Assembly (NCBI GenBank): GCA_015063605.1
Contig: SVTV01000010.1
Coordinates: 11,300 to 75,299, forward strand
Length of the DNA stretch: 64,000 nt
Direction: 5' to 3'
Source: Oscillospiraceae bacterium
GTDB lineage: Bacteria > Bacillota > Clostridia > Oscillospirales > SIG627
Part shown: positions 1 through 64,000 of the stretch, one piece after another
How the letters are laid out: every line of letters starts with the position of its first letter
Numbering within the stretch: position 1 is the first letter of the stretch
Notes under the pieces: model-generated
Told to the model about the DNA's origin: nothing
What the model saw: the letters and a program-made list of their open reading frames with translations, nothing else
Database searches by the model: none
Program-made: the position numbers and the translations under genes

Positions 1-60
1 ATACAAGGTAAAGAGAGCGCTGTACTCTCGTACAACGCCCTCTTGACGTTTTTTGTGTTC

Positions 61-207
61 TTAATTTTTCAAAAACAGAAAACCCGCTGTCACTATAACA
101 GTGGCTTCGATAACTACAAGGACGGGCTCGGGAATAAAAAATGCTATCAATATTCCAAGTCCGAAGGTGGACACAGCCAATCCCAATACTTTCGTCATAT
201 CTCTCAT
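61..207 (-). CDS. Small 48-aa two-TM membrane protein (not in ORF track), possibly sporulation-related
   Basis: Translated by hand: MRDMTKVLGLAVSTFGLGILIAFFIPEPVLVVIEATVIVTAGFLFLKN*. RBS GGAGTG upstream; two hydrophobic stretches; followed by a hairpin at about 11-44. Confidence 0.65.
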   Translation of the reverse strand: MRDMTKVLGLAVSTFGLGILIAFFIPEPVLVVIEATVIVTAGFLFLKN

Positions 208-267
208 ATCATCACTCCGCTTTTTTTCAAGTTTATGCGGATCTTTTTGAATATATGCAAGAACGAT

Positions 268-2610
268 CTATTTAATATACTCGCTCGGCACGGTCACGGA
301 AACGAGGTCGCCGTTTTCAGCCTTCAGATATATCACCGCAATACTACCGGAGGGACTCAAATAAGCATAGTCTCCGATACGCATGACACGGCATTTATCC
401 GTATCAAGCTTCGAAGTGTATTTCTCATCTGTCCTGCGGAGAAGCTTTGTGGAGACATAGTATTCCGCATGCTCTTTCCAGCCCTCCTTGAAGAGACTGT
501 CTATACGCAATTCTTCGCCTGTCTTCGCATCGAAGAAATAGCGGAAATTATCGCTTTGGTCTTCTATTACATAAAATTCAAGTATCTGCTCCTTATCGGA
601 TGCCATAGCGGCATTGTATCCATTGAATTCAATATAACGCTCTCCCACGACAGTAATACCAAAGTCGCTCCAGGGATCAAGTATTACACGATCTGTTTCA
701 ACGCCTTTGCTCTTTGCAGCCGCGCAAAGCTTTTCCTGTGTAAAATACTTCTCGAATGTATTTGTCACAAAAGCATTTACCTTGTCACACACATCGGAGG
801 AAAGAGATACTTTATCCCGATCAAGATAATATACGGTTATGCCGTCTTTCGTTTCGGCAGAGCATACGTCGGTATCTATGCCTTCTCTTATGTTTTTATA
901 AAGAACATACTCGCTGTCGATAAGACCGTTCATATCCCTCGGAATACTTGTGACCATGTATTCCGAAAGCTTATCGAACGATAATGACACGCCGTCAACA
1001 AAGCAGGTATTTGGCTTGAAGATAATCCTGTCGGCAGTAAATGTAAATTCTCCATTGTATAATCCTCTGAAATCATGAAGCATATCGTATCTTGAGCCGT
1101 ATCCGGAATATGGCTTCTCTGCCTCGTTGGCAAGATGGATATTGAGAAGCTTTACAAAGTCAACACCTTCAAAGAAAAGATCCGACAGTTCAAGACGCTT
1201 TCCCGTGTAAATATCAAATACCGCCGTACGTACTTCGTAATACATATTCGGAGAATCTTCAGCACCGCCCCAATAGCAGATCCCTGCCACAGCGGACAAA
1301 TAACCGTTGATCAACTCAATATTGGTGCTGATCCTTCCATCATTCAAACCAATTGCGTTCCGAGCCTTCAAAAACTCCTGCATTCCGGCACGGTCTACTG
1401 AAGAAAGCTCCTTTTCGGCTTCCTCAAAGAATGCTTCAACGGCTTCATTAAGTCCTTCCACGGAAAAATCGTACTTTTCACCGTAACATGTATAGTAATA
1501 ATCAGCCGTTTTTTCAGGCTTTTTGATTCCCGATGATGCCTCTGCGGAATAAAGTTCTCCCGTTGTAACCTCGGGCAAAGTCAATCCTTCAACCTTACGG
1601 TAAGGAACATAGCCCGCATTGGCTATGACCTGTTGTCCCTCATCGGATTGCATCCATCTTACAAGAGTACGGACATTCGATCCTTCCTCTTCATCGGCGG
1701 AGAAAACCGCATAATTGTAACCAAGCAATGGATAGCTTCCGTCTGCGAAAGTGCTCAGGGAGGGTTCGACACCGTTCACCTTGATATATTTGATCTCGGA
1801 TATATTTTCATACATTCCGTCGGAGTATGCATAAACAGAATAGCCGATAGCGTTTATTCCGTTGTCATATCCTGCAACCACATCGAGAATACCGCTCATC
1901 GTAGCGGGGATTATATCCGTAACGGGCTCCATCAAAGGAGTATCACCCATAAAGGAGATCATGTAATTCTGGCTTCCCGAATCGGCATTTCTCTGATATG
2001 CTATGATCTCGGCATCATTGCCGCCGAGTTCCTTCCAATTTGTGATCTTTCCCGAATAAATACCTTTTAACTGTTCCTCGGTAAGTGTATCCACGGTATT
2101 ATCTTTATTTACAACAAACACAAAACCTTCGCCCGCCACAGGCTCTGCAACATGCTTGAAACCCTCGGTCTCCATCCTTTTAAGCTGAGAAGCGGAAAGA
2201 GGCGTGGTAAATATCATGTCGCACTTTCCCTGAAGAAGATTTTCAAAGGATGTATAAGTCTTTGTGTGAACCGCCTTTTGTACATTTCCGGAAACGGCTT
2301 CTCTTACGGCATTATCGAGATTTGTGGTAGACGTAGAGCCGTCAGTTACGGGAAAGACAAAATCCTCGGGAAATGCTGTCTTGTCCGTTTCAGAGGGATC
2401 GGGCTCGTTTATCTCCTCCGTTGTAACGCCTGTACCACCTGTATCGCCAATGTTACCGGTAACGGTCGGTTCATATGTATCTTCCGTATCGTTAATCAAT
2501 CCGTCTGTTGACTCCGATCCGTATTCAGAGGTAACAGTATAGGGGAACATATCACATGATGTAAGAAAAAGGATTGCGAACAGTAAATAAATAAGTTTAA
2601 AATTTCTCAT
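268..2610 (-). CDS. Lipoprotein with PstS-like phosphate-binding domain and long C-terminal extension
   Basis: Lipobox LTSC; PstS-type motifs DGSTST, FVFVVNKDN, IYSGKITNWKELGG, YQRNADSGSQ, NAIGYS; about 430 aa of extra C-terminus. Confidence 0.8.
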   Translation of the reverse strand: MRNFKLIYLLFAILFLTSCDMFPYTVTSEYGSESTDGLINDTEDTYEPTVTGNIGDTGGTGVTTEEINEPDPSETDKTAFPEDFVFPVTDGSTSTTNLDNAVREAVSGNVQKAVHTKTYTSFENLLQGKCDMIFTTPLSASQLKRMETEGFKHVAEPVAGEGFVFVVNKDNTVDTLTEEQLKGIYSGKITNWKELGGNDAEIIAYQRNADSGSQNYMISFMGDTPLMEPVTDIIPATMSGILDVVAGYDNGINAIGYSVYAYSDGMYENISEIKYIKVNGVEPSLSTFADGSYPLLGYNYAVFSADEEEGSNVRTLVRWMQSDEGQQVIANAGYVPYRKVEGLTLPEVTTGELYSAEASSGIKKPEKTADYYYTCYGEKYDFSVEGLNEAVEAFFEEAEKELSSVDRAGMQEFLKARNAIGLNDGRISTNIELINGYLSAVAGICYWGGAEDSPNMYYEVRTAVFDIYTGKRLELSDLFFEGVDFVKLLNIHLANEAEKPYSGYGSRYDMLHDFRGLYNGEFTFTADRIIFKPNTCFVDGVSLSFDKLSEYMVTSIPRDMNGLIDSEYVLYKNIREGIDTDVCSAETKDGITVYYLDRDKVSLSSDVCDKVNAFVTNTFEKYFTQEKLCAAAKSKGVETDRVILDPWSDFGITVVGERYIEFNGYNAAMASDKEQILEFYVIEDQSDNFRYFFDAKTGEELRIDSLFKEGWKEHAEYYVSTKLLRRTDEKYTSKLDTDKCRVMRIGDYAYLSPSGSIAVIYLKAENGDLVSVTVPSEYIK

Positions 2611-2831
2611 ATAGCCTCTTTAATAATGAATCGTACATATATATATAGTATCATACTGTTTATTCAAAGTCAATATAATCGCACTAACATAATTGTAAAC
2701 AATATGTAAACTTTTTTACAAAAAAATTATTAATCATTTCCTACTGTATTGCATATACAACGCTTCCATGATATAATAAGGTGGCTTTACACATTAAAAA
2801 ACACAGACAGATTTTTCAAGGAGCGATCTTT

Positions 2832-3770
2832 ATGATAAAGGAAAGCGATACATTCAAAAGCAATTCGTCGGCTTACACAGCCCTCATGTTCGTAGTGTTT
2901 ATATGGGGCATAACAGCTCTCATATATGTACATCTTTACGAATTTTTTTCTCCCGGCATGTGTTCTGCACTTGTGGGACTCTTCTCCGCTCTGGCACTTC
3001 TTTTCATATCCGCAAAAGAGCTAAAAAGCTTGAACAAAGCTTATTTTCTCATAGCAATTCCATCCGGTCTTTTCCAGGTTGCGGCAAACCTTTTGCAAAA
3101 GATCGGACTTCAATACACGACTCCTGCCCGCTATGCTTTCCTTGAAAATCTTTCGTGTATCGTAGTTCCCGTGCTTATGTTCTTTTTCGTAAAGAAAAAG
3201 CCGTCATTTTTAAAAATCTCCGCAGGATTCATTTGTCTTGCCGGAGCATTCGTTTTAAGCGGTATAAGTCTTGATTCGTCTGCCATAGCTTTTGGAAAGG
3301 GCGAGATACTGTGCGCGCTGTCCGGTATATTTTACGGCTTCAGTATTGCTATCACGGGAGCATTTGCAGGTAAATTATCCGCCGCTTTATATGTAATGAT
3401 ACAAATGTGGATAAGCGCCATCGTCTCCTTCGGCTCTGCGATCGTTTTTAATAACCTCACCGTAAACGGTGCGGTGATAGAGCCGATGCGGTTCACATGG
3501 GGAGTATATCCCATCGTGTTTATAATCATCTTTGCCATTATTACAAACGCATTATGTTGGACAGTCAGAACTAATGCACTGAAAAAGATAGATGCTTCCG
3601 TAGTGGCTGTCATATTACCATTTTCCGCTGTAATAACAGCGGTGGTATCCGTTATTATCGGTACGGACAAGATAACCTTAAATCTTGTATTGGGAGGAAT
3701 TCTATGTTTGGCAGCCGCCATCCTTTCCGGAATAGGAGATTCCTTGGAAGGTAAAAAACGATCAAAATAA
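2832..3770 (+). CDS. DMT/EamA family transporter
   Basis: About 10 hydrophobic helices; GLQYTTPARYAFL motif; ATG at 2832 follows GGAG (track starts at 2781). Confidence 0.85.
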   Translation: MIKESDTFKSNSSAYTALMFVVFIWGITALIYVHLYEFFSPGMCSALVGLFSALALLFISAKELKSLNKAYFLIAIPSGLFQVAANLLQKIGLQYTTPARYAFLENLSCIVVPVLMFFFVKKKPSFLKISAGFICLAGAFVLSGISLDSSAIAFGKGEILCALSGIFYGFSIAITGAFAGKLSAALYVMIQMWISAIVSFGSAIVFNNLTVNGAVIEPMRFTWGVYPIVFIIIFAIITNALCWTVRTNALKKIDASVVAVILPFSAVITAVVSVIIGTDKITLNLVLGGILCLAAAILSGIGDSLEGKKRSK

Positions 3771-3776
3771 AAACTT

Positions 3777-3817
3777 AAAAGCTTGTTTAACCGTATTCCG
3801 CGGAAAACAAGCTTTTA
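3777..3817. terminator. Probable bidirectional intrinsic terminator
   Basis: AAAAGCTTGTTT...AAACAAGCTTTT stem between convergent genes. Confidence 0.6.
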
Positions 3818-3824
3818 CTTTTAT

Positions 3825-4847
3825 TTATTCATTTAAAAAAGAAAAAATATCAATAAGTTCTTCTTTTGTTATGAATTTATCGGGATAAAAATACTTCAAG
3901 GAATAATAACCTCTGTCGGAGGCTACTCCCACTCTTACGATTATAGGATTATTTGCGTTCAAGTTATCCAGATCTATTATCCTTTGTTGAAACGGTATTT
4001 TTACATATTCTTCGCAGACTGTATATTTAACCCCGTTATTGGTAAATTCACTTATTTTGTCAGGATTAATATTATTCAAGAAAAATTTATATGATTCTTC
4101 CGTTTCTCTTGTAAAGAGCATAGTACCCGATTTTTCATCACCCTCGTCTATATAAGCATCGGTTCGGCTTTCATCCATAATATAGCGTATGGCATATCCG
4201 CCGGTTCTGATTATATCGAGATTATATACCTTATACCTTTCTTCCAAAGCCTTTGGATATATTATACTTGTCGGATCGGTAAGCATATATCCGTACTCGG
4301 TCTTTTTAAACATTCTGTCCAAATGTTTAATATTCAGAATACGTGTATCCTTATGAACAATTGCTTCTATATACTTATCCAAAGAATCAAATGTAAAAAC
4401 ACCTTTATAATGCTGTATATATTCTATCGGTCCCGGTTCGGGCATACTTAAGTATATTACAGGCAGTTCGTATTCCTCGGTATTTTTGATTTCTCCCGTC
4501 AAAATCCCTTTCAAGCGTTCCGATGTTTCTTTTTCCTTTTGTAAACTCTCTTCCAGTTGTTCCGCATTTCTTTTTTCACTGCTGTATTGTGATTTCAGTC
4601 TTCGCGCATTTTGCGTTTCCTCTTCAAGCTTTTCCTTCAATTCGCTCTTATATTCGTTTTCCAGATGCAGCTTATCTTTCAATGCGGAAAGCTCTTCTTC
4701 CAAGTCCTTTAATTCTTCATTTCTTTGTTCCAATTCCGAATACACTCGTGAAAGCTCTTCTTTTTGGGTAATAAATCCGCAAGAAACAATAAAAACACAT
4801 ATAAAAGCGATAAGTACACAGGATAGAATAATACTCTTCATTTTCAA
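3825..4847 (-). CDS. Hypothetical lipoprotein with N-terminal coiled coil (paralog 1)
   Basis: Signal peptide ending IVSC; E/K-rich heptads; shares blocks with 4896..5915 (KEELSRV, LKGIL.G.I.N.E.YELPVIYL, GGY.IRYIMD, FTRETE.SY, YFYPDK, EELIDIFSFLN). Confidence 0.75.
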   Translation of the reverse strand: MKMKSIILSCVLIAFICVFIVSCGFITQKEELSRVYSELEQRNEELKDLEEELSALKDKLHLENEYKSELKEKLEEETQNARRLKSQYSSEKRNAEQLEESLQKEKETSERLKGILTGEIKNTEEYELPVIYLSMPEPGPIEYIQHYKGVFTFDSLDKYIEAIVHKDTRILNIKHLDRMFKKTEYGYMLTDPTSIIYPKALEERYKVYNLDIIRTGGYAIRYIMDESRTDAYIDEGDEKSGTMLFTRETEESYKFFLNNINPDKISEFTNNGVKYTVCEEYVKIPFQQRIIDLDNLNANNPIIVRVGVASDRGYYSLKYFYPDKFITKEELIDIFSFLNE

Positions 4848-4895
4848 AAACTCCTTTCTTTTTCAAGTTAACAAAAACACCATAGAAAATCTGTT

Positions 4896-5915
4896 TTACT
4901 TATTCAGAAAAGAAAAGATATCAATCAGTTCTTCATTATCGACATATTTATCGGGATAAAAATATTCCACTGTATAGAAACCGCTGTCGGTTGCTACTGC
5001 TGCCTTGACAAGCATGGGATATTTAACATCCAGACCATCTTCTTCTATAACAAGTTTATGAAAAGTATTTGCAGATGCTTGCGCATATTCTTCATAAACC
5101 GTATATTTAAAACCGTTTTCGGTAAACTCTCTTGTTTTCTCGGGCTCAAATGCTTTCATAAACGATCTGTATGACGCTTCCGTTTCTCTCGTAAAAAGCA
5201 CCGTACCCGATCTGATATCATCTTCCTCGCTGTAAAATTTTCGGTTTCTATCCATAATATACCGTATGGTATAACCGCCGTTTGTATTTATATCGAGATT
5301 GGACATATCATATTTGTTTTCCAAATTTATCGGAGAAATTATGCTTACAGGGTCAGCCAACATATAGCCAAACTCTGTTTTTTTAAACATATTTTCCAAA
5401 GTTATGATATCCGCAAGAGAAAAATTTTTATATAGAACCGCTTTTACATATTCATCCAACGAATCAAACCTTATATAAAAATCGTAATGAGTGGTATTGT
5501 TCGGCAGTTCCGGTTCGGGAAAAGGCAGATATATTACGGGAAGCTCGTATTTTTCGGGATTTATAATGTCTCCGTTCAAAATACCTTTTAATCGTTCCGT
5601 CTTTTCTTTCTCCGATTTAAGACTCTCTTCCAAATTTCCGACAATTTCTTTTTCGCCGCTCAGGTTGGATTCGTATTTTGCGGCTCTCTCTTTTTGCTCA
5701 ATAATATCATTCTTCAATTTATTTTTCAAATTATTTTCCCGGTGCAGATCTTTATTCAGCTCGGATATTTCTTCTTCCAAACGCTTTATCTCTTCGTTTT
5801 TTTGCTCCAATTCAACCTGTACACGTGAAAGCTCTTCTTTGGTGTTACTCTCACAGGAACAGGCAAAAACACATATAAAAACTACAAGCAACCATAAAAA
5901 CAATACATTTTTCAT
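4896..5915 (-). CDS. Hypothetical lipoprotein with N-terminal coiled coil (paralog 2)
   Basis: Lipobox-like FACSC; colinear similarity to 3825..4847; RBS AGGAG. Confidence 0.75.
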   Translation of the reverse strand: MKNVLFLWLLVVFICVFACSCESNTKEELSRVQVELEQKNEEIKRLEEEISELNKDLHRENNLKNKLKNDIIEQKERAAKYESNLSGEKEIVGNLEESLKSEKEKTERLKGILNGDIINPEKYELPVIYLPFPEPELPNNTTHYDFYIRFDSLDEYVKAVLYKNFSLADIITLENMFKKTEFGYMLADPVSIISPINLENKYDMSNLDINTNGGYTIRYIMDRNRKFYSEEDDIRSGTVLFTRETEASYRSFMKAFEPEKTREFTENGFKYTVYEEYAQASANTFHKLVIEEDGLDVKYPMLVKAAVATDSGFYTVEYFYPDKYVDNEELIDIFSFLNK

Positions 5916-6073
5916 TTCAAATCTCTCCTTTCAATATATTTTGCACCTCCATGATACCATATATTTATTGTATTGTCAATAGTATCTTCAAATATCGGTA
6001 TCAACTGACAAATAAAAAAACAAGCTTGCCGCTGTATTATACAGAAGCAAGCTTTTTGTGCCTTTATAACCTG

Positions 6074-6313
6074 TTATTCGATATCAACGAATATCTTTTT
6101 GCCTTCCTTGTTGGATGCAGCCTTCATAAGAGTGCGGATAGACTTAGCTATTTTTCCCTGCTTTCCAATTACCTTACCCATATCATCGGGATCGACACGA
6201 AGGATCAAGCGGGTGCAATCCTCTTCTTCCTGCTCCGTAACGGATATAGCCTCGGGCTTATCCACAAGAGCTTTGACAATATCCTCAAGGATCTTTTTCA
6301 AAGAAATTTCCAT
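6074..6313 (-). CDS. khpA: KH-domain RNA-binding protein KhpA
   Basis: DDMGKVIGKQGKIAKSIRT; canonical position after rpsP. Confidence 0.95.
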   Translation of the reverse strand: MEISLKKILEDIVKALVDKPEAISVTEQEEEDCTRLILRVDPDDMGKVIGKQGKIAKSIRTLMKAASNKEGKKIFVDIE

Positions 6314-6328
6314 GCTAAAAACTTCGCC

Positions 6329-6574
6329 TTAGTCGATAACGCCGCTCTTCTTGAGTATGCTCTTAACAGTTTCTGTGGGCTGTGCGCCTTTAACGATCCA
6401 GCTCTTTGCGCTTTCAACGTCAACCTTGATCTCAGCGGGGCTCTTCATAGGATCATAGTAACCTATTTCATCGATGAATCTTCCGTCACGGGGATATCTG
6501 GAATCTGCTACAACTATACGGTAGAAGGGGGCTTTCTTTGCGCCGAGTCTTCTCAATCTGATTTTTACTGCCAT
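6329..6574 (-). CDS. rpsP: 30S ribosomal protein S16
   Basis: [34 protein letters not shown]. Confidence 0.99.
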
Positions 6575-6649
6575 TTCAAATGACCTCCAAAAAAATTTTA
6601 TGATATTTAATATATTTAATATATTCTTAATTAAACAAGCGTTATACGC

Positions 6650-7990
6650 TTACATTCCGAAAGGAAAACCTTTCTTTCCGAACTTTCCGCCTCGCTTCTG
6701 AGCCTTTGTCATAGTTTTCATAAGCTGGTTGGTCTGTTCAAACTGCTTAAGCAGTCTGTTGATCTGCTCTACAGTAGTACCGCTTCCCGCGGCTATTCTC
6801 TTTTTCCTCGATGAATTCAGAATATCGGGCTTTTCTCTTTCCTTCGGTGTCATGGAAAGAATAATTGCTTCCATTCTGTCTATCTGCTTTTCATCTATCT
6901 TAGCATCCTTAAGATCGGAGGGCTTAACACCGGGGATCATTCCCATAAGCTGTTCCATAGAACCCATTGAACGTATCTGTCTGAACTGTTCAAGGAAGTC
7001 CTGCAGGGTGAAGCTTGATTCGCGAAGCTTCTTTTCAAGCTCAGCCGCCTTCTTTTCGTCGAAGGTCTCCTGCGCCTTTTCAATAAGGCTGAGAACGTCG
7101 CCCATTCCCAATATACGGGATGCCATTCTGTCGGGATAGAAGGGCTCGAGAGCATCGAGCTTTTCGCCCATACCCACGAACTTGATGGGCTTACCTGTAA
7201 CGTGTCTTACGGAAAGCGCCGCACCGCCTCGTGTATCGCCGTCAAGCTTTGTGAGGATAACGCCCGTTATGTCGAGAAGCTCATTGAAGCTTTCTGCAAC
7301 ATTTACCGCATCCTGACCCGTCATGGAGTCTACCACGAGAAGTATCTCAGTGGGATCCACACGATTCTTTATGCTCTTAAGCTCACCCATAAGAGTTTCG
7401 TCAATGTGAAGACGTCCCGCAGTATCTATGATAACAAGATCGTTGCCGTTTTTATTGGCAAATTTAATAGCTTCATCGGCTATCTTCACGGGATCCTTGG
7501 AATCGGGGATAGAAAACACGGGAACATCTATAGATTCTCCCACCACCTCAAGCTGCTTTACAGCCGCAGGTCTGTATACGTCGCAGGCTACAAGCAAAGG
7601 ACGCTTATTCTGTTTTTTGAAGAGCTTCGCAAGCTTTCCGGAATGAGTCGTCTTACCGGAGCCTTGAAGTCCTACCATCATTACTATTGTAGGAGGCTTT
7701 GAGGATATATTCAGCTTTTCGTTTTTGCTGCCCATTATCTCAACAAGCTCTTCGTTTACTATTTTTACTATCTGCTGAGCGGGAACGAGGCTCTCAAGCA
7801 CATCGCTTCCGACAGCTCTTGCGGATACCTTTGAAACGAACTCTTTAACTACCTTGAAGTTTACATCGGCTTCAAGAAGTGCAAGCTTCACTTCACGCAT
7901 TCCGACCTTTACATCGGCTTCGGTAAGCTTACCCTTGCTTCTGAAGGTCTTGAACGCACCGGACAGCTTATCAACAAGATTTTCAAACAT
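6650..7990 (-). CDS. ffh: Signal recognition particle protein Ffh
   Basis: [24 protein letters not shown]; Met-rich M domain. Confidence 0.99.
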
Positions 7991-8035
7991 AGCCCGTATA
8001 CCTTTCTGAAGATTTTTCGGACAGATAAAGTATAT

Positions 8036-8449
8036 CTACTCGGCTCTGTCCCCGCGCGTTCTGTCATCCGATAACGCTCTGATGCTTTCTATCAGATCCG
8101 AAAGAACGCTTATATGAGAAGATATATCGCAATTTCCCTCTTTTGCCGAAGAGTCTGCTGTATTCTTCATTCTTTTTAATTCATCGGCGCACATATCGAG
8201 AGCCTCCGACATCTTTTCTGATCTTTCGGAAAGATGAAGGACATCTTCAAATCTGCAAAGCTCATCAGATGTGTGATTTATCAGATCTCTGACCGCCTGC
8301 CGCGTTGTTTTTGTATGGTACGCCACCTCGGAAAGAGAGTAATCATCCCAATAATAGAGTTCAAACGCACGTCTTTTCTTTTCCGAAAGAAGCGGAGCAT
8401 ATTTATCGTACAAAGCACATAATGCCATGTTCTTTTCTATATCAGCCAT
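8036..8449 (-). CDS. ylxM: YlxM-like DNA-binding protein
   Basis: LYDKYAPLLSEKKRRAFELYYWDDYSLSEVA...TRQAVRD; upstream of ffh. Start is 8449 or 8461, because the track start at 8536 overlaps the promoter. Confidence 0.88.
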   Translation of the reverse strand: MADIEKNMALCALYDKYAPLLSEKKRRAFELYYWDDYSLSEVAYHTKTTRQAVRDLINHTSDELCRFEDVLHLSERSEKMSEALDMCADELKRMKNTADSSAKEGNCDISSHISVLSDLIESIRALSDDRTRGDRAE

Positions 8450-8537
8450 ATCTATGACCATGCCTTTCGTACAGAATCTCCGTTTCCGTACCGCTTTCAA
8501 AACACACGGTGTAAAGTTTTTTTCTTTACAGTCCATG

Positions 8538-8566
8538 ATTATACACTAAAATGATTGTTATGTCAA
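8538..8566 (-). promoter_or_regulatory. Sigma-A promoter of ylxM-ffh
   Basis: Minus strand reads TTGACA-17 nt-TATAAT. Confidence 0.8.
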
Positions 8567-8663
8567 GTGTTTTTTAAAAAATAAATTTTTTTTACGTAAA
8601 AAATCAGGAATTTATTTAAGGAACTGAGAATAGAATTAAAAAAACGCAAAGGACAGAAAAGAA

Positions 8664-9581
8664 ATGACGGAACGTGCATTATCATATATTCCCTTACATC
8701 TGAGGGAAGCAATACGAAAATATCCGAAAAAGGATGACATATGTGAAATACGCCTTCGTGCCGGACTCCCCATGTCTCTCACAATGAGCTTCGGGAATAT
8801 CTTCATAGATAAAAACGGGAGAGCATGTCCCATGGAGGAAGGCTTACGCACAACAAAAAGCGATGTGGAATCATGCGTGAATATGCTTTGCGAGGGAAGT
8901 GCTTACCGCCATATAAAAAGCATGAAGCAGGGCTTTATTATGACCGATGACGGATTGCGTGCGGGAATTTCCGCTTCATTTCTTCCGACGGAAAATGAAA
9001 ATATACCTCCTTCATCTATCGGAAGCGTCAATATACGCATCCCGCGGCTTATTCCCGATGCCGCCGGCGGTTTGATGAGATTTTTCTCATTTCATGCAAT
9101 AGGCTCATCCTTGATCTTTTCTCCCCCGGGACACGGTAAAACAACTCTTATACGGGATCTTGCCATACGGCTTTCTAAGGGTGAACTCCGACGTGCCGTG
9201 AGAGTCTGCGTAATAGACTCCCGAGGTGAGATATTTCCTCCGAAAAGCCGTTTTTCGGATAACGGCGGTCTTCTTGACATAATAAGCGGATGCAGTAAAG
9301 CCGAGGGAATAGAAAAGGCAGTGAGAGTACTGTCACCTGAGGTTTTAATCTGCGATGAAATAGGAAGCGAGGATGACAGCTCGGCTCTTTTATCTGCTCA
9401 TTCGGGCGGGGTAATCCTTATTGCCAGCTGCCACGGCGACAGTATATCCTCCGTCAAACGTAAGCCTCATATTAATAAGCTTATTACGGAAGGACTTTTC
9501 ACTTATTCAGTCTCCCTTACCGCATCAAATTCCTTTCCCTTCAAAACAAATGTAAACGTAAAAAGCATAGATCGGATATGA
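8664..9581 (+). CDS. spoIIIAA: Stage III sporulation ATPase SpoIIIAA
   Basis: EIRLRAG, SPPGHGKTTLIRDLA, IDSRGEI, SPEVLICDEIG; first gene of an eight-gene operon. Confidence 0.92.
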   Translation: MTERALSYIPLHLREAIRKYPKKDDICEIRLRAGLPMSLTMSFGNIFIDKNGRACPMEEGLRTTKSDVESCVNMLCEGSAYRHIKSMKQGFIMTDDGLRAGISASFLPTENENIPPSSIGSVNIRIPRLIPDAAGGLMRFFSFHAIGSSLIFSPPGHGKTTLIRDLAIRLSKGELRRAVRVCVIDSRGEIFPPKSRFSDNGGLLDIISGCSKAEGIEKAVRVLSPEVLICDEIGSEDDSSALLSAHSGGVILIASCHGDSISSVKRKPHINKLITEGLFTYSVSLTASNSFPFKTNVNVKSIDRI

Positions 9582-10087
9582 ATGCATATTTATATATATC
9601 GGGTTTGGCATTGATCTTTTTCTCTCCTTTTTCGGCTTCCCTTTATCTTTCACGCTCTGTCTTGTCGGGAGTATGTGAGCTGGAAGGATACATAAAGCTT
9701 ATAAAGGCAACGGAAAACGAAATCACCTCATACATGACAAAGCAAGGGGATATTTTCGCTTCATTCAAGGATGAATATCTTGAAAAATGCGGTTTTCTTC
9801 CGCTTCTCAGATCTTCGCCCATAGATGAGTGTTCTGCCCTTGAGCACGCCCTTGAAGAATTCGATAAGAATACACTTATCCCCAAGGATTGCTTTGACGC
9901 TTTGGTTCGTTTTGCCGAGGTTCTCGGAAAAACATCGGTACAAAAGCAAAAAGAAGCCTGTTCCCAATGTCTTTATGTACTTGAAAAGATTCATTCCGAA
10001 ATAAAACCCGATGCTTTGAAAAAAGCAAAGGTATATAAAACCATAGGTCTTGCCGCAGGTGCGGCGGCAGTGATACTTTTTATATGA
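9578..10087 (+). CDS. spoIIIAB: Stage III sporulation protein AB
   Basis: Position; N- and C-terminal TM segments; KAKVYKTIGLAAG. Confidence 0.8.
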   Translation: MNAYLYISGLALIFFSPFSASLYLSRSVLSGVCELEGYIKLIKATENEITSYMTKQGDIFASFKDEYLEKCGFLPLLRSSPIDECSALEHALEEFDKNTLIPKDCFDALVRFAEVLGKTSVQKQKEACSQCLYVLEKIHSEIKPDALKKAKVYKTIGLAAGAAAVILFI

Positions 10088-10134
10088 ATAACTTAAACCA
10101 CCAACATAGATTAAATTAAAACGGAGGCATTTAT

Positions 10135-10329
10135 TTGGGTACGGAGCTGATATTGAAAATAGCGGGGCTGGGGTTGATCGTATCCGCCTCTTGCACCATA
10201 CTTCAAAAAAGCGGAAGGGACGAACAAGCTACTCTTGTATCGATAGCAGGAGTCGTCATCGTGCTTTTGCTTATTGTAAGCGAAATGGACACTCTTTTTA
10301 CCTCTGTGAGAAGTATATTCGGTCTTTAA
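10135..10329 (+). CDS. spoIIIAC: Stage III sporulation protein AC
   Basis: LILKIAGLG...LQKSGRDEQA...SVRSIFGL. Confidence 0.93.
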   Translation: MGTELILKIAGLGLIVSASCTILQKSGRDEQATLVSIAGVVIVLLLIVSEMDTLFTSVRSIFGL

Positions 10330-10332
10330 AAT

Positions 10333-10716
10333 ATGGATATCATAAAATATTGTCTTATCGCTTTGGGAGCTTTAAGCGTGATCTTACTTTTAAAGGAGAT
10401 CAAAAAGGAATATGCGTTATATGCGATGATCGCTGCGGGATTATTATTCATAGGAATATGTGCAAAGGATATTGCGCCGATATTCGCATACATGGAAGAA
10501 TTGACAGAACGCACCAAAGGATACGGAAAAACAGATGTGATCCTGAAAGGTGCCGCATCAGCCGTTATAACCGCATTCACATGTGAGATATGCAAGGATG
10601 CGGGTGAATCGGGCCTTGCATCAAAGGTGAATCTATGCGGAAAAGCTGCTGTCCTTGCTATGTCTCTGCCTCTGTTGAAGGAGCTTACAGCTATAGCCCT
10701 GGGCATTCTGAACTGA
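10333..10716 (+). CDS. spoIIIAD: Stage III sporulation protein AD
   Basis: EICKDAGESGLASKVNLCGK. Confidence 0.92.
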   Translation: MDIIKYCLIALGALSVILLLKEIKKEYALYAMIAAGLLFIGICAKDIAPIFAYMEELTERTKGYGKTDVILKGAASAVITAFTCEICKDAGESGLASKVNLCGKAAVLAMSLPLLKELTAIALGILN

Positions 10717-10746
10717 TAGAAAAGCAAAAAGCAAAAGCATAATAAA

Positions 10747-11889
10747 ATGAAAGAGCGAAAAAAATACGAATTAAAAAAAATCAAACGTTGTTTAGCGGTA
10801 CTTGTTATCGTTTTGTCTCTTTTCTCTGTCACAGCACAAGGCGGAGATGAGGACATACAAAGCAAAATAGAAAGGCTTACGGGAGCCGGCAGACTGCATG
10901 AGCTTCTCCCCGAAAGCATTTATGAAAACGAAGAGACATCTTCCTTTGATGTCACCGACATCACTTCCGAAGATGGGGCAAAGAATATATTTTCTCTTAT
11001 CCTCTCTGTTATTTCAAAGGAGATAAAGAATAACGGAAAGCTTCTTGCGGGGCTGTGTGCCGTACTCATTTTTTCCGCTGTTATTTCTGCTGCGGGAATA
11101 CTTTCCGGAGGTGATTCCGAAATATTCCGTATGATATGCACCATGGTATTATGTATCTCATGCTGTGATATCATCCTTGAGCTTATCTCGGCAACGGAAA
11201 AGTATCTGTCAGATCTCAATATGCTGATTACGGGAATGCTTCCCGTAATGACCTCGGTATACACATTGAACGGGCAGGTGACCTCGGGAGGAATACAAAG
11301 CGCATGCATAATCTTGGGTCTCGATATACTTCAAGGCATCTTTGCTTATCTTCTTATGCCGGGGGTACGGATATGCTTCGCATTGCTTATTGCGGGAGTA
11401 TTTTCTCCGATATCTCTTGACGGAATACACAAGAGCGTTAAAAACACCATTACCGGAATCACTTTGATATCCATGACAATAATGTCTGCAGTACTTTATT
11501 TTCAGACTGTCGTTTCAGCTTCTGCAGATACCGTGCTTATAAGAACGGCAAGGTACGCCGCGGGAACATTCATTCCCATAGTCGGTTCCATGGTAAGCGA
11601 AGCCGTCAAAACGGTAAGTGCGGGGATAGGAGCGGTAAAATCATTGACGGGAGCCTTCGGTGTGGGGGCTGTGATATATATAAGCGCTTTTCCCGTTCTG
11701 GGGATCGTAGTAAAAAAGCTGATATTCTCATTCTCAGCTTCAGCATCCTCCGTATTGAATTGTAAACGGGAGGAAACGGTACTGCGGGAATTCTGCTCCG
11801 TTGCAGATATGCTTCTCGCATTTTGCGCAGCATCCGCTGTCTTTTTCCTTATCGCATTGACTGTTTTCATGAGGGAATTCTATGCTTGA
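10747..11889 (+). CDS. spoIIIAE: Stage III sporulation protein AE
   Basis: Multi-TM; RTARYAAGTFIPIVGSMVSEA. Confidence 0.9.
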   Translation: MKERKKYELKKIKRCLAVLVIVLSLFSVTAQGGDEDIQSKIERLTGAGRLHELLPESIYENEETSSFDVTDITSEDGAKNIFSLILSVISKEIKNNGKLLAGLCAVLIFSAVISAAGILSGGDSEIFRMICTMVLCISCCDIILELISATEKYLSDLNMLITGMLPVMTSVYTLNGQVTSGGIQSACIILGLDILQGIFAYLLMPGVRICFALLIAGVFSPISLDGIHKSVKNTITGITLISMTIMSAVLYFQTVVSASADTVLIRTARYAAGTFIPIVGSMVSEAVKTVSAGIGAVKSLTGAFGVGAVIYISAFPVLGIVVKKLIFSFSASASSVLNCKREETVLREFCSVADMLLAFCAASAVFFLIALTVFMREFYA

Positions 11890-12382
11890 GTGGGCTTCAT
11901 CCATAATAGCTGCATCGGTCATAACAGCAATTGCCGTATACATAATTCCCGATACCGACAACGGAAAACAAATGTCCGCAAGCATCCGTTTTATCGGAGC
12001 GCTTGTTTCCCTTTTTCTGATTATCTCCCCTGTTCCCGAAACACTGAAAAGCATTTCTTCATTTTTCGATGCGGATATATTCGGTGAAACAGATCTTACA
12101 GCGAATGAAAATAAAGATGTAAGTGATCTTATTTTTGACGAAGCGCTGAAAGAGTTTGAGAAACAGACATTCATCCTGACCGAAAAAAAGCTTGGACGAA
12201 ACGATTTCACGGTCACAGTCCTTGCCGATAAGACTCTGACGGACATAACCGTTACGGTAATATATCATTCCGAGGATTTCCCCTCCGATAAGGCTTGCTC
12301 TTATATTCAACACCTCTACTCCGATCAGGTAAAGGCAGAAGCCGTGTTCGAAGGAAATAAGACGGAAGAAAAGCAAGAATAA
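11882..12382 (+). CDS. spoIIIAF: Stage III sporulation protein AF
   Basis: Position; two N-terminal TMs (WASSII...IIPD...IRFIGALV). Confidence 0.75.
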   Translation: MLEWASSIIAASVITAIAVYIIPDTDNGKQMSASIRFIGALVSLFLIISPVPETLKSISSFFDADIFGETDLTANENKDVSDLIFDEALKEFEKQTFILTEKKLGRNDFTVTVLADKTLTDITVTVIYHSEDFPSDKACSYIQHLYSDQVKAEAVFEGNKTEEKQE

Positions 12383-12404
12383 CAATAAAGGAAGAAAGAA
12401 AGCC

Positions 12405-12944
12405 ATGAAAAATGAAGAGATTCCCTCCGTAATAAGAAAAAGGCCTCTGTTTATCATACTGCTGAGTTTACTTTTCTTTATCGGAATAGCCCTTGTATTC
12501 CTTTCCGATAAAGATCAAAGCTCATCACTTACCGATAACACCGCCGCCGCAAATGCGGTATTTACCGAAAACGAAAATGCTTTTTCGAATGAAGGATATG
12601 TAAGTTCTTTGGAAAAAAGATTAAAAGAAATGATAAGCTCCATTGACGGAGTAGAAAACGTCAAGGTCATGATAACCTTGAAAAACACCTCCGAAACGAT
12701 CTATGCAGAAAAAACAGAGGAAAGAGATCTGCCCTCGGGAAAGGAACGGTCTTCCTCGATAATATTGCGCAAAGCAAAAAACGGTGACGAAGTTCCTATC
12801 CCGGTTTCGGAAAAGCTCCCTGTCATAGGAGGTGCCGCAGTAACCTGCAGCGGCAATATAAACGGTACCTTGAAGGCGGAAATAATCTCACTTATATCAT
12901 GTGCTCTCGATCTTCCTACAAATAAAATATATGTAGGCGGCTAA
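12405..12944 (+). CDS. spoIIIAG: Stage III sporulation protein AG
   Basis: LEKRLKEMISSIDGVENVKVMITL; ALDLPTNKIYV. Confidence 0.9.
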   Translation: MKNEEIPSVIRKRPLFIILLSLLFFIGIALVFLSDKDQSSSLTDNTAAANAVFTENENAFSNEGYVSSLEKRLKEMISSIDGVENVKVMITLKNTSETIYAEKTEERDLPSGKERSSSIILRKAKNGDEVPIPVSEKLPVIGGAAVTCSGNINGTLKAEIISLISCALDLPTNKIYVGG

Positions 12945-12974
12945 ACTATAAATATAAAGAAAGGCAGACAGCAA

Positions 12975-13910
12975 ATGGAAAAGCTCGAAAAAATAACAAT
13001 GAAAACGATGGAATTCGAAGGTCCTTCGGATAAAAGAAGTAAAATTCAATTACAAGGCGTTGACACTCCCCTTCTCACCGAAGGTGGGGAAAAGAAAGAA
13101 GTACCGCAGGAAGAAAAGAAAATGAGATCGGGATTTTTCTCGACTCTCGGCTCAAAAGTAAAAAGCTTTTTCAAATTAAGAACAAGCGGTGATGAAAATG
13201 AAGATGGAGAAAGTGAAGAAACCTCTTCAAGCCTCGCCTCTTCCGAGGATGAAGGCATGACAAGCGGAAACAAAGCCTCGGAAAGAAAAATGCCCGTTTC
13301 CTTCCCTTGGAGATCACTGAACGTTAAAAACGCTCTCGTTGTTATGTCATTGGCGCTTATTGCCGTGGCGGGATACATAAACGTTAAGTATTATTCCGAA
13401 AACGGCGGTTCGATCTCCGGCGGAAATGATATTATTTCGGGAAATATTTCAGACGGTAACGATATCCCCGGAATCGTAAACAACAATGGAAATGACACTC
13501 AAGTTCTGTCAGATAAAAGCACGGGAGGAGATTCCGAAAACGCTTCAACGGATGCGGGAGACGATTATTTTTCCGTCGCCGTAATTTCCCGTCAGAGAAG
13601 CCGTGATGAATCAATAGAGCTTCTTATGACTATGCTTGAAAAGGACGGTGCAACGGAAGCACAGAAGGAAGAGATCACCTCCGAGATGTCAAGAATAGCA
13701 GATGAGATCGCAAATGAGGTCAATATTGAAAATCTTATCAAAGCAAAAGGGATGGAGGAATGTGTTGCCGTCATAAGCCAAGGCAATGCCAATATCATTG
13801 TCCGCTCCGACGGGCTAACTCCTTCACAGGTAGCACAGATAAAGGAAATAGTATATCTCAATGCGGATATACATCCTAAGAATATCAAAATAATAGAAAA
13901 AGGTAATTAA
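12975..13910 (+). CDS. spoIIIAH: Stage III sporulation protein AH-like, with N-terminal extension
   Basis: LALIAVAGYIN TM; DYFS...RQRSRDE; EVNIENLIKAKG; NIKIIE. Confidence 0.9.
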   Translation: MEKLEKITMKTMEFEGPSDKRSKIQLQGVDTPLLTEGGEKKEVPQEEKKMRSGFFSTLGSKVKSFFKLRTSGDENEDGESEETSSSLASSEDEGMTSGNKASERKMPVSFPWRSLNVKNALVVMSLALIAVAGYINVKYYSENGGSISGGNDIISGNISDGNDIPGIVNNNGNDTQVLSDKSTGGDSENASTDAGDDYFSVAVISRQRSRDESIELLMTMLEKDGATEAQKEEITSEMSRIADEIANEVNIENLIKAKGMEECVAVISQGNANIIVRSDGLTPSQVAQIKEIVYLNADIHPKNIKIIEKGN

Positions 13911-13921
13911 GGATTAAAACC

Positions 13922-14115
13922 GGGGGCGTCGCATTAAGCGACGCCCCCGCTAAAACAGCGGACGAAAATAGGGGACGGGAACCCGCTATTTTCGGAAACT
14001 TGAACGTTTTTGGCGTGTTTTAGTACGAATTTTTACGTAATTTCGGTGCCAAAACGATGAATTTTATTCATCGAGTTCAATTTCAGGGCTTGGCTCACGT
14101 TAGTGAGACAGCCCC
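13922..14115. mobile_element. MITE-like non-coding element, copy A
   Basis: Near-identical to the reverse complement of 35312..35491; ends GGGGGCGTCGCATTAA and TTAGTGAGACAGCCCC; no transposase. Confidence 0.8.
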
Positions 14116-14134
14116 ATTTTCAGGACATATATTT

Positions 14135-14617
14135 TCAATCGGGGAAGCGTATTATTTTCTTCCCTTTCTTAAATGCATAATCAAGTGCGATCTTTGTACC
14201 GCTTTTACGGCTGTTTGCTATATTCTCATCATGATATACTATGCAAAAGCGGCTCTTATCTATCATTTCATAATTTCTCTCTACATATGATGCTTTACCG
14301 GCGTCTTTGATTTTTTCAGGGAAGTAAGTATCTTCATACGATTCCAACAAATAAGCTTTGTAGAGATCGGTTATAACGGGATACTCTGCTCTTACATAAA
14401 TCCGCTTTATATGCGGATATTTTTCTTTTATTTCGGTAACGCTCTCCAGACAAAGCTTGTCAAATTCGCTTCTGCTTCCAAACAAAAACAGACTTACGTT
14501 CTCATTTATTATCAAGCTTTCTATCGCCTCATGTAATTGTGTTTTCAATTCTTCTGTTTCGTTTATTTTTCTGTTTCCGAAGAAACAGCACGTATTTGAT
14601 ATGTTTTCGGTTACCAT
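14135..14617 (-). CDS. SLOG-superfamily protein (DUF1273/YspA-like)
   Basis: CCFFGNR, FLFGSRSEFD, ERNYEMID, SGTKIALDYA pattern. Confidence 0.75.
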   Translation of the reverse strand: MVTENISNTCCFFGNRKINETEELKTQLHEAIESLIINENVSLFLFGSRSEFDKLCLESVTEIKEKYPHIKRIYVRAEYPVITDLYKAYLLESYEDTYFPEKIKDAGKASYVERNYEMIDKSRFCIVYHDENIANSRKSGTKIALDYAFKKGKKIIRFPD

Positions 14618-14687
14618 ATCTACAGCTCCTCGAATTATTTGGATATACGGTATATCTATTTATAACATTATAGCACATATTACATCT

Positions 14688-14714
14688 AAAATAAATACAT
14701 AATACATTTATTTT
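14688..14714. promoter_or_regulatory. Palindromic operator candidate between divergent SLOG and RHH genes
   Basis: AAAATAAAT-N9-ATTTATTTT. Confidence 0.4.
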
Positions 14715-14726
14715 GAGGTAAATTTT

Positions 14727-14927
14727 ATGGCTATAAAAAGCGTTTCAATAAGAATTGAAGAAGAAATGTTAAAGAAGATCTCCTATATTGCCGATTATGA
14801 GGGCAGAAGCGTAAACAGTCAGATACTTGTTCTGATAAGAGAAAGCATAAAAGCTTTTGAAGAAGAAAACGGCGTCATAGACGGAGATATAACCCCCTCA
14901 TCAAACGTAAAGCCGACACGGAAGTAA
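14727..14927 (+). CDS. Arc-like ribbon-helix-helix DNA-binding protein
   Basis: KSVSIRIEEEMLKKISYIADYEGRSVNSQI; RBS GAGGT. Confidence 0.85.
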   Translation: MAIKSVSIRIEEEMLKKISYIADYEGRSVNSQILVLIRESIKAFEEENGVIDGDITPSSNVKPTRK

Positions 14928-14967
14928 ATCGAATAGGAAGATGACTGTTTATAATTTTTAAAATAGA

Positions 14968-15019
14968 TTAATTTTGGTAAAAGCAGCGCGTATTTGATAT
15001 GTTTTCCGTTGCCATATCT
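14968..15019 (-). pseudogene. Truncated duplicate of the SLOG gene 5' end
   Basis: 14984-15019 matches 14586-14621 at 33/36 nt; reads MATENISNTRCFYQN* versus MVTENISNTCCFFGNR. Confidence 0.65.
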
Positions 15020-15035
15020 GTTGTACACCTTTTGC

Positions 15036-15187
15036 AAAAGGTGTACTATTTGACAAAAGCCATTTCAAATCAAACAGATCGCATATAAATAAAAATTCTG
15101 TCAACTTTTTCAAAAAAAGCCTTGCATTTGATGCATTTTAATGATATAATTAGGTGAGTAAAACAACTGTCAAATAGTACACTTTTT
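15036..15187. repeat. 20-bp inverted repeats enclosing a sigma-A promoter
   Basis: AAAAGGTGTACTATTTGACA (15036-15055) versus TGTCAAATAGTACACTTTTT (15168-15187), 19/20; TTGCAT-17-TATAAT at 15122-15150 lies inside. Confidence 0.75.
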
Positions 15188-15315
15188 GACACTTGTTTTT
15201 GCATTAAATGCAGAAAATATCATTATTACACTCTTTCGCGAATATATACAATCATCCGAAAGAAAGTCTCTTTATGCAAATAAATTGAATTTTTCCGTAA
15301 CTTATCGATTTCCAC

Positions 15316-15343
15316 TTGACAAGAAAAAAAGTTTCTGTATAAT
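15316..15343 (+). promoter_or_regulatory. Sigma-A promoter of dapL
   Basis: TTGACA-16-TATAAT. Confidence 0.65.
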
Positions 15344-15432
15344 ATTATATATCAAGTATAATGCGTGTAGTTTTTGCTGTATATAATGCATTTTACATAT
15401 CGCAAATCAATAACACAGAAAAGGAATAATAT

Positions 15433-16614
15433 ATGCTTTCCATCAACAAAAATTATCTTAATTTAAAAGAAAGTTATCTTTTTTCGGAGATAGGCAGAAG
15501 AGCCAATGCGTTCATCGCCGCAAATCCCGATAAAAAGGTCATAAAGTTAGGTATAGGAGACGTTACTCTTCCCTTGTGCGATGCAGTTATCAAGGAGCTT
15601 TCCGCAGGCGTAAGCGATATGGCATCCGCATCCACATTCCGCGGCTACGGCCCCGAGCAGGGATACGATTTTCTCAAGGGCGCGATAAAGGATTATTACG
15701 CAAAGAAGAGCGTTTCTCTTGAAAAGGATGAGATATTCGTATCCGACGGAGCAAAGAGCGATCTCGGAAACATTCTCGATATATTCGGAAGAGACAACAC
15801 CGTTCTTATTCCCGATCCCGTTTATCCCGTTTATGTTGATACAAACATAATGGACGGCAGAAGCGTTTCCTATCTCAAGGCAAACGAAGAAAACGGCTTC
15901 CGTCCCCTTCCCGATGCAGATACAAAGGGCGATATAATATATCTCTGCTCTCCCAACAATCCCACAGGCGCCGTATATACAAAGGACGAGCTTAAGGTAT
16001 GGGTTGACTTCGCACTTTCCAACAATTCCATCATCCTCTTTGATGCAGCGTACGAGGCGTTCATAATCGACAATGAGCTTCCCGGAAGCATATACGAGAT
16101 CGAAGGTGCAAAGAAGTGCGCTATAGAATTCTGCTCTCTCTCCAAGACAGCAGGCTTTACCGGAACACGTTGCGGCTACACCATCGTTCCCAACGATCTT
16201 GTATTTGACGGTGTTCAGCTCAACAAGCTCTGGCTCAGAAGACAGACAACAAAGTTCAACGGTGTTTCCTACATAATCCAGAAGGGCGCCGCTGCTGCTT
16301 TCTCCGATGAAGGTATCAAGCAGACAAGAGAAAACATTGCTTATTACAGAAGAAATGCATCCGTTATCACCTCCACACTCGATAAGTGCGGTATCTGGTA
16401 CTGCGGCGGTAAGAATTCTCCTTACGTATGGCTCAAATGCCCCAACAACATGGATTCCTGGACATTCTTCGATTATCTCCTCAACAACGCCAACGTTGTA
16501 GGTACTCCCGGCGAAGGCTTCGGAGAAAACGGAAAAGGCTTCTTCCGTCTCACATCCTTCAACAATTATGAAAATACAGTTGAAGCAATGAAGAGATTCG
16601 AAAATATGCTTTAA
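15433..16614 (+). CDS. dapL: LL-diaminopimelate aminotransferase
   Basis: SYLFSEI, LGIGDVT, GYGPEQGY, CSPNNPTG, SKTAGFTGTRCG, WLRRQTTKFNG. Confidence 0.97.
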   Translation: MLSINKNYLNLKESYLFSEIGRRANAFIAANPDKKVIKLGIGDVTLPLCDAVIKELSAGVSDMASASTFRGYGPEQGYDFLKGAIKDYYAKKSVSLEKDEIFVSDGAKSDLGNILDIFGRDNTVLIPDPVYPVYVDTNIMDGRSVSYLKANEENGFRPLPDADTKGDIIYLCSPNNPTGAVYTKDELKVWVDFALSNNSIILFDAAYEAFIIDNELPGSIYEIEGAKKCAIEFCSLSKTAGFTGTRCGYTIVPNDLVFDGVQLNKLWLRRQTTKFNGVSYIIQKGAAAAFSDEGIKQTRENIAYYRRNASVITSTLDKCGIWYCGGKNSPYVWLKCPNNMDSWTFFDYLLNNANVVGTPGEGFGENGKGFFRLTSFNNYENTVEAMKRFENML

Positions 16615-16633
16615 TTAAAAATAATAAAAAAAC

Positions 16634-16671
16634 AATGCCGAGGCTGCGGAAAAAACCTGCGCTTCGGCATT
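16634..16671. terminator. Bidirectional terminator between dapL and tyrS
   Basis: AATGCCGA...TCGGCATT stem with A and T flanks. Confidence 0.6.
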
Positions 16672-16704
16672 CTTCTTTGTTTTAAAGTATATATCCGGGA
16701 TCTC

Positions 16705-17928
16705 TTATCCGAGCTTTACTCTTATAAATATCTTCTTTCCCTTCTTGACTATGATACCGTCATTGAAAAGATCCTTTGCATATGTCTTTGCAAAATCGGT
16801 GACCTTTTCATCGTCAACGGAAACGCCGCCCTGCTGGATAAGTCTTCTTGCTTCACCCTTGGAGGGAGCGATTCCCGCTTTTACGAGAATATCGATTATA
16901 CCTATTGCACCGTCCGTAAAGTCGCTTTCGGAAACGAGAGCCTCGGGCATATTTTCGGATACTCCGCCTGCGGCAAACAATGCCTTAGCGGCACTCTGCG
17001 CCTTATTTGCTTCCTCTTCGCCGTGAACGAGCTTGGTAAGCTCGAATGCGAGGATCTCTTTAGCTGTATTAAGCTGGCTGCCTTCCCACTTGTCCATTTC
17101 GTCTATCTGCTCTATGGGGAGGAATGTGAGCATTCTGATGCACTTGAGAACGTCGGAATCGGCAACATTTCTCCAATACTGATAGAAATCGTAGGGAGAT
17201 GTCTTGTTGGGATCGAGCCATACTGCGTTGCCCGCTGTCTTACCCATCTTCTTGCCCTGAGAGTCGGTAAGAAGAGTTATCGTCATGGCATTTGCATCCT
17301 TGCCGAGCTTTCTTCTTATAAGCTCTGTACCGCCAAGCATATTGGACCACTGGTCATCGCCGCCGAACTGGAGGTTGCAATCGTAATTCTTGTAGAGATA
17401 GTAGAAGTCGTAGGACTGCATTATCATGTAGTTAAATTCAAGGAAGGAGAGTCCCTTTTCCATTCTCTGCTTGTAGCACTCTGCTCTGAGCATATTGTTT
17501 ACGGAGAAGCAGGAGCCTACCTCGCGGAGAAGCTCGATATAATTAAGATTAAGAAGCCAGTCCGCATTGTTTATCATAACTGCCTTGCCCTCGGAGAAAT
17601 CGATAAACTGTTCCATCTGACGCTTGAAGCAAGCGGCATTATGATCGATATCTTCTTTTGTAAGCATCTTTCTCATATCGGTACGTCCGGAGGGGTCGCC
17701 TATCATGGTAGTGCCGCCGCCGATAAGAGCGATGGGCTTATTGCCTGCCATCTGGAGACGCTTCATAAGGGTAAGTGCCATAAAGTGACCTGCGGTAAGG
17801 CTGTCTGCCGTGCAGTCAAATCCGATATAAAAGGTAGCTTTTCCGTTATTGATAAGTTCTTTTATCTCTTCCTCGTTTGTCATCTGCGCAATAAGACCGC
17901 GTGCGCGCAGTTCTTCATAAATTTTCAT
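16705..17928 (-). CDS. tyrS: Tyrosine--tRNA ligase
   Basis: [30 protein letters not shown]; C-terminal S4 domain. Confidence 0.98.
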
Positions 17929-17942
17929 ATTAAATATCCTTT

Positions 17943-19706
17943 CTACTGTCCTGCGCCGTTTGATTCGACGCTTTCAAGCTCATTGTTTATTTTTTCTGTA
18001 TCGAGCATTTCCTCCGCACTGAGAAGAGTTGCTTCCGTAACGGAAAGACCGCCCAATATTCTTGCTATCTCCCGTTTGCGTTCATCACCCGACAAAGCGC
18101 GTATCGATGTAAATGTTCTGCCGTCCTTTTCCTCTTTCTTTATCTTGAACTGCTCGTTTGATGCGGCAGCCACCTGAGCAGAATGAGTAACGCACAGTAT
18201 CTGACGGTTTTCTCCGAGCATCCTTAAGCAAAGCCCTATTTTTCGTGAGGTGCTTCCCGATACGCCCGTATCTATCTCGTCGAACACCATCGTACCTATA
18301 TCTCCCGAATACGTAAGGACTGTCTGGAGAGAAAGCATTATTCTCGATAATTCGCCGCCGCTGGCAATAGCGGACAAGGGCTTAAATGGTTCTCCCGCAT
18401 TGGATTTGATAAGAAATTCAATGCTCTCCGCACCGCCGGGAAGAAGCTCACCGTTTTCGGCGGGTATCATGCTGACGGAAAACTCCGTCTTTTTCATATC
18501 GAGATATCTCATGCGCTCCGTCATGCGTTCTTCGAGAAGGCTTTTGGCTTCCTTTCTCAATTCCGTAAGAACGGATGATGCCAAAAGACTTTCCTTGTAA
18601 AGATCGTTTCTCTTTTCGATAAGCTTTGCCTTTTCGTTTTCGGAATCGTTCAGAGATGCGTATTCCTTCTTTATTTTTGAAAGGTATTCAAGTATCTCCT
18701 TTTCCGTGGAGCCGTATTTCAGCTTCATTCTGTATATGGCATCGAGACGTGCTTCCGTCTTATTGAGAGCCTCCGTGGGATCGTCCTCGTATTCATCGGC
18801 GTAGGACTTTATCTCCTTCAACACATCCTCGGCTTCATACCTTAAGGATTCAAGCTTTTCCGCAAAGGTCGAAAGCTCCTGTATGTATTCGGATGCCGTA
18901 GCTGCTTTCGTTGAAGCTATTGCAAGAAGTTCCACAGCACCTCTCTGCTTTGAAAGTCCGTCCAAAGCCTTGACTGCCGTTTTCAAGGAGGAGGATATCT
19001 TCTCGGAATTTCTCAATTCCGCTTTTTTCTTCAAAAGAGAATCCTCTTCTCCGTCCTTTATTTTGGCGGATGTTATATCGTTTATTTCAAACTTAAGAGA
19101 GATCATTCTGCGGTTCTTTTCCTTTTCCGCAGATTCAAGCTGTTTTATCTCCCTCTCTGTTTTTTTTAGCTCCGTGTATAAAGCCTGATAATTATTCTTT
19201 GCTTCCGATATCTTTTCCGCAAGCTCTCCTCTCGGGGAGGAATCGAGATACACCTCATGCTTTGATCTATCCAGAATAGCCAGAGAGTCATTCTGACCGT
19301 GTATCATCACAAGCTCCGATGCTATCTGACGGAAAAGCGACATAGGCACGGCTTTGCCGTTTATACGGCAGGTACCCTTTCCGTCCAAGGTCATGCGTCT
19401 TGTCAGTATCAGACAGTCATCGTCAATGTCATATTCTATACCGTTTTCCGAAAGCTTGGTTATAACATCCTCGGGTATTCCCGAAAAAGTACCGCTTACA
19501 AGGCACTCGCTTTCACCCGTACGGATAAGCTCGCTTGCCGCCTTTGCTCCCGAGGTAGATTTGCTTCCCGAAAGAAAGTAAATAGAGTCCACAAGTATGG
19601 ATTTTCCCGCACCCGTTTCACCCGTCATTGATGTAAACCCGGGAGAAAGATCAATATCCGCCTGACTTATCAGAGCGATATTTTCAATATGAAGGGACAG
19701 CAGCAT
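17943..19706 (-). CDS. recN: DNA repair protein RecN
   Basis: [35 protein letters not shown]. Confidence 0.98.
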
Positions 19707-19713
19707 AATCCGA

Positions 19714-20187
19714 TCAATTCTCTATGGAAAGCACGTTTCCGCAGAATTTTGCCGCATCATCGTTTGAAGAGAATACAATGAAGATAGTATCGTCTCCTGC
19801 GATGCTTCCTATAAACCCGTCCCAGGAAAGAGCATCTATCGCCGCCGCTGCGGCATTTGCCATTCCCGATACGGTCTTGACTACAACGATATTGCCTGCG
19901 GGAACTGCCATATTGACTACCTCTCGCAGTATTTTGGAATACTTTGCGGGCACAGGTTCATTCCCGTATGCTTTATAAGTATATACATTTTTTCCATTCT
20001 GATTTGTACGTTTGAAAACTCCGAGCTCCTTAAGGTCTCTCGAAAGCGTTGCCTGTGTGGCAAAGAAATTTTCCTCGTTGAGATATTTTGAAAGATCTTC
20101 CTGTGTCTCTATTTCTTTTTCCGTTATCAGTCTGATAATGGCATCTCTGCGGTTATCCTTGGCAACGGAGCTGTCTCTTCTTCTCAT
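19714..20187 (-). CDS. argR: Arginine repressor
   Basis: TQEDL, TQATLSRDLKELG, GSIAGDDTIF. Confidence 0.97.
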   Translation of the reverse strand: MRRRDSSVAKDNRRDAIIRLITEKEIETQEDLSKYLNEENFFATQATLSRDLKELGVFKRTNQNGKNVYTYKAYGNEPVPAKYSKILREVVNMAVPAGNIVVVKTVSGMANAAAAAIDALSWDGFIGSIAGDDTIFIVFSSNDDAAKFCGNVLSIEN

Positions 20188-20221
20188 TATAAATTCCGTC
20201 CTTATTATTTATCTCAGCCTC

Positions 20222-21142
20222 TTACTTAAATTTATCAAACAGTATATCATAAAACGCTCTGCCCATGAGTCTCACAAGCTTTGTCTTCTTATCCGAAACA
20301 GATATATACAGAAGATCCTCCGCCGTAAGGGAAATGTATTCTCCGTTTCTCATGGCATCGCTTCCGTCAAGAGCGGCAAAGCACACCGTGTCTCTTCCGT
20401 CGAGATTGCATATGGCAAGGCGTCTTTTATCCGAAAACACAAGCGTCTTTGAATTCACAAGTGAATGCGAGCATATGGGTGTCATGCAAATTACCGAGGA
20501 CACGGGATCACAGGGGACTCCTCCCGCAGAAAGGGAGTAAGCCGTTGAGCCTGTTGGAGTTGAAAAGACAACACCGTCGGCGCGGTAGTGGGACACCTTT
20601 CCCCAATTTGCATTTCCGTCATCATTTTCGGCGCAAAGAAGATCAAATTCCACTACTCTCGAATTGCTCTTTGCCGATACACAGCAGTCATTGAGTACTG
20701 TGGAATTGAATATTTCGCCGTCGCTTTTTTCTATCTTTACGTCAAGGCGGACTCTCTCCTCAACGGAAAAATCTCCCGTAAAAAGCTTGTCCGTCTCATT
20801 TATTTCATTTCTTTCAAGCTCCGCAAGAAAGCCTACTCTGCCCATATTGACGCCCAATATGGGTTTATCATACTTTACTGCGGGAAGAGATGCCGCCAGA
20901 AGCGTTCCGTCGCCTCCGAGCGTTATCACCATATCGCAGAGCTTCATAAGCTCTTCCTCGACGCCTCTTTCGCAGGGAAAGTCAAAGCATCCCTCATGAT
21001 GGCTGCCGAGCAATATATTTGCACCGTTTCCGATAAGGCGCTTCGCCAAAGCGGTGGAGGTGTGATAATCTTTATCCTTCATTGCATTCGGCATAAGCAA
21101 TATGTTTTTCGGTATGGAATTTTTTTTCTCCAATTTGATCAA
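20222..21142 (-). CDS. nadK: NAD kinase
   Basis: LGGDGTLL, GRVGFL, DGVVFSTPTGSTAYSLSAGG. Confidence 0.96.
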   Translation of the reverse strand: MIKLEKKNSIPKNILLMPNAMKDKDYHTSTALAKRLIGNGANILLGSHHEGCFDFPCERGVEEELMKLCDMVITLGGDGTLLAASLPAVKYDKPILGVNMGRVGFLAELERNEINETDKLFTGDFSVEERVRLDVKIEKSDGEIFNSTVLNDCCVSAKSNSRVVEFDLLCAENDDGNANWGKVSHYRADGVVFSTPTGSTAYSLSAGGVPCDPVSSVICMTPICSHSLVNSKTLVFSDKRRLAICNLDGRDTVCFAALDGSDAMRNGEYISLTAEDLLYISVSDKKTKLVRLMGRAFYDILFDKFK

Positions 21143-21197
21143 CCTTTCCGGACGATCGTAAACTTACGCCCTTCCGCTTTATATCTTTCGAAACAAC

Positions 21198-21941
21198 TTA
21201 TTTCTTATGAAATAAGGCAAGATACTCCACATTTCCGTCTCCGCCCTTTATGGGAGAGACAATATATCTTTCCATTAAAAAGCCTTTCTTTTCGGCTTCC
21301 TCTTTTATACGCTTCAATATTTCAAGCCGTGCCTTATCGTCCTTTATGACACCGTTTTTACCGAGAAGCTTTCTTCCCTGCGATGTCAGCGCCGTTTCAA
21401 ACTGAGGCTTGATAAGCGTTATCATAATGCCGTCGTCGTTCAAAAGAGCATGGAGTGCATCGTATATCAGCGTCTGAGAGATAAATGACACATCCATCAC
21501 GGCAATATTGCACCTTTCGGGCAGAGAATCCTCTGTCATATATCTGGCATTTACATTTTCCATCGATATGACTCTGCTGTCGTTCTCAAGAGAGCTGTCA
21601 AGCTGTGCGCTGCCGTTTTCCACCGCATAGACCTTCTGAGCCCCGTTTTTAAGGAGGCAATCGGTAAAGCCTCCCGTCGAGGCTCCTACATCGATACATA
21701 CCATTCCCGTCACATCTACGGAAAATTCCTTCAAAGCGCCCTCAAGCTTCAAACCGCCGCGGCTTACGTATCTGCATTCTTCATCGGCTGCTGCTTCGAC
21801 CGTATCGGTCTCACTGATGCTTTCAGAGGCTTTCAGCGTGACCTTTCCGTTAACTGTCACAAGACCCTTGGTAATGAGTTTTGCGGCGGCAGTTCTGCTT
21901 TTCGCAAGCTTTTTTTCACAGAGATATACATCAAGTCTCAT
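21198..21941 (-). CDS. tlyA: TlyA family rRNA methyltransferase
   Basis: S4 domain, YVSRGGLKL, DVGASTGGFTD, DVSFIS, LIKPQFE. Confidence 0.96.
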   Translation of the reverse strand: MRLDVYLCEKKLAKSRTAAAKLITKGLVTVNGKVTLKASESISETDTVEAAADEECRYVSRGGLKLEGALKEFSVDVTGMVCIDVGASTGGFTDCLLKNGAQKVYAVENGSAQLDSSLENDSRVISMENVNARYMTEDSLPERCNIAVMDVSFISQTLIYDALHALLNDDGIMITLIKPQFETALTSQGRKLLGKNGVIKDDKARLEILKRIKEEAEKKGFLMERYIVSPIKGGDGNVEYLALFHKK

Positions 21942-23860
21942 AATTCAAATAACTTTTCCGTTGCTTCCGAAACGCTTTTTCCGTCAAGACCGCAATGGCA
22001 GATAAGCTCAGGTACCTTTCCCTGAGGCACGAAGGTATCGTCTATCGCAATTATCTTTGTTTTTATCGGGAATGGTTGACCGTCCTTAATACGGAAAAGC
22101 TTTCCGTCCTCGGAAGCCTTGGATAAAACGAGCTGAGAAAAGCCTCCGTTTTTTATTCCCTCTTCAAGGAACACCACAGCTTTAAGCTTGGAAAAGCCTT
22201 CAAGTATCTCATAAAACTTTACCGTATCAAAGGGCTTCAGCTTCAAAACCTTCACAACAGCGCACTTTACTCTGCACATCTTTACAGCCTTCAATGCTTC
22301 TGCCGTGATCCTTCCGTAAGTTACGATGACTGCTTCGATCTCATCGTAGGGATAAGGAGAATATACCGAAATATCCTTTGATATATCGAATATCTCCGCA
22401 GTATCACTGTCCTGAGTTCCCTTCGGATATCTGATTATACATACATCAGATTCTTTTTCTTCTTTTTTGCATATCAGCGCTTCTTTGAACACATACACCT
22501 GATCGGAAAGAGTGGCAGGAGAATATATGCTGACATCTGGTATAGGGAGGGATATAGCCACATCGAAAAGACCGTGATGAGTAGGACCGTCCTCCCCCAC
22601 AAGACCGCTTCTGTCAAGAGCAATGACAGCCTTAAGCTTTTGTAGGGCAAGGTCATGGAACACCTGATCGTACGCCCTTTGAAAAAACGTACTGTACAAT
22701 GCAAAAACGGGAAGAGCTCCCCCTGCCGCCATTCCTGCGGTAAAGGTCATTCCGTGCTCCTCGGCAATTCCCACATCAAAAAATCTGTGGGGAAACTTTT
22801 TTTCAAAAAGATTCAAGCCGACACCGTCGCACATTGCCGCTGTAACGGCAGTTATCTTCTCATTTTCAGATGCAGCCGCAGTAACGATCTTTCCGAAATT
22901 CTCGGTAAAGGTAACCGGCTTTAAAAGCTTCTGTTCTTCCTTTTGTTCCGTGGTGCCGTTCTTCTTTCCCGGATCCGCCTTTACGCTGTGATAAGAGCTC
23001 GGATCGTTTTCAGCCGGAAGAAAGCCCTTTCCTTTTTTCGTGTGTAAATGAACAAGCACAGGGCGGTTCAATCTCTTCGCTTCGCGAAGCAACGCCTCTG
23101 TAGTCTTTAAGTCATTTCCGTCTGCGGGGCCAAGATAATAAATGCCGAGCTGTTCGAAAAGATTATTTTTCAAGACCAAGGTCTTGATTCCGTTTTTGAC
23201 CTTACTAATCGCTCTGGCACTCGGTCCGCCCACAATGGGAACCGAGCTTATTATCTCTTCACTTTTTCTCTTTATGTTATAATACTTATCCGTGGCACGG
23301 ATCTTATTAAGATATCCAGCCATAAGTCCAACGTTTTTCGAGATAGACATCTCGTTATCGTTGAGTACAATTATTATTTTGTCATTTTTTCTTATATTGT
23401 TGAGAGCCTCATACACGAGACCTCCGGAAAATGCTCCGTCGCCTATAACGGCAATGGACTTTCCATTTATTCCCGCCAGAGCATCGGCTCTCGCCATTCC
23501 TATCGCCGCAGAGATCGATGTGCTGCAATGTCCCGCACCGAAGGGATCGTATATGGACTCACTTCTTTTCGTAAAGCCCGAAAGTCCTCCGAATGTCCTC
23601 AGAGTCGAAAAACTTTCCTTTCTTCCTGTCAAAAGCTTATGAACGTAGCTCTGGTGTCCGGTATCATATATTATATTATCTTCGGGAGGAGAAAAGATAC
23701 GCAAAAGGGCAACGGATATCTCGGTGATACCGAGATTGCTGGCAAGGTGTCCGCCGGTTATAACGACGTTTTCCGTAAGGTATTCTCTTATCTCACCGCA
23801 AAGCTTTTCCGCTTTATCCAACGGCATACCCTTAAGCTCTTCAAGCGTAAGTTTTTCCAT
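21938..23860 (-). CDS. dxs: 1-deoxy-D-xylulose-5-phosphate synthase
   Basis: GGHLASNLG, GHQSYVHK, DVGIAEEH, GEDGPTHHG. Confidence 0.98.
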   Translation of the reverse strand: MEKLTLEELKGMPLDKAEKLCGEIREYLTENVVITGGHLASNLGITEISVALLRIFSPPEDNIIYDTGHQSYVHKLLTGRKESFSTLRTFGGLSGFTKRSESIYDPFGAGHCSTSISAAIGMARADALAGINGKSIAVIGDGAFSGGLVYEALNNIRKNDKIIIVLNDNEMSISKNVGLMAGYLNKIRATDKYYNIKRKSEEIISSVPIVGGPSARAISKVKNGIKTLVLKNNLFEQLGIYYLGPADGNDLKTTEALLREAKRLNRPVLVHLHTKKGKGFLPAENDPSSYHSVKADPGKKNGTTEQKEEQKLLKPVTFTENFGKIVTAAASENEKITAVTAAMCDGVGLNLFEKKFPHRFFDVGIAEEHGMTFTAGMAAGGALPVFALYSTFFQRAYDQVFHDLALQKLKAVIALDRSGLVGEDGPTHHGLFDVAISLPIPDVSIYSPATLSDQVYVFKEALICKKEEKESDVCIIRYPKGTQDSDTAEIFDISKDISVYSPYPYDEIEAVIVTYGRITAEALKAVKMCRVKCAVVKVLKLKPFDTVKFYEILEGFSKLKAVVFLEEGIKNGGFSQLVLSKASEDGKLFRIKDGQPFPIKTKIIAIDDTFVPQGKVPELICHCGLDGKSVSEATEKLFEL

Positions 23861-23900
23861 TCTATCCCTCCTTGCTTTTTTATAAATAATTATATGGCAT

Positions 23901-24356
23901 TCACATCATTATCCATGACAGCACTATGGATATTGCCACTCCAAGCACCGCACCTGCCAATACCTGCACGGGCGTATGACCTATAAGCTCCTTCAATTCC
24001 TTCGTACGGAGCTCCTTACCTTCGAAAAGGTCATTTATTATAATGTTGAGAAGACGAGCATGCTCACCCGAATGACGGCGTACATTCGCCGCATCATACA
24101 TGGTTACTATTGCAAATGCCAAAGAAAGGGCAAATAACGGCGTTCCGGGACCCGGATCCACCCACATGGCGCCGAGCAAGGCGCACACGAGTGACGAATG
24201 ACTGCTGGGCATTCCGCCGGAAGATATCATAAGCTGAAAGTCAAGCTTTTTTTCCCTTACAAAGCAAACGGCAAATTTTATTATCTGAGCAATAAACCAA
24301 CCTGAAATACCGCACAACACATGGTAATTTGTGATAAGTTCAAAACACTTATTCAA
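23901..24356 (-). CDS. Divergent PAP2 family membrane protein (YuiD-like)
   Basis: SGGMPSSHS, MYDAANVRR, LKELIGHTP. Confidence 0.92.
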   Translation of the reverse strand: MNKCFELITNYHVLCGISGWFIAQIIKFAVCFVREKKLDFQLMISSGGMPSSHSSLVCALLGAMWVDPGPGTPLFALSLAFAIVTMYDAANVRRHSGEHARLLNIIINDLFEGKELRTKELKELIGHTPVQVLAGAVLGVAISIVLSWIMM

Positions 24357-24597
24357 AGGGCTCCTCCGTTATCTCGCCTGTCTCAGCCGAGCGTGTAAGT
24401 ATTCTTATTCTGTCCGATGCATCATCGAGCATGGAATTGCACAGCTTTACAAGGGACACTCCCTCTTCAAATAGTGCAAGAGAGCCGTCAAGAGGTGTTT
24501 TATCCGATTCAAGGGCACGGACGATCTCCTCAAGGCGAATCATTGCCTGCTCAAAAGTCATATTATTCTTTTCATTTTCATTAGGTGCGGATACCAT
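24349..24597 (-). CDS. xseB: Exodeoxyribonuclease VII small subunit
   Basis: FEQAMIRLEEIVRALE...LFEEGVSL. Confidence 0.95.
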   Translation of the reverse strand: MVSAPNENEKNNMTFEQAMIRLEEIVRALESDKTPLDGSLALFEEGVSLVKLCNSMLDDASDRIRILTRSAETGEITEEPFE

Positions 24598-24623
24598 GGC
24601 TGTGAGTATTCCTTTCAGAACAT

Positions 24624-25832
24624 TTATTTGTTTTCTGTTTTTTCCACACGGGCTTCGATATGGCCGTCTGTAAGGTCAAACTGTATTTTATCTCCCGGAG
24701 CAAGCTGCTTTACGCTTTTTGCAAGCTCGCCGTCTTCCTTGAACACGGCGGTGTATCCTCTTGATATAATGGATAAGGGATTCAATGCTTCAAGCTTCGC
24801 GGTTTCTCTTTTGAAGGCGGCTGATTTCTTTTCATAAAGAAGATTCATTCTGCTTTCGAGAAGGCGTGCCGAATGGAAAAGAGACATTCTTCTGTCATCG
24901 ATAAAGACCTCGGGACCCGTAAAGCATCTCTTTTTAGCCAATCCGTCGAGTCTTGATCTGTTGTTCTTTATTTTTGCATTTTCGGCGGAAGCCATACGCG
25001 ATACAAAAATTCCTAATCTGTGTCTTATCTCATCGGTTTCGGGCAAAGCAAGCTCCACAGCCGCAGAAGGAGTGGGGGCACGAAGGTCGCTCACGAAATC
25101 GGATATTGAAAAATCCGTTTCATGCCCCACGGCGGATATAACGGGGATTCTTGAAGCAAATATTGCCCTTGCAAGCCTTTCATCGTTGAATGCCCACAAT
25201 TCCTCAAGAGAACCGCCTCCGCGTCCGATTATTATTACATCCACGGGGTCTCTTTCATTGAAAAAGCGTATTCCGGAGCAAAGCTGAGCGGGTGCGCTCT
25301 CGCCTTGAACGAGGCAAGGAAAAAGAATAAGCCTTGCGGCGGGAAAGCGTCTTGTGGAAATATTTATCATATCCCTTACAGCCGCACCCGTAGGCGATGT
25401 TATCACTCCCACACGCATGGGATATTTCGGTATGCTTTTTTTATGGACGGGAGAGAAAAGCCCCTCCGCCTCAAGCTTCGCTTTAAGCTGTTCGAATGCA
25501 AGGTAAAGAGAGCCTGTACCGTCGGGCTCCATGGAATCTATATAAAGCTGATACTGTCCGTCACGTGGAAAAAGCGATACTCTTCCGTGAGCCGTCACCT
25601 TCATTCCGTTTTCGGGCAAAAACTTCATACGGGATGCGTAAGCCTTGAACATAACGGCACGCAAAACACCCGTTTCATCCTTCAGAGTCAGATAGAAATG
25701 TCCCGTTTTATGATTTGTGAAATTGCTTATTTCTCCGCGCACATACACATCATTAAGCAGCGCATCGGAATCTATCTTGGATTTAATATACTCATTGAGA
25801 CCGGTTACGGTCAAAACATTATCGTTATTCAT
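24624..25832 (-). CDS. xseA: Exodeoxyribonuclease VII large subunit
   Basis: GEISNF, GHFYLTLKD, RGGGSLEELWAFN, GHETD, APTPSAA; likely start MNNDNV at 25832. Confidence 0.97.
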   Translation of the reverse strand: MNNDNVLTVTGLNEYIKSKIDSDALLNDVYVRGEISNFTNHKTGHFYLTLKDETGVLRAVMFKAYASRMKFLPENGMKVTAHGRVSLFPRDGQYQLYIDSMEPDGTGSLYLAFEQLKAKLEAEGLFSPVHKKSIPKYPMRVGVITSPTGAAVRDMINISTRRFPAARLILFPCLVQGESAPAQLCSGIRFFNERDPVDVIIIGRGGGSLEELWAFNDERLARAIFASRIPVISAVGHETDFSISDFVSDLRAPTPSAAVELALPETDEIRHRLGIFVSRMASAENAKIKNNRSRLDGLAKKRCFTGPEVFIDDRRMSLFHSARLLESRMNLLYEKKSAAFKRETAKLEALNPLSIISRGYTAVFKEDGELAKSVKQLAPGDKIQFDLTDGHIEARVEKTENK

Positions 25833-26817
25833 GGATACCTTCCGAATACTTGAGCATGGCGAGGATCGCCGTTCCGACAGCATTGTCGCTTGACATTCCG
25901 CAGGGAGCAAAGATAAGCTCGTATTTACCTTTAAGCTTTTCTTCTATACGGCTCTTCAAAATGACGGAATTCGTAACACCACCCGAGAATAATATCTTCT
26001 CACCGCATGGAACATTTTCCGCCATAGTCAAAACAGCGGAGGACACAGCGGAGAAAACAAAGGATGCCACATCGCAATAAGGCTCATTGTCCGCAATCAT
26101 CTTTTCGAATTTATTCTGTATTCCCGAAATATTGATATTACCGTTTTTGCAGGGTATTTTTACGTTATACTTTTTTTCGCTTTCCATGGCGAGATGTTCA
26201 AGCTCACCGCCGCACGGAAACGCTATTCCCATTTTCACCCCGCATCTGTCGATAAGCTGACCGCAGGTAACATCCAGTGATTCCGAAACCGTGGAAACGT
26301 CATAATATCCGCCCGCTTCGGAGGACTTCACGGCTCTCACAAGCTCGCACGTACCTCCCGAAAGATGAAAAGCATAAAACTCTCCGTCTTTTTTGTCATG
26401 TGCCTTTATATCATCAAATGCTTTATCTCCGTAAAGTCCCGCGGCTATATGACCGTCCTGATGAGAGAATCTTACAACGGGCGCATCTGCGCTCATTGCC
26501 GCAGCTGAAGCTGCTGCAACTCCCGATAAAAAGCAAGGCATATAGGAGCCTTCCGCAGATACCGGCCTTTCGGAAACGCCAACAACGCATATGCGCCTAT
26601 CGGGAGCCTTATCACGAAGCTTTTCATTCAAGGCGCAGAAAAGTTCAGGCAAAGCCTTGATATGGGCAAAAACAGCGTCGCTCTGACGAAGTCCCAACGA
26701 ACCCTCAGAAACGGGAAGCAGCTTTCGCTCAGATGCAATAACGCCATCCTCTGCCGAATAAGCACAAAGGGATGTTGTATAGTTGCTGGTATCTATTCCA
26801 ATGGCTATATTTTTCAT
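25825..26817 (-). CDS. TsaD/Kae1-like (peptidase M22 family) paralog
   Basis: GIDTSNYTTS, SHQDGH, HLSGGT, GQLIDR, SDNAVG. Confidence 0.85.
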   Translation of the reverse strand: MKNIAIGIDTSNYTTSLCAYSAEDGVIASERKLLPVSEGSLGLRQSDAVFAHIKALPELFCALNEKLRDKAPDRRICVVGVSERPVSAEGSYMPCFLSGVAAASAAAMSADAPVVRFSHQDGHIAAGLYGDKAFDDIKAHDKKDGEFYAFHLSGGTCELVRAVKSSEAGGYYDVSTVSESLDVTCGQLIDRCGVKMGIAFPCGGELEHLAMESEKKYNVKIPCKNGNINISGIQNKFEKMIADNEPYCDVASFVFSAVSSAVLTMAENVPCGEKILFSGGVTNSVILKSRIEEKLKGKYELIFAPCGMSSDNAVGTAILAMLKYSEGIHE

Positions 26818-27236
26818 TTTGATTTTGAGATATTACCCAAAATTCCGTTTACGAAGTTAGCCGCTTTTTTGTCGTAATATTTCTTGACAAGCTCTACAGC
26901 TTCGTTTATCGCTATTGCTTCGGGAATATCATCGTTATAAAACATTTCATATAAAGCAAGGAAAAGAACGCTTAACGATACACGGGATATGCGGTTTACA
27001 TTTCTCGTCTTGGAATGCTCCTGAATGCGTTCTCTGAATTCCTCCTCATGAGATGCCGCACCAAGGAAGGTCTCCTTTATGTATGTGCTTGCCATGATAT
27101 CCTCGTATCTTTCATCCTCCGAAAGATCCTCCATGAATATCTCATAAAGCTTATCATGCTCCTCATCCTTATGGAAGCTTGCCTGAAAGAGCATTACGAA
27201 AACAAGCTCTCTTTCATCACGTCTGTTAATAGCCAT
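26814..27236 (-). CDS. nusB: Transcription antitermination factor NusB
   Basis: IAINEAVELVKKY...FVNGILG. Confidence 0.95.
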   Translation of the reverse strand: MAINRRDERELVFVMLFQASFHKDEEHDKLYEIFMEDLSEDERYEDIMASTYIKETFLGAASHEEEFRERIQEHSKTRNVNRISRVSLSVLFLALYEMFYNDDIPEAIAINEAVELVKKYYDKKAANFVNGILGNISKSK

Positions 27237-27269
27237 ATAATAACCTTTCCCGATTTAATATCGGATATA

Positions 27270-28268
27270 TTAAAGACCGATCTTTTCTATCATTTCCGTC
27301 ATATCCGAAAAAAGCGGTGCTTTTATTCTGATTTCTTTTTTCAAGATCGGATGTATAAAAAGCAGCTCTTCGCAATGGAGCGCCTGCCTTTTTATATATT
27401 CCGAAGAGCTTCCGTAAAGTGTATCTCCGCATATGGAATATCCCATGCTTTGAAAATGCACTCGGAGCTGATGTGTCCTTCCCGTTTCGGGACGGGCGCT
27501 TATCAATTTATGATCTCCCTTAGACGAAATAACTGTATAGTGAGTTACCGCCGCTCTTCCCTCGGGGGAAAATTCTCCCGGGCGCTTTCTGTCTCTGTCA
27601 TCACCGTTTTCATCGGTAATGCACGGTGAATAGCCGTTAATTTTATCAAGCTCTCTTACCTGCTCCGTCACGGCTTCACGCTCCATAAAGGAATTGCTCT
27701 TCATTCTTATATTATACAATATATCCCCGCTGTTTTCAAGCGTATATTCCGTATATTTTTGATTTTTTTCACATATAAGGGTATATTTTTTACATATTTC
27801 GCCCTTCGACAGCATGTCTGAAAGCTTTGAGGAAGTCAGTCTGTCCTTTGATACAAGAACAACTCCGCTCGTATCCATATCGAGACGGGTAGCGCACCTG
27901 AAAACACATGGTTTATCAAAGTAAGCCATTATCCTTCCCGCAAGGGTATCGCCCTGATGATCTCTTGCGGGATGTACCGGAAGAAACGGCGGCTTATTGA
28001 CCGCGAGTATATATTCATCCTCATAAAGCACCTCTATGGGGATATCGTACGGAGTTATACCCGTGCTTATCTTTTCGTCTTCCGTGTCAAGGAATATTTC
28101 GTCTCCCTCGCGGAGAATAGTTCTGACGGTAACGGGCTGTCCGTTCACCTTTATTCCGCCCTCCTTTTGCTTTAAAGAGGACAAAGCGGCTCGGCTGTAG
28201 CCGAGCCGCGAACGAATATAAGTGCGCAGGAGCAGACCGTCTTCTTCCTTTCCTGCCCTGTATATCAT
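27270..28268 (-). CDS. RluA/RluD family pseudouridine synthase
   Basis: VNKPPFLPVHP, RLDMDTSG, TGRTHQLRVH, RQALH. Confidence 0.93.
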   Translation of the reverse strand: MIYRAGKEEDGLLLRTYIRSRLGYSRAALSSLKQKEGGIKVNGQPVTVRTILREGDEIFLDTEDEKISTGITPYDIPIEVLYEDEYILAVNKPPFLPVHPARDHQGDTLAGRIMAYFDKPCVFRCATRLDMDTSGVVLVSKDRLTSSKLSDMLSKGEICKKYTLICEKNQKYTEYTLENSGDILYNIRMKSNSFMEREAVTEQVRELDKINGYSPCITDENGDDRDRKRPGEFSPEGRAAVTHYTVISSKGDHKLISARPETGRTHQLRVHFQSMGYSICGDTLYGSSSEYIKRQALHCEELLFIHPILKKEIRIKAPLFSDMTEMIEKIGL

Positions 28269-28378
28269 ATTATTCCGTGCCTTTCAATGCGACCGAAGCT
28301 TGCGATGCTGCGAAGGCAGGATATCCTTACCTTCAGAGGGCAAGCCGCAGGTCTTTTAAGTATGAAAATATTTCAGAC

Positions 28379-29464
28379 TTACATTACGGGAACTATCCAT
28401 CCCATTGTATCTTCTACAGTACCCCACTGGATTCCCGTGAGATTGTCGTAAAGCTTCTGGGAGATAGGTCCTATTTCGTTATTGTTGATAATCATCTTAT
28501 AGTCGCCTTCAGCAAGAACGCCTACGGGAGAGATAACGGCAGCTGTACCTGTACCGAATACTTCCTTGAGTTCGCCGTTCTTATAGGCTTCCTTGATCTC
28601 GTCAATGGAGATAAGTCTTTCGCTTACCTTGTATCCCCAGCTCTTGAGAAGTGCCAATGCACTGTCTCTTGTTACACCGGGAAGCAAGCTTCCGCCGAGA
28701 GCGGGTGTGCATACTTCGTCACCGATAACGAAGAATACGTTCATTGTTCCAACTTCGTCAACGTACTTTCTATGTACGCCGTCGAGCCAGAGAACCTGAG
28801 AATATCCGAGCTCATAAGCCTTCTTCTGTGATCTGAGGGAAGCGGCATAGTTTCCGCCTGCCTTTGCAAATCCGATACCGCCCTTAACGGCTCTTACGTA
28901 TTCGTCTTCAACATATATCTTAACGGGGTTGATTCCCTCTGCATAATAAGCTCCTACGGGAGAAAGGATTATGCAGAAAATGTATGTCTTGGAAGGAGAA
29001 ACGCCGAGATGAGGCTCTGTAGCGATGATAAAGGGACGGATGTAAAGAGATGTGCCCACTTCGGAGGGAACCCAGTCGCTGTCAACTTCAACTACTGCCT
29101 TTATAGCATCGAGAGTTTCGTCGGGATCTACCTGAGGTATGCAGAGACGTTCATTTGTCTTGTTCATTCTTTCAATGTTCTTCTGAGGTCTGAAAAGCTG
29201 TATCTTTCCGTCGGCTGTCTTATAAGCCTTGAGACCTTCGAACATTTCCTGACCGTAATGGAATACCATAGCGGCGGGATCGAGAGAAATATTCTCGTAA
29301 GGAACTATTCTTGCATCATGCCAGCCCTTGCCCTCTGTATAATTCCAAAGGAACATATGATCCGTGAAGAATCTGCCGAAGCCGAGCTTGGAATAGTCGG
29401 GCTTTTCTTTTTTTACACTTGTGCGCTCAATTTTGATCTCGAGCGGCTTTCTTTCGTTTGCCAT
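28379..29464 (-). CDS. ilvE: Branched-chain amino acid aminotransferase
   Basis: GFGRFFTDHM, HYGQEMFEGLKAY, LYIRP, KAGGNYA, GTGTAAVISP; ATG at 29464 follows GGAGG. Confidence 0.97.
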   Translation of the reverse strand: MANERKPLEIKIERTSVKKEKPDYSKLGFGRFFTDHMFLWNYTEGKGWHDARIVPYENISLDPAAMVFHYGQEMFEGLKAYKTADGKIQLFRPQKNIERMNKTNERLCIPQVDPDETLDAIKAVVEVDSDWVPSEVGTSLYIRPFIIATEPHLGVSPSKTYIFCIILSPVGAYYAEGINPVKIYVEDEYVRAVKGGIGFAKAGGNYAASLRSQKKAYELGYSQVLWLDGVHRKYVDEVGTMNVFFVIGDEVCTPALGGSLLPGVTRDSALALLKSWGYKVSERLISIDEIKEAYKNGELKEVFGTGTAAVISPVGVLAEGDYKMIINNNEIGPISQKLYDNLTGIQWGTVEDTMGWIVPVM

Positions 29465-29636
29465 ATATACCTCCATGTACCGCCGATAGTTTAGCATCCT
29501 TTTTTCGATACTTATAAACGGTACAGATTTTTCACTTACGGAATCGATTTTAAGAATCAAATCCTTATGCACTCTATAGTTTACTACACTATAAAAAAAA
29601 TTACAAGTGTTTTTTTGAAATTTTTTCAAAAAAGTC

Positions 29637-29665
29637 TTGACAAAATTGCTTTGTTGTGTTATCAT
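29637..29665 (+). promoter_or_regulatory. Sigma-A promoter of tRNA-Lys
   Basis: TTGACA-17-TATCAT with an A/T-rich upstream tract. Confidence 0.75.
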
Positions 29666-29739
29666 ATACGGGCGCCGATAAAAGGGCGCCTTTCAATCGT
29701 TCTTTTCAGATCGTTGGAAGCATATGCGCATATGCGTAA

Positions 29740-29815
29740 GACTCATTAGCTCAGTAGGTAGAGCACATGACTTTTAATCATGGTGTCCGGAGTTCGACTC
29801 TCCGATGAGTCACCA
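29740..29815 (+). tRNA. tRNA-Lys (anticodon TTT)
   Basis: 76 nt GACTCAT...ATGAGTC-A-CCA; D arm GCTC/GAGC; anticodon arm CATGA-CTTTTAA-TCATG; T loop TTCGACT. Confidence 0.98.
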
Positions 29816-29858
29816 AAAAAGATAACATCCGAGCTGAAAGTTCGGATGTTATCTTTTT
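29816..29858 (+). terminator. Intrinsic terminator after tRNA-Lys
   Basis: AAAAAGATAACATCCGA...TCGGATGTTATCTTTTT. Confidence 0.8.
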
Positions 29859-30035
29859 ATCCAAGCCGCAGGCTTGGCATGGAATCAATGCGCTTGCGCA
29901 TTGTATGGAATCGCCAAAGGCGTATGGCATCACCGAAGGTGCATTTTCTGCGGCTTGATTACATACGCGGCTGCGCCGCAATTCCATACCGCAACAAGTT
30001 GCGGATCTCATACACGCCTACGGCGTGATTTGGAT
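29859..30035. repeat. Symmetric multi-hairpin ladder element (structured ssDNA or RNA, unassigned)
   Basis: Seven mini-hairpins separated by three GTATGGAATC-like linkers and then three reverse-complement GATTCCATAC-like linkers; ATCCAA/TTGGAT ends. Confidence 0.8.
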
Positions 30036-30051
30036 GCGAAAGGAGAATGAT

Positions 30052-30405
30052 ATGGCAAAGAATTTATTGCTTGAATATTCCGAAAAATTGGCTTGCGAAA
30101 TTGCAGCGCTTTGCAACGAGCACAAAATAGACTCCAATACCGTATATCAAATCAAAAAATCATCATCAAGTGTTTTCGCCAACATTTCCGAAGCGCAATA
30201 TCCGCAAAGTCTTGCCGATATGCTTTCAAAGTTTGAAATTGCACGAAAAGAGTGTATGGAAACAGAGAGTTGGCTAAAGTTGATATTTTCATCCGGATGT
30301 ATTGACGAGAGGACATTTAAGAAACATCGAAATCTCTGCGGCAGAATACGCAGAATGTTAACATCTTCTTGTATTACAATTGAAAACAAAATTAAGCAAG
30401 GTTGA
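30052..30405 (+). CDS. Four-helix-bundle protein (23S rRNA IVP / Avd-like fold family)
   Basis: QIKKSSSSVFANISEAQYPQSLADMLSKFEIARKECMETESWLKL; RBS AAGGAG. Confidence 0.9.
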   Translation: MAKNLLLEYSEKLACEIAALCNEHKIDSNTVYQIKKSSSSVFANISEAQYPQSLADMLSKFEIARKECMETESWLKLIFSSGCIDERTFKKHRNLCGRIRRMLTSSCITIENKIKQG

Positions 30406-30421
30406 AAAGCCTTGCTTTTTT
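30394..30421 (+). terminator. Terminator of the four-helix-bundle gene
   Basis: AAGCAAGG...CCTTGCTT followed by a T-tract. Confidence 0.65.
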
Positions 30422-30615
30422 AGTGGATTCGGGCTCCTGCCCGATTTCGTCGGCTGACGTCCACGCGCTATGCTTGCCCCAGACGCAAGCGTCGAGGAAA
30501 CACAAAAAAACAAGCGATACTTGATTGCCAAACAATAAATTGATAATTGACCGTTTCCACCTTAATATGATATAATGTGATCACACCGGTGATATCAATA
30601 TCTGGAGGTCAGAGC

Positions 30616-31749
30616 ATGAATATTAAGATAGGAGAAAAAATAAAGCAACTGCGACAGCGAGATGGCAGAAAACAAGAGGATTTAGCCAATGCTCTTGGAG
30701 TCAGCCCTCAGGCGGTTTCGCGTTGGGAAGCAAACGGCGGTTATCCCGATATGGAGCTGATACCTGCCATTGCTAATTATTTCAATATCAGCATTGATGA
30801 ACTATTTGGATATAGCACGGACAGACAAGAAAAATTGAGATCAATATTGGATAAGGCTGATAAGTTGCTCAACAAACAAGGTGATATGACGGAATGTGTT
30901 GAATTACTTCGTGCAGCAGCTGAAGAATTTCCATCAGAACCGCAAGTGTTGATCAAACTCGGATATGCATTAAGTATGTGTGGATGGCAAAAATACGGTG
31001 CAAAAGCCTATACTAAAGATGGTTCAGAGTATACTCATGAGGATGCGGAATATAACTCGAAAAATATATACTGGCAGGAAGAGATTCGTATCTTTGAAAA
31101 AGTTTTGACTATGGATATTTCCTCCGAGGACCGCGATGTTATCATCATGATGTTGATAATGGTTTATACCTCAATGGGAAACACAGACAAAGCAAAAGCG
31201 TTGGCATCTAATCAAAATTCAATAATCACTTGCCGTGAAACGCTTATGCCAAAAGCAACCGCAGCTGAAGAACGCGACAAATATCAAGGTGAAGCAATTA
31301 TTTCTCTTTTGACAGAATTAAGAAACGTTATTTGTGACTCCGTATGTACCAAGATTTCGCCGTCCGCAAAATCCGAGGGCGTTAAACTGTTTGTAGTTCT
31401 CGCTCACTTATATGAATCGATTTTCAGTGACGGAAGATGTGGTATTGCACATTATCATCTTTGTGAGCTTTACATGCATGCGGCAGTTTACGAAGCGCGA
31501 TTTAACAAAAATACAGACCAAGCATTTGAATATTTCAAAAAGGGATTTGAGCATAAAAAACTTTATGATTCTATTCGGTGTACAGGTGAATATGAATATT
31601 CCTCTCCTCTTGTAGCGAAAGTGACATTCCCAAGTGCGAATTTCCCGTCAGTTTCTCCAACATTTTGGAAGGGATGGATAGAAGTACTTCCTGAAGCATT
31701 TAAAGAAAGTATCAGATCAGATTCAAGATTTGCAGAGTGCTTTGAATAA
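30616..31749 (+). CDS. XRE-family HTH regulator with helical/TPR-like C-terminus
   Basis: IGEKIKQLR...QEDLANALGVSPQAVSRWE...PDMELIPAIANYF; RBS GGAGG; TTGACC-18-TATAAT at 30547-30576. Confidence 0.9.
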   Translation: MNIKIGEKIKQLRQRDGRKQEDLANALGVSPQAVSRWEANGGYPDMELIPAIANYFNISIDELFGYSTDRQEKLRSILDKADKLLNKQGDMTECVELLRAAAEEFPSEPQVLIKLGYALSMCGWQKYGAKAYTKDGSEYTHEDAEYNSKNIYWQEEIRIFEKVLTMDISSEDRDVIIMMLIMVYTSMGNTDKAKALASNQNSIITCRETLMPKATAAEERDKYQGEAIISLLTELRNVICDSVCTKISPSAKSEGVKLFVVLAHLYESIFSDGRCGIAHYHLCELYMHAAVYEARFNKNTDQAFEYFKKGFEHKKLYDSIRCTGEYEYSSPLVAKVTFPSANFPSVSPTFWKGWIEVLPEAFKESIRSDSRFAECFE

Positions 31750-31890
31750 TCATTCCCTGCCTCGCGCATGACTTTTCTTTGCTTTCTGCAAATCAAACAA
31801 TCTTTGTTCGGACATTCGACTCTCCGTTTCATAAAAAATCGGTAGGCTTCATAAGAGGATTGCCGATTTTTATTTGTTATGTAAAAAACA

Positions 31891-31931
31891 CCGCCGAAAG
31901 CGGCCGCAAATTAAACGGTTACTTTCGGCGG
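31891..31931. repeat. Imperfect hairpin, direct-repeat copy 1
   Basis: CCGCCGAAAGCGGCCGCAAATTAAACGGTTACTTTCGGCGG; recurs at 36434-36473. Confidence 0.7.
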
Positions 31932-31949
31932 AGTTGCGTTTTTTAAGAA

Positions 31950-33260
31950 TCAGTTATACAAGTACTCTAACCAATCAGATTTTAATTCTTCATAACCTTT
32001 CCCAAATGTTGCCATGATATCCTTTGAGTGATAAGCGCTGAGCACCTCTTCAATACCGTAGGTGTCTACAAGATAAAGAACAAGAGAAGCCGCTTGATTA
32101 TATGAAAGTTCGACTCCAACACCATCATAATTTTTTCCGTTAACAAGCTTGTAGGTATTGCCAATCGTATTATAAAAGTCAGTTTCCAATTCAGCTTTCG
32201 CATACAGATCTGTATACAAGGGAAGATCAAATGTGCCGACAAGATCAAATTTGCCGCCAAGAGCTATATAATCTTCGTATACATTTTTGCAGATAATTGC
32301 TGATTTATCTCCCGCAGCGGCATACTCATCGAAATAGCCTTGCCTTGCAACATTCATAATTTGAATATACGATGCTGCAATCTGATTGTTAAATCCGAGG
32401 GTCTTTCCGAAGTACTCACATAGACCTTCGCTCAACCAAATATTGCCGTTCTCTCGGATACCTAACGCGTGCACCGATTCGTGAAGAGCACTTGAAAAAT
32501 CATTGATGTACATATTTCCGGAAGGATACCGTGTTTGAGAATATCCGCTGCCGTCGAAGAGCATATAATAATGAAACTCTCGGTTGGTATCAAGTCCTTC
32601 GTTTAATTCGTTTTTTTCGAGATGGTCGAGCATTTTATAAAGCCCCGCGGTATTGAAGTACAGAAGTCCGTGATATTGTGTCGGACTACCGGCACTAAAA
32701 TCCTTGAAATAGTATGTTACATTATCAAAGGATATAATGTATTTATACGTTGCATCAGAGGAAAAATCCATCGAAGCAAGTAAGACTTCCGCTTCCGGGG
32801 CATTAGTGTATTCTGTCTCCAAACCAAGTGATTTAAGATATTCACTCTTATATTCGCACCGCTTCTCTAAATTCAGCAACCCTTCTGCACCGTATTTATC
32901 ATAAACAAAAGCAAACAATGCTTCTGCTACCGGGACAGATTTTGTTTTGTCGTATGTAAATAAGTGATCGTACAACGTGAGATAAGTCATATTAGCGAGA
33001 TCGGAGAAAAACTCTTTTAGGTTTGCCACTTGCTTTCCACTTTCATACGCAGTAAGACCGTAGGTGATCCACTCTTCTCCGCTTGAGCGGAGCGATGCAA
33101 AAGGATCTTCCGGCTTTTCGGTGGATGTATCAGTCGAACTATCCAAAGTCGGCGGTTCAGTGTCCTGCGGCAAATCGGGTGAGTCAGTACATGAAACGAG
33201 CAACATTGCCATCAGCAAGAGAAATGCTATAAAAGAAATTTTAGTTTTCATTGGCTTCAC
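31950..33260 (-). CDS. Lipoprotein zinc metallopeptidase (gluzincin / peptidase MA-like)
   Basis: Lipobox LVSC; HESVH followed by WLSEGLCEYF; C-terminal YNQAASLVLYLVDTYG. Start is 33260 or 33251. Confidence 0.75.
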   Translation of the reverse strand: MKPMKTKISFIAFLLLMAMLLVSCTDSPDLPQDTEPPTLDSSTDTSTEKPEDPFASLRSSGEEWITYGLTAYESGKQVANLKEFFSDLANMTYLTLYDHLFTYDKTKSVPVAEALFAFVYDKYGAEGLLNLEKRCEYKSEYLKSLGLETEYTNAPEAEVLLASMDFSSDATYKYIISFDNVTYYFKDFSAGSPTQYHGLLYFNTAGLYKMLDHLEKNELNEGLDTNREFHYYMLFDGSGYSQTRYPSGNMYINDFSSALHESVHALGIRENGNIWLSEGLCEYFGKTLGFNNQIAASYIQIMNVARQGYFDEYAAAGDKSAIICKNVYEDYIALGGKFDLVGTFDLPLYTDLYAKAELETDFYNTIGNTYKLVNGKNYDGVGVELSYNQAASLVLYLVDTYGIEEVLSAYHSKDIMATFGKGYEELKSDWLEYLYN

Positions 33261-34323
33261 CTCTCTTTTGAAAAAAATATTCCTCGTATCTGTTTTTGAG
33301 AGCTGAAATTTTATCCTTGAAGATCTCCAACTCCGGAGCGCTTACTATATATTGCAAAAAATCTTGGCATAGCTCTTCGGGTGAAAAGGCGTTGCGCAAC
33401 GTCGTGGAGTACAGAAGCGGAGATGTGTTTTCTTTTTCGGATTCTATCATATGTTTTTCCAGCATATCAACAATCCGGTTTATATATTCCTCTGCCGTAT
33501 CCGTTTGCCCAAGCTGAACATATATCTTTGCGATCGAGGCATAGTCGTAAAGAAGCGGCGGATCGTAAAAACCTGCGTACTTACCATCCAGCACCGCCTC
33601 ATACAAAGCCGCGGCTCTTTTATAGTAAAACAGCTTTTCCTCAGAGGACATATCTTCGGTGATAAGCTGCCGCACACAGCATTCTGCGCCGTCAATTTCA
33701 TAAATCAGATTGCGTTTTATCTGTGCGAGGTATTCCTCGCCTTCCATTACAAATTTAGCATACACCTCACGGCTATGACGCAAGGATGGCAATTTTTTGT
33801 AATAATATTTTCCTTTTTCTTTGATGGCAGGATCTTTTGATTCGGAACAAAGCTGAAGCATGATTCGGTAGATCTCATTACGTTTGTCATCGTCCATGCA
33901 ACACTTTTCCGCATGCTCTGCAAGAGATATCATTTTTTCAACCCGATCTTTGTCATAAAGCTTTTTGCGGTATACATGAAGCATTACGCCGGCATAATTT
34001 CCGTAGTGATCGGGATTCAACTCTATTTCACAGATCCAAGCTTGATATACACCCTCCCAATCCTTTTTTGCGTGGAGAGCATGAATTTTCTCGCCAAATT
34101 CTTTTCGATGTTCAATGCTCCACACCAATTCCATATCGAACAAGGAATCAATAGAGCATTTAAAAAGCAATGCTATTTTGGGCAGGAGTGCTATATCGGG
34201 AGACAGTAATCCTCGTTCCCATTTTGAGACGGTTTGTGAAGAAACGCCGAGCTGTTCCGCAACAGCTTCCTGTGTCATATTGCGTGCGGTACGTAATTCC
34301 TTTAATTTGTTTTTGAGTTCCAT
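33241..34323 (-). CDS. XRE-family HTH regulator with TPR-like C-terminus
   Basis: LKELRTARNMTQEAVAEQLGVSSQTVSKWERG..PDIALLPKIA. Confidence 0.9.
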   Translation of the reverse strand: MELKNKLKELRTARNMTQEAVAEQLGVSSQTVSKWERGLLSPDIALLPKIALLFKCSIDSLFDMELVWSIEHRKEFGEKIHALHAKKDWEGVYQAWICEIELNPDHYGNYAGVMLHVYRKKLYDKDRVEKMISLAEHAEKCCMDDDKRNEIYRIMLQLCSESKDPAIKEKGKYYYKKLPSLRHSREVYAKFVMEGEEYLAQIKRNLIYEIDGAECCVRQLITEDMSSEEKLFYYKRAAALYEAVLDGKYAGFYDPPLLYDYASIAKIYVQLGQTDTAEEYINRIVDMLEKHMIESEKENTSPLLYSTTLRNAFSPEELCQDFLQYIVSAPELEIFKDKISALKNRYEEYFFQKRGEANEN

Positions 34324-34328
34324 AATTT

Positions 34329-34877
34329 TTACATCTTATTTTTCATCCAATAATCGTACTGCTTTTTTCTATACATTAAAAGAAAAAAGATATATGCGAC
34401 ACAGTTCGCAACGGCACTCAACACATACCCTGCAGTATATCCGACAAAACTCACATCAAACACCGTACTGAACAAACACATGGGTGCAAAAAAGAAAGTG
34501 ATAAGCGATATTGTTTTTTTCTTAAACACTAAATCATCAAAGGTATTCAATGCAAAGCAGATAAAAACGATCACAGCAATACAGATAAGAATTTTGGATT
34601 CGCGCTTTAAAACCAACTTAAAATCATCTGCAAAAGAAACGTACTGCTTGCCTTCGTAATCCGAAACGATCTCATCTTCACCGACGCCTTTTCTGATTTT
34701 TGATGTATGCAGTAAAATATATCCGAACGCAACCGTTGTCATCAGCGCAATTACAAACAGTTTCAAAGTGGGATTCTCAACCCCGCTTAAGACAGCACCC
34801 CAAACCGCATATAGTGCAATATATGCAATCAAAGTAATAATTGACGAAAAAGTAATATTCCAAAGTATCCGTTTCAT
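34329..34877 (-). CDS. Hypothetical membrane protein (4-5 TM)
   Basis: Hydrophobic segments; RBS GGAGG; first gene of a three-gene operon. Confidence 0.75.
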   Translation of the reverse strand: MKRILWNITFSSIITLIAYIALYAVWGAVLSGVENPTLKLFVIALMTTVAFGYILLHTSKIRKGVGEDEIVSDYEGKQYVSFADDFKLVLKRESKILICIAVIVFICFALNTFDDLVFKKKTISLITFFFAPMCLFSTVFDVSFVGYTAGYVLSAVANCVAYIFFLLMYRKKQYDYWMKNKM

Positions 34878-34914
34878 AATTCCCTCCGTAAATTTTCAGT
34901 AAATTTTTCATATC

Positions 34915-35211
34915 ATAACAGCAGTTGGAAAATTGTGCGTACAGATGCACAATTTTGTTAAGCGCATGTTTTTGTACGCACTGCAGATTATAACAGCAGT
35001 TGGAAAATTGTGCGTACAAACGCACAATTTTGTTAAGCGCATGTTTTTGTACGCACTGCAGATTATAACAGCAGTTGGAAAATTGTGCGTACAGACGCAC
35101 AATTTTGTTAAACGCATGTTTTTGTACGCACTGCAGATTATAACAGCAGTTGGAAAATTGTGCGTACAGACGCACAATTTTGTTAAGCGCATGTTTTTGT
35201 ACGCACTGCAG
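34915..35211. repeat. Tandem array of four 75-bp units (last unit 72 bp)
   Basis: Units start at 34915, 34990, 35065 and 35140: ATAACAGCAGTTGGAAAATTGTGCGTACAGACGCACAATTTTGTTAAGCGCATGTTTTTGTACGCACTGCAGATT; at most one substitution per unit; no spacers. Confidence 0.97.
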
Positions 35212-35223
35212 TTGTTTGCGCTT

Positions 35224-35252
35224 ATTATATCACAAATCATTTTGGGTGTAAA
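35224..35252 (-). promoter_or_regulatory. Sigma-A promoter pointing into the 75-bp array
   Basis: Minus strand reads TTTACA-17-TATAAT with TG extension. Confidence 0.7.
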
Positions 35253-35311
35253 TAGACAATTTAGCTCACGGTTATGTCTGTTTTGTATCAGAACAAAATG
35301 GCATCATTTCT

Positions 35312-35491
35312 GGGGCTGTCTCACTAACGTGAGCCAAGCCCTGAAATTGAACTCGATGAATAAAATTCATCGTTTTGGCACCGAAATTACGTAAAAATTC
35401 GTACTAAAGCACGCCAAAAACGTTCAAGTTTCCGAAAATAGCGGGTTCCCGTCCGCTATTTTCGCGGGGCGTCGCTTAATGCGACAGCCCC
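35312..35491. mobile_element. MITE-like non-coding element, copy B (inverted relative to copy A)
   Basis: 180 bp; terminal IRs GGGGCTGTCTCACTAA and GGGGCTGTCGCATTAA (14/16). Confidence 0.82.
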
Positions 35492-35610
35492 TTTTCGTTT
35501 TCAACTCACATTAGAAAAATTCTCTCAAAATGAGTTATTGTTTTCACATAAGAATATGCTATAATAATATCAGGATAAGCGCTGATCCAAAACAATTCGG
35601 AGGAACAACA

Positions 35611-36423
35611 ATGATTAAACTTGGAGAAAAAATAAAATCGTTAAGAAAACAGAAGAATATATCCCAAGAGGTTTTTGCTAACTATCTTGGCGTATCCTTT
35701 CAAGCCGTTTCGAAATGGGAAACGGGTAACACAATGCCGGATGTGACTATGATCCCCGCAATCGCTTCCTTTTTCGGCGTTTCAACAGATGAGCTTTTCG
35801 ATTTCAATCTTTACGAAATTGAGAAAAATGTTGAAGCAATCGTAGATGAACACAGTAAATATTGGTATGAGGACAAATCCAAAGCAGAGCAAATTATCCG
35901 AGATGGGTTGAAACGATATCCCGGAAATGATGTGTTGTTAAATTGTTTGATTGGCGTTATTTCGGAATTGGGAAAAAACGATGAAGTCATTACTATTGGA
36001 AAAGCTCTTGTAGAAAGCACGAAATATGATGATGTGCGTATGGATGCATATCGTATTATGGCAGAAGCATATAAAGCAAAGGGCGAATATGAATTGGCTA
36101 AAGATGCAATTGAACATATTCCGGAAATTTACTTCACAAAGCTTGGGGTAGCTGCTCGACTTCTTGAAGGAGAAGAAATGTATGAGGCGGCACAAAAGCA
36201 AAAGAATATTTCCGCAGAGGACTTGATCGATATGCTGATCATTGCAGGTAAGCGTTTAAAAGAAAACGGCGAAATCGAAAAAGCCAATTCTCAATTTAGG
36301 ATCGCACTAAAAGTAATGGATGCTTTTAAAGATGATTTTATTGAAAGCAAATGGTTTAAAGCTACCGTTTATGAGTACGCAAACGAACAACGAAAAGAAA
36401 TTGAAAAGCTGTTAAGCGAATAA
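35611..36423 (+). CDS. XRE-family HTH regulator with TPR-like C-terminus
   Basis: LGEKIKSLRKQKNISQEVFANYLGVSFQAVSKWETG..MPDV; RBS GGAGG; TGCTATAAT upstream. Confidence 0.9.
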   Translation: MIKLGEKIKSLRKQKNISQEVFANYLGVSFQAVSKWETGNTMPDVTMIPAIASFFGVSTDELFDFNLYEIEKNVEAIVDEHSKYWYEDKSKAEQIIRDGLKRYPGNDVLLNCLIGVISELGKNDEVITIGKALVESTKYDDVRMDAYRIMAEAYKAKGEYELAKDAIEHIPEIYFTKLGVAARLLEGEEMYEAAQKQKNISAEDLIDMLIIAGKRLKENGEIEKANSQFRIALKVMDAFKDDFIESKWFKATVYEYANEQRKEIEKLLSE

Positions 36424-36433
36424 TACAACAAAG

Positions 36434-36473
36434 CCGCCGAAAGCGGCCGTAATTTTACGGTTACTCCCGGCGG
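36434..36473. repeat. Imperfect hairpin, direct-repeat copy 2
   Basis: CCGCCGAAAGCGGCCGTAATTTTACGGTTACTCCCGGCGG. Confidence 0.7.
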
Positions 36474-36478
36474 TAATT

Positions 36479-37465
36479 TTATTCCACACCCATTATCAAT
36501 GCGGCGATCTCCTTCGGAGACGAGCCTGCGACAAAATCGCTGACACTGCTTACATCAAGAAGCGTACATATATCATCAAATTCAAATCTTGTACCCAAAA
36601 GAAGAGTTTCCAATTCCGAAATATCACGTGTACCGAAGAAATCACCCGATATTTTCGCCAAAGCAATTCTTCCCTCCGAGACCTCAAGCTCCGCTTGGAC
36701 CGTACCGAAAGGAAACCTTCTGCGCTCACGTCTCGAATAGCTCTTCGATGCGCCGAAATTCCATTCCCATGCGGAATACTTACTGTCGGCAAGCTTTTGT
36801 ATTCCGACACGCTCTTTGTCCGTCAGCTCACGCACAGCCGTAATACCCGCATGTTCGGATACATACCTTTCGATATATTCGATAAACTCCCCTGTTTCAA
36901 GCTTTTTTGACAAAAGGGGCTTAAGATTCGTAACACGGCTCCTTACGCTGTTTATCCCCTTACTTTGCAGCTTCAACGGATCCGGACGGAGAGCACCTTC
37001 CATTTCCGTAAGATCAGCATCAAAAAGCAATGTACCGTGATGGATAAGCCTTTCGCCTCGGACACATTGGGCGGTGCCCGAAATTTTTGCTCCGCCTACG
37101 GCAATATCATTTCTTCCGGTCAGAACAGCTTCCACACCGAGTGACTTAAGTGATTCGATAACAGGAGCGCAAAAGCGGGCAAAGTCGAGGGAGCCTTCTC
37201 CTTTTTTTGTAATGAAAGTATAATTCACATTGCCTATATCGTGAAATACGGCGCCGCCGCCCGTAAGTCTGCGTACCACCTTGATACCGTGCTCCTCAAT
37301 AAATGCACGGTCAAGCTCAGCGAAGGCATTCTGATTCTTTCCGATTATGACCGATCTCGAATTTTGCCAAAGCATGAATACATCGTCACAGAGATTGTCG
37401 GTGATGTATTCCTCAGCTGCCAGATTAAAATAGGGATCGGTGCTTTTGTTTTTTATTATTATCAT
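36479..37465 (-). CDS. lplA: Lipoate--protein ligase A
   Basis: DPYFNLAAEEY, RRLTGGGAVFHD, GRNDI...KISGTAQ, HHGTLLF, SVRSRVTN. Confidence 0.95.
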   Translation of the reverse strand: MIIIKNKSTDPYFNLAAEEYITDNLCDDVFMLWQNSRSVIIGKNQNAFAELDRAFIEEHGIKVVRRLTGGGAVFHDIGNVNYTFITKKGEGSLDFARFCAPVIESLKSLGVEAVLTGRNDIAVGGAKISGTAQCVRGERLIHHGTLLFDADLTEMEGALRPDPLKLQSKGINSVRSRVTNLKPLLSKKLETGEFIEYIERYVSEHAGITAVRELTDKERVGIQKLADSKYSAWEWNFGASKSYSRRERRRFPFGTVQAELEVSEGRIALAKISGDFFGTRDISELETLLLGTRFEFDDICTLLDVSSVSDFVAGSSPKEIAALIMGVE

Positions 37466-37501
37466 TTTTATATGTATTTTATTCTTATCACTATTCAGCG
37501 C

Positions 37502-38569
37502 TCAATTACTTTTTTCCGTATGAATCTCGGTCTGTGCTTTTTTGCGGTCACCTTTAATTAATTTGTAGAGAGGTGAAACCGCAAGACGTAAAATACGAGC
37601 CATTACGTACGAAAGAGCGAACACAGTCAAAACCATAGCGGGCATAAAATACCGTGTTCTCGAATAAAGCCACAGATCCGCAATATAGGAAAAGAGGTAC
37701 ATTTCGAAGGAACAGACAGAAAATTCACGGAAAATAAAGGCAAGGGGTTTGGGAAGATCGACATCGTAAAACACGAGAAAGATCGTTGCCGCCATAGCTC
37801 CTGTTGTAATACAAGAGAAACCGTTCATCATATACCATGCATATCCGACCTCGGGAGAAGAATACAGCCAGCAAAGACCTACCGGGATGAGAATGGCTGT
37901 TGCTGCAAGCGGGATCGACACCGCTTTTTTGATCTTGGGCTGATACTCGCCTATCATTGATCCGATAAAGTAATAAGAAAGCGGATACATTGCTTCCCAA
38001 TACTCCGGAATGATATCAAGGGATGCCCCTGAGATCCGAAAGCTTTCCACCGCCGCAGGAAGATTGGTCATGAAGCAGAGAATAATACAAAGTACCATTC
38101 TTTTTCTGAAAGTACCTAAAGCTTGAAACAGAATATTGAGAAACGGGATCAGAAGGAAGAGCCCGATATACATTTCCACATACCAGGCATAGCCGTGGGC
38201 GGAAAAGTCAAATACAGAACGTATACCCCAGAAGAGGTCTGAATTTGTCTGCCCGATATGATTGGTATAAAGCACACTCAAAGCGGCTATTACAATATAA
38301 GAAATGATTACCGGAAGGATTCCGCGGAAATAACCACGAGTAAGCTGTTTTTTTCTGTTAAGATAGCCTGTAAGCAAAATAAACAAAGGTACACTGGAAA
38401 TTGCAGTAAAGCGAATAAACAAGTACACTGTCCATTTGAGGGAGTGCACTCCCACTTCCATTGGTCCAAGATATGCGATGGCATGGGTAGTCATAACGAA
38501 AAGTACTGCCAGAGTACGAATAATATCAAGACCCGAAGATCGTTGTTTTGTTGACATATGAATCACCAT
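37502..38569 (-). CDS. Acyltransferase family 3 membrane protein
   Basis: RSSGLDIIRTLAVLFV, VPLFILLTGY, WYVEMYIGLFLLIPFL. Confidence 0.88.
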   Translation of the reverse strand: MVIHMSTKQRSSGLDIIRTLAVLFVMTTHAIAYLGPMEVGVHSLKWTVYLFIRFTAISSVPLFILLTGYLNRKKQLTRGYFRGILPVIISYIVIAALSVLYTNHIGQTNSDLFWGIRSVFDFSAHGYAWYVEMYIGLFLLIPFLNILFQALGTFRKRMVLCIILCFMTNLPAAVESFRISGASLDIIPEYWEAMYPLSYYFIGSMIGEYQPKIKKAVSIPLAATAILIPVGLCWLYSSPEVGYAWYMMNGFSCITTGAMAATIFLVFYDVDLPKPLAFIFREFSVCSFEMYLFSYIADLWLYSRTRYFMPAMVLTVFALSYVMARILRLAVSPLYKLIKGDRKKAQTEIHTEKSN

Positions 38570-38669
38570 AACTTTCGCTGCGCAAAAGTTTCTTTCTTGT
38601 GTATTGAGGCTGATAAGTAAAAACGTTTTTACGATTGCTATTCAGAAAAATGGTACTAACATGAAATAA

Positions 38670-39563
38670 TCATTCATATGTTAGCTCTTTTTCATGACAT
38701 TTAAAAAAGTCAAAATAAATCCTGACATTTTCAAGCTCCGTCCATTTTTTGCTTCTCACGGGCACAATGTCCAGATCATATATTTTTGCATCCTTCATAG
38801 AAAGAAGAAAGGGAGAATGCGTAGAAATAATAAACTGACAGTTATAGAATCTGACGGAATCCTCAATAAATTGCATCAATTCCAATTGAAGCTTGGGCGA
38901 AAGACTGTTCTCCGGCTCATCAAGGAGATATAATGCATTCTCTTCTATACGCCGTGTAAAGTAAAGAAAAGCACTTTCGCCGTTGGACATTCCTGAAAGT
39001 TCTTTCCGCATCAAGCGGCGTGAGGTAAATTCCGACTTGGTCTTTATTTTGGAATCAAGCTGCTCCTTAAAGCTGTCATATTCCTTAAGAGACGACAGCT
39101 TTATCATCGGCTCTTCTCTCGAATTGTAATATGCTTCAAACAGCTCTTCTCTTCTGCCGGCAATTCCGTCATTTACGGAACGCAGATCAAGAAGATGATC
39201 GAAAATATCGTCACTTGTTATTATCCTGCTTCCCGCAGGAGCACCGCCGATATGGGCGAAGTCACAACGGCACAATTCAATATACGATCTCATAAACGGC
39301 GTATTGTTGAAGGGAGACGCTCTTTTAACGCCAAGCTTCTCAGCTATCACATTGAGGAGAGTTGATTTTCCCGAGCCGTTACTGCCGTAAAAAACGGTTA
39401 TACCCTCAAAGTCTATCCTTTCAAGCTTCTTCTGAGGAAAAAGCTTGAAGGGATAAACATTATCGTGGTCATAGCACTGCATTTCAAGCTGATAAGGAAA
39501 AGACAGGATGAAATGCTCCTCGGAAGATTTTGAAGGAAGTGTAAAGGATCCTATATACTTCAT
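38670..39563 (-). CDS. ABC-type AAA ATPase, stand-alone (predicted ATPase)
   Basis: GSNGSGKST, SNGES, LLDEPENSLS, ISTHSP. Confidence 0.85.
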   Translation of the reverse strand: MKYIGSFTLPSKSSEEHFILSFPYQLEMQCYDHDNVYPFKLFPQKKLERIDFEGITVFYGSNGSGKSTLLNVIAEKLGVKRASPFNNTPFMRSYIELCRCDFAHIGGAPAGSRIITSDDIFDHLLDLRSVNDGIAGRREELFEAYYNSREEPMIKLSSLKEYDSFKEQLDSKIKTKSEFTSRRLMRKELSGMSNGESAFLYFTRRIEENALYLLDEPENSLSPKLQLELMQFIEDSVRFYNCQFIISTHSPFLLSMKDAKIYDLDIVPVRSKKWTELENVRIYFDFFKCHEKELTYE

Positions 39564-42500
39564 TGAGCGAACTCTCCTTGCGCTCTGAAATAATCCACGA
39601 CGCCTTCAGCCGTAGCGGAAGCACATCTTTCGGCATAATCCGACTGCTGCATTATTTCATATTCGTATGCACTGCACATAAATCCAAGTTCAAGAAGGGT
39701 CTGAGGGAATTTGTAGTTTCTGCACATGGCAAGCTTCTGATAAGATGGTGTTCTCTCGTATATCTTTAATTCGTCGGTTACGCTGTCGGAGATCACTTCC
39801 GTAAGAAGCTTTCCGTTTCCGTTGCAGTAAAGTCCCACATAACCTCTTACTCTTGCGGGATTTGTATCGTCCTCAATGGAATTGTGATGAACGGAAATAC
39901 AAAGATCAGGCAATATTTCATTAAGAAAATCCATTCTGTAATCAAGGCTGTAGAATGTATCGTCTGTTCTTGTCATTATTACCTCTGCGCCGAGAGCCTC
40001 GAGAGATTTTTTAAGCTCATGAGAAACAAGCAGATTCATATCTGCTTCATTCATGGCACGCTCGCCGCTCAAAAAGCCTCCGGCACCGCCATCGGAACCT
40101 CCGTGACCTGCATCAACGATTATTCTCTTGCCGGAAAGAGGCAATTCCTTTTCAATATACTTTTCGGGGCTCTTAAAGTCAAATACTATCGTACCCTTGG
40201 CGTAATACGTCTTAAAGCCGTAGTAATTATTGACATCCTTAAGAGTAAGCGTATATACAGTAGCCTTTTTATCCTTGTCGTAGGAACGTATGACCTTATC
40301 AAAAAGAGGATTGGACACACATGTCATCTCCTGGATATATTCCGAAGATGTATTGAAAAGTATAATTTTAATATCTTTACCCGACATTTTAACATCAAGA
40401 GGAACATTTTCCGTCACGGCAAAGCGAAGCTGAACATTTTTGTCCTTATTCTCCATTTTCGCCGCAAGAAGCTTATTCGTCAAAAGAGAACCGTTTTCGA
40501 CAAGTCTGACATCACTTTCGGCTATGTATCCGCCAAAACGAAGCTTATAATATCCTCTGTCAAGCCCTATAATATAATCTCTCATCCCTTCGGATGCATT
40601 GAGATAATCATCATAAAATGAGCTGGTGGGAGATATCTTCAAATATGCGTAATCCTTTGTCACTTCAATGTACGGAGTACAACCGTTGGGTATCACGGTA
40701 ATTTCAGAGCTGTACGCCTTCTTGGTTTCGCCTTCAAAGGTCACGGTGAACTCTACCTTACCGAGTTTTTTGAGAGCATTTCCGTCATAGGAAGGAACTG
40801 TCAGAACCCCCGAGTAATTTTCCTTTACATACTTTGATGTTTTTTTCGGATTTATTGTGGGAGAAAGCTTACACTGTACACCCGCAAGAGATGCGGTAAC
40901 GGTACTTCCCGCAGGTGCTGAAAGAAGTACGTTTATCTTATCACCCGGGCGCACATAATGATCCGAATAAGGGAAGATTCCCGATATTGTGAATCCGTCC
41001 AACACGGAAGCACCCGATGATGCGGACACCTTGCGGTTAACCGTATGCTTCAGAACATTACCGTTTGAAGTAAGCTCAAGGACATTTTCCCCTTCTTCAA
41101 GCTCCATATGAAGGGAGAAATAACCGCTTTTCGTTCTTGAAAGCTTTGCACCCTTATAGTAAACGGGATATGCGGGGTCCGAGGAGCCCAGAACATACAA
41201 AGCATCATATGAAGTACTCAAGCCGTTTGCGGGCTTATTTACAGCCACACCCTCTCCCGTAGATACAGGAGCGGGAGTATATGTTTTTTCGGAATAAAGC
41301 TCTTTGAGAGCATCAAAGATTCCTTTGGTGTTGTTTTTTATCTGCTCATAGCCGTAAAAAACGCTTCCCGTATAACCCATCCATGAGCGTGCATACGTTA
41401 CCTGCTGAACAAATTCCTTTGCGCCGAGAGAAAACTCCTCCACTCTGTACGCACCGTGTCCGATGCGAAGCTCTATCGGTTCTCCGTATGTATTCTTCAT
41501 ACCATCGACTGCCGCACTCCACCATCTGACGAGAACATCGAAGGGAGCTGCAGATGTGGTAAAGCTCCAATATATCTGAGGGCATATGTAATCAACATAA
41601 CCGCCTCTGAGCCAAGCTATCGGATCGCAATATATATCATAATAGCTTTCGAGACCGTTTGTGGCGCTTCCCGATGAATTGTGAGATTCGTTTGCCCATA
41701 TACCGAAGGGACTTACACCGAAATCGGCTTCTCTTTTTACCGATTTTATTCCTTCATAGATACCTTTTACAAGCTTATTTACATTTTCCCTTCTGAAATC
41801 ATCCAATGACTGACCGTCGGAAGCATACTTTTTATATGACTCACCGTCCTCGAAGGAGATATTGACCGTCTTTCCGTCCACGGTCTTCGACTCGGGATAG
41901 GGGTAGAAATAATCGTCGATATGTATTCCGTCCACATCGTAATTTTCCACTATCTCCTTTACTCCGTCGATCACATACTGTCTCACCTCGGGAATTGCAG
42001 GATCAAAATAAAGCTTGCCGGCATATTCTATGACCCATTCGGGATGCTTTCTTGCTATATGATCTGAAGCTAACATTTCAAGAGCATCATTTTTATTATC
42101 CTTTGCCGAATATGTAACGCGGTAAGGATTTATCCATGCGCTGACATTTATTCCCTCTTTATGAGCCTCATCCACTATAAACTTGAGAGGGTCGAAGCCG
42201 TCCTGCAGCCTGCCGTCCGTAGACAGGTACGATGAGACGGGAAAAAGCTTGGAATCATAAAGAGCATCGGCGCAGGGACGCGCCTGAAAATAGATCGTAT
42301 TGAATCCCGCTTCCTTTACAGTTTTGACAATGTCGAGAAGTTCTTTTTTCAATTCTTCGGCACTCAAGCCGCTTTTTGAAGGAAAATTGATATTAGCGAC
42401 CGTGGCTATCCATACGCCTCTCACTTCCGTATCCTCCTCCAAGCCATCATATTTTATATTTTCATTTGCAATATCATTATTATTCTCGGGATCATCGAGG

Positions 42501-42673
42501 GTATTTTTTTCTTCCGTTCCCGCGGCGTGGGAAGGATTTGCATTTCCCGCACTTGATATAAAAAAGCACAATGCGCCTATAAAGATCATCGTGACCGCTA
42601 TAAGGGATATAAGTGCCGCAGTATACGACATATTATTCTTTCTTTTTCTCACCTTGAATCCGTTTTCGTTCAT
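39560..42673 (-). CDS. Membrane-anchored GHL10 (DUF187-type) glycoside hydrolase fused to N-acetylmuramoyl-L-alanine amidase (Amidase_3)
   Basis: EVRGVWIATVANINFPS, DGIHIDDYFYP, FGVSPFGIW, DYICPQIYW; C-terminal IIVDAGHGG, E..MNL, SVHHNS, LLELGFM. Start uncertain (42673 or 42730). Confidence 0.88.
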   Translation of the reverse strand: MNENGFKVRKRKNNMSYTAALISLIAVTMIFIGALCFFISSAGNANPSHAAGTEEKNTLDDPENNNDIANENIKYDGLEEDTEVRGVWIATVANINFPSKSGLSAEELKKELLDIVKTVKEAGFNTIYFQARPCADALYDSKLFPVSSYLSTDGRLQDGFDPLKFIVDEAHKEGINVSAWINPYRVTYSAKDNKNDALEMLASDHIARKHPEWVIEYAGKLYFDPAIPEVRQYVIDGVKEIVENYDVDGIHIDDYFYPYPESKTVDGKTVNISFEDGESYKKYASDGQSLDDFRRENVNKLVKGIYEGIKSVKREADFGVSPFGIWANESHNSSGSATNGLESYYDIYCDPIAWLRGGYVDYICPQIYWSFTTSAAPFDVLVRWWSAAVDGMKNTYGEPIELRIGHGAYRVEEFSLGAKEFVQQVTYARSWMGYTGSVFYGYEQIKNNTKGIFDALKELYSEKTYTPAPVSTGEGVAVNKPANGLSTSYDALYVLGSSDPAYPVYYKGAKLSRTKSGYFSLHMELEEGENVLELTSNGNVLKHTVNRKVSASSGASVLDGFTISGIFPYSDHYVRPGDKINVLLSAPAGSTVTASLAGVQCKLSPTINPKKTSKYVKENYSGVLTVPSYDGNALKKLGKVEFTVTFEGETKKAYSSEITVIPNGCTPYIEVTKDYAYLKISPTSSFYDDYLNASEGMRDYIIGLDRGYYKLRFGGYIAESDVRLVENGSLLTNKLLAAKMENKDKNVQLRFAVTENVPLDVKMSGKDIKIILFNTSSEYIQEMTCVSNPLFDKVIRSYDKDKKATVYTLTLKDVNNYYGFKTYYAKGTIVFDFKSPEKYIEKELPLSGKRIIVDAGHGGSDGGAGGFLSGERAMNEADMNLLVSHELKKSLEALGAEVIMTRTDDTFYSLDYRMDFLNEILPDLCISVHHNSIEDDTNPARVRGYVGLYCNGNGKLLTEVISDSVTDELKIYERTPSYQKLAMCRNYKFPQTLLELGFMCSAYEYEIMQQSDYAERCASATAEGVVDYFRAQGEFAQ

Positions 42674-42952
42674 TTTGCGCCGCCTTTCTTTTGAAGGTCT
42701 TATGTTTATTGTCAATTCGTGCAACGACAACAGAAAAAATCATAAAGCCCAAACGTCCGATCCTGCACGAAGTTTTCATAGAAAACCTTTTATAATTAAA
42801 TCTTATGATACCATTATTATAATTATAACACATTCCACGGTATCAAGCAATAGAAATACAAACCAAATAGTAAAAAAATAACCAAAAAATGAGTCGAACC
42901 AATTATCTGATCCGACCCTGTTGAGCTTATTAATCTTTTTTGAGAAATGCTT

Positions 42953-43516
42953 TTAATAAATCGCCTCAAAGTAATAGAAATTATCTTCTATCTTTTCGGT
43001 GTAATATGTTATATCACTTGTCTTATATGAAAATCCGTTTTCACTTTCCTTAAGCTCTGCACCGTAGTCACCCAAAAACAAAGGCGAACCATCATTCGTG
43101 TAATAAACGCCGAAATAATACCTTCCGCTTCCGCCGCAGTTGAACTCGCAGACAGACAACTCCTCGGAATAGCTTGTAGCTATTGCATCAACGCCGCAAA
43201 TGGTGAAAAGATTGTTAAATGCGGAACTGCTTATAGATCTGTAAGCGGACACTCCCGCTTCATTCACATCCGCACTGTACACACCCACTATGTTCTCGTC
43301 CGTTTCGGAATCCTTTACCGGATACTTATCGGAGGTAGATATGTACATATCCTTTTCATAAGCCAGAGCCTCATCTACCGCACCGGCAAATATGTCTCTG
43401 TTGGCTTTGAAATTATCTATTATCTGCGCTCTGTCGGGCTGAAACTGCTCAAAGGTACAGCCGAAAAGCATGAACAAGCATAATACAGGTATCAATAGTT
43501 TTACGATTACTCTCAT
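42953..43516 (-). CDS. Hypothetical lipoprotein
   Basis: Lipobox LFGC; C-terminal YYTEKIEDNFYYFEA. Confidence 0.7.
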   Translation of the reverse strand: MRVIVKLLIPVLCLFMLFGCTFEQFQPDRAQIIDNFKANRDIFAGAVDEALAYEKDMYISTSDKYPVKDSETDENIVGVYSADVNEAGVSAYRSISSSAFNNLFTICGVDAIATSYSEELSVCEFNCGGSGRYYFGVYYTNDGSPLFLGDYGAELKESENGFSYKTSDITYYTEKIEDNFYYFEAIY

Positions 43517-43717
43517 GATATCAAAACTCTCTTATAACGTTTTTAATTTGCACCCGTTGTACCGCATTTATGCGGTACGTATCCGCAAAAAAACATATAT
43601 TGACAAATATTTTCTCGGTGACGCGGGCATAAAGCAACAAGCTTTGTTATTATATCATAGAAATCGCGTAATTTGAATACCAATTATTAAATTTTCATTA
43701 AATTTTCATGATAAACT

Positions 43718-46700
43718 TCACATTTTCTTAACATTTGCAGAAGGAACAAGTCTTATTGAAAACTCGATATGCTTTTCGTTGAAAGCATACTTTTCGAGAA
43801 GTGCGGGGCCGCAGGAATTACTTCCGATACCGTTCTGCTTATAATCCACGGAAACATATACATTTTCGTTTTCTCCGAGATCATATGCGTTGTGCGCCTC
43901 GGTAAGCTCCTTGGCGGAATAAGGAAGTATGTCAAATTCATATCCGTCGGAGGCTTTTTCGCCGCAGGGATATATTTCTATGCCCTTTCCGTAATACTCG
44001 GATACGGATGCGTATACCGTCTTATAGTGAGAACCGTTTTCCTGAGGTCTGATATAAGGCTCGTAATTATCTTCCGCAGTTGTCTCAAAATAAGAGAATC
44101 GGGAAGATATCCTCTTATCGGCATAGCTTTCATCGGGGCCGTAGCCGAGATATCCCGCCTTATCGAATTCCTTGTTAAGGGTAAGTGTCCATCCGAATTT
44201 GGGCAATGCGGGAAGCTTTTCGGCAATGTCAGCCGTTACGGTAATCACCGCCGAGCCGTCCTTATCGAAGAGAGTCTTTATCTCACCCTTTATTGCGGAG
44301 GGCCAGGAGGGTCTTGAAAGCTTATAGGAGGAGACGTAACAAATGTTCTTGTCCTCATCCTTTCTTTCCGTGCTCATTATCTCGGTGGAAAGGATATGCA
44401 GCTCATGCTCCTTCCATGACTTCTTGATATACATATCGTTATCGGTGGGCGCTCTCCATACATTGAGAGACATGGGGGCGGAAAGGATGCTTGTATCTCC
44501 GACTCTGATATCGCTTATGGTTCCCGTCTTTTTGCTGAATACGTATGTTATATCATCGTATTTGAGTATCTGATCGCAGGGGCTTTCGGAAACATTGTAC
44601 AATGCACTCTTCGAGGATGCATAAGTTCTCGGTACATCAGAAACCACGATCTGTGAAAATCCGATGTCGTAACCGAAATCACACCAGAGCGAAGCCTTGC
44701 CTGCCTTGAAGAATACGTTAACGGTGGTAGTTCCTTCAAGTGCGCTGTCAAAGCTGAAGTCAAGCGCATATTCCTTTGATTCTCTCGGAGCTATATCAAG
44801 CTTATTAACGGTGGTCTCGTAAAGGATCCTTCCGTCGTTTTCAACCGTTATATATGCGAAAATATCTTCCGCGGATTCAAAATATCTCTTATTGAAGATA
44901 ACGACGGAATTGTTTTCGGAATTGTAGGAGGCTTCAACGGGCTTATACACATTTTTCGCTTCCTTAAGACCTACGTGAACTCTTCTGTCGGGATAAACGA
45001 GACCGTCAACGCAGAAGTTTCCGTCATTGGGATAATCATTGAAGTCGCCGCCGTAATTGAATTTCGGTCTGTCGGAGGAATCGGGATATGTTGCAATGGA
45101 ATGATCGGTGAATTCCCAGAGGCATCCGCCCATGAATCGGTCGGTCTTTTCTATCATCTCCCAATAATCGGCAATATCACCGGGGCCGTTGCCCATGCAG
45201 TGAGAATACTCACACATGAAATAAGGCTTGTATTTGTACTCTTCCATATCGAGATATTCGTGTATTGCCGCAAAGGAAGGATACATGGTGCTTTCAATGG
45301 GAGAAAGAGACTGCTTATTGTTTTCCTTGGAGAAATGACGTCCGGAAGCGCCCTCGTAATGGATTATAAGGCTTGCATCCTTGGAAAGGATATAATCTCT
45401 CATGGAATAATGATTCTTACCGCATCCCGATTCGTTGCCGAGGGAGAACATAACGATACAAGACTGATTCTTGTCTCTTTCGTAAAGTCTTACGGCTCTG
45501 TCAATATAAGCCTCCGTCCAATCGTCGGACTCAGACAATGCACTTACGTTTCCTGCATAACCCATACCGTGTGTTTCAAGATCCGCTTCATCCACAAGAT
45601 AGATTCCGAGATATGCACACATCTCGCACATTCTGGGATCATTGGGATAATGGGATGTTCTCAGTGCGTTAACGTTATGTCTCTTCATTATGTAAAGGTC
45701 GCGGAGCATATCATCAGTAGATACGGCATAACCCTTGAAAGGATCTGAATCGTGGCGGTTAACACCGCGGAGCTTTATATTCTTTCCGTTGACATAGAAT
45801 ACGCCGTCCTTTATCTCAACACTCTTGAAGCCTATACGCTGTGCTATAGTTTCACCGCCGAAGGAAAGCGTCAGAGTATAGAGAACGGGTGCTTCGGCGC
45901 TCCATAATTTTATATCGGGAACCTTTGTTTCGGAATCCTTTTCAAAGCTCCACTCGCTTATTTTTCCGCCATTGGGATCGTAAAGCACGGCATCGACAGC
46001 ACCGTCGGAGGTTTTATCGACGGAAACGGAAAGAAGCCCATCGCCGTTATCACAGGGAACCGCCTTTACGGAGAAATCGTTTATGCGTGCCTTCTGTCTT
46101 TCAAGGATATATACTTCTCTGAAAATACCGTTAAGCCTGAACATGTCCTGGTCTTCAAGATAAGAGCCTGTATACCATTTGAATACGACAACCGTTATAT
46201 TGTTCGCACCGTAAGAGAGCACGTCGGAAATATCGAATACGCTTGTGGAATGACTTACCTCGCTGTATCCGCAGTATTTACCGTTTACATAGAGATAATA
46301 AGCACCGGCAACGCCCTCAAACACGATATGGTAATCTTTTTTTACATCCTTCTTTACCGTGATATTTCTCGAGTAAACACCAACGGGGTTCTTTTTGGGA
46401 ATGTAGGGAGGATCTGCAGGAAACGGATACTTTACATTGGTGTAATTCGGCATATCATCGGGATATTCGCAGCCTACCTGCCAGCAAGAGGGAACATTCA
46501 CCGTCTTTTGGAATTCAATTGCATCCGTACCCTTTTCTATTCCGTCGGGTACGGCATAAGAATCCTCAAAGTGGGAGAAGCTCCAGCTTCCGCAGAGAGA
46601 AATAAACTCCGAGCTTTTACTTCTTTCAAGGTATATACCGTCTGCCGCCTTCACGGGAATCGTGTCATCCGAAGCAAAGGGGATAAAATAAGCACATGGT

Positions 46701-46756
46701 GTCAATGTATTATCATGGATAATATCAAGCCGTTCGTGATAATCAAGTCTGAACAT
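43718..46756 (-). CDS. lacZ: GH2 beta-galactosidase (LacZ/EbgA-like)
   Basis: YTNVKYPF, SYLEDQDM, RGVNRHD, RTSHYP, SLGNESG, MCEYSHCMGNGPG, YIRPQENG, GSNSCGP. Confidence 0.93.
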   Translation of the reverse strand: MFRLDYHERLDIIHDNTLTPCAYFIPFASDDTIPVKAADGIYLERSKSSEFISLCGSWSFSHFEDSYAVPDGIEKGTDAIEFQKTVNVPSCWQVGCEYPDDMPNYTNVKYPFPADPPYIPKKNPVGVYSRNITVKKDVKKDYHIVFEGVAGAYYLYVNGKYCGYSEVSHSTSVFDISDVLSYGANNITVVVFKWYTGSYLEDQDMFRLNGIFREVYILERQKARINDFSVKAVPCDNGDGLLSVSVDKTSDGAVDAVLYDPNGGKISEWSFEKDSETKVPDIKLWSAEAPVLYTLTLSFGGETIAQRIGFKSVEIKDGVFYVNGKNIKLRGVNRHDSDPFKGYAVSTDDMLRDLYIMKRHNVNALRTSHYPNDPRMCEMCAYLGIYLVDEADLETHGMGYAGNVSALSESDDWTEAYIDRAVRLYERDKNQSCIVMFSLGNESGCGKNHYSMRDYILSKDASLIIHYEGASGRHFSKENNKQSLSPIESTMYPSFAAIHEYLDMEEYKYKPYFMCEYSHCMGNGPGDIADYWEMIEKTDRFMGGCLWEFTDHSIATYPDSSDRPKFNYGGDFNDYPNDGNFCVDGLVYPDRRVHVGLKEAKNVYKPVEASYNSENNSVVIFNKRYFESAEDIFAYITVENDGRILYETTVNKLDIAPRESKEYALDFSFDSALEGTTTVNVFFKAGKASLWCDFGYDIGFSQIVVSDVPRTYASSKSALYNVSESPCDQILKYDDITYVFSKKTGTISDIRVGDTSILSAPMSLNVWRAPTDNDMYIKKSWKEHELHILSTEIMSTERKDEDKNICYVSSYKLSRPSWPSAIKGEIKTLFDKDGSAVITVTADIAEKLPALPKFGWTLTLNKEFDKAGYLGYGPDESYADKRISSRFSYFETTAEDNYEPYIRPQENGSHYKTVYASVSEYYGKGIEIYPCGEKASDGYEFDILPYSAKELTEAHNAYDLGENENVYVSVDYKQNGIGSNSCGPALLEKYAFNEKHIEFSIRLVPSANVKKM

Positions 46757-47066
46757 ATCAAAGATCCTTTCATACTCTTACATAATCGTCATCAATAATT
46801 TCAAAATCACACTGCTGCGGCAGAACAAAAAATGCCGCATGATCGCAAAACAGCTGCGGTTTTGGGACTCAGCTTATCCATTATACCATAAAGGAACGTT
46901 CTCTTTCAATAGGCTTTTGCAAAATAATCAAAGAATAAAAATACTTTTGTATTAAATACTTGCTTTTTTCTCGTTATTGGTATATAATGTAGGATGAGTA
47001 TTTTCTTTTATTTTTGCTTCATATCAAAGCATGAGCTTTCACCGAAAACGAAGGAGAGTGATCTGT

Positions 47067-48431
47067 ATCAAGATAGTAATAGTTGGAGAAGGAAAGATAG
47101 GAGCGGCGCTCGCATTACAGCTTTCTCAGGAAAATCATGACGTAACAATTATAGATAACGATCCGGATGTAGTGGAACACGCCGTAGATACTCTTGATAT
47201 TCTCGGTATTGTCGGCAACGGTGCAAGCTACAATGTGCAAGCGGAAGCGGGAGTATCAAAAGCCGATCTTTTCATTGCGGCAACGAGCTCCGATGAATTG
47301 AACATACTTTCCTGCCTTGTGGCAAAGAAGATAGGTGCGTGTCATACCATCGCAAGAGTCAGAAATCCCGATTATTCGAATCAGCTTTCGTTTTTGAAGC
47401 GTGAATTGGGTCTATCCATGATTGTAAACCCCGAATACGAATCTGCTGTGGAAATGTTCCGCATACTGCGTTTCCCTTCCGCAATAAAGCTGGATGTTTT
47501 TGCCAAGGGCAAGGTGGAAATGGCAGAGATTTCCGTACCGCAGAAGAATATTCTTGACGGTTTGCAGATCAAATCACTTCCATCATCATTCAAGACGAGA
47601 GTCCTTATCTGTGCCGTAAGCCGCGGAGAAGAGTTGTTTATTCCCGACGGTAACTTTACACTGAGAAGCGGCGACAAGATACATATAACTGCATCCCACA
47701 ATGCCATAACCGATTTTCTCAAGGAGACCGGCATTTACAAGGAAGGTCTGAAGTCGGTAATTATAGTCGGCGGAGGCAAGGTCGGATTTTATCTTGCACA
47801 GCTTCTTTCCGAAACTAACATAAAGATAAAGATAATAGAATCCGACGAAAAAAAGTGTATAGAATTAAGCGAGGCTCTGCCCAAGTGCACCATTGTTTGC
47901 GGTGACGGTACGGATCAAACCGTGCTTCGCGAAGAAGGCATTGACGGATGCGACGCACTTATTTCTCTTACGGGAATAGATGAAGAGAATATCATTCTTT
48001 CGATGTATGCGTCCCGTGCAAACGTAAAAAAGACAATAGCCAAAATAAACAATACGAGCCTTCTGGAAATGTTGGGCGCTATCGGTCTTGACAGCGTCAT
48101 TTCTCCCATTAAGATCACAACTGACAGAATAGTCCGTTACGTCAGAGCAATGCACAATTCCGAAGGAACTACGTTCAATACACTTTACAGGATAATCAAT
48201 GACAAAGCGGAGGCTCTGGAATTCACGGTATCGGAGGACGATTCTCTCCCCTTCTTAAATATTCCGTTGAAGGATCTTCATTTCATAAAAAATGTACTGA
48301 TCGCCTGTATAATCAAAAACGGCAGGATCATCTATCCCGGCGGTGACAATACCATCGAGGACGGAGATACTCTGATAATAGTTGCTCCAACCGATAAATA
48401 TATCAAAGAGCTTAACGATATATTCCAATAA
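47067..48431 (+). CDS. trkA: Trk potassium uptake regulatory subunit TrkA
   Basis: Two RCK-N domains (KIVIVGEGKIG, IIVGGGKVG), IARVRNPDY. Start ambiguous (47031 ATG, 47058 GTG or 47067 ATC). Confidence 0.93.
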   Translation: MKIVIVGEGKIGAALALQLSQENHDVTIIDNDPDVVEHAVDTLDILGIVGNGASYNVQAEAGVSKADLFIAATSSDELNILSCLVAKKIGACHTIARVRNPDYSNQLSFLKRELGLSMIVNPEYESAVEMFRILRFPSAIKLDVFAKGKVEMAEISVPQKNILDGLQIKSLPSSFKTRVLICAVSRGEELFIPDGNFTLRSGDKIHITASHNAITDFLKETGIYKEGLKSVIIVGGGKVGFYLAQLLSETNIKIKIIESDEKKCIELSEALPKCTIVCGDGTDQTVLREEGIDGCDALISLTGIDEENIILSMYASRANVKKTIAKINNTSLLEMLGAIGLDSVISPIKITTDRIVRYVRAMHNSEGTTFNTLYRIINDKAEALEFTVSEDDSLPFLNIPLKDLHFIKNVLIACIIKNGRIIYPGGDNTIEDGDTLIIVAPTDKYIKELNDIFQ

Positions 48432-48446
48432 CCGGGAGGTAATGAT

Positions 48447-49892
48447 TTGAATCTGAGTAATATATCCAACATCATCGGCAGAGTACTTCTTGTATGCGCC
48501 ATTCTGATGCTGCCGTGTGTCATTGTCGCCCTGATATACAAGGAAGACGCTCTTATCTCTTTTCTCATACCGATCTCCTTGATGGTCATCACCGGCCTTA
48601 TGCTTATAAAGATATCAAAGCCCGACAGCAGATTTTTCTTCGCCAAGGACGGTCTTATAGCGGTGGCTCTCTCATGGATAGTGCTGAGTATATTCGGTGC
48701 ACTTCCCCTTTATATATCGGGGACGACCGCTTCATATGTAGATGCTCTTTTTGAGACCGTATCCGGGTTCACCACAACGGGTGCCACCATATACACCAAT
48801 GTGGAGATACTTCCGAAATCCATACTTTTCTGGAGAAGCTTTACTCATTGGATAGGCGGAATGGGAGTCCTCGTATTCTTGCTTGCGGTTTTGCCGAAAA
48901 CGGAAATGAGTATGATGCATATTCTAAAAGCGGAATCACCGGGACCGAAGGTGGGAAAGCTTGTCTCAAAAACACGTTCTTCAGCACGAATCCTTTACGG
49001 AATATATATGACCATGACGGTTATTCTTATAGTTCTTTTGCTGCTGGGCGGCATGCCTCTTTTCGATTCCGTGGTAAATGCATTTGCTACCGCAGGTACA
49101 GGCGGCTTCGGAATATTGAACACAAGTATTGCAGGGTATAACAGCTTGTACTGTGAGATAGTGATAGGAGTATTCATGCTGCTTTTCGGTATAAATTTCA
49201 ACCTGTTTTATCTTGTCATTATCGGTCAATTCGGAAGAGCTTTGAAAAGCGAGGAGCTTCGCACATATCTTGCCATAATAATTTCAGCAATATTGCTTAT
49301 TGCATGGGATATTTCAAGTATATACGAAAGCTTCGGTGAATCACTGAGATACAGCTTTTTCCAGGTATCATCGATTATAACTACAACGGGCTTCGCTACT
49401 GCGGATTTTAATCTGTGGCCGTCATTCTCGAAAATCATTCTTCTCTTACTCATGTTTATCGGAAGCTGCGCCGGTTCCACAGGAGGCGGAATAAAGATTG
49501 CAAGAATAGTGATAATCGCAAAGAACGTAAAAAACACCTTGAAGAAGGTAATTTCACCCCGTGCCGTAACATCTGTATCTCTTGACAGTGAAATTGTTGA
49601 TGAAAAAACAGTAAAAACAGTCAGCACCTATCTTTGTGCATATGTATTTATCATATGTGTTTCCACTTTGGCACTGTCTTTGGATAGATACAACGGTGTA
49701 ACTTCATTCAGTGCCGTTATGGCTTGTTTCAATAATATAGGTCCGGGCTTAAATGAAGTTGGACCCGTTGGAAATTTTTCCGGATTTTCTCCCTTTTCGA
49801 AAATAGTACTCATATTTGATATGCTTTTCGGAAGACTTGAAATATTCCCCATGATGACACTTTTCTCATTGTCGGCATGGAAGAAAAACTAA
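48447..49892 (+). CDS. trkH: Trk potassium uptake membrane subunit TrkH
   Basis: FETVSGFTTTG, WIGGMG, TAGTGGF, GSTGGGIK, NNIGPG, GRLE. Confidence 0.95.
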   Translation: MNLSNISNIIGRVLLVCAILMLPCVIVALIYKEDALISFLIPISLMVITGLMLIKISKPDSRFFFAKDGLIAVALSWIVLSIFGALPLYISGTTASYVDALFETVSGFTTTGATIYTNVEILPKSILFWRSFTHWIGGMGVLVFLLAVLPKTEMSMMHILKAESPGPKVGKLVSKTRSSARILYGIYMTMTVILIVLLLLGGMPLFDSVVNAFATAGTGGFGILNTSIAGYNSLYCEIVIGVFMLLFGINFNLFYLVIIGQFGRALKSEELRTYLAIIISAILLIAWDISSIYESFGESLRYSFFQVSSIITTTGFATADFNLWPSFSKIILLLLMFIGSCAGSTGGGIKIARIVIIAKNVKNTLKKVISPRAVTSVSLDSEIVDEKTVKTVSTYLCAYVFIICVSTLALSLDRYNGVTSFSAVMACFNNIGPGLNEVGPVGNFSGFSPFSKIVLIFDMLFGRLEIFPMMTLFSLSAWKKN

Positions 49893-49933
49893 AATTAAAA
49901 AGTAAAAAAACACCTTGAAAGGAATTTCAATAA

Positions 49934-52585
49934 ATGGCTAAACAACTCGATAAGACTTACGATCCCAAAAGCTTTGAAGAAAGAATATATAAATACTGGA
50001 ACGATTCCGGATTCTTCAAGCCCGATACCGATTCGGACAAACCCTCTTACACAATAGTTATTCCCCCACCCAATATAACGGGTCAGCTCCATATGGGTCA
50101 CGCTCTCGATAACACCCTTCAGGATATCCTTATAAGATATAAGAGAATGAGCGGCTTCAAAACACTCTGGCTCCCCGGAACAGACCATGCGTCCATCGCA
50201 ACGGAAGCAAAGATAGTAGAAGCAATGAGAAAAGAAGGCCTTTCCAAGGAAGATCTCGGCAGAGACGGATTCCTTAAGAGAGCTTGGGATTGGAAGGAAA
50301 AGTACGGCGGAACCATCATTTCCCAGCTTAAGAAGCTCGGTTCCTCCTGCGACTGGTCCCGTGAACGCTTCACCCTCGATGAAGGATGCAGCAAGGCAGT
50401 CAAGGAAGTATTCATCCGTCTTTACAACAAGGGTCTTATATACCGCGGCGAAAGAATAATCAACTGGTGCCCCCATTGCCTTACATCCATATCCGATGCA
50501 GAGGTCGAATATGAGGATCAGGCAGGCTTCTTCTGGCATCTCCGTTACCCCTTGAAGGATGGCAGCGGATATATCGAGCTTGCTACAACGCGTCCCGAAA
50601 CTCTTCTCGGAGATACGGCGGTTGCGGTAAATCCCAACGATGAAAGATATACGGATCTTATAGGCAAGACTCTTATCCTCCCCTTGGTAGGAAGAGAGAT
50701 ACCCATCGTAGCTGACGAATACGTTGAATCCGATTTCGGAACGGGTGCAGTTAAGATCACTCCCGCTCACGACCCCAACGACTTTGAAGTAGGACGCCGC
50801 CACGATCTTCCCATTATAAACGTTATGACTCCCGATGCAAAGATAACGGAGGATTATCCCAAGTATGCGGGCATGGACAGATACGAAGCACGCAAGGCTA
50901 TTGTTGCCGATCTTGAGGAGGGCGGATTCCTTATCAAGACAGAGCCTCACGCTCACAATGTAGGTACATGCTACCGCTGCGGAACGACCGTTGAGCCCAG
51001 AGTTTCCATGCAGTGGTTCGTTAAGATGGAGCCCCTTGCAAAGCCCGCTATAGAGGCTGTAAGAAGCGGCGATATCAAATTCATTCCCGAAAGATTCGAT
51101 AAAAACTATTTTCATTGGATGGAAAACATCCGTGACTGGTGTATCTCCCGTCAGCTCTGGTGGGGACACCGCATTCCCGCATTCTTCTGCGACGATTGTG
51201 AAGAAATGGTAGTAACGGCAGACGAAAAGGCAATATGCCCCAAGTGCGGCAAGGAAATGCGTCAGGATCCCGATACTCTCGATACATGGTTCTCCTCCGC
51301 TCTCTGGCCCTTCTCCACTCTCGGTTGGCCCGAAATGACGGAAGATCTCAAGACCTTCTATCCCACCGATACTCTCGTTACCGGTTACGATATCATCACC
51401 TTCTGGGTATCGAGAATGATATTCTCAGGTCTTGAATATATGGGAGAAAAGCCCTTCTCCAACATTCTCATCCACGGACTCGTAAGAGATGCTCAGGGTA
51501 GAAAGATGTCCAAATCTCTCGGAAACGGTATTGATCCCCTTCTCATCATCGACAAATACGGTGCCGATGCATTGAGATTTGCTCTTGCAACGGGTAACTC
51601 CCCCGGAAACGATATGCGTTTCTCCGATGAAAAGATCGAAGCTGCAAGAAACTTCTGCAACAAGCTTTGGAATGCATCGAGATTCGTTCTTATGAACCTC
51701 GAAATAGAAGATATCGAAGCTCCTCACGGTCTCGCTCTCGAAGCAGAGGACAAGTGGGTGCTTTCCGCATACAACAAGCTCATAAACGAAGTAAGCGATA
51801 ACCTTGACAAGTTTGAATTGGGTATTGCTCTTCAGAAGCTTTACGATTTCACATGGGATATATTCTGCGACTGGTATATCGAGCTTGTCAAGCCCCGTCT
51901 CTTCAAGTCTCAGGACGGTGTTGAATCGGAAGAAAAGCTTGCAAGCAGAGTTACAGCACAGCATACACTTGCATTCGTTCTCTCCGGAATATGCAAGATG
52001 CTTCATCCTTTCATTCCCTTCATCACGGAAGAAATCTATTCCGCACTTCCCACAGGTGACGAAAGCGTCATGATCTCCGCATGGCCCGTAAGCCTTGAAG
52101 GAGAGCTTTATGTAAAGGAATCCGAAAGCATCAACAAGATAATCGAGATCATCGTTGCAATAAGAAACAGACGTGCCGAGATGAACGTTCCCCACTCCAA
52201 GAAGACGAGCGTTCATATAAAGACCTCTGAGCCCGATACATTCGCTTCCTCCGAAGCGTTCTTCATGCGTCTTGCTGGAGCATCCGGAATAGTTATATCC
52301 TCGGAAGAACCCGAAAATGCATCTGCTTGTGTAGCTGTAGCTACAGATTCAGCGGTTGCTTATCTGCCTCTTGCAGAAATAGTTGACGTTGAAAAGGAAA
52401 AGGAACGTCTTGCAAAGGAACGTACAAAGCTTCTCGGCGAGATTGAAAGAATAGAAAAGAAGCTTTCCAACGAAGAGTTCATCAAGAAAGCTCCCGAAAA
52501 GGTCATCAATGCCGAAAAGGAAAAGCTTTCGGGATACAAGAATGCTTTGGCAAACGTTGAAAACGCTGAGGCTTCCCTGAAATAA
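49934..52585 (+). CDS. valS: Valine--tRNA ligase
   Basis: [37 protein letters not shown]; C-terminal coiled coil. Confidence 0.99.
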
Positions 52586-52591
52586 TAGGGT

Positions 52592-53434
52592 ATGGAACGA
52601 TCCGATATTACTTCAAATCATAAAAGCTCATTTGAGAGAAAGCTGATATTGGACACATCAAAAAAGGCTGCACAGCTTATATTGCAGAACGGCGGAGAAA
52701 CGTACCGGGCAGAGGACACCTGCCGCCGTATCTGCATGAGCTGCGGTGCAGTTAAGGTGGATGTATTGTCCGTAACCACGGGAATCGTGCTTTCCGTTGA
52801 ATTTGACGATCCCGATTCCGATGTAAATCACTTTCACACCACCGTCGCCCGAGTCCCTTTCAGGATCACAGATCTCAAAGCCATTGAAAAGACAAACGAA
52901 ATATCACGTGAGCTGTCTGCCGGAACCATAAGCGTGGAAAAAGCAAACAAGGAATTTGACATCATGCTTAAAGAGCTGGAAGAGCCTCCGAAGCCTTCAT
53001 TCACAAAGAAATGCTGTTCTGCTCTCGGTCCGGGATTTGCTTCGGCATTTTTCTCCCTGGTATTCGGCGGAGGTGTGCACGAATTTTTCGTATCCTTTAT
53101 TGCCGCATGGCTTACCTCGTACCTTTCTCACATGTGGGGCGAGCATCTGAGACTTTATACATTTATAAATACTTTTCTCTCCAGCATAATAAGCGCATGT
53201 CTGTGTATGCTCTTTACCGCTGTTTATCCCGCATTGGGCTATAATTTCGTCATTATCGGCGTTATCATGCCTCTTGTACCGGGAATCGCCATAACGAATG
53301 CGGTGAGAGATACGATGAACGGAGATCTCGTTTCGGGATCTGTACGTCTCATTGAGGCATTGCTCATTGCCATCGCCATTGCTGCCGGATTCGGTTTTAT
53401 TATGGGATTCGCAATGCAATTCGGAATAATATGA
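52592..53434 (+). CDS. Threonine/serine exporter family protein (ThrE N-part)
   Basis: LQNGGETYRAEDT; MPLVPGIAITNAVRDTMNGDLVSG. Confidence 0.9.
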   Translation: MERSDITSNHKSSFERKLILDTSKKAAQLILQNGGETYRAEDTCRRICMSCGAVKVDVLSVTTGIVLSVEFDDPDSDVNHFHTTVARVPFRITDLKAIEKTNEISRELSAGTISVEKANKEFDIMLKELEEPPKPSFTKKCCSALGPGFASAFFSLVFGGGVHEFFVSFIAAWLTSYLSHMWGEHLRLYTFINTFLSSIISACLCMLFTAVYPALGYNFVIIGVIMPLVPGIAITNAVRDTMNGDLVSGSVRLIEALLIAIAIAAGFGFIMGFAMQFGII

Positions 53435-53455
53435 GAAAGGAGACAACAGTACATT

Positions 53456-53914
53456 ATGGATCCGCTCTCTCTTATTTTTGATTATGTTGTATGCTTTTTC
53501 GCATGCTTCGCATTTGCATTTATTCTCAATGCACCTGGCAAAGCCCGTATACCCGCATCCCATTTCGGCGCTATCGGGTATATTATCTATCTTATCTGTC
53601 TTGAATATATAAATATGCCTACGGGATTTTTCCTCGGAACGCTGTTTATGTCGATAGCATCCGAGGTATCGGCAAGGGTACTTAAAATGCCCGCGACGGC
53701 ACTGGCAACACCTGCGATAGTATCGCTCGTTCCCGGCGGCGGTATATACTATTCAATGATGCATTTTGTAAGGCACGAAACGGCAGAGGGTATTGCAAAG
53801 ACGGTAGAAACACTTATAAATGCAGGCGCTATGGCTATGGCTCTCGCATGTACAAGCGTCGCATTCAAGATATTCAAGTATTATTACAAAAAATCAAAAA
53901 AAATCGAACAGTAA
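53456..53914 (+). CDS. Threonine/serine exporter family protein (ThrE_2)
   Basis: ARVLKMPAT...IVSLVPGGGIY. Confidence 0.88.
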   Translation: MDPLSLIFDYVVCFFACFAFAFILNAPGKARIPASHFGAIGYIIYLICLEYINMPTGFFLGTLFMSIASEVSARVLKMPATALATPAIVSLVPGGGIYYSMMHFVRHETAEGIAKTVETLINAGAMAMALACTSVAFKIFKYYYKKSKKIEQ

Positions 53915-53982
53915 CCTTTATCCCATGTTATCCCTTTGTTTTGTAGAAGGAATAGAATCGTACGAAAGGAAAGGTCATAATT

Positions 53983-56352
53983 ATGAAATTTTCAAAGATA
54001 TTCGCAGCCGCCACGAGAGAATACAACGATTTTGAAAAATTCGTTCCCGCTCCCTATATGCGCAAAAATTTTGATTGTATAGGAAAAGCTGTCTCGAAAG
54101 CAGAAATAACAGTCTGCTCTTCGGGCTTTTACCGTGTATTTATCAACGGAAAAGAATTTACAAAGGGTGCTCTTGCACCTTATATAACAAACCCCGACAG
54201 CATTTTGTTTTACGATAATTACGATCTTACGGAAGATATATCCGAAGGCAAAAATGTCGTTTCCTTTATACTCGGAAATGGCATGATGAATGCTCCCGGC
54301 GGAAGCGTATGGGAATTTGAGAAAGCTCCTTGGAGAGGTGCTCCCGCTGTAGCCTTCAGCCTTGAGATCACATATTCCGACGGAACAACCTCAGAGATAA
54401 ATGCAGACAGCGATATTAAAGTACATCCCTCCCCCATTCACATGGACGATCTCAGAATGGGTGAGTTTTACGATGCCCGTGCCGAAATAGACGGCTGGAA
54501 CCTTCCCGGGTTCTGTGACGATGATTGGGATAACGCCATCCTTGTTACTCCTCCGAGAGGTGAAATGCGTCTGACACAGGCAGAACCCATAAAGACCTAC
54601 AGGGTAGTTGAGCCCGTATCAATAAGAAAAGGTAAGCTTAACATCGACTTTACAGCCCGTGACAGAACTGCTCCCAAGGTAATAGTTCCCGAGGACGAGC
54701 TTCCCTCCGAAGGCTGGATATACGATTTCGGAATCAACTCCGCAGGTATCCCCAAGCTTCGCATAAAGGGTGAAGCAGGACAGAAGGTAGTTTTGCAGAT
54801 GTGCGAGCATATGGAAAAGGACGGTTCGCTCTGCCTTTATAACATTTCCTTCCAGCCTTACGGTCTTTATCAGAGAATGGTCTATATTCTCAAGGGCGGT
54901 GAAGAGGAGATCCACCTTCCCTCGTTTACATATTACGGCTTCAGATACTGCTTCGTTTCAGGAATTACCGAAGAGCAGGCAACGCCTTCCCTTTTGGAAT
55001 ACCATCTTATGAGCTCAAACGTTTCAAGGATATCCGACTTTTCATGCTCCGACGAAACGGCAAACAAGCTCTTTGAGATGACTCTCAATTCAGACCTTTC
55101 CAACTTCTATTATTTCCTTACCGACTGTCCTCACAGAGAGAAAAACGGTTGGACGGGAGATGCTGCTTTGTCTTCCGAGCAGGTTCTCATGCATTTCACA
55201 GCGGATAACAGCTTCTGCGATTGGATAAGACTTGTCGGCAAGGCAATGAGAGATGACGGAGCTTTACCCGGAATAGTTCCCACGGGAACATGGGGATTCT
55301 CATGGGGCAACGGCCCCGCATGGGATGCGGCGCTTACATATCTTCCCTATTACATGATAAAATACAGAAACGATACATCCTGCGCAAAGGCGGCGTCTGC
55401 GTATATCATGCGTTACCTCAACTATCTGTGGTCAAAACGCAAGCCCAACGGTCTTCTTGAATTCGGTCTGGGAGATTGGTGTCCCTCAGGTCATATCAAC
55501 GGATTTATGCCTTCTCCTCTCGTATTTACGGACTCCGTTATTTCAATGGATATTGCCGATAAAGCCGCTTGTATATTCGATAAGCTTGGTATGGCGCCTC
55601 AGAAGGCATTTGCTCTTGAATTGGCAAGCTCCATCAGAGCTTCCATACGTAAACATCTTATTGACTTCGGTACGATGAGTGCTGCCGGAAACTGCCAGAC
55701 CTCTCAGGCTATGGCTATCTTCTACGACGTATTTGAGCCCGGTGAAAAGCCCGCCGCATTTGCGCGCCTCAAGGAATACATTGCTCAAAAGGATGACCAT
55801 ATGGCTGTCGGTATTCTCGGTGCAAGAGTAATATTCAGAGTCCTCGGTGATTTCGGCGAAGCGGATCTTGCTTACAAGATGATAACACGCCCCGATTTCC
55901 CCTCCTACGGCAATTGGATAAAGCGAGGTGCCACATCCCTTTGGGAAGATTTCCGACGTGAATTCACAAACGAGGAGAAGGGCGAGACCTCCAAGAATCA
56001 CCACTTCTTCGGTGATATATCCGCTTGGTTCATTTCCTATATTTGCGGTATCAGAGTAAATCCCAACATGGATACAACTGATAATGTGGACATCATGCCC
56101 TGCTTCATTGAAAGCATCGACAATGCTCACGGCGAGCATGTGCTCCCGAGAGGAAAGCTTTCCGTTTCGTGGGAACGTCAGGGCGAAAAGATCGTAATGA
56201 CAGTTGTAAAGCCCGGAAACGTTTACGGTTACATCCGTCTTCCCGTCGGTTACAAGTTTGACGATACCACCGCTTTCAGATCTTTGGCATCGGGCACATA
56301 TACGATAGTTAAATATGACTGCCATCTTCCCTATGAAGATCTTTCGGAATAA
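53983..56352 (+). CDS. GH78 alpha-L-rhamnosidase
   Basis: GEFYDAR, YDFGIN.AG, FTYYGFRY, TDCPHREKNGWTGDA, GATSLWE, SKNHHFFG. Confidence 0.92.
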   Translation: MKFSKIFAAATREYNDFEKFVPAPYMRKNFDCIGKAVSKAEITVCSSGFYRVFINGKEFTKGALAPYITNPDSILFYDNYDLTEDISEGKNVVSFILGNGMMNAPGGSVWEFEKAPWRGAPAVAFSLEITYSDGTTSEINADSDIKVHPSPIHMDDLRMGEFYDARAEIDGWNLPGFCDDDWDNAILVTPPRGEMRLTQAEPIKTYRVVEPVSIRKGKLNIDFTARDRTAPKVIVPEDELPSEGWIYDFGINSAGIPKLRIKGEAGQKVVLQMCEHMEKDGSLCLYNISFQPYGLYQRMVYILKGGEEEIHLPSFTYYGFRYCFVSGITEEQATPSLLEYHLMSSNVSRISDFSCSDETANKLFEMTLNSDLSNFYYFLTDCPHREKNGWTGDAALSSEQVLMHFTADNSFCDWIRLVGKAMRDDGALPGIVPTGTWGFSWGNGPAWDAALTYLPYYMIKYRNDTSCAKAASAYIMRYLNYLWSKRKPNGLLEFGLGDWCPSGHINGFMPSPLVFTDSVISMDIADKAACIFDKLGMAPQKAFALELASSIRASIRKHLIDFGTMSAAGNCQTSQAMAIFYDVFEPGEKPAAFARLKEYIAQKDDHMAVGILGARVIFRVLGDFGEADLAYKMITRPDFPSYGNWIKRGATSLWEDFRREFTNEEKGETSKNHHFFGDISAWFISYICGIRVNPNMDTTDNVDIMPCFIESIDNAHGEHVLPRGKLSVSWERQGEKIVMTVVKPGNVYGYIRLPVGYKFDDTTAFRSLASGTYTIVKYDCHLPYEDLSE

Positions 56353-56414
56353 GTGTTCCTTTGCCGGTAATCAGCTCTCACATACGCTCGGATTACTGAA
56401 AATATATGGAAAAT

Positions 56415-56489
56415 GTATCATTTAATTTAAGAAATGATACTGCTTTTTACAATTTTATCATTGACTTTATTGCGGTGATAATATATAAT
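56415..56489 (+). promoter_or_regulatory. Operator palindrome plus sigma-A promoter
   Basis: GTATCATTT-N8-AAATGATAC (56415-56440); TTGACT-17-TATAAT (56461-56489). Confidence 0.65.
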
Positions 56490-56560
56490 TATAGTGATGA
56501 AGTTTATATCGGTGCAAAAGCCTAACCGCTTATGCCGAATCGAAACGAAAGGATTAAATT

Positions 56561-57577
56561 ATGTGGACTGAAAAGAAACTTGATGAGCTGTTGACAACTC
56601 CGTCTCAGGGACTCATCGAAGATATCAAGAAGATCAAAGGAGATATAATAATTCTCGGCGCAGGCGGAAAAATGGGTCCGTCCCTTGCGATCCTCGCTAA
56701 AAACGCTATCGCAGCCGCAGGAATAGAAAAGCGCGTTATCGCTGTTTCCCGTTTCTCCGATCCCATCGCAGTTAAGCTCCTTCACGACAACGGTGTTGAG
56801 ACCATTTCCGCAGACCTTCTCCAAAAGGGTGCATTGGACAAGCTTCCCGACGTTGAAAACGTTATTTTCATGGCGGGAAGAAAGTTCGGTACAGGTGCGG
56901 ATGCTTGCCGTACATGGGCTATGAACGCATGGCTTCCCTCCATTACAGCCGAAAGATACAAGAACTCCAATATAGTTGCTTTCTCCTCCGGAAACCTCTA
57001 TCCCATAGTTGACCTCTCCACAGGCGGAGCGACCGAAAAGACAGCTCCCGGTCCTATAGGCGAATATCCCATGAGCGTTCTTGCAAGAGAAAGAGTATTC
57101 GAATATGCGGCTGTTGAATACGGTACACCCGTACTTCTTTACAGACTTAACTATGCTGTAGACCTCCGTTACGGTGTTCTCTTCGACATAGCAAACAAGG
57201 TTCTCCGTGAAGAACCCGTTTCCCTCTCTGCTACATGCTTTAACTGCATCTGGCAGGGCGATGCAAATGAGATCGCTATCCGTTCTCTCCTTTGCGCTGA
57301 AGCTCCCGCAGCTATCCTTAATGTTACGGGTCCCGAAACGCTTTCCGTACGTACCACAGCTTTGCAGTTCGGTGAAATATTCGGCAAGAAGGTCACCTTC
57401 GTAGGAGAAGAAAGTACAAGCGCATACATATCCAACTCTCAGAAGTGCTGTGAGCTTTTCGGATATCCCACAGTAAGCGCAAAGAAACTTATCGAATGGC
57501 AGGCGGAATATATCCTCTCCGGAGAAAGAACGCTTGATAAGCCTACACATTTTGAAGAAAGAAAGGGTTCATATTAA
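56561..57577 (+). CDS. NAD-dependent epimerase/dehydratase (extended SDR)
   Basis: ILGAGGKMG Rossmann motif; MAGRKFG; FSSGNLY; RLNYA. Confidence 0.88.
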   Translation: MWTEKKLDELLTTPSQGLIEDIKKIKGDIIILGAGGKMGPSLAILAKNAIAAAGIEKRVIAVSRFSDPIAVKLLHDNGVETISADLLQKGALDKLPDVENVIFMAGRKFGTGADACRTWAMNAWLPSITAERYKNSNIVAFSSGNLYPIVDLSTGGATEKTAPGPIGEYPMSVLARERVFEYAAVEYGTPVLLYRLNYAVDLRYGVLFDIANKVLREEPVSLSATCFNCIWQGDANEIAIRSLLCAEAPAAILNVTGPETLSVRTTALQFGEIFGKKVTFVGEESTSAYISNSQKCCELFGYPTVSAKKLIEWQAEYILSGERTLDKPTHFEERKGSY

Positions 57578-57581
57578 TATC

Positions 57582-58646
57582 ATGACAAGAGCAGAAAAAA
57601 TAGTTGAAATTTTAAAGTCGGGTACAGTTATTCCCGCAAATCCTTTGGCAATCACTGAAGAAAGAAAATTTGATCCCGACCGTCAGAGAGTTATTTGCAG
57701 ATACTACCTCAATGCAGGCGTTGGCGGACTTGCTGTAGCAGTTCATACAACACAGTTTGAGATAAGAAAACCCGAATTCAATCTTCTCGAGCCCGTTTTG
57801 AAGGTTGCCGCAGAAGAGGTTGACGCTTTCGAAAAGAAGACAGGCAAGACAATAGTTAAGATCGCAGGCGTATGCGGCGATATTCCTCAGGCAGTTAAGG
57901 AAGCTGAGCTCGCTAAGTCTCTCGGCTACGACGCTGTTCTTCTCAGCCCCGGCGGACTTTCCCACTACACAGAAGATGATTTCATCGAAAGAACCAAGAG
58001 AATCGCAGCTATCATGCCCGTTGTAGGCTTCTATCTCCAGACATCTGTAGGCGGTAAGATATTCTCTTACGACTATTGGAAGCGTCTCGTTGAAATAGAC
58101 AACCTCATAGCTATCAAGGCTGCTCCCTTCAACCGTTACCAGACTCTCGATGTAGCAAGAGCTGTTGCATTCTCTTCCAGAAAAGACAAGATCGCTCTCT
58201 TCACAGGAAATGATGACAACATCGTTGTTGACCTTCTTACAAAGTATGAATTCACCGAAAACGGCGAAACACGTTCCGTACAGTTCGTAGGCGGTCTTCT
58301 CGGACACTGGTGTGTATGGACAAAGAGAGTATGCGAAATGTATGAAATGCTCAAAGATTTCTCCAAGCAGGAATACATCCCCGCAAAGCTTCTCACTCTC
58401 GCTGCAGAGGTTACAGACTGCAACGCAGCATTCTTTGATTCCGCAAACGCTTTCAAGGGCTGCATCGCAGGTGTTCATGAGATCCTCAGACGTCAGGGCA
58501 TTATGAAGGGTATCTGGTGTCTCAATCCCGACGAAACTCTCTCCCCCGGACAAAGTGAAGAGATCGACAGAATCTACAAGCTTTATCCTCATCTCAACGA
58601 TGACGAATTCGTAAAGGAAAACCTCGAATCCTGGATAAACGGCTGA
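57582..58646 (+). CDS. Dihydrodipicolinate synthase / class I aldolase family protein
   Basis: GGLAVAVHTTQF, GFYLQTSVGG, AIKAAPFNRY, LFTGNDD. Confidence 0.82.
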   Translation: MTRAEKIVEILKSGTVIPANPLAITEERKFDPDRQRVICRYYLNAGVGGLAVAVHTTQFEIRKPEFNLLEPVLKVAAEEVDAFEKKTGKTIVKIAGVCGDIPQAVKEAELAKSLGYDAVLLSPGGLSHYTEDDFIERTKRIAAIMPVVGFYLQTSVGGKIFSYDYWKRLVEIDNLIAIKAAPFNRYQTLDVARAVAFSSRKDKIALFTGNDDNIVVDLLTKYEFTENGETRSVQFVGGLLGHWCVWTKRVCEMYEMLKDFSKQEYIPAKLLTLAAEVTDCNAAFFDSANAFKGCIAGVHEILRRQGIMKGIWCLNPDETLSPGQSEEIDRIYKLYPHLNDDEFVKENLESWING

Positions 58647-58667
58647 TATCATATCGGTATATAGCTT

Positions 58668-58697
58668 AACGGATGCACATTGTGCATCCGTTTTTTT
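58668..58697 (+). terminator. Intrinsic terminator
   Basis: AACGGATGCAC-ATT-GTGCATCCGTT followed by a T-tract. Confidence 0.85.
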
Positions 58698-58728
58698 AAT
58701 TAATTATGTGAAAATTTCGTGAAGCATA

Positions 58729-58780
58729 TTGACATTTTCACTCTAATGTGTTAGACTATAGTCACTCTAACAGATTAGAG
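58729..58780 (+). promoter_or_regulatory. Promoter with two BlaI-type operator palindromes
   Basis: TTGACA-17-TAGACT overlapped by CTCTAA-N4-TTAGAC (58741-58756); second site CTCTAA-N4-TTAGAG (58765-58780). Confidence 0.75.
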
Positions 58781-58794
58781 AAAGGAGAATTCAT

Positions 58795-59163
58795 ATGGAA
58801 ACACCTAAGATCTTTGAAAGTGAATACCGCTTCTGCCTTATTTTATGGGAGCACGAGCCCGTAAAAAGCAGTGAGCTTGTAAATCTGTGCAAGGATCAGC
58901 TTGGTTGGAAGCCTACCACGACTTACACCGTCATCAAGCGTTTATCGGAGCGGGGAGTGTTGAAGAACGAAAATACAATAGTATCCTCTCTTGTGACAAA
59001 GGATGCGGTTCAAGCCGCAGAAATAGATGAAATGGTTGAAAAGACATTCGAGGGATCGCTTCCCGCATTTATTGCCGCATTCACCAAGCACAGAGAGATA
59101 TCGGAAAAGGATATAGATGCCATCCAACAGATGATAGATAATTATCGGAAGGAGGAGAAATAA
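58795..59163 (+). CDS. BlaI/MecI/CopY family repressor
   Basis: SEYRFCLILW, WKPTTTYTVIKRL, FEGSLPAFIAAF. Confidence 0.93.
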   Translation: METPKIFESEYRFCLILWEHEPVKSSELVNLCKDQLGWKPTTTYTVIKRLSERGVLKNENTIVSSLVTKDAVQAAEIDEMVEKTFEGSLPAFIAAFTKHREISEKDIDAIQQMIDNYRKEEK

Positions 59164-61823
59164 TGTCCCAATTATTTTTGAAAATATTAAATATGAGCAT
59201 ATCCGCAAGCTACATCGTTCTTGCAGTACTGCTCTTGCGCACGTTTTTCAAAAAAGCGCCCAAATGGATATCGGTGGTGCTTTGGGGTATAGTAGGTATA
59301 CGCCTTATAAGTCCCTTCTCTATCGAAAGCATATTGAGTCTTATCCCCAGTGCCGAAACATTCGCTCCCACCATTATGACGGACAACGTGCCTGCTATCA
59401 ACAGCGGGATACCTATACTTAACAGCACGATAAATCCAATTATCGGTGAGTCTCTTGCACCAAATCCCGGAGACAGCATCAATCCCCTGCAAATATGGAT
59501 ACCGATCCTTACAGCAATATGGCTTATCGGTGTATTCGCTTTTATCATATACACCCTCGTATCGTATTTGCGCTTAAAAAACATGATCGGCACCGCAGTA
59601 CTTTACAGCGATAATATTTATCAAAGTGAAAACGTCTCCTCGCCTTTTGTCTTAGGGATAGTAAGACCTAAGATCTATCTTCCCTTCAAAATAAGCGACG
59701 GTGATATATCTCATGTCATAGCTCACGAAAAAGCTCACATACACAGAAGGGATCACCTTTGGAAGCCTTTGGGATTCTTGCTTCTTTCACTTCATTGGTT
59801 CAATCCGTTGATGTGGATAGCGTATATCCTTCTTTGCAGAGATATCGAGCTTGCTTGCGACGAAAAGGTCATCAAGGAGCTTGATAAAAGCGAACGTGCG
59901 GATTATTCGCAAGCGCTTCTCTCATGCAGTGTAAACAGACGGATAATTGCCGCATGTCCTCTTGCGTTCGGAGAAGTAAGTGTCAAAAACCGTGTAAAGT
60001 CTGTATTGAATTACAGAAGACCTGCCTTTTGGTTGATAGTGCTTGCATTGATCGTATGCGTATTTACTGCAATTTCATTTCTAACCGATCCTGCAAAAGC
60101 AAAAGGTATCGGTGCACAGACGGGAATTTCTGGATTGGACGGAGTATCATTAAAGATCATTTCAACCGAGCTTTCCGCTCCCGATCCGTTTCTTGAGATC
60201 GAATGGCGTAACGAAACGGAAAACGAGATACTGTTCGGAGAAGCTTTTACGCTTTTCCGCTACGAAAATGGCATACCGGAAAACTGTACCCTAAATGAAA
60301 ATTTCGATTGGACTCTTTCCGCATGTTTACTTTCGCCTTCCCAAACTTTAACTCATAAGTACAAGCTTAACGGTCATATCATGACACAACCGGGTAAATA
60401 CAGATTTGAAACAAAATATACTTTTGCCGGAAAACCCGATTCCGAATATACGGCTTGGATAGATTTTGAATCTAAAAAGAGTGTTGATGTAATGAAGGTG
60501 CATGTCTTTGATCCCGTCGCACTTGTTTACAATGACGGAATATATTCATTTGTTCAAACATCGGAGCATGCTCCGGACTATCTTATCGTTAATGATATGT
60601 GTCTTCTTGAAAGAAGACAAGGTGTTGTTTCCGACGGTATAGGAAGATTTACAGAGATCGATCTCACCGAAGAAACCTTCGATTCGAGATTCAGAGATAC
60701 AACTCACAGTTGGATAGAAAAAGACAGCTTTAACGCTTTAAAGAAAAACAACAAGCGTATGTGGCAGTTTTATCATGAATCGAGCTTGGGCACTTTTGAG
60801 CTTTATATTTTGCTTGAGCAGAAGGACGGAACATTCTATCTCGGCTACGGCTACTATAACAGTAACAGTAATTCACCCGCAAATCCCGACGATTCCCATA
60901 TAAGGTGGCTTTACAGATTAAAAGAAATAAGCGGTAATAACGATCTTTCCCTGAATGGATCTGCCGATACCGAGAATACCGATCTGAGAGAAAAATATCC
61001 GTATTTCTTCGGTATAGACGATAGTGACGGACTTACTGTTTATATATGGCAATTGGCTCCCGAGCACTACCGCTGTTATCTTGTAAGCACCGCAATGGAC
61101 AGGATATCCGATATGAGCTTCGCATTTACGGGCGGAGCTTCCGTAAAAGAAATGCGGGAAATACTTTCTATGTATGGCATACCGAAGAATAAAGTAACTT
61201 TGAAGCCCGTTATCAATCCCATCTCAAGTATGCATTATGTGATAGATGATACATACAGAGAGAATATCAATAAGCTTTTTTGGTCGGATGAATATGCCCC
61301 TTCCGGAAATATAGGTGAAGCGTCCTCGCTTTCGTATGAGATCGAAAGAACGCAGGAGAGAATCGCCGAACTGAAAGCTCTGGCGAATGAAAGTAACGAA
61401 AATATCAAAAAACTTGAGGCTGCAATAAAACATGAAAATGACAAAGGTACTTTTTCAAACAACGAGCTCTTGAATCAATTAACAAATAAATTAAGTCTTG
61501 AAAGAGAGGCAGTAGATCAGATATATAAACAATTGAATGCCGAAAAGGAATACTCAGACATACTGAAAGAGCATTTGGAATATGTACGTGAAGAAACATA
61601 TACCAATATTATTTTCAACTATGAAGGAGAACACACATTTTTCGATCCACAGTATTATAATACATACCGCAATGAAAAAAATGACATGGACAAGGGATAT
61701 AAGTATTATCATATAGCCTTCAGAAAGTGTCATGATTGCGGTGAGGTGTTCGAATCGGAGCCGTTTGGTTGCGGTTATAACTCTGCAACTTGCAGCGGTG
61801 GATGTGTCGAACATTTCCAATAA
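59163..61823 (+). CDS. BlaR1-like M56 metallopeptidase with atypical extracellular domains
   Basis: SPFVLGIVRPKIYLP, HEKAH, HWFNPLMW, ELACDE; no SxxK penicillin-binding domain recognised. Confidence 0.9.
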   Translation: MSQLFLKILNMSISASYIVLAVLLLRTFFKKAPKWISVVLWGIVGIRLISPFSIESILSLIPSAETFAPTIMTDNVPAINSGIPILNSTINPIIGESLAPNPGDSINPLQIWIPILTAIWLIGVFAFIIYTLVSYLRLKNMIGTAVLYSDNIYQSENVSSPFVLGIVRPKIYLPFKISDGDISHVIAHEKAHIHRRDHLWKPLGFLLLSLHWFNPLMWIAYILLCRDIELACDEKVIKELDKSERADYSQALLSCSVNRRIIAACPLAFGEVSVKNRVKSVLNYRRPAFWLIVLALIVCVFTAISFLTDPAKAKGIGAQTGISGLDGVSLKIISTELSAPDPFLEIEWRNETENEILFGEAFTLFRYENGIPENCTLNENFDWTLSACLLSPSQTLTHKYKLNGHIMTQPGKYRFETKYTFAGKPDSEYTAWIDFESKKSVDVMKVHVFDPVALVYNDGIYSFVQTSEHAPDYLIVNDMCLLERRQGVVSDGIGRFTEIDLTEETFDSRFRDTTHSWIEKDSFNALKKNNKRMWQFYHESSLGTFELYILLEQKDGTFYLGYGYYNSNSNSPANPDDSHIRWLYRLKEISGNNDLSLNGSADTENTDLREKYPYFFGIDDSDGLTVYIWQLAPEHYRCYLVSTAMDRISDMSFAFTGGASVKEMREILSMYGIPKNKVTLKPVINPISSMHYVIDDTYRENINKLFWSDEYAPSGNIGEASSLSYEIERTQERIAELKALANESNENIKKLEAAIKHENDKGTFSNNELLNQLTNKLSLEREAVDQIYKQLNAEKEYSDILKEHLEYVREETYTNIIFNYEGEHTFFDPQYYNTYRNEKNDMDKGYKYYHIAFRKCHDCGEVFESEPFGCGYNSATCSGGCVEHFQ

Positions 61824-61854
61824 GATATATCACACCGAATAATTAGGTGAAAAT

Positions 61855-61901
61855 AAGGGCTTAGCTCAAATGTCGTCAGGATCATTGAGTTAAGCCCTTT
61901 T
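61855..61901. terminator. Bidirectional terminator
   Basis: AAGGGCTTAGCTCAA...TTGAGTTAAGCCCTT. Confidence 0.7.
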
Positions 61902-61942
61902 ACTATACAGCTATTTATTTGTTATATCGGATACTATCTGTT

Positions 61943-62254
61943 TTATTTAAACTTTACAGCGGTACCGTAAACGATAACCTCTGCCGCGCCCTGCATAACA
62001 GCCGAAGAAGCATAACGAATATTCACTACCGCATCAGCTCCGAGAGCTTCCGCTTCTTCCACCATTCTCTTTGTGGCGATAGCTCTTGCTTCGTTCATCA
62101 TTTCGTTATACGCCTTAAGCTCACCGCCCACAAGGGTTTTGAAGCTCTGCGCGATATCCTTACCCAAATGCTTTGACTGGATAGTACTTCCTTTTACCAA
62201 GGAAAGAGTTTCCAATTCCTTACCGCTGATATAATCAGTATTTACCAATATCAT
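61943..62254 (-). CDS. YbjQ/UPF0145 family protein
   Basis: LVKGSTIQSKHLGKD...GGELKAY...LGADAVVNIRY...YGTAVK. Confidence 0.93.
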   Translation of the reverse strand: MILVNTDYISGKELETLSLVKGSTIQSKHLGKDIAQSFKTLVGGELKAYNEMMNEARAIATKRMVEEAEALGADAVVNIRYASSAVMQGAAEVIVYGTAVKFK

Positions 62255-62453
62255 CTTCTTCACCTTTCTTTATTTCATTTATTCTTTCCGCACACACCTT
62301 AATAATCAAAACAGTAAATGCAAGCGGGATGATGCCGAGAAGATATTTCCATATACCATCAAGGATCGATATAAGAAATGCAAAATATACTACAAAGTAA
62401 ATAACCATTATGACCGCCACAACGATAGGCGCGATCATTTTATTCCTTTTCAT
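62235..62453 (-). CDS. Small two-TM membrane protein
   Basis: KMIAPIVVAV...ERINEIKKGEEDD; overlaps the start of the ybjQ-like gene. Confidence 0.75.
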   Translation of the reverse strand: MKRNKMIAPIVVAVIMVIYFVVYFAFLISILDGIWKYLLGIIPLAFTVLIIKVCAERINEIKKGEEDDIGKY

Positions 62454-62466
62454 ATTCACACCCGTA

Positions 62467-63993
62467 TCATTTAGCTGCCTTTTTCTTTCCGGAAGCAAGT
62501 ATCACTATCTCGCATACTACCGTGACGGCAATTATACAGATAATAATGATGAGAGTCATATCCGTTCCGCCATCGGTATCGGTCGTATCCCCTGTGTTAT
62601 CGCCGGGTGTTGAAGGAGTGGATGTACCTATAAGAGGATTCTCGATAACATCAATGCCGCCTATTACGGTCTCAGCCTTTACGGGAGCCTTGGGAGGCTC
62701 GCCGCCCATATGAACGAGAGCATAGCTCTTTGCGGAGGAAACAGGCTTGAACGCTATATATTCTCCGTTGCAAATGAGCTCACATTCGGAATAAGAAGAG
62801 CCGTTATACGCATATACGCGGTAATTATCCGAAACATCATATTCCTCAGGCACGCTTACAGCGTAATCATCAAAGGGGAAAGCCGCAGACTTTCCGTTAC
62901 TGTCGATAGTTGTAAAGGACATGCATTTAACTATATGACCGTTTTCGATCTTTGCGGAAGGTGCGGATATGGTTTTAACCTTGAGAGCACCGTTGAAGGT
63001 GTATGAGCTGAATTCCTGAGAAACTCCGTCGGAATCGCTTTCATCCAACACATAAAGCGTGGAGTCGCCCGCAACTGCGGGAGCGCCGCTGGGAATTCCC
63101 GAATAGAACACGTTAATACCGCCCTTGAAGGTTACGGAGCTGTAAACAGCTACGGTTCCTACCTTGCCGCCGGTAATAAACAGATTCTGATCTCCCGTTA
63201 CTGTCGATGCCTGACCGCCAAGATTCAATGTACTGATCTGGCAATCACCGTGAATACCTATATTCACCTTCTTCGATATAGTGCCCAGACCCGTCCAAAG
63301 AGTTCCCACAACCGCATTTCCGCCGATGTTCAGATCGGTAGCCATATCCTTGTGGGGAGCAAAGACGTGTGCATATGTACCGCCGAAAAGCTCTACCTTT
63401 CCCGAAGCATTGATATAGCAGTCATTGGACTGGCTCTGGCAGTAAGCGGAATCGTCCACTCTGAGATGATTTGTGGAGACAATGGTAACACGGCCATTGC
63501 CATACAAAAACTCAATGTTTTCAAAGATCAAGGGACCGCCTGCCGTTATAACGCCCTGATATCTTCTGTAATCCTCGGAACCGTATTTATTTCCGAATAT
63601 AAGCTTGGAATCGGAGTCCGCACCGCAGATCGTTACCGGATTCTGATGAGATGCCGAAGAAAGATCCAGGTTGTATCTTGCGGAATCCTTTACAGAATCC
63701 ACCTTACCGTCCTCACTGTCGAAGAGAGTCAAGGTATCCTTTATAATAATATAACCGCCGGATTTTTCCTTGGTGTTTGTACTGTTGGACAATGCATTAA
63801 AAGCTCTTTTCAATGTTTTGAAGGGAGCATTTTCCGAGCCGTCATTGGAGTCCTTACCGCTGTCGGAAATGTATACACACTTTCCGTTTCCGGGATCGTA
63901 TGTGTACTTATCAGCAGCCGAAGCATGAAAAGCACTCATGGCAAGAACCATGGAAAGGATCAATATAAATGCAATAGATCTTTTTAATTTCAA
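62467..63993 (-). CDS. Secreted, C-terminally anchored surface protein
   Basis: Signal peptide; VYISDSGKDSNDGSENAPFKTL motif typical of beta-helix protein N-termini; T/D/G linker, TM and basic tail. TTG start near the window edge. Confidence 0.7.
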   Translation of the reverse strand: MKLKRSIAFILILSMVLAMSAFHASAADKYTYDPGNGKCVYISDSGKDSNDGSENAPFKTLKRAFNALSNSTNTKEKSGGYIIIKDTLTLFDSEDGKVDSVKDSARYNLDLSSASHQNPVTICGADSDSKLIFGNKYGSEDYRRYQGVITAGGPLIFENIEFLYGNGRVTIVSTNHLRVDDSAYCQSQSNDCYINASGKVELFGGTYAHVFAPHKDMATDLNIGGNAVVGTLWTGLGTISKKVNIGIHGDCQISTLNLGGQASTVTGDQNLFITGGKVGTVAVYSSVTFKGGINVFYSGIPSGAPAVAGDSTLYVLDESDSDGVSQEFSSYTFNGALKVKTISAPSAKIENGHIVKCMSFTTIDSNGKSAAFPFDDYAVSVPEEYDVSDNYRVYAYNGSSYSECELICNGEYIAFKPVSSAKSYALVHMGGEPPKAPVKAETVIGGIDVIENPLIGTSTPSTPGDNTGDTTDTDGGTDMTLIIIICIIAVTVVCEIVILASGKKKAAK

Positions 63994-64000
63994 AATTTTC

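Follow-up and report, generated by a model that had tools for sequence, protein, structure and literature searches.

What is the ladder of small hairpins that lies between a tRNA gene and a gene for a four-helix-bundle protein in an Oscillospiraceae genome? The window (the whole 64,000-nt stretch of DNA that was analyzed) carries such an element at positions 29859 to 30035 of its plus strand. A sequence-only reading had proposed that the element is a recombination or cassette site that acts as folded single-stranded DNA, and that a trans-acting enzyme used it to bring in the downstream gene as cargo. Our analysis did not support a trans-acting recombinase. Its main new point is a link between the ladder and the PF05635 protein family and, hence, rRNA intervening sequences (IVSs).

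The element has a modular layout, and all of its parts are read on the plus strand. The stable-RNA gene ahead of the module is a tRNA-Lys gene (anticodon ttt; 29740 to 29815), which was identified with ARAGORN and scored 70.9 bits against the Rfam tRNA family. It is followed by the T module (29816 to 29858), which begins with an A-tract and continues with a hairpin whose arms are 20 nt long (inverted repeat I1; 95% complementary, 3-nt loop) and a T5 tract. The T module looks like a two-way intrinsic terminator; its hairpin was absent from the output of the consensus terminator scan. The ladder itself opens with ATC and hairpin A, CCAAGCC-GCA-GGCTTGG (29859 to 29877; hairpin at 29861 to 29877), which is the most conserved part of the family described below. 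Next is the left arm (29877 to 29940), in which a 10-nt word followed by a hairpin occurs three times. According to our reading of the sequence, the left words GCATGGAATC, GTATGGAATC, and GTATGGCATC occupy positions 29877 to 29886, 29903 to 29912, and 29922 to 29931, and the hairpins, which have TT, AAA, and GAA loops, occupy positions 29887 to 29902, 29913 to 29921, and 29932 to 29940. A half-word GCAT, a T-rich spacer, and the center CTGCGGCTTG (29948 to 29957) fill positions 29941 to 29957. In the right arm (29957 to 30026), three inverted words, GATTACATAC, AATTCCATAC, and GATCTCATAC (read at 29957 to 29966, 29980 to 29989, and 30004 to 30013), are each followed by a hairpin (29967 to 29979, 29990 to 30003, and 30014 to 30026, with TGC, AA, and TAC loops, respectively). 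The element is bounded by ATCCAA (29859 to 29864) and TTGGAT (30030 to 30035). When the sequence was re-read, every hairpin, linker, center, and end that had been listed for the element was found in place.

The right arm, with its three inverted words, ends 25 nt ahead of the downstream gene's start codon. The interval from 30027 to 30051 contains the tail GATTTGGATGCGA, which recurs in other ladder copies linked to PF05635 genes, and the Shine-Dalgarno sequence AAGGAG (30040 to 30045); in the window copy, the promoter scan was negative for the interval from the ladder to the ORF. The gene (30052 to 30405, plus strand) codes for a 117-amino-acid, S23p/Avd-like four-helix-bundle protein. Its product matched Pfam family PF05635 (E value of 9.3e-19, 68.1 bits, cut-off of 33.8) and TIGR02436 (E value of 3.8e-20, 72.1 bits, cut-off of 24), and the closest solved relative was PDB 2rld_A (E value of 4.7e-11), which belongs to an entry with five chains. 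A terminator-like hairpin identified in the terminator scan (30394 to 30417, plus strand) closes the gene. A HEPN-type RNase motif was also considered for this protein and rejected, as an R-x4-H stretch is present in the window protein but is unconserved among its close relatives.

Two types of analysis indicated that the ladder is a folding element without a described family. First, the folding energy of the window element was compared to that of 200 shuffled sequences. The z-scores for RNA were -3.2 on the plus strand and -4.5 on the minus strand, those for DNA were -4.7 and -3.9, respectively, and none of the 200 shuffles was as good in any of the four cases. These values bore out the idea that the element is built to fold as a single strand. 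Second, when Rfam 15 was searched with positions 29500 to 30500 and E values up to 10, the sole match that touched the element was STnc240 (26.5 bits; gathering score of 55). This match is spurious and covers the terminator hairpin. A search with the whole window at the gathering threshold yielded only tRNA, in line with the earlier failure to assign the element to a named family.

The window copy is the sole copy of this ladder in the source genome (2.67 Mb, 61 contigs). In 40 relatives, full and partial matches were numerous and frequently close to contig ends. We then used the pattern of hairpin A for a survey of the order and detected it in 67 of 401 sampled genomes, with 1 to 17 copies in each; the reversed pattern, which served as the control, had no match in the 401 genomes. 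The distribution across families was patchy, as some families had many carriers (17/26, 14/26, and 10/26, for example) and many families had none. A scan of one genome per species produced at least 120 loci, mainly in Acutalibacteraceae, Oscillospiraceae, and unclassified Clostridia/Eubacteriales metagenome-assembled genomes from ruminant and other guts. When three metatranscriptome contig sets and one DNA set were compared to the ladder, ladder-like pieces were present in short contigs from RNA libraries; these pieces are strandless and might represent DNA carry-over or other family members.

To define well-formed copies, our parser required a center, at least two left words, and at least two right words, and it kept 101 of 205 hairpin-A sites. 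The sites that were dropped had no center (81 sites), ran off a contig end (12 sites), or had too few words (11 sites). Many of the 81 center-less sites were chance matches in viral or unrelated contigs. Among the 101 copies, 81 had three left units, and the right arm had three units in 51 copies and four in 25 copies; the overall range was two to five. The left word has the consensus GTATnnnATC, the right word is its reverse complement, and the main middle triplets are ATC, GTA, and GGA. The closing TTGGAT that faces ATCCAA in the window was less general than had been suggested, as it was restricted to the subset whose ladder leads directly into a PF05635 gene. Together, these data show that the ladder is a real, ordered DNA repeat family of gut Clostridia, hitherto undescribed as a family. 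The repeat is new, it breaks assemblies, and it brings terminators and promoters to gut Clostridia that are abundant and mostly uncultured.

We counted pairs in hairpin segments that had words on both sides (117 distinct segments from left arms and 103 from right arms, 220 in total); these segments were unbiased for pairing because they were delimited by the flanking words. About 95% of the pairs in the family's stems were Watson-Crick. Specifically, there were 580 Watson-Crick pairs and 29 other pairs in left stems, compared to 491 and 26 in right stems. Of the four outermost pairs of each segment, 89% in left and 93% in right arms were Watson-Crick, and the corresponding value for shuffles was 29%. 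The element thus has many homologs with compensatory changes in their hairpins. The 10-nt words were better kept than the hairpins: the words were conserved, and the palindromes between them were represented by 220 distinct sequences.

The exceptions to Watson-Crick pairing, like the loops, differed between the arms. On the top strand, the left arm had 15 G.T pairs to 4 A.C pairs, and the right arm had 2 to 8 (Fisher p = 0.0045). The loops of the family were GAA, GTA, GCA, or GNNA in the left arm and the complements TTC, TGC, TAC, TTGC, or TTAC in the right arm. The strand switch noticed in the window therefore holds across the family, and the G.T and A.C mismatches, which it had been suggested to compare, switch strand as well. 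The switch in loops and wobble pairs indicates that each unit has a sense strand and that the right arm is inverted. Loops of the GNYA type suit DNA with its sheared G.A pairs, and GNRA is the RNA type. Because about half of the 4-nt loops in the family were GNYA, the loops fit DNA-type c-GNA-g mini-hairpins with a sheared G.A pair better than RNA GNRA tetraloops.

The relationship between the center and hairpin A also proved to be general. In the window, the center CTGCGGCTTG is the exact reverse complement of positions 29862 to 29871 (pair I8, 10/10), which comprise the 5' half of hairpin A and its loop. Across the family, the loop of hairpin A and the center co-varied: GCA, GAA, GACA, GACGAAGGA, GATA, GAAA, and GATTTT were each matched, which amounts to at least seven loop types. 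A G/T stem variant of hairpin A was likewise matched by the center, and the matching extended past the 9-nt anchor. Judging from this complementarity, hairpin A can pair with the center as an alternative fold, as the sequence-only reading had noted for the window copy.

The rungs of the ladder were a different matter. Three conserved linkers had been described as facing three complementary linkers, and folding programs do predict the ladder fold. We found that the arms share a word type, as the middle triplet was identical in 74 of 101 copies and differed at one position at most in 97 of 101 copies. When we looked for covariation of left word i with right word 4-i in 40 distinct copies with three units per arm, the nested register had 129 mismatches, and five other registers had 127 to 136. 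Because covariation was not specific to a register, we do not claim the ladder fold as drawn, only that each arm carries the same word in the opposite orientation. The left arm is flanked by 12- to 13-nt inverted repeats. An inversion switch (inverton) was tried as an explanation and rejected: in a search limited to GCA and GAA loops, a flipped left arm was detected in none of the 401 genomes, and the normal state was detected in 67.

Next, we examined where the copies are located. Placement at a tRNA 3' end, a central part of the original description, held for about half of the family. Among the 94 copies with enough upstream sequence, 49 had a tRNA gene upstream on the same strand (26 anticodons), and none had one on the opposite strand. 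The gap between the tRNA end and ATCCAA was 28 to 46 nt, so the terminator module alone fits between the tRNA and the ladder. A tmRNA gene was upstream in three of the copies that lacked a tRNA. Several other copies without a tRNA directly upstream followed a directly repeated tRNA 3' end, and this arrangement arose because another small element had inserted between the tRNA and the ladder. Near-identical copies that included the terminator hairpin were found behind different tRNAs, both within a genome and across genera, which indicates that the terminator hairpin is part of the repeat. The orientation of the ladder was fixed relative to the flanking transcription units.

This type of dispersal raises the possibility that the ladder is a selfish mosaic intergenic repeat, spread by an unspecified mechanism or by gene conversion and kept for its terminator and promoter; it would have no dedicated protein, and PF05635 genes would merely land in or beside such structured sites. 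REP, BIME, and REPIN sequences of Proteobacteria are extragenic, multi-copy, hairpin-forming repeats at the 3' ends of transcription units that are mobilized by RAYT Y1 transposases. REPs and BIMEs have polar units in inverted groups and combine hairpins with short linker motifs in a mosaic. The BOX elements of Streptococcus pneumoniae and the Correia elements of Neisseria are modular small repeats with stable predicted folds that can supply terminators or promoters. The ladder resembles REPs and BIMEs in all of these features except the transposase, and it resembles BOX and Correia elements in its modularity, its variable number of internal units, its stable predicted fold, and its supply of terminators and promoters. 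Patchy, multi-copy occurrence, copies that are nearly identical behind different tRNAs, a promoter module in some copies (see below), and modules that have been mixed and matched between copies, including truncated ones, are all what a mosaic repeat would produce. Several properties argue against it. In the ladder, it is the linker word that is conserved and the palindromes that vary, the opposite of what is seen in REPs; a GTAG-type head (a conserved 5' tetranucleotide) is absent, and two ladder-rich genomes had no clear RAYT match (see below). No sequence relation to BOX or Correia elements was apparent, and the ladder had no definable terminal inverted repeat with a target duplication. The ladder is also tied to the ends of stable-RNA genes, its orientation is strictly fixed, and one gene family is very strongly enriched downstream of it, with the same architecture recurring on other words ahead of genes of that family. 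On balance, we consider the mosaic repeat an unlikely explanation.

The other end of the ladder often supplies a promoter. A strong sigma-70-like promoter was predicted in 38 of 99 copies, compared to 5 of 99 shuffles, at a distance of up to 70 nt from the last hairpin, and in about 18 copies the end of this hairpin served as the -35 box TTGATT. A conserved promoter/leader and Shine-Dalgarno sequence ended, in several copies, exactly at the start codons of unrelated genes. One might therefore view the ladder as an array of operator words that is recognized in double-stranded DNA by a transcription factor or roadblock protein, insulates the downstream gene from read-through that starts at the very strong tRNA or tmRNA promoters, and regulates the promoter built into its right end. 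Such an array would account for the constant position of the element, with a terminator-like hairpin before it and a gene after it, for a -35 box formed by the last hairpin, and for one motif that occurs in both orientations without register-specific pairing. A candidate regulator could be pointed to as well, since an HTH-XRE/TPR gene is located two genes downstream of the ladder in the window and directly downstream of the ladder in locus L165. However, the word spacing ranges from 8 to 26 bp, so the sites are unphased on duplex DNA, and duplex recognition leaves both the selection for hairpins in the spacers and the strand-specific bias in loops and wobble pairs unexplained. In addition, the array of locus L232 is within a 5' UTR, and the word arrays that we found in rRNA and RNase P RNA genes (see below) cannot be promoter operators. 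For these reasons, a duplex operator array seems very unlikely; both it and the mosaic repeat fit parts of the data less well.

We then returned to the proposal that the ladder is a folded single-stranded DNA site of the attC or HUH/Y1 kind, at which a trans-acting enzyme inserts or exchanges the downstream gene at tRNA 3' ends. Some of the data are what one would expect of such a site. The c-GNA-g/GNNA loops and the tolerance of G.T pairs are confined to one strand per arm and switch between the arms. Ladder-gene-ladder-gene arrays and tandem ladders occur. Chimeras make up four or five copies, each with its left half from one subtype and its center and right half from another (L134, two in L190, and L214), and the second copy in L048 ends within the loop of hairpin A. 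The exact junctions between conserved promoter and ribosome-binding modules and the start codons of unrelated genes could be explained in the same way, as could the direct repeats of a partial ladder around the second PF05635 gene of the source genome (see below). In these respects, the proposal was partly supported.

No partner enzyme of the predicted kinds was detected in two ladder-rich genomes (Y1 transposase) or around the window copy (integrase). The Y1 transposase profile PF01797 had no match in G028, a genome that is 100% complete and contains 11 ladders, and only a marginal match (20.5 bits) in G004, which contains 17 ladders. A RAYT/IS200 partner was therefore rejected, as it was not consistent across these ladder-rich genomes. 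There was no integrase-like ORF near the window copy in the ORF map from 15 to 50 kb (in which ORFs were listed and not all were profiled), and no repeat of the tRNA 3' end was present in the window, so that an island at tRNA-Lys was rejected. Nor did we find a pair of filled and empty sites. In G001, a genome of the same genus, the tRNA has its own terminator and no ladder, but the downstream genes differ, so this locus is not a clean empty site. A plasmid or phage origin was rejected as well, since blastn searches (distant mode) of plasmid and phage collections were empty and only 1 of 46 pattern matches in IMG/VR viral contigs was a true ladder (L096), the rest being chance matches. The fixed orientation relative to flanking transcription units also speaks against a capture site. 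Integron attC sites have an R''/L''-L'/R' layout and a GTTRRRY core. The ladder is similar to attC in that it is an imperfect palindrome, presumably works in the form of a folded, strand-selective single strand, and occurs between genes in arrays; by our reading, it differs in that it has no R''/L''-L'/R' layout and no terminal GTTRRRY core, lies 5' of genes, and brings a promoter. We judge a recombination or capture site to be improbable.

The identity of the downstream gene pointed in another direction. The next ORF was PF05635-like in 21 of 101 ladder copies, as determined by a motif search and confirmed with the profile for the window copy. At the level of genomes, PF05635 was present in 63 of 67 ladder-bearing genomes and 128 of 334 ladder-free genomes, a comparison among related genomes rather than a formal test. 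The family is common in the order, as PF05635/TIGR02436 genes were present in 191 of 401 genomes, often in several copies. The four ladder-bearing genomes in which PF05635 was missing (G369, G273, G352, and G406) were 85 to 97% complete. The downstream gene had been regarded as arbitrary captured cargo, and these figures contradict that view. Because of its frequency as the next gene and its presence in nearly all ladder-bearing genomes, we conclude that the PF05635 gene is a specific partner, which argues for a module of the IVS/S23p type rather than integron-like cassettes.

Words were also present ahead of PF05635 genes that lack this ladder, and the source genome provided the first example. 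Its second PF05635 gene is preceded by a ladder of a second subtype, which is built on the word TCGATATG (three direct copies and three to four inverse copies, with small hairpins and a first hairpin that has a GAA loop). The left part of this ladder is repeated after the gene, and the resulting direct repeats of 129 to 146 nt are 99% identical. Subsequently, we inspected by reading the sequence ahead of 20 PF05635 genes whose genomes lack the ATCCAAKCC ladder. Seven had two-armed ladders on other words, namely, AGTGATGTT, TAATGAAG, GTGATGC (two cases), ATGAAG, and AGTnnTATT (two cases). These seven ladders were mostly behind a tRNA and terminator, and the center was again complementary to the first hairpin. 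One gene had four direct units within its 5' UTR, and the remaining 12 had short tandem words of 7 to 14 nt, mostly 7-mers, immediately ahead of the start codon. The ladder architecture thus recurs with at least six other words, always ahead of PF05635 genes. Most of 22 further PF05635 genes from across the phylum showed the same upstream pattern, and word-bearing PF05635 ORFs were located inside 23S rRNA genes (three loci) and one RNase P RNA gene.

An earlier count of words (7-mers, one mismatch, both strands) did not separate the upstream regions of PF05635 genes from controls, and Tandem Repeats Finder (TRF) was used instead. TRF, which overlooks most hairpin-spaced arrays, reported a tandem repeat within 220 nt upstream of 30 of 41 PF05635 genes; among 164 control windows taken from these loci, 19 had one. 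The 24 arrays with a period of 7 had a median of 4.5 copies, and 17 of them had between 3.5 and 6 copies. Thus, a private short-word array regularly precedes PF05635 genes, and in one lineage this array has become hairpin-spaced, two-armed, and multi-copy and is found behind tRNAs. Apart from the heptamers of Coxiella described next, our literature search found no published description of an association between word arrays and PF05635.

The closest known counterpart is the 23S rRNA IVS with an S23p ORF, as in Leptospira and Coxiella. According to the portion of PMC4990558 that covers the Coxiella IVS, three to four GACAGAT heptamers are located ahead of the S23p start codon, RNase III cleaves a 28-bp terminal stem, and both where the IVS comes from and what it does are termed unclear. 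In the accessible text of PMC10910872, a 23S rRNA IVP is named solely in a figure legend. The ladder and the IVS share a PF05635 family gene at or in a structured element by a stable-RNA gene, repeated copies of a short word just upstream of the ORF, and complementary arms that are able to form a long stem. The three 23S-embedded PF05635 ORFs in our data set had TTAGATG-type 7-mers upstream, as in IVSs. There are also differences. The window ladder follows a tRNA-Lys gene rather than interrupting a 23S rRNA helix, although its relatives in large-subunit rRNA and RNase P RNA genes do exist. Both of its arms are upstream of the ORF and do not flank it; in G424, two tandem modules have direct words before the ORF and inverted words after it, which is the layout of an intervening sequence. 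Finally, the ladder has 10-nt words with covarying GC hairpins between them, most copies have no ORF, and many have a terminator and a promoter.

Based on these findings, the reading that we favor, tentatively, is that the ladder is a cis element, probably a binding array, of an IVS-like PF05635 module. The ladder would be the hairpin-spaced, two-armed member of the PF05635 word arrays and, therefore, the cis part of an IVS-like module that has settled behind a tRNA. The element itself starts with a terminator-like hairpin and hairpin A; three units of word and hairpin, the center, and an inverted arm of three or four units come next, and about 40% of copies end in a sigma-70-type promoter and ribosome-binding site. 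It is located directly behind tRNA or tmRNA genes and ahead of a gene, with a preference for PF05635 genes. We suggest that the words act in a single strand, because hairpins separate the words here and relatives have no spacer, and folding joins the flanks of each hairpin. Once the hairpins had folded, the words would form a nearly contiguous series like that of the unspaced 7-mer arrays, and a PF05635 protein, oligomeric and mildly basic, may use this series as its binding array. In addition, the complementary arms may pair with each other in an interrupted stem like that of an IVS. Array and stem together could control the processing or expression of a gene whose neighbor, the stable-RNA gene, is transcribed very strongly. 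Where there is no PF05635 gene, the copies would be modules, spread or exapted, that provide a terminator, a spacer, and a promoter. About 80% of ladders are not adjacent to a PF05635 gene, which counts against the favored reading, as do the four ladder-bearing genomes in which PF05635 was not detected, the nested register that covariation did not support, and the variation of strand polarity among subtypes (see below).

A candidate for the reader of the words is the PF05635 protein itself. Proteins of the PF05635/TIGR02436 group are described in the relevant section of PMC10053308 as relatives of Avd, the accessory protein of diversity-generating retroelements (DGRs). The PF05635 proteins in our data set were mildly basic, with a median pI of 8.8 and a net charge of +4. 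Avd is a pentamer. We infer that the PF05635 protein is the best candidate because the number of words peaks at four to five, the 2RLD entry has five chains, and the proteins carry a mild basic charge. The co-variation of word and protein could be a matter of linkage by descent alone. If the candidate is right, the ladder may be the first clue to the target of a widespread protein.

A broader and more doubtful extension of the binding-array reading is that word arrays and PF05635 genes form one widespread, unrecognized class of selfish modules in or behind stable-RNA genes (23S rRNA, RNase P RNA, tRNA, and tmRNA). In that case, the ladder would be the most elaborate cis site of the class, a strand-polar single-stranded array in which hairpins align four to five words for a pentameric, Avd-like protein. 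If true, this idea would explain the origin of rRNA intervening sequences and would give the TIGR02436 family its first ligand.

Whether the acting strand of the binding array is DNA or RNA was considered from both sides. Points for DNA are the kinds of loop, the switch of strand between the arms, and the position of the ladder between a terminator and a promoter. Because a terminator precedes the ladder and a promoter follows it in about 40% of copies, many copies may be little transcribed, which is at odds with a purely RNA-level role. The points for RNA are the copies that run straight into an ORF, the array in a 5' UTR, and the arrays in rRNA and RNase P RNA. The strand polarity itself varied by subtype: when ladders were read by eye, the GNA-type loops were on the inward-reading strand in the window family and on the outward-reading strand in subtypes such as L224 and L223/L227.

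PF05635 genes, which encode four-helix-bundle proteins, were found in several genomic settings. The second PF05635 gene of the genome that carries the window was located on the minus strand at G000:C27:19764-20045 (locus L029, G000:C27:18264-21545), and the region upstream of it contained a second ladder subtype with the word TCGATATG. The gene lay between two direct repeats (129-146 nt), which were 99% identical to each other and had no further copies in this genome. In genome G424, two PF05635 modules were arranged in tandem (L254/L258, G424:C72:38507-42419). Both modules opened with an identical 25-nt tRNA 3' fragment, and no full tRNA was identified by ARAGORN. Each module had a separate private 7-mer word, which was present in direct orientation 5' of the ORF and in inverted orientation 3' of the ORF.

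A PF05635 ORF accompanied by 7-mers of the TTGGAAG type was located within an RNase P RNA gene at locus L245 (G458:C1, about 403.5-404.4 kb), and 775 nt of this gene were needed to cover positions 1-367 of the class A model. This insert is an intervening sequence of RNase P RNA, not of 23S rRNA. Three other PF05635 genes with tandem heptamers (L228, L229, and L217) were positioned directly 3' of large genes, and no promoter was visible between the two genes. The ends of the large genes resembled DNA methyltransferase or restriction-modification genes. The PF05635 family may often be carried within operons.

Upstream of six ladders (L121, L183, L191, L181, L212, and L154), a full tRNA or tmRNA gene with its own terminator was followed by a 70-400-nt piece, a 17-60-nt copy of the tRNA 3' end in direct orientation, and then the ladder. 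The 70-400-nt piece often contained an inverted stretch resembling the 3' half of a tRNA (GGAyTTGAACC). It seemed that a separate small element, distinct from the ladder, inserts at tRNA 3' ends and duplicates them.

Among the 46 pattern matches on viral contigs, only one was a true ladder (L096), which was found on the minus strand of an IMG/VR contig near position 12795. Because this ladder was near the end of its contig, it may mark the edge of a prophage or flanking host sequence.

Five ladders (L014, L041 (2237), L132, L148, and L151) had a common conserved stretch, gttctttttcggaca[ct]ga..gac, in the 30 nt upstream of the terminator module; this stretch was not a tRNA and matched no Rfam family at gathering score. 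In the window, two tandem copies of GCATATGC, each of them palindromic, were located at 29720-29735, between a promoter-like site (29637-29665) and the tRNA-Lys gene. Directly past the PF05635 terminator was a small structured repeat (30421-30493), which had three copies in its own genome (83-85% identity) and whose summed depth was high in contigs from gut metagenomes and metatranscriptomes.

Follow-up and report, generated by a model that had tools for sequence, protein, structure and literature searches.

A dispersed hairpin repeat bounded by -10-like boxes forms a four-unit array before an operon in an Oscillospiraceae genome

Results and discussion

A tandem array of four 75-bp units in a 64,000-nucleotide window of an Oscillospiraceae bacterium genome (the whole stretch analysed, C56:11300-75299 of the source assembly) belongs to a repeat family that is dispersed over that genome before unrelated genes, in a fixed orientation and with a hairpin kept by compensatory change. 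Near-identical copies of the repeat lie in unrelated flanks, and arrays are more alike inside than loci are among themselves. We consider it probable, at roughly 60%, that this family is a promoter-linked and recently spreading repeat of the "mobile promoter" kind that was locally amplified into the window array, a reading drawn from sequence comparison.

A four-unit array between a predicted promoter and an operon

Tandem Repeats Finder placed the array at 34915-35211 with a period of 75, 4.0 copies, 97% matches, no indels and a score of 573, whereas the second-highest of the 35 tandem-repeat rows in the window scored 66, and a repeat search over 34800-35400 returned the same 75-nt spacing. 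The four near-identical units described in the initial annotation are therefore confirmed and, being contiguous and without unique spacers, they do not form a CRISPR, as had already been stated. The features of the array and of its surroundings are as follows.

35247..35252, minus strand: -35-like hexamer TTTACA of the predicted promoter P1, in unique DNA outside the repeat (consensus scan)
35224..35232, minus strand: extended -10 TGATATAAT of P1, the opening 9 nt of the distal unit (consensus scan, sequence read)
35139..35232, minus strand: distal unit, full length, profile positions 1-94 (nhmmer, C56:46438-46531, E 4.1e-27)
35064..35137, minus strand: second unit, 75-nt form, profile positions 21-94 (nhmmer)
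34989..35062, minus strand: third unit, 75-nt form, profile positions 21-94 (nhmmer)
34913..34987, minus strand: fourth (proximal) unit, 75-nt form, profile positions 21-95 (nhmmer)
35137..35145, 35062-35070 and 34987-34995, minus strand: extended -10-like junction motif TGTTATAAT, without a -35 (sequence read)
34912-34920, minus strand: degenerate -10 TGTTATGAT closing the fourth unit, ATCATAACA on the plus strand (sequence read)
35154..35181, no strand: S2 hairpin/palindrome of the distal unit (repeat search, family covariation)
35079-35106, 35004-35031 and 34929-34956, no strand: S2 hairpin/palindrome of the other window units (repeat search)
34875..34887, minus strand: Shine-Dalgarno GGAGGG (34882-34887) and ATG (34875-34877) of the first operon gene
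34329..34877, minus strand: 182-aa hydrophobic protein, the first gene past the array (no Pfam or NCBIfam family)
33241..34323, minus strand: 360-aa XRE-type HTH protein (Pfam HTH_3, E 9.1e-17)
31950..33260, minus strand: 436-aa putative lipoprotein with an HExxH motif (read in the translation)

The array thus occupies the space between a near-consensus promoter and the ribosome binding site of the operon. P1, first annotated as TTTACA-17-TATAAT, was recovered with that sequence (35252..35224, minus strand); a TG precedes its -10, and it matches the consensus at 11 of 12 positions. Transcription from it is predicted to start near 35217, 7 nt past the hexamer, which would give a leader of about 340 nt. 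The junction motif, ATTATAACA on the plus strand and TGTTATAAT on the minus strand, was read at each of the three annotated positions (34987, 35062 and 35137), together with the degenerate site at 34912.

The ends of the units are direct repeats of the -10 box, about 12-13 nt long, and the 16 inverted-repeat pairs found within 34800-35400 comprise the hairpin, a competing pairing and two pairs in the flanks, in no case linking one end of a unit to the other. The second window unit lacks profile positions 1-20, and with them the greater part of the -10 motif together with the stem S1's 5' arm. The palindrome S2 has 12-nt arms that are 100% complementary around a 4-nt loop in three of the four units; the palindrome that had been assigned to every unit is imperfect in unit 1 (34929-34956), where the perfect arms measure only 10 nt because of one substitution. 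Open reading frames of 110, 132 and 153 aa that run across the array are artefacts, because 75 is divisible by 3. A 19-codon ATG frame inside the unit was rejected as coding: it has no Shine-Dalgarno sequence, and ACG replaces ATG in some copies.

Downstream of the array, neither the 182-aa nor the 436-aa protein matched a family in Pfam or NCBIfam; the latter had been labelled a peptidase, and the HExxH motif behind that label is present but no family accompanies it. The C-terminal part of the 360-aa XRE protein is weakly TPR-like, with Pfam TPR matches below the cut-off, and three XRE genes lie within 6 kb of the array. Metatranscriptome run X19 placed nothing on the window; in the remaining RNA-labelled runs the share of sampled words present was 0.05-0.08.

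It had been proposed that the array could be a processed repeat RNA acting like a type III antitoxin. ToxI, the antitoxin of such systems, consists of non-coding tandem repeats placed directly before a gene, and the window array resembles it in standing immediately before a small gene. However, the gene encodes a hydrophobic product without a family, no ToxN-like gene was found by Pfam or NCBIfam (0 families) and no terminator-like site separates the array from the gene in a scan of 34878 to 34912, both absences having been remarked on from the outset. The unit measures 75 or 92 nt and is dispersed over 28 loci, and the Rfam scan yielded nothing that reached a gathering score (three matches with E of at most 1, the best with 27 against 45 bits, E 0.29). 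We find an antitoxin-like RNA barely credible.

The unit is dispersed through the genome before unrelated genes

Three rounds of nhmmer on the source genome gave 57 matches, which resolved into 49 non-overlapping copies at 28 loci, arranged head to tail as one copy (17 loci), two (five), three (three), four (two) or five (one); the covariance model R1 gave 43 matches in the same genome. The usual period of the family is about 92 nt, and the 75-nt units of the window are a version 17 nt shorter. A full unit consists of the extended -10 TGATATAAT, the short stem AAGCGCA/TGCGCTT (S1) and the 12-bp hairpin (S2), after which comes the next -10 box.

Both flanks could be assessed at 24 loci, of which 12 are divergent, 10 tandem co-directional, 2 antisense to their neighbours (C7 and C48) and none convergent. 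Two further loci for which only the downstream flank was available bring the total to 26, and at 24 of these the repeat points to the gene that follows. At 23 of the 28 loci a same-strand open reading frame of at least 60 aa with a Shine-Dalgarno-like motif begins 10-212 nt past the last copy; gene positions, for this count and for the flanks, were set by crude ORF rules rather than annotation. At C7 and C1 a separate terminator, not a gene, comes after the element. Among 20 downstream proteins scanned, 14 fall into different Pfam families (PALP, DUF2809, AAA_14/DUF4143, rhamnosidase, ABC ATPase, MFS, NUDIX, Aminotran_5, SSF, an ECF-sigma fusion, FNT, DUF4358, His_Phos_1 and a response regulator) and 6 have no family.

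This distribution bears on the earlier proposal of a locus-specific promoter/operator amplifier whose copies titrate the neighbouring XRE proteins. The local anatomy fits such a device, but the same unit lies at 27 other loci before unrelated genes, and XRE genes stand directly downstream at the window locus only, which speaks against an array that titrates the three XRE proteins encoded nearby. The XRE-TPR gene had no match at E 1e-20 or better among the 12 relatives searched and the repeat was not found in 40. We regard a device particular to this locus as very improbable.

The distal -10 is conserved and the proximal one has decayed

At the 24 loci with a distal -10, TG is found at -15/-14 in 21, and a -35 match of at least 4/6 lies 16-18 nt upstream in 15, six of them with TTGACA; the other 9 reach at most 3/6. 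The same -35 measure taken over all 3625 TATAAT in the genome gives 23%. These -35-like hexamers are locus-specific and lie in the flanking DNA. The distal 9-mer is a perfect TGATATAAT at 18 of 22 measurable loci and the proximal 9-mer at 2 of 21, a comparison that is biased because the distal 9-mer lies inside the search profile and that omits six loci whose first copy begins later in the profile.

Within the window, the internal TGTTATAAT sites are not listed by the consensus scan because they have no -35 at 16-18 nt, and the only internal sites that it lists are weak TTAACA-18-CACAAT ones. Given that the distal -10 is kept and the proximal one decayed, the suggestion that every unit is a working promoter finds no support at the level of the family. 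The working promoter of the operon would instead combine the distal -10 with the flanking -35, and the units would be transcribed as a structured 5' leader, here of about 340 nt with four hairpins. From the end of the last copy to the start codon, the distance is that of a short, ordinary leader.

Pairing is conserved in two hairpins

Since RNAalifold gave poor consensus structures on the profile alignment owing to badly aligned loop columns, we used the named stems instead. Watson-Crick pairs fill 407 of 449 cells in S2, where 5 of the 12 pairs show double changes, and 257 of 301 cells in S1, with one covarying pair (AT 29, GC 8). Some of the copies that covary share descent (four of them belong to one array), and independent events are accordingly fewer than the cell counts suggest. 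For both stems none of 500 shuffles reached the observed pairing or number of double changes. A tool count on 21 full copies put pairing at 93.7%, with five pairs changed on both sides (0 of 500 shuffles), and pairing fell to 12-55% on sliding.

The initial annotation had also drawn an outer GCAG/CUGC stem and a competing GTGCGTACAAA/TTTGTACGCAC pairing. The latter was indeed recovered in the window array by the inverted-repeat search, but its 9 bp are perfect in window copies only, and neither it nor a window-specific small stem has covariation support (312 and 296 of 500 shuffles). The outer stem, S3, is weakly supported, with 39 of 500 shuffles equalling its pairing.

Relative to each -10 that follows it, the palindrome spans -24 to -51, and its centre is about 42 nt before the predicted start belonging to the next -10 box; class II activators replace a -35 from position -41.5/-42.5. 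Moreover, the junction -10 boxes are TG-extended and without a -35, the outer half-sites of S2 are highly conserved, and the XRE genes are close by. These features would suit a DNA operator array in which the palindrome binds a dimeric regulator, possibly an XRE protein, each unit being a regulated promoter and the family a regulon. We nevertheless judge this improbable. The proximal -10, which such a site would serve, is the box that is so seldom perfect, and the downstream genes share no theme. In addition, the arms change in sequence yet stay complementary at C10/C40, C23, C32:112k and C45, which a single sequence-specific protein does not need. A hairpin therefore fits these changes better than one sequence-specific operator does.

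Counts of G-U against A-C pairs showed no strand asymmetry (12 vs 14 in S2, 6 vs 11 in S1), and thus either DNA or RNA could be the form in which the hairpin acts. Read from the minus strand, the leader RNA of the window has a folding energy of -110 kcal/mol (z -5.0, none of 100 shuffles equally stable). In the unit, the 5' arm of S1 comes after the -10 but before the predicted start, so an RNA begun at the unit's own promoter would not contain it; RNA from the predicted start holds S2 only, and its stability is unremarkable (z -1.3, 22 of 200 shuffles). When the whole unit is folded as single-stranded DNA, each of its two strands shows unusual stability (z -3.9, 0 of 200).

Four U follow the hairpin on the transcribed strand and, where a separate terminator takes the place of a gene (C7 and C1), a short RNA would result. 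RNA started at the -10 might accordingly end, fully or in part, at the 12-bp hairpin and its UUUU, in which case gene expression would hinge on read-through and arrays would multiply the effect. We see this attenuator or small-RNA unit as a long shot: the terminator scan listed none of the four window hairpins, the stem itself takes in the four U with no U-rich tail after it, and the combination of a G+C-rich stem with a U-rich tail that marks an intrinsic terminator or attenuator is absent from all four.

Recent spread and possible modes of movement

Copies at C2:39038, C5:260, C7:25694 and C35:12547/12639 are 96.8-98.9% identical over 93-94 nt, and their 60-nt flanks show 45-67% identity on alignment. 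Copies in the same array share a median identity of 94.7% (31 pairs), as against 78.6% for copies from different loci (964 pairs).

These data could also come from a selfish, non-autonomous element that homes to -10 boxes and moves via single-stranded DNA or short-homology recombination. It would integrate at TGATATAAT-like sequences and regenerate the target at its far end, so that promoter placement, orientation and arrays would be by-products of target choice and not of host function. The unit has no terminal inverted repeats and is bounded on each side by the same direct repeat of the -10 box, its two hairpins are kept by structure and not by sequence, and its single-stranded DNA folds unusually well on both strands. 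The -35 is rightly spaced to the distal box, an ordinary leader length follows the proximal box, and potential targets are common, with 173 of the 198 TGATATAAT sites in the source genome lying outside element loci. Near-identical copies occur in unrelated flanks, among them the copy at C7, which is antisense, in a non-promoter position and beside a terminator. Such an element is unlikely in our estimation, if with a real chance of being the explanation: the greater likeness within arrays than between loci is explained equally well by local duplication, the near-perfect proximal boxes of the youngest copies (9, 9, 8 and 8 of 9 positions) fit decay with age better than variable native targets, and no mobilising enzyme was found.

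IS200/IS605-derived PATEs have no inverted termini, carry end hairpins conserved in structure and keep a fixed polarity to a short flanking sequence. The window repeat is like them in lacking inverted termini, in having structurally conserved hairpins near its ends (S1 and S2 each exceed all 500 shuffles) and in its fixed polarity. A cognate transposase is missing from the picture: the sole Y1 (IS200-like) gene is the one PF01797 match (C7:18412-18768, 141.9 bits), and the hairpins flanking it are quite different, although with an assembly 96% complete a second Y1 gene could be missing. A link to that IS200-like transposon was rejected because its hairpins differ in sequence. PATE-like target use through a single-stranded intermediate is, for the window repeat, a conjecture.

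The chance is small that the family represents a mobile element of a new kind that homes precisely to extended -10 boxes. It would enter a resident promoter at TGATATAAT, place its own perfect -10 at the spacing of the native -35 and shift the native -10 about 92 nt downstream, and by restoring its target at the far end it would let more copies stack head to tail; homing of this kind would probably proceed via a single-stranded hairpin intermediate and a putative enzyme. If true, it would provide a concrete mechanism for promoter propagation and leader lengthening in bacteria.

Distribution beyond the source genome

BLAST did not find the repeat in 40 relatives, and a covariance model run on 50 genomes of the family gave one marginal match only (G017, 26.5 bits, E 0.004), which we treated as chance. 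Two core patterns had no match in species-representative genomes or in JGI metagenome contigs and the second alone had none in viral contigs, scans that detect identical cores only and could miss diverged relatives. The full unit gave nothing by BLAST in plasmids or phages. The same-genus genome G001 has orthologues of two of the downstream genes, at 62% and 78% identity, which stand in a different upstream context without the element; this genome is too diverged and too differently arranged for an empty-site comparison. The family appears to be restricted to the source species.

Comparison with known repeats

Putative mobile promoters (PMPs) were reportedly described by Matus-Garcia, Nijveen and van Passel in 2012. 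Their definition asks that upstream regions in one genome share 80% identity or more across 50 nt or more (PMC3575422), and BLAST of one unit of the window repeat against the source genome gave 81-92% identity over 61-72 nt at many loci, the median over all pairs from different loci being the 78.6% given above. The downstream genes are non-paralogous by the Pfam assignments above, and the flanks are unrelated. Promoter activity is predicted from consensus matches (the TG in 21 and a -35 match of 4/6 or better in 15 of the 24 loci). Both PMPs and the window repeat are thus highly similar non-coding sequences upstream of non-paralogous genes in one genome, match no known RNA families or insertion sequences and are without an established mode of movement (PMC3575422). 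PMP families, however, are mostly pairs, and they lie at -150 to -50 from the start codon with the -10 mostly excluded (PMC3575422), whereas the window repeat occupies 28 loci, has the -10 box as its boundary and, unlike PMPs, forms head-to-tail arrays with conserved hairpins.

The pneumococcal BOX element, boxA-boxB(n)-boxC, is reported in the parts of PMC3049150 that treat it to raise or lower the expression of downstream genes. According to the same parts, it shares with the window repeat its character as a small dispersed repeat of a Gram-positive genome, a tandem module variable between strains and stem-loops predicted on transcription (PMC3049150). BOX is there given three module types and terminal inverted repeats, with boxB alone repeated (PMC3049150), while in the window repeat the whole unit repeats, there are no terminal inverted repeats and each unit has a -10 box; the comparison is one of layouts.

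Correia elements of Neisseria, as far as the relevant sections of PMC3049150, PMC2649163 and PMC3575422 describe them, are likewise small and dispersed, can create promoters and give RNA hairpins in co-transcripts. In these descriptions they are inverted-repeat (MITE-type) elements in which a promoter can form at either end, and the RNA hairpin consists of the paired terminal repeats and is cut by RNase III (PMC3049150, PMC2649163, PMC3575422). Set against that portrayal, the window repeat has no inverted termini, a fixed orientation and tandem arrays. Lacking terminal inverted repeats, the unit is not a classical MITE either.

Dispersed repeats that bear promoter parts are already known, and the window family offers a clean case in one small genome, with boundaries formed by the -10 box, fixed polarity, a compensatory hairpin, very young copies and a probably strain-variable number. 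Two questions can thereby be put to a single organism: does insertion target promoters or simply persist when it falls there, and does the number of leader units tune expression?

Array history and copy number

Under the mobile-promoter reading, the window array may go back to one inserted unit in which a 17-nt shortening happened to re-create TGTTATAAT, after which local tandem amplification would have produced the four units. The array is not an artefact of the source assembly, since a contig of run X4, from an independent study, spans the 75-type junction at 35032-35094. In run X1 a contig connects 34914 directly with 35140, omitting 225 nt or exactly three units, and its single unit could be a collapsed repeat (k-mer assembler, depth 4). 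Copy number probably varies between strains. Such variation may modulate expression, as has been reported of boxB number in pneumococcal BOX elements. Short-read assemblies break at the repeat: four of the 28 loci are found no more than 300 nt away from the end of a contig.

The array and its repeat unit

The array most likely represents a local fourfold amplification of a shortened form of a dispersed, promoter-linked repeat whose spread is recent and which is apparently restricted to one species. It occupies positions 34915-35211 of the window with a period of 75 nt, 4.0 copies, 97% matches and no indels (Tandem Repeats Finder score 573; the second-best of 35 rows scores 66), and a repeat search recovered four registers spaced 75 nt apart, the units being mutually 97.2-98.6% alike. 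The four 75-nt units, junction motifs and distal promoter of the initial annotation were all recovered. The palindrome that it assigned to every unit has 12-nt arms, 100% complementary, around a 4-nt loop in three units, while in unit 1 the arms are perfect over 10 nt only. The features of the region are as follows.

34987-34995, 35062-35070 and 35137-35145, minus strand: junction motif TGTTATAAT, from sequence reading
34912-34920, minus strand: terminal junction motif TGTTATGAT, from sequence reading
35252..35224, minus strand: distal promoter TTTACA-17-TATAAT with TG extension, consensus score 11/12
34882-34887 and 34875-34877: RBS and ATG, both of a 182-aa ORF encoding a hydrophobic protein of no Pfam or NCBIfam family
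33241-34323, minus strand: XRE-type HTH protein, its C-terminal part weakly TPR-like
31950-33260, minus strand: putative lipoprotein of 436 aa with a signal-peptide-like N-terminus and an HExxH motif, matching no family in Pfam or NCBIfam

The array is crossed by ORFs of 110, 132 and 153 aa (window 34777-35394, both strands) solely because 75 is a multiple of 3, and elsewhere ORFs starting within the element lengthen real genes N-terminally (for example at C13:21948 on another contig, 296 aa versus 259 aa). Both kinds are traps for automatic annotation.

A dispersed family in one genome

A single unit gave 40 BLAST matches on 17 contigs of its own assembly (2.67 Mb, 61 contigs, 96% complete), and three nhmmer rounds gave 37, 49 and 57 hits. 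Leaving out antisense hits that cover the palindrome alone, the family comprises 49 copies at 28 loci, with one copy at seventeen loci, two at five, three at three, four at two and five at one; a covariance model trained on 21 full copies found 43 matches in the same genome. Four of the loci (C5, C10, C30 and C40) are no more than 300 nt from where a contig ends. The repeat thus causes breaks in the assembly, and 49 is probably an undercount. The full unit reads gene-ward, on the minus strand in the window, as follows.

Opening: TGATATAAT
Stem S1: arm AAGCGCA, with TGCGCTT about 25 nt on
Stem S2: the 12-bp hairpin
End: about 13 nt past S2, where the next TGATATAAT starts

The period at other loci is about 92 nt. 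Compared with this form, the 75-nt form has lost 17 nt around the junction with TGTTATAAT left behind; the inner three window units lack profile positions 1-20 and the distal unit alone is complete. Re-creation of TGTTATAAT by the loss may be partly automatic, since the box holds a short internal TAT repeat.

Median identity is 94.7% within arrays (31 pairs) versus 78.6% between loci (964 pairs), and arrays therefore grow locally. Copies at four unlinked loci (C2:39038, C5:260, C7:25694 and C35:12547/12639; nine pairs) are 96.8-98.9% identical over 93-94 nt, while their 60-nt flanks are visibly different, aligning at 45-67%, a figure that carries no background value. The spread of these young copies is thus recent dispersal rather than segmental duplication.

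With the family carried by a single genome, every comparison made here is one among paralogous copies. BLAST found no match in plasmids, in phages or in 40 relatives, of which 1 belongs to the same genus, 23 to the same family and 16 to the same order, and the covariance model returned one marginal hit (26.5 bits) across 50 genomes of the family. Neither of two exact core patterns occurred in species-representative genomes or JGI metagenome contigs, one of the two was also missing from viral contigs, and nothing in Rfam came near a gathering score. Part of a 1.2-kb stretch was found in twenty public runs from 15 studies, one labelled as skin and the others all from animal gut or faeces, and contigs of four runs were compared with the window. 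A contig of run X4, from a different study than that of X1, reads through a 75-type junction (35032-35094); the multi-unit form is therefore no artefact of this one assembly. In a 490-nt contig of run X1 (depth about 4, three other letters in total), 34914 is joined to 35140, omitting 225 nt or exactly three units. A one-unit allele therefore probably exists, judging from this contig, which might instead be a repeat collapsed in k-mer assembly.

Diverged sub-families occur at C10:109-176 and C40:107-178, both at contig ends within a common longer composite repeat and with hairpin arms of different sequence, and at C23:4238-4658, upstream of a class-V aminotransferase gene, where five partial copies (profile positions 1-61 only) are each followed by a different complementary hairpin.

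Placement and promoters

By our own rough ORF rules, the 24 loci with both flanks assessable comprise 12 divergent intergenic, 10 tandem, 2 antisense (C7 and C48) and no convergent placements. The element is directed at the downstream gene at 10/10 tandem loci and at the next gene at 24 of 26 loci, two with only the downstream flank included. The last copy is followed after 10-212 nt, at 23 of the 28 loci, by the start of an ORF that spans at least 60 aa and has an SD-like motif. The downstream products are mutually unrelated: 14 of 20 fall in different Pfam families (PLP enzyme, DUF2809, AAA_14 ATPase, rhamnosidase, ABC ATPase, MFS transporter, NUDIX, class-V aminotransferase, sodium:solute symporter, ECF-sigma fusion, formate/nitrite transporter, DUF4358, histidine phosphatase and response regulator) and 6 have no family.

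Promoter evidence for the family consists entirely of consensus matching. The first copy opens with a -10 at 24/28 loci, TG-extended in 21 of the 24, and a -35-like hexamer (at least 4/6 of TTGACA) lies 16-18 nt ahead in unique DNA at 15 of these 24 (six perfect), versus 23% by the same measure over all 3625 TATAAT in the genome. The -35 is placed outside the repeat because spacers vary from locus to locus. Of 22 measurable loci, 18 have a perfect distal 9-mer, and past the last copy the 9-mer is perfect at only 2 of 21 (7-8 of 9 matches being usual). This comparison is biased, as the distal box lies within the search profile and six loci whose first copy starts later in the profile were omitted. 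The four youngest copies match 9, 9, 8 and 8 of 9 at the proximal box. Subject to that bias, the family retains its first -10 while the last drifts about as fast as the rest of the unit, with the median between-locus identity as yardstick. This favours the distal promoter as the one in use and argues against any need for the inner boxes.

Consensus and placement suggest that the distal unit provides the operon's -10 opposite a native -35, with the remainder of the array probably transcribed as a structured leader. Copy number would perhaps modulate expression, by analogy with BOX elements, whose module number differs between strains and is reported to raise or lower downstream expression (PMC3049150). 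A selfish element homing to -10 boxes would account for polarity and stacking as well as for the exact spacing to native -35 hexamers and the ordinary leader length past the last box, and TGATATAAT is frequent in the genome (198 sites); we consider this reading unlikely.

Among published concepts the putative mobile promoter comes closest: highly similar regions found upstream of unrelated genes, grouped into families that are mostly pairs and whose way of moving is unknown (PMC3575422). The window family differs in its size, its boundaries at -10 boxes, its head-to-tail arrays and its structure-kept hairpins, and unlike MITE-type elements such as Correia it has no inverted termini. One transposase gene was considered as a partner.

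G000:C7:18412-18768 (locus L048): Y1 transposase gene, IS200-like, the only one in the assembly, flanked on either side by 9-bp-stem hairpins

It stands 7 kb away from a copy of the element, to which it shows no similarity, and the tie was rejected since the hairpins differ.

Two orphan copies could each yield a small RNA. The copy at C7:25694-25788 runs antisense to its neighbours on either side, with a bidirectional terminator hairpin no more than about 15 nt past it; that at C1:35410-35503 has a perfect TTGACA-17-TGATATAAT promoter, then the element, about 130 nt more, a strong terminator and the next gene.

Conserved hairpins

Across 47 distinct rows, 407 of 449 S2 cells are Watson-Crick, with two-sided changes at five pairs; S1 has one covarying pair (AT 29, GC 8) and 257 Watson-Crick cells among 301. 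For either stem 0/500 shuffles matched the observed pairing or double-change number, counts that are not probabilities since the copies share descent, four of the covarying copies lying within one array. The 21 full copies are 93.7% paired, versus 12-55% when slid, with five two-sided pairs and 0/500 shuffles, and the S2 arms are quite different yet complementary in C10/C40, C23, C32:112k and C45. A DNA operator array would keep the promoter-and-palindrome geometry first described, but is at odds with these compensatory changes and with a proximal box that has decayed, which makes it quite improbable. The hairpin as an attenuator is still harder to credit, no U-rich tail following it. The narrower proposals of XRE titration and of a ToxI-like repeat RNA are disfavoured by the dispersal of the family and by missing defining parts.

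G-U and A-C mismatches are balanced (12 versus 14 in S2, 6 versus 11 in S1), and therefore neither the strand nor RNA versus DNA can be distinguished. RNA from a unit's own promoter would lack the S1 5' arm, because this lies between the -10 and the predicted start; from that start it folds as S2 alone, unremarkably (z -1.3). As single-stranded DNA the whole unit folds S1 and S2 on either strand (z -3.9, 0/200 shuffles), and the predicted 340-nt window leader reaches -110 kcal/mol (z -5.0, 0/100 shuffles; opposite strand z -2.4).

The proposed outer GCAG/CUGC stem is weakly supported, its pairing being equalled by 39/500 shuffles, and the proposed competing pairing finds no support in the family (312/500). 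A perfect 9-bp version occurs in window copies only, through substitutions private to the array (34913-35232, minus strand), located both in the hairpin loop and in the stretch that follows the CTGCAG motif, which also yield a 5-bp local stem with the orphaned S1 3' arm. These pairings may compensate for the deleted S1 5' arm or may have arisen by chance.

Neighbourhood of the array

Three XRE-type HTH proteins of 270-390 aa lie inside 6 kb (30577-31749, plus; 33241-34323, minus; 35611-36423, plus), all with weak TPR-like C-terminal hits, a layout that we take to be reminiscent of peptide-sensing regulators. A 126-aa member of the '23S rRNA intervening sequence protein' family (30025-30405, plus; PF05635, E 1.2e-18) adjoins this cluster. 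On contig C42, two ORFs of 436/437 aa upstream of the element have N-termini resembling that of the 436-aa window protein.

An unrelated repeat of about 180 nt (35312-35491) lies between the array promoter and the divergent XRE gene, with another copy at about 13923-14116. It is MITE-like because of its inverted termini, GGGGCTGTC... and ...GACAGCCCC, and BLAST found 45 matching pieces in its own genome, of which roughly 20 are near-full copies and about 10 are short forms keeping only the two ends. In the X1 contig 17 other letters replace 35312-35491, and in X4 depth over this repeat is 150-320 versus about 4 in the flanks.
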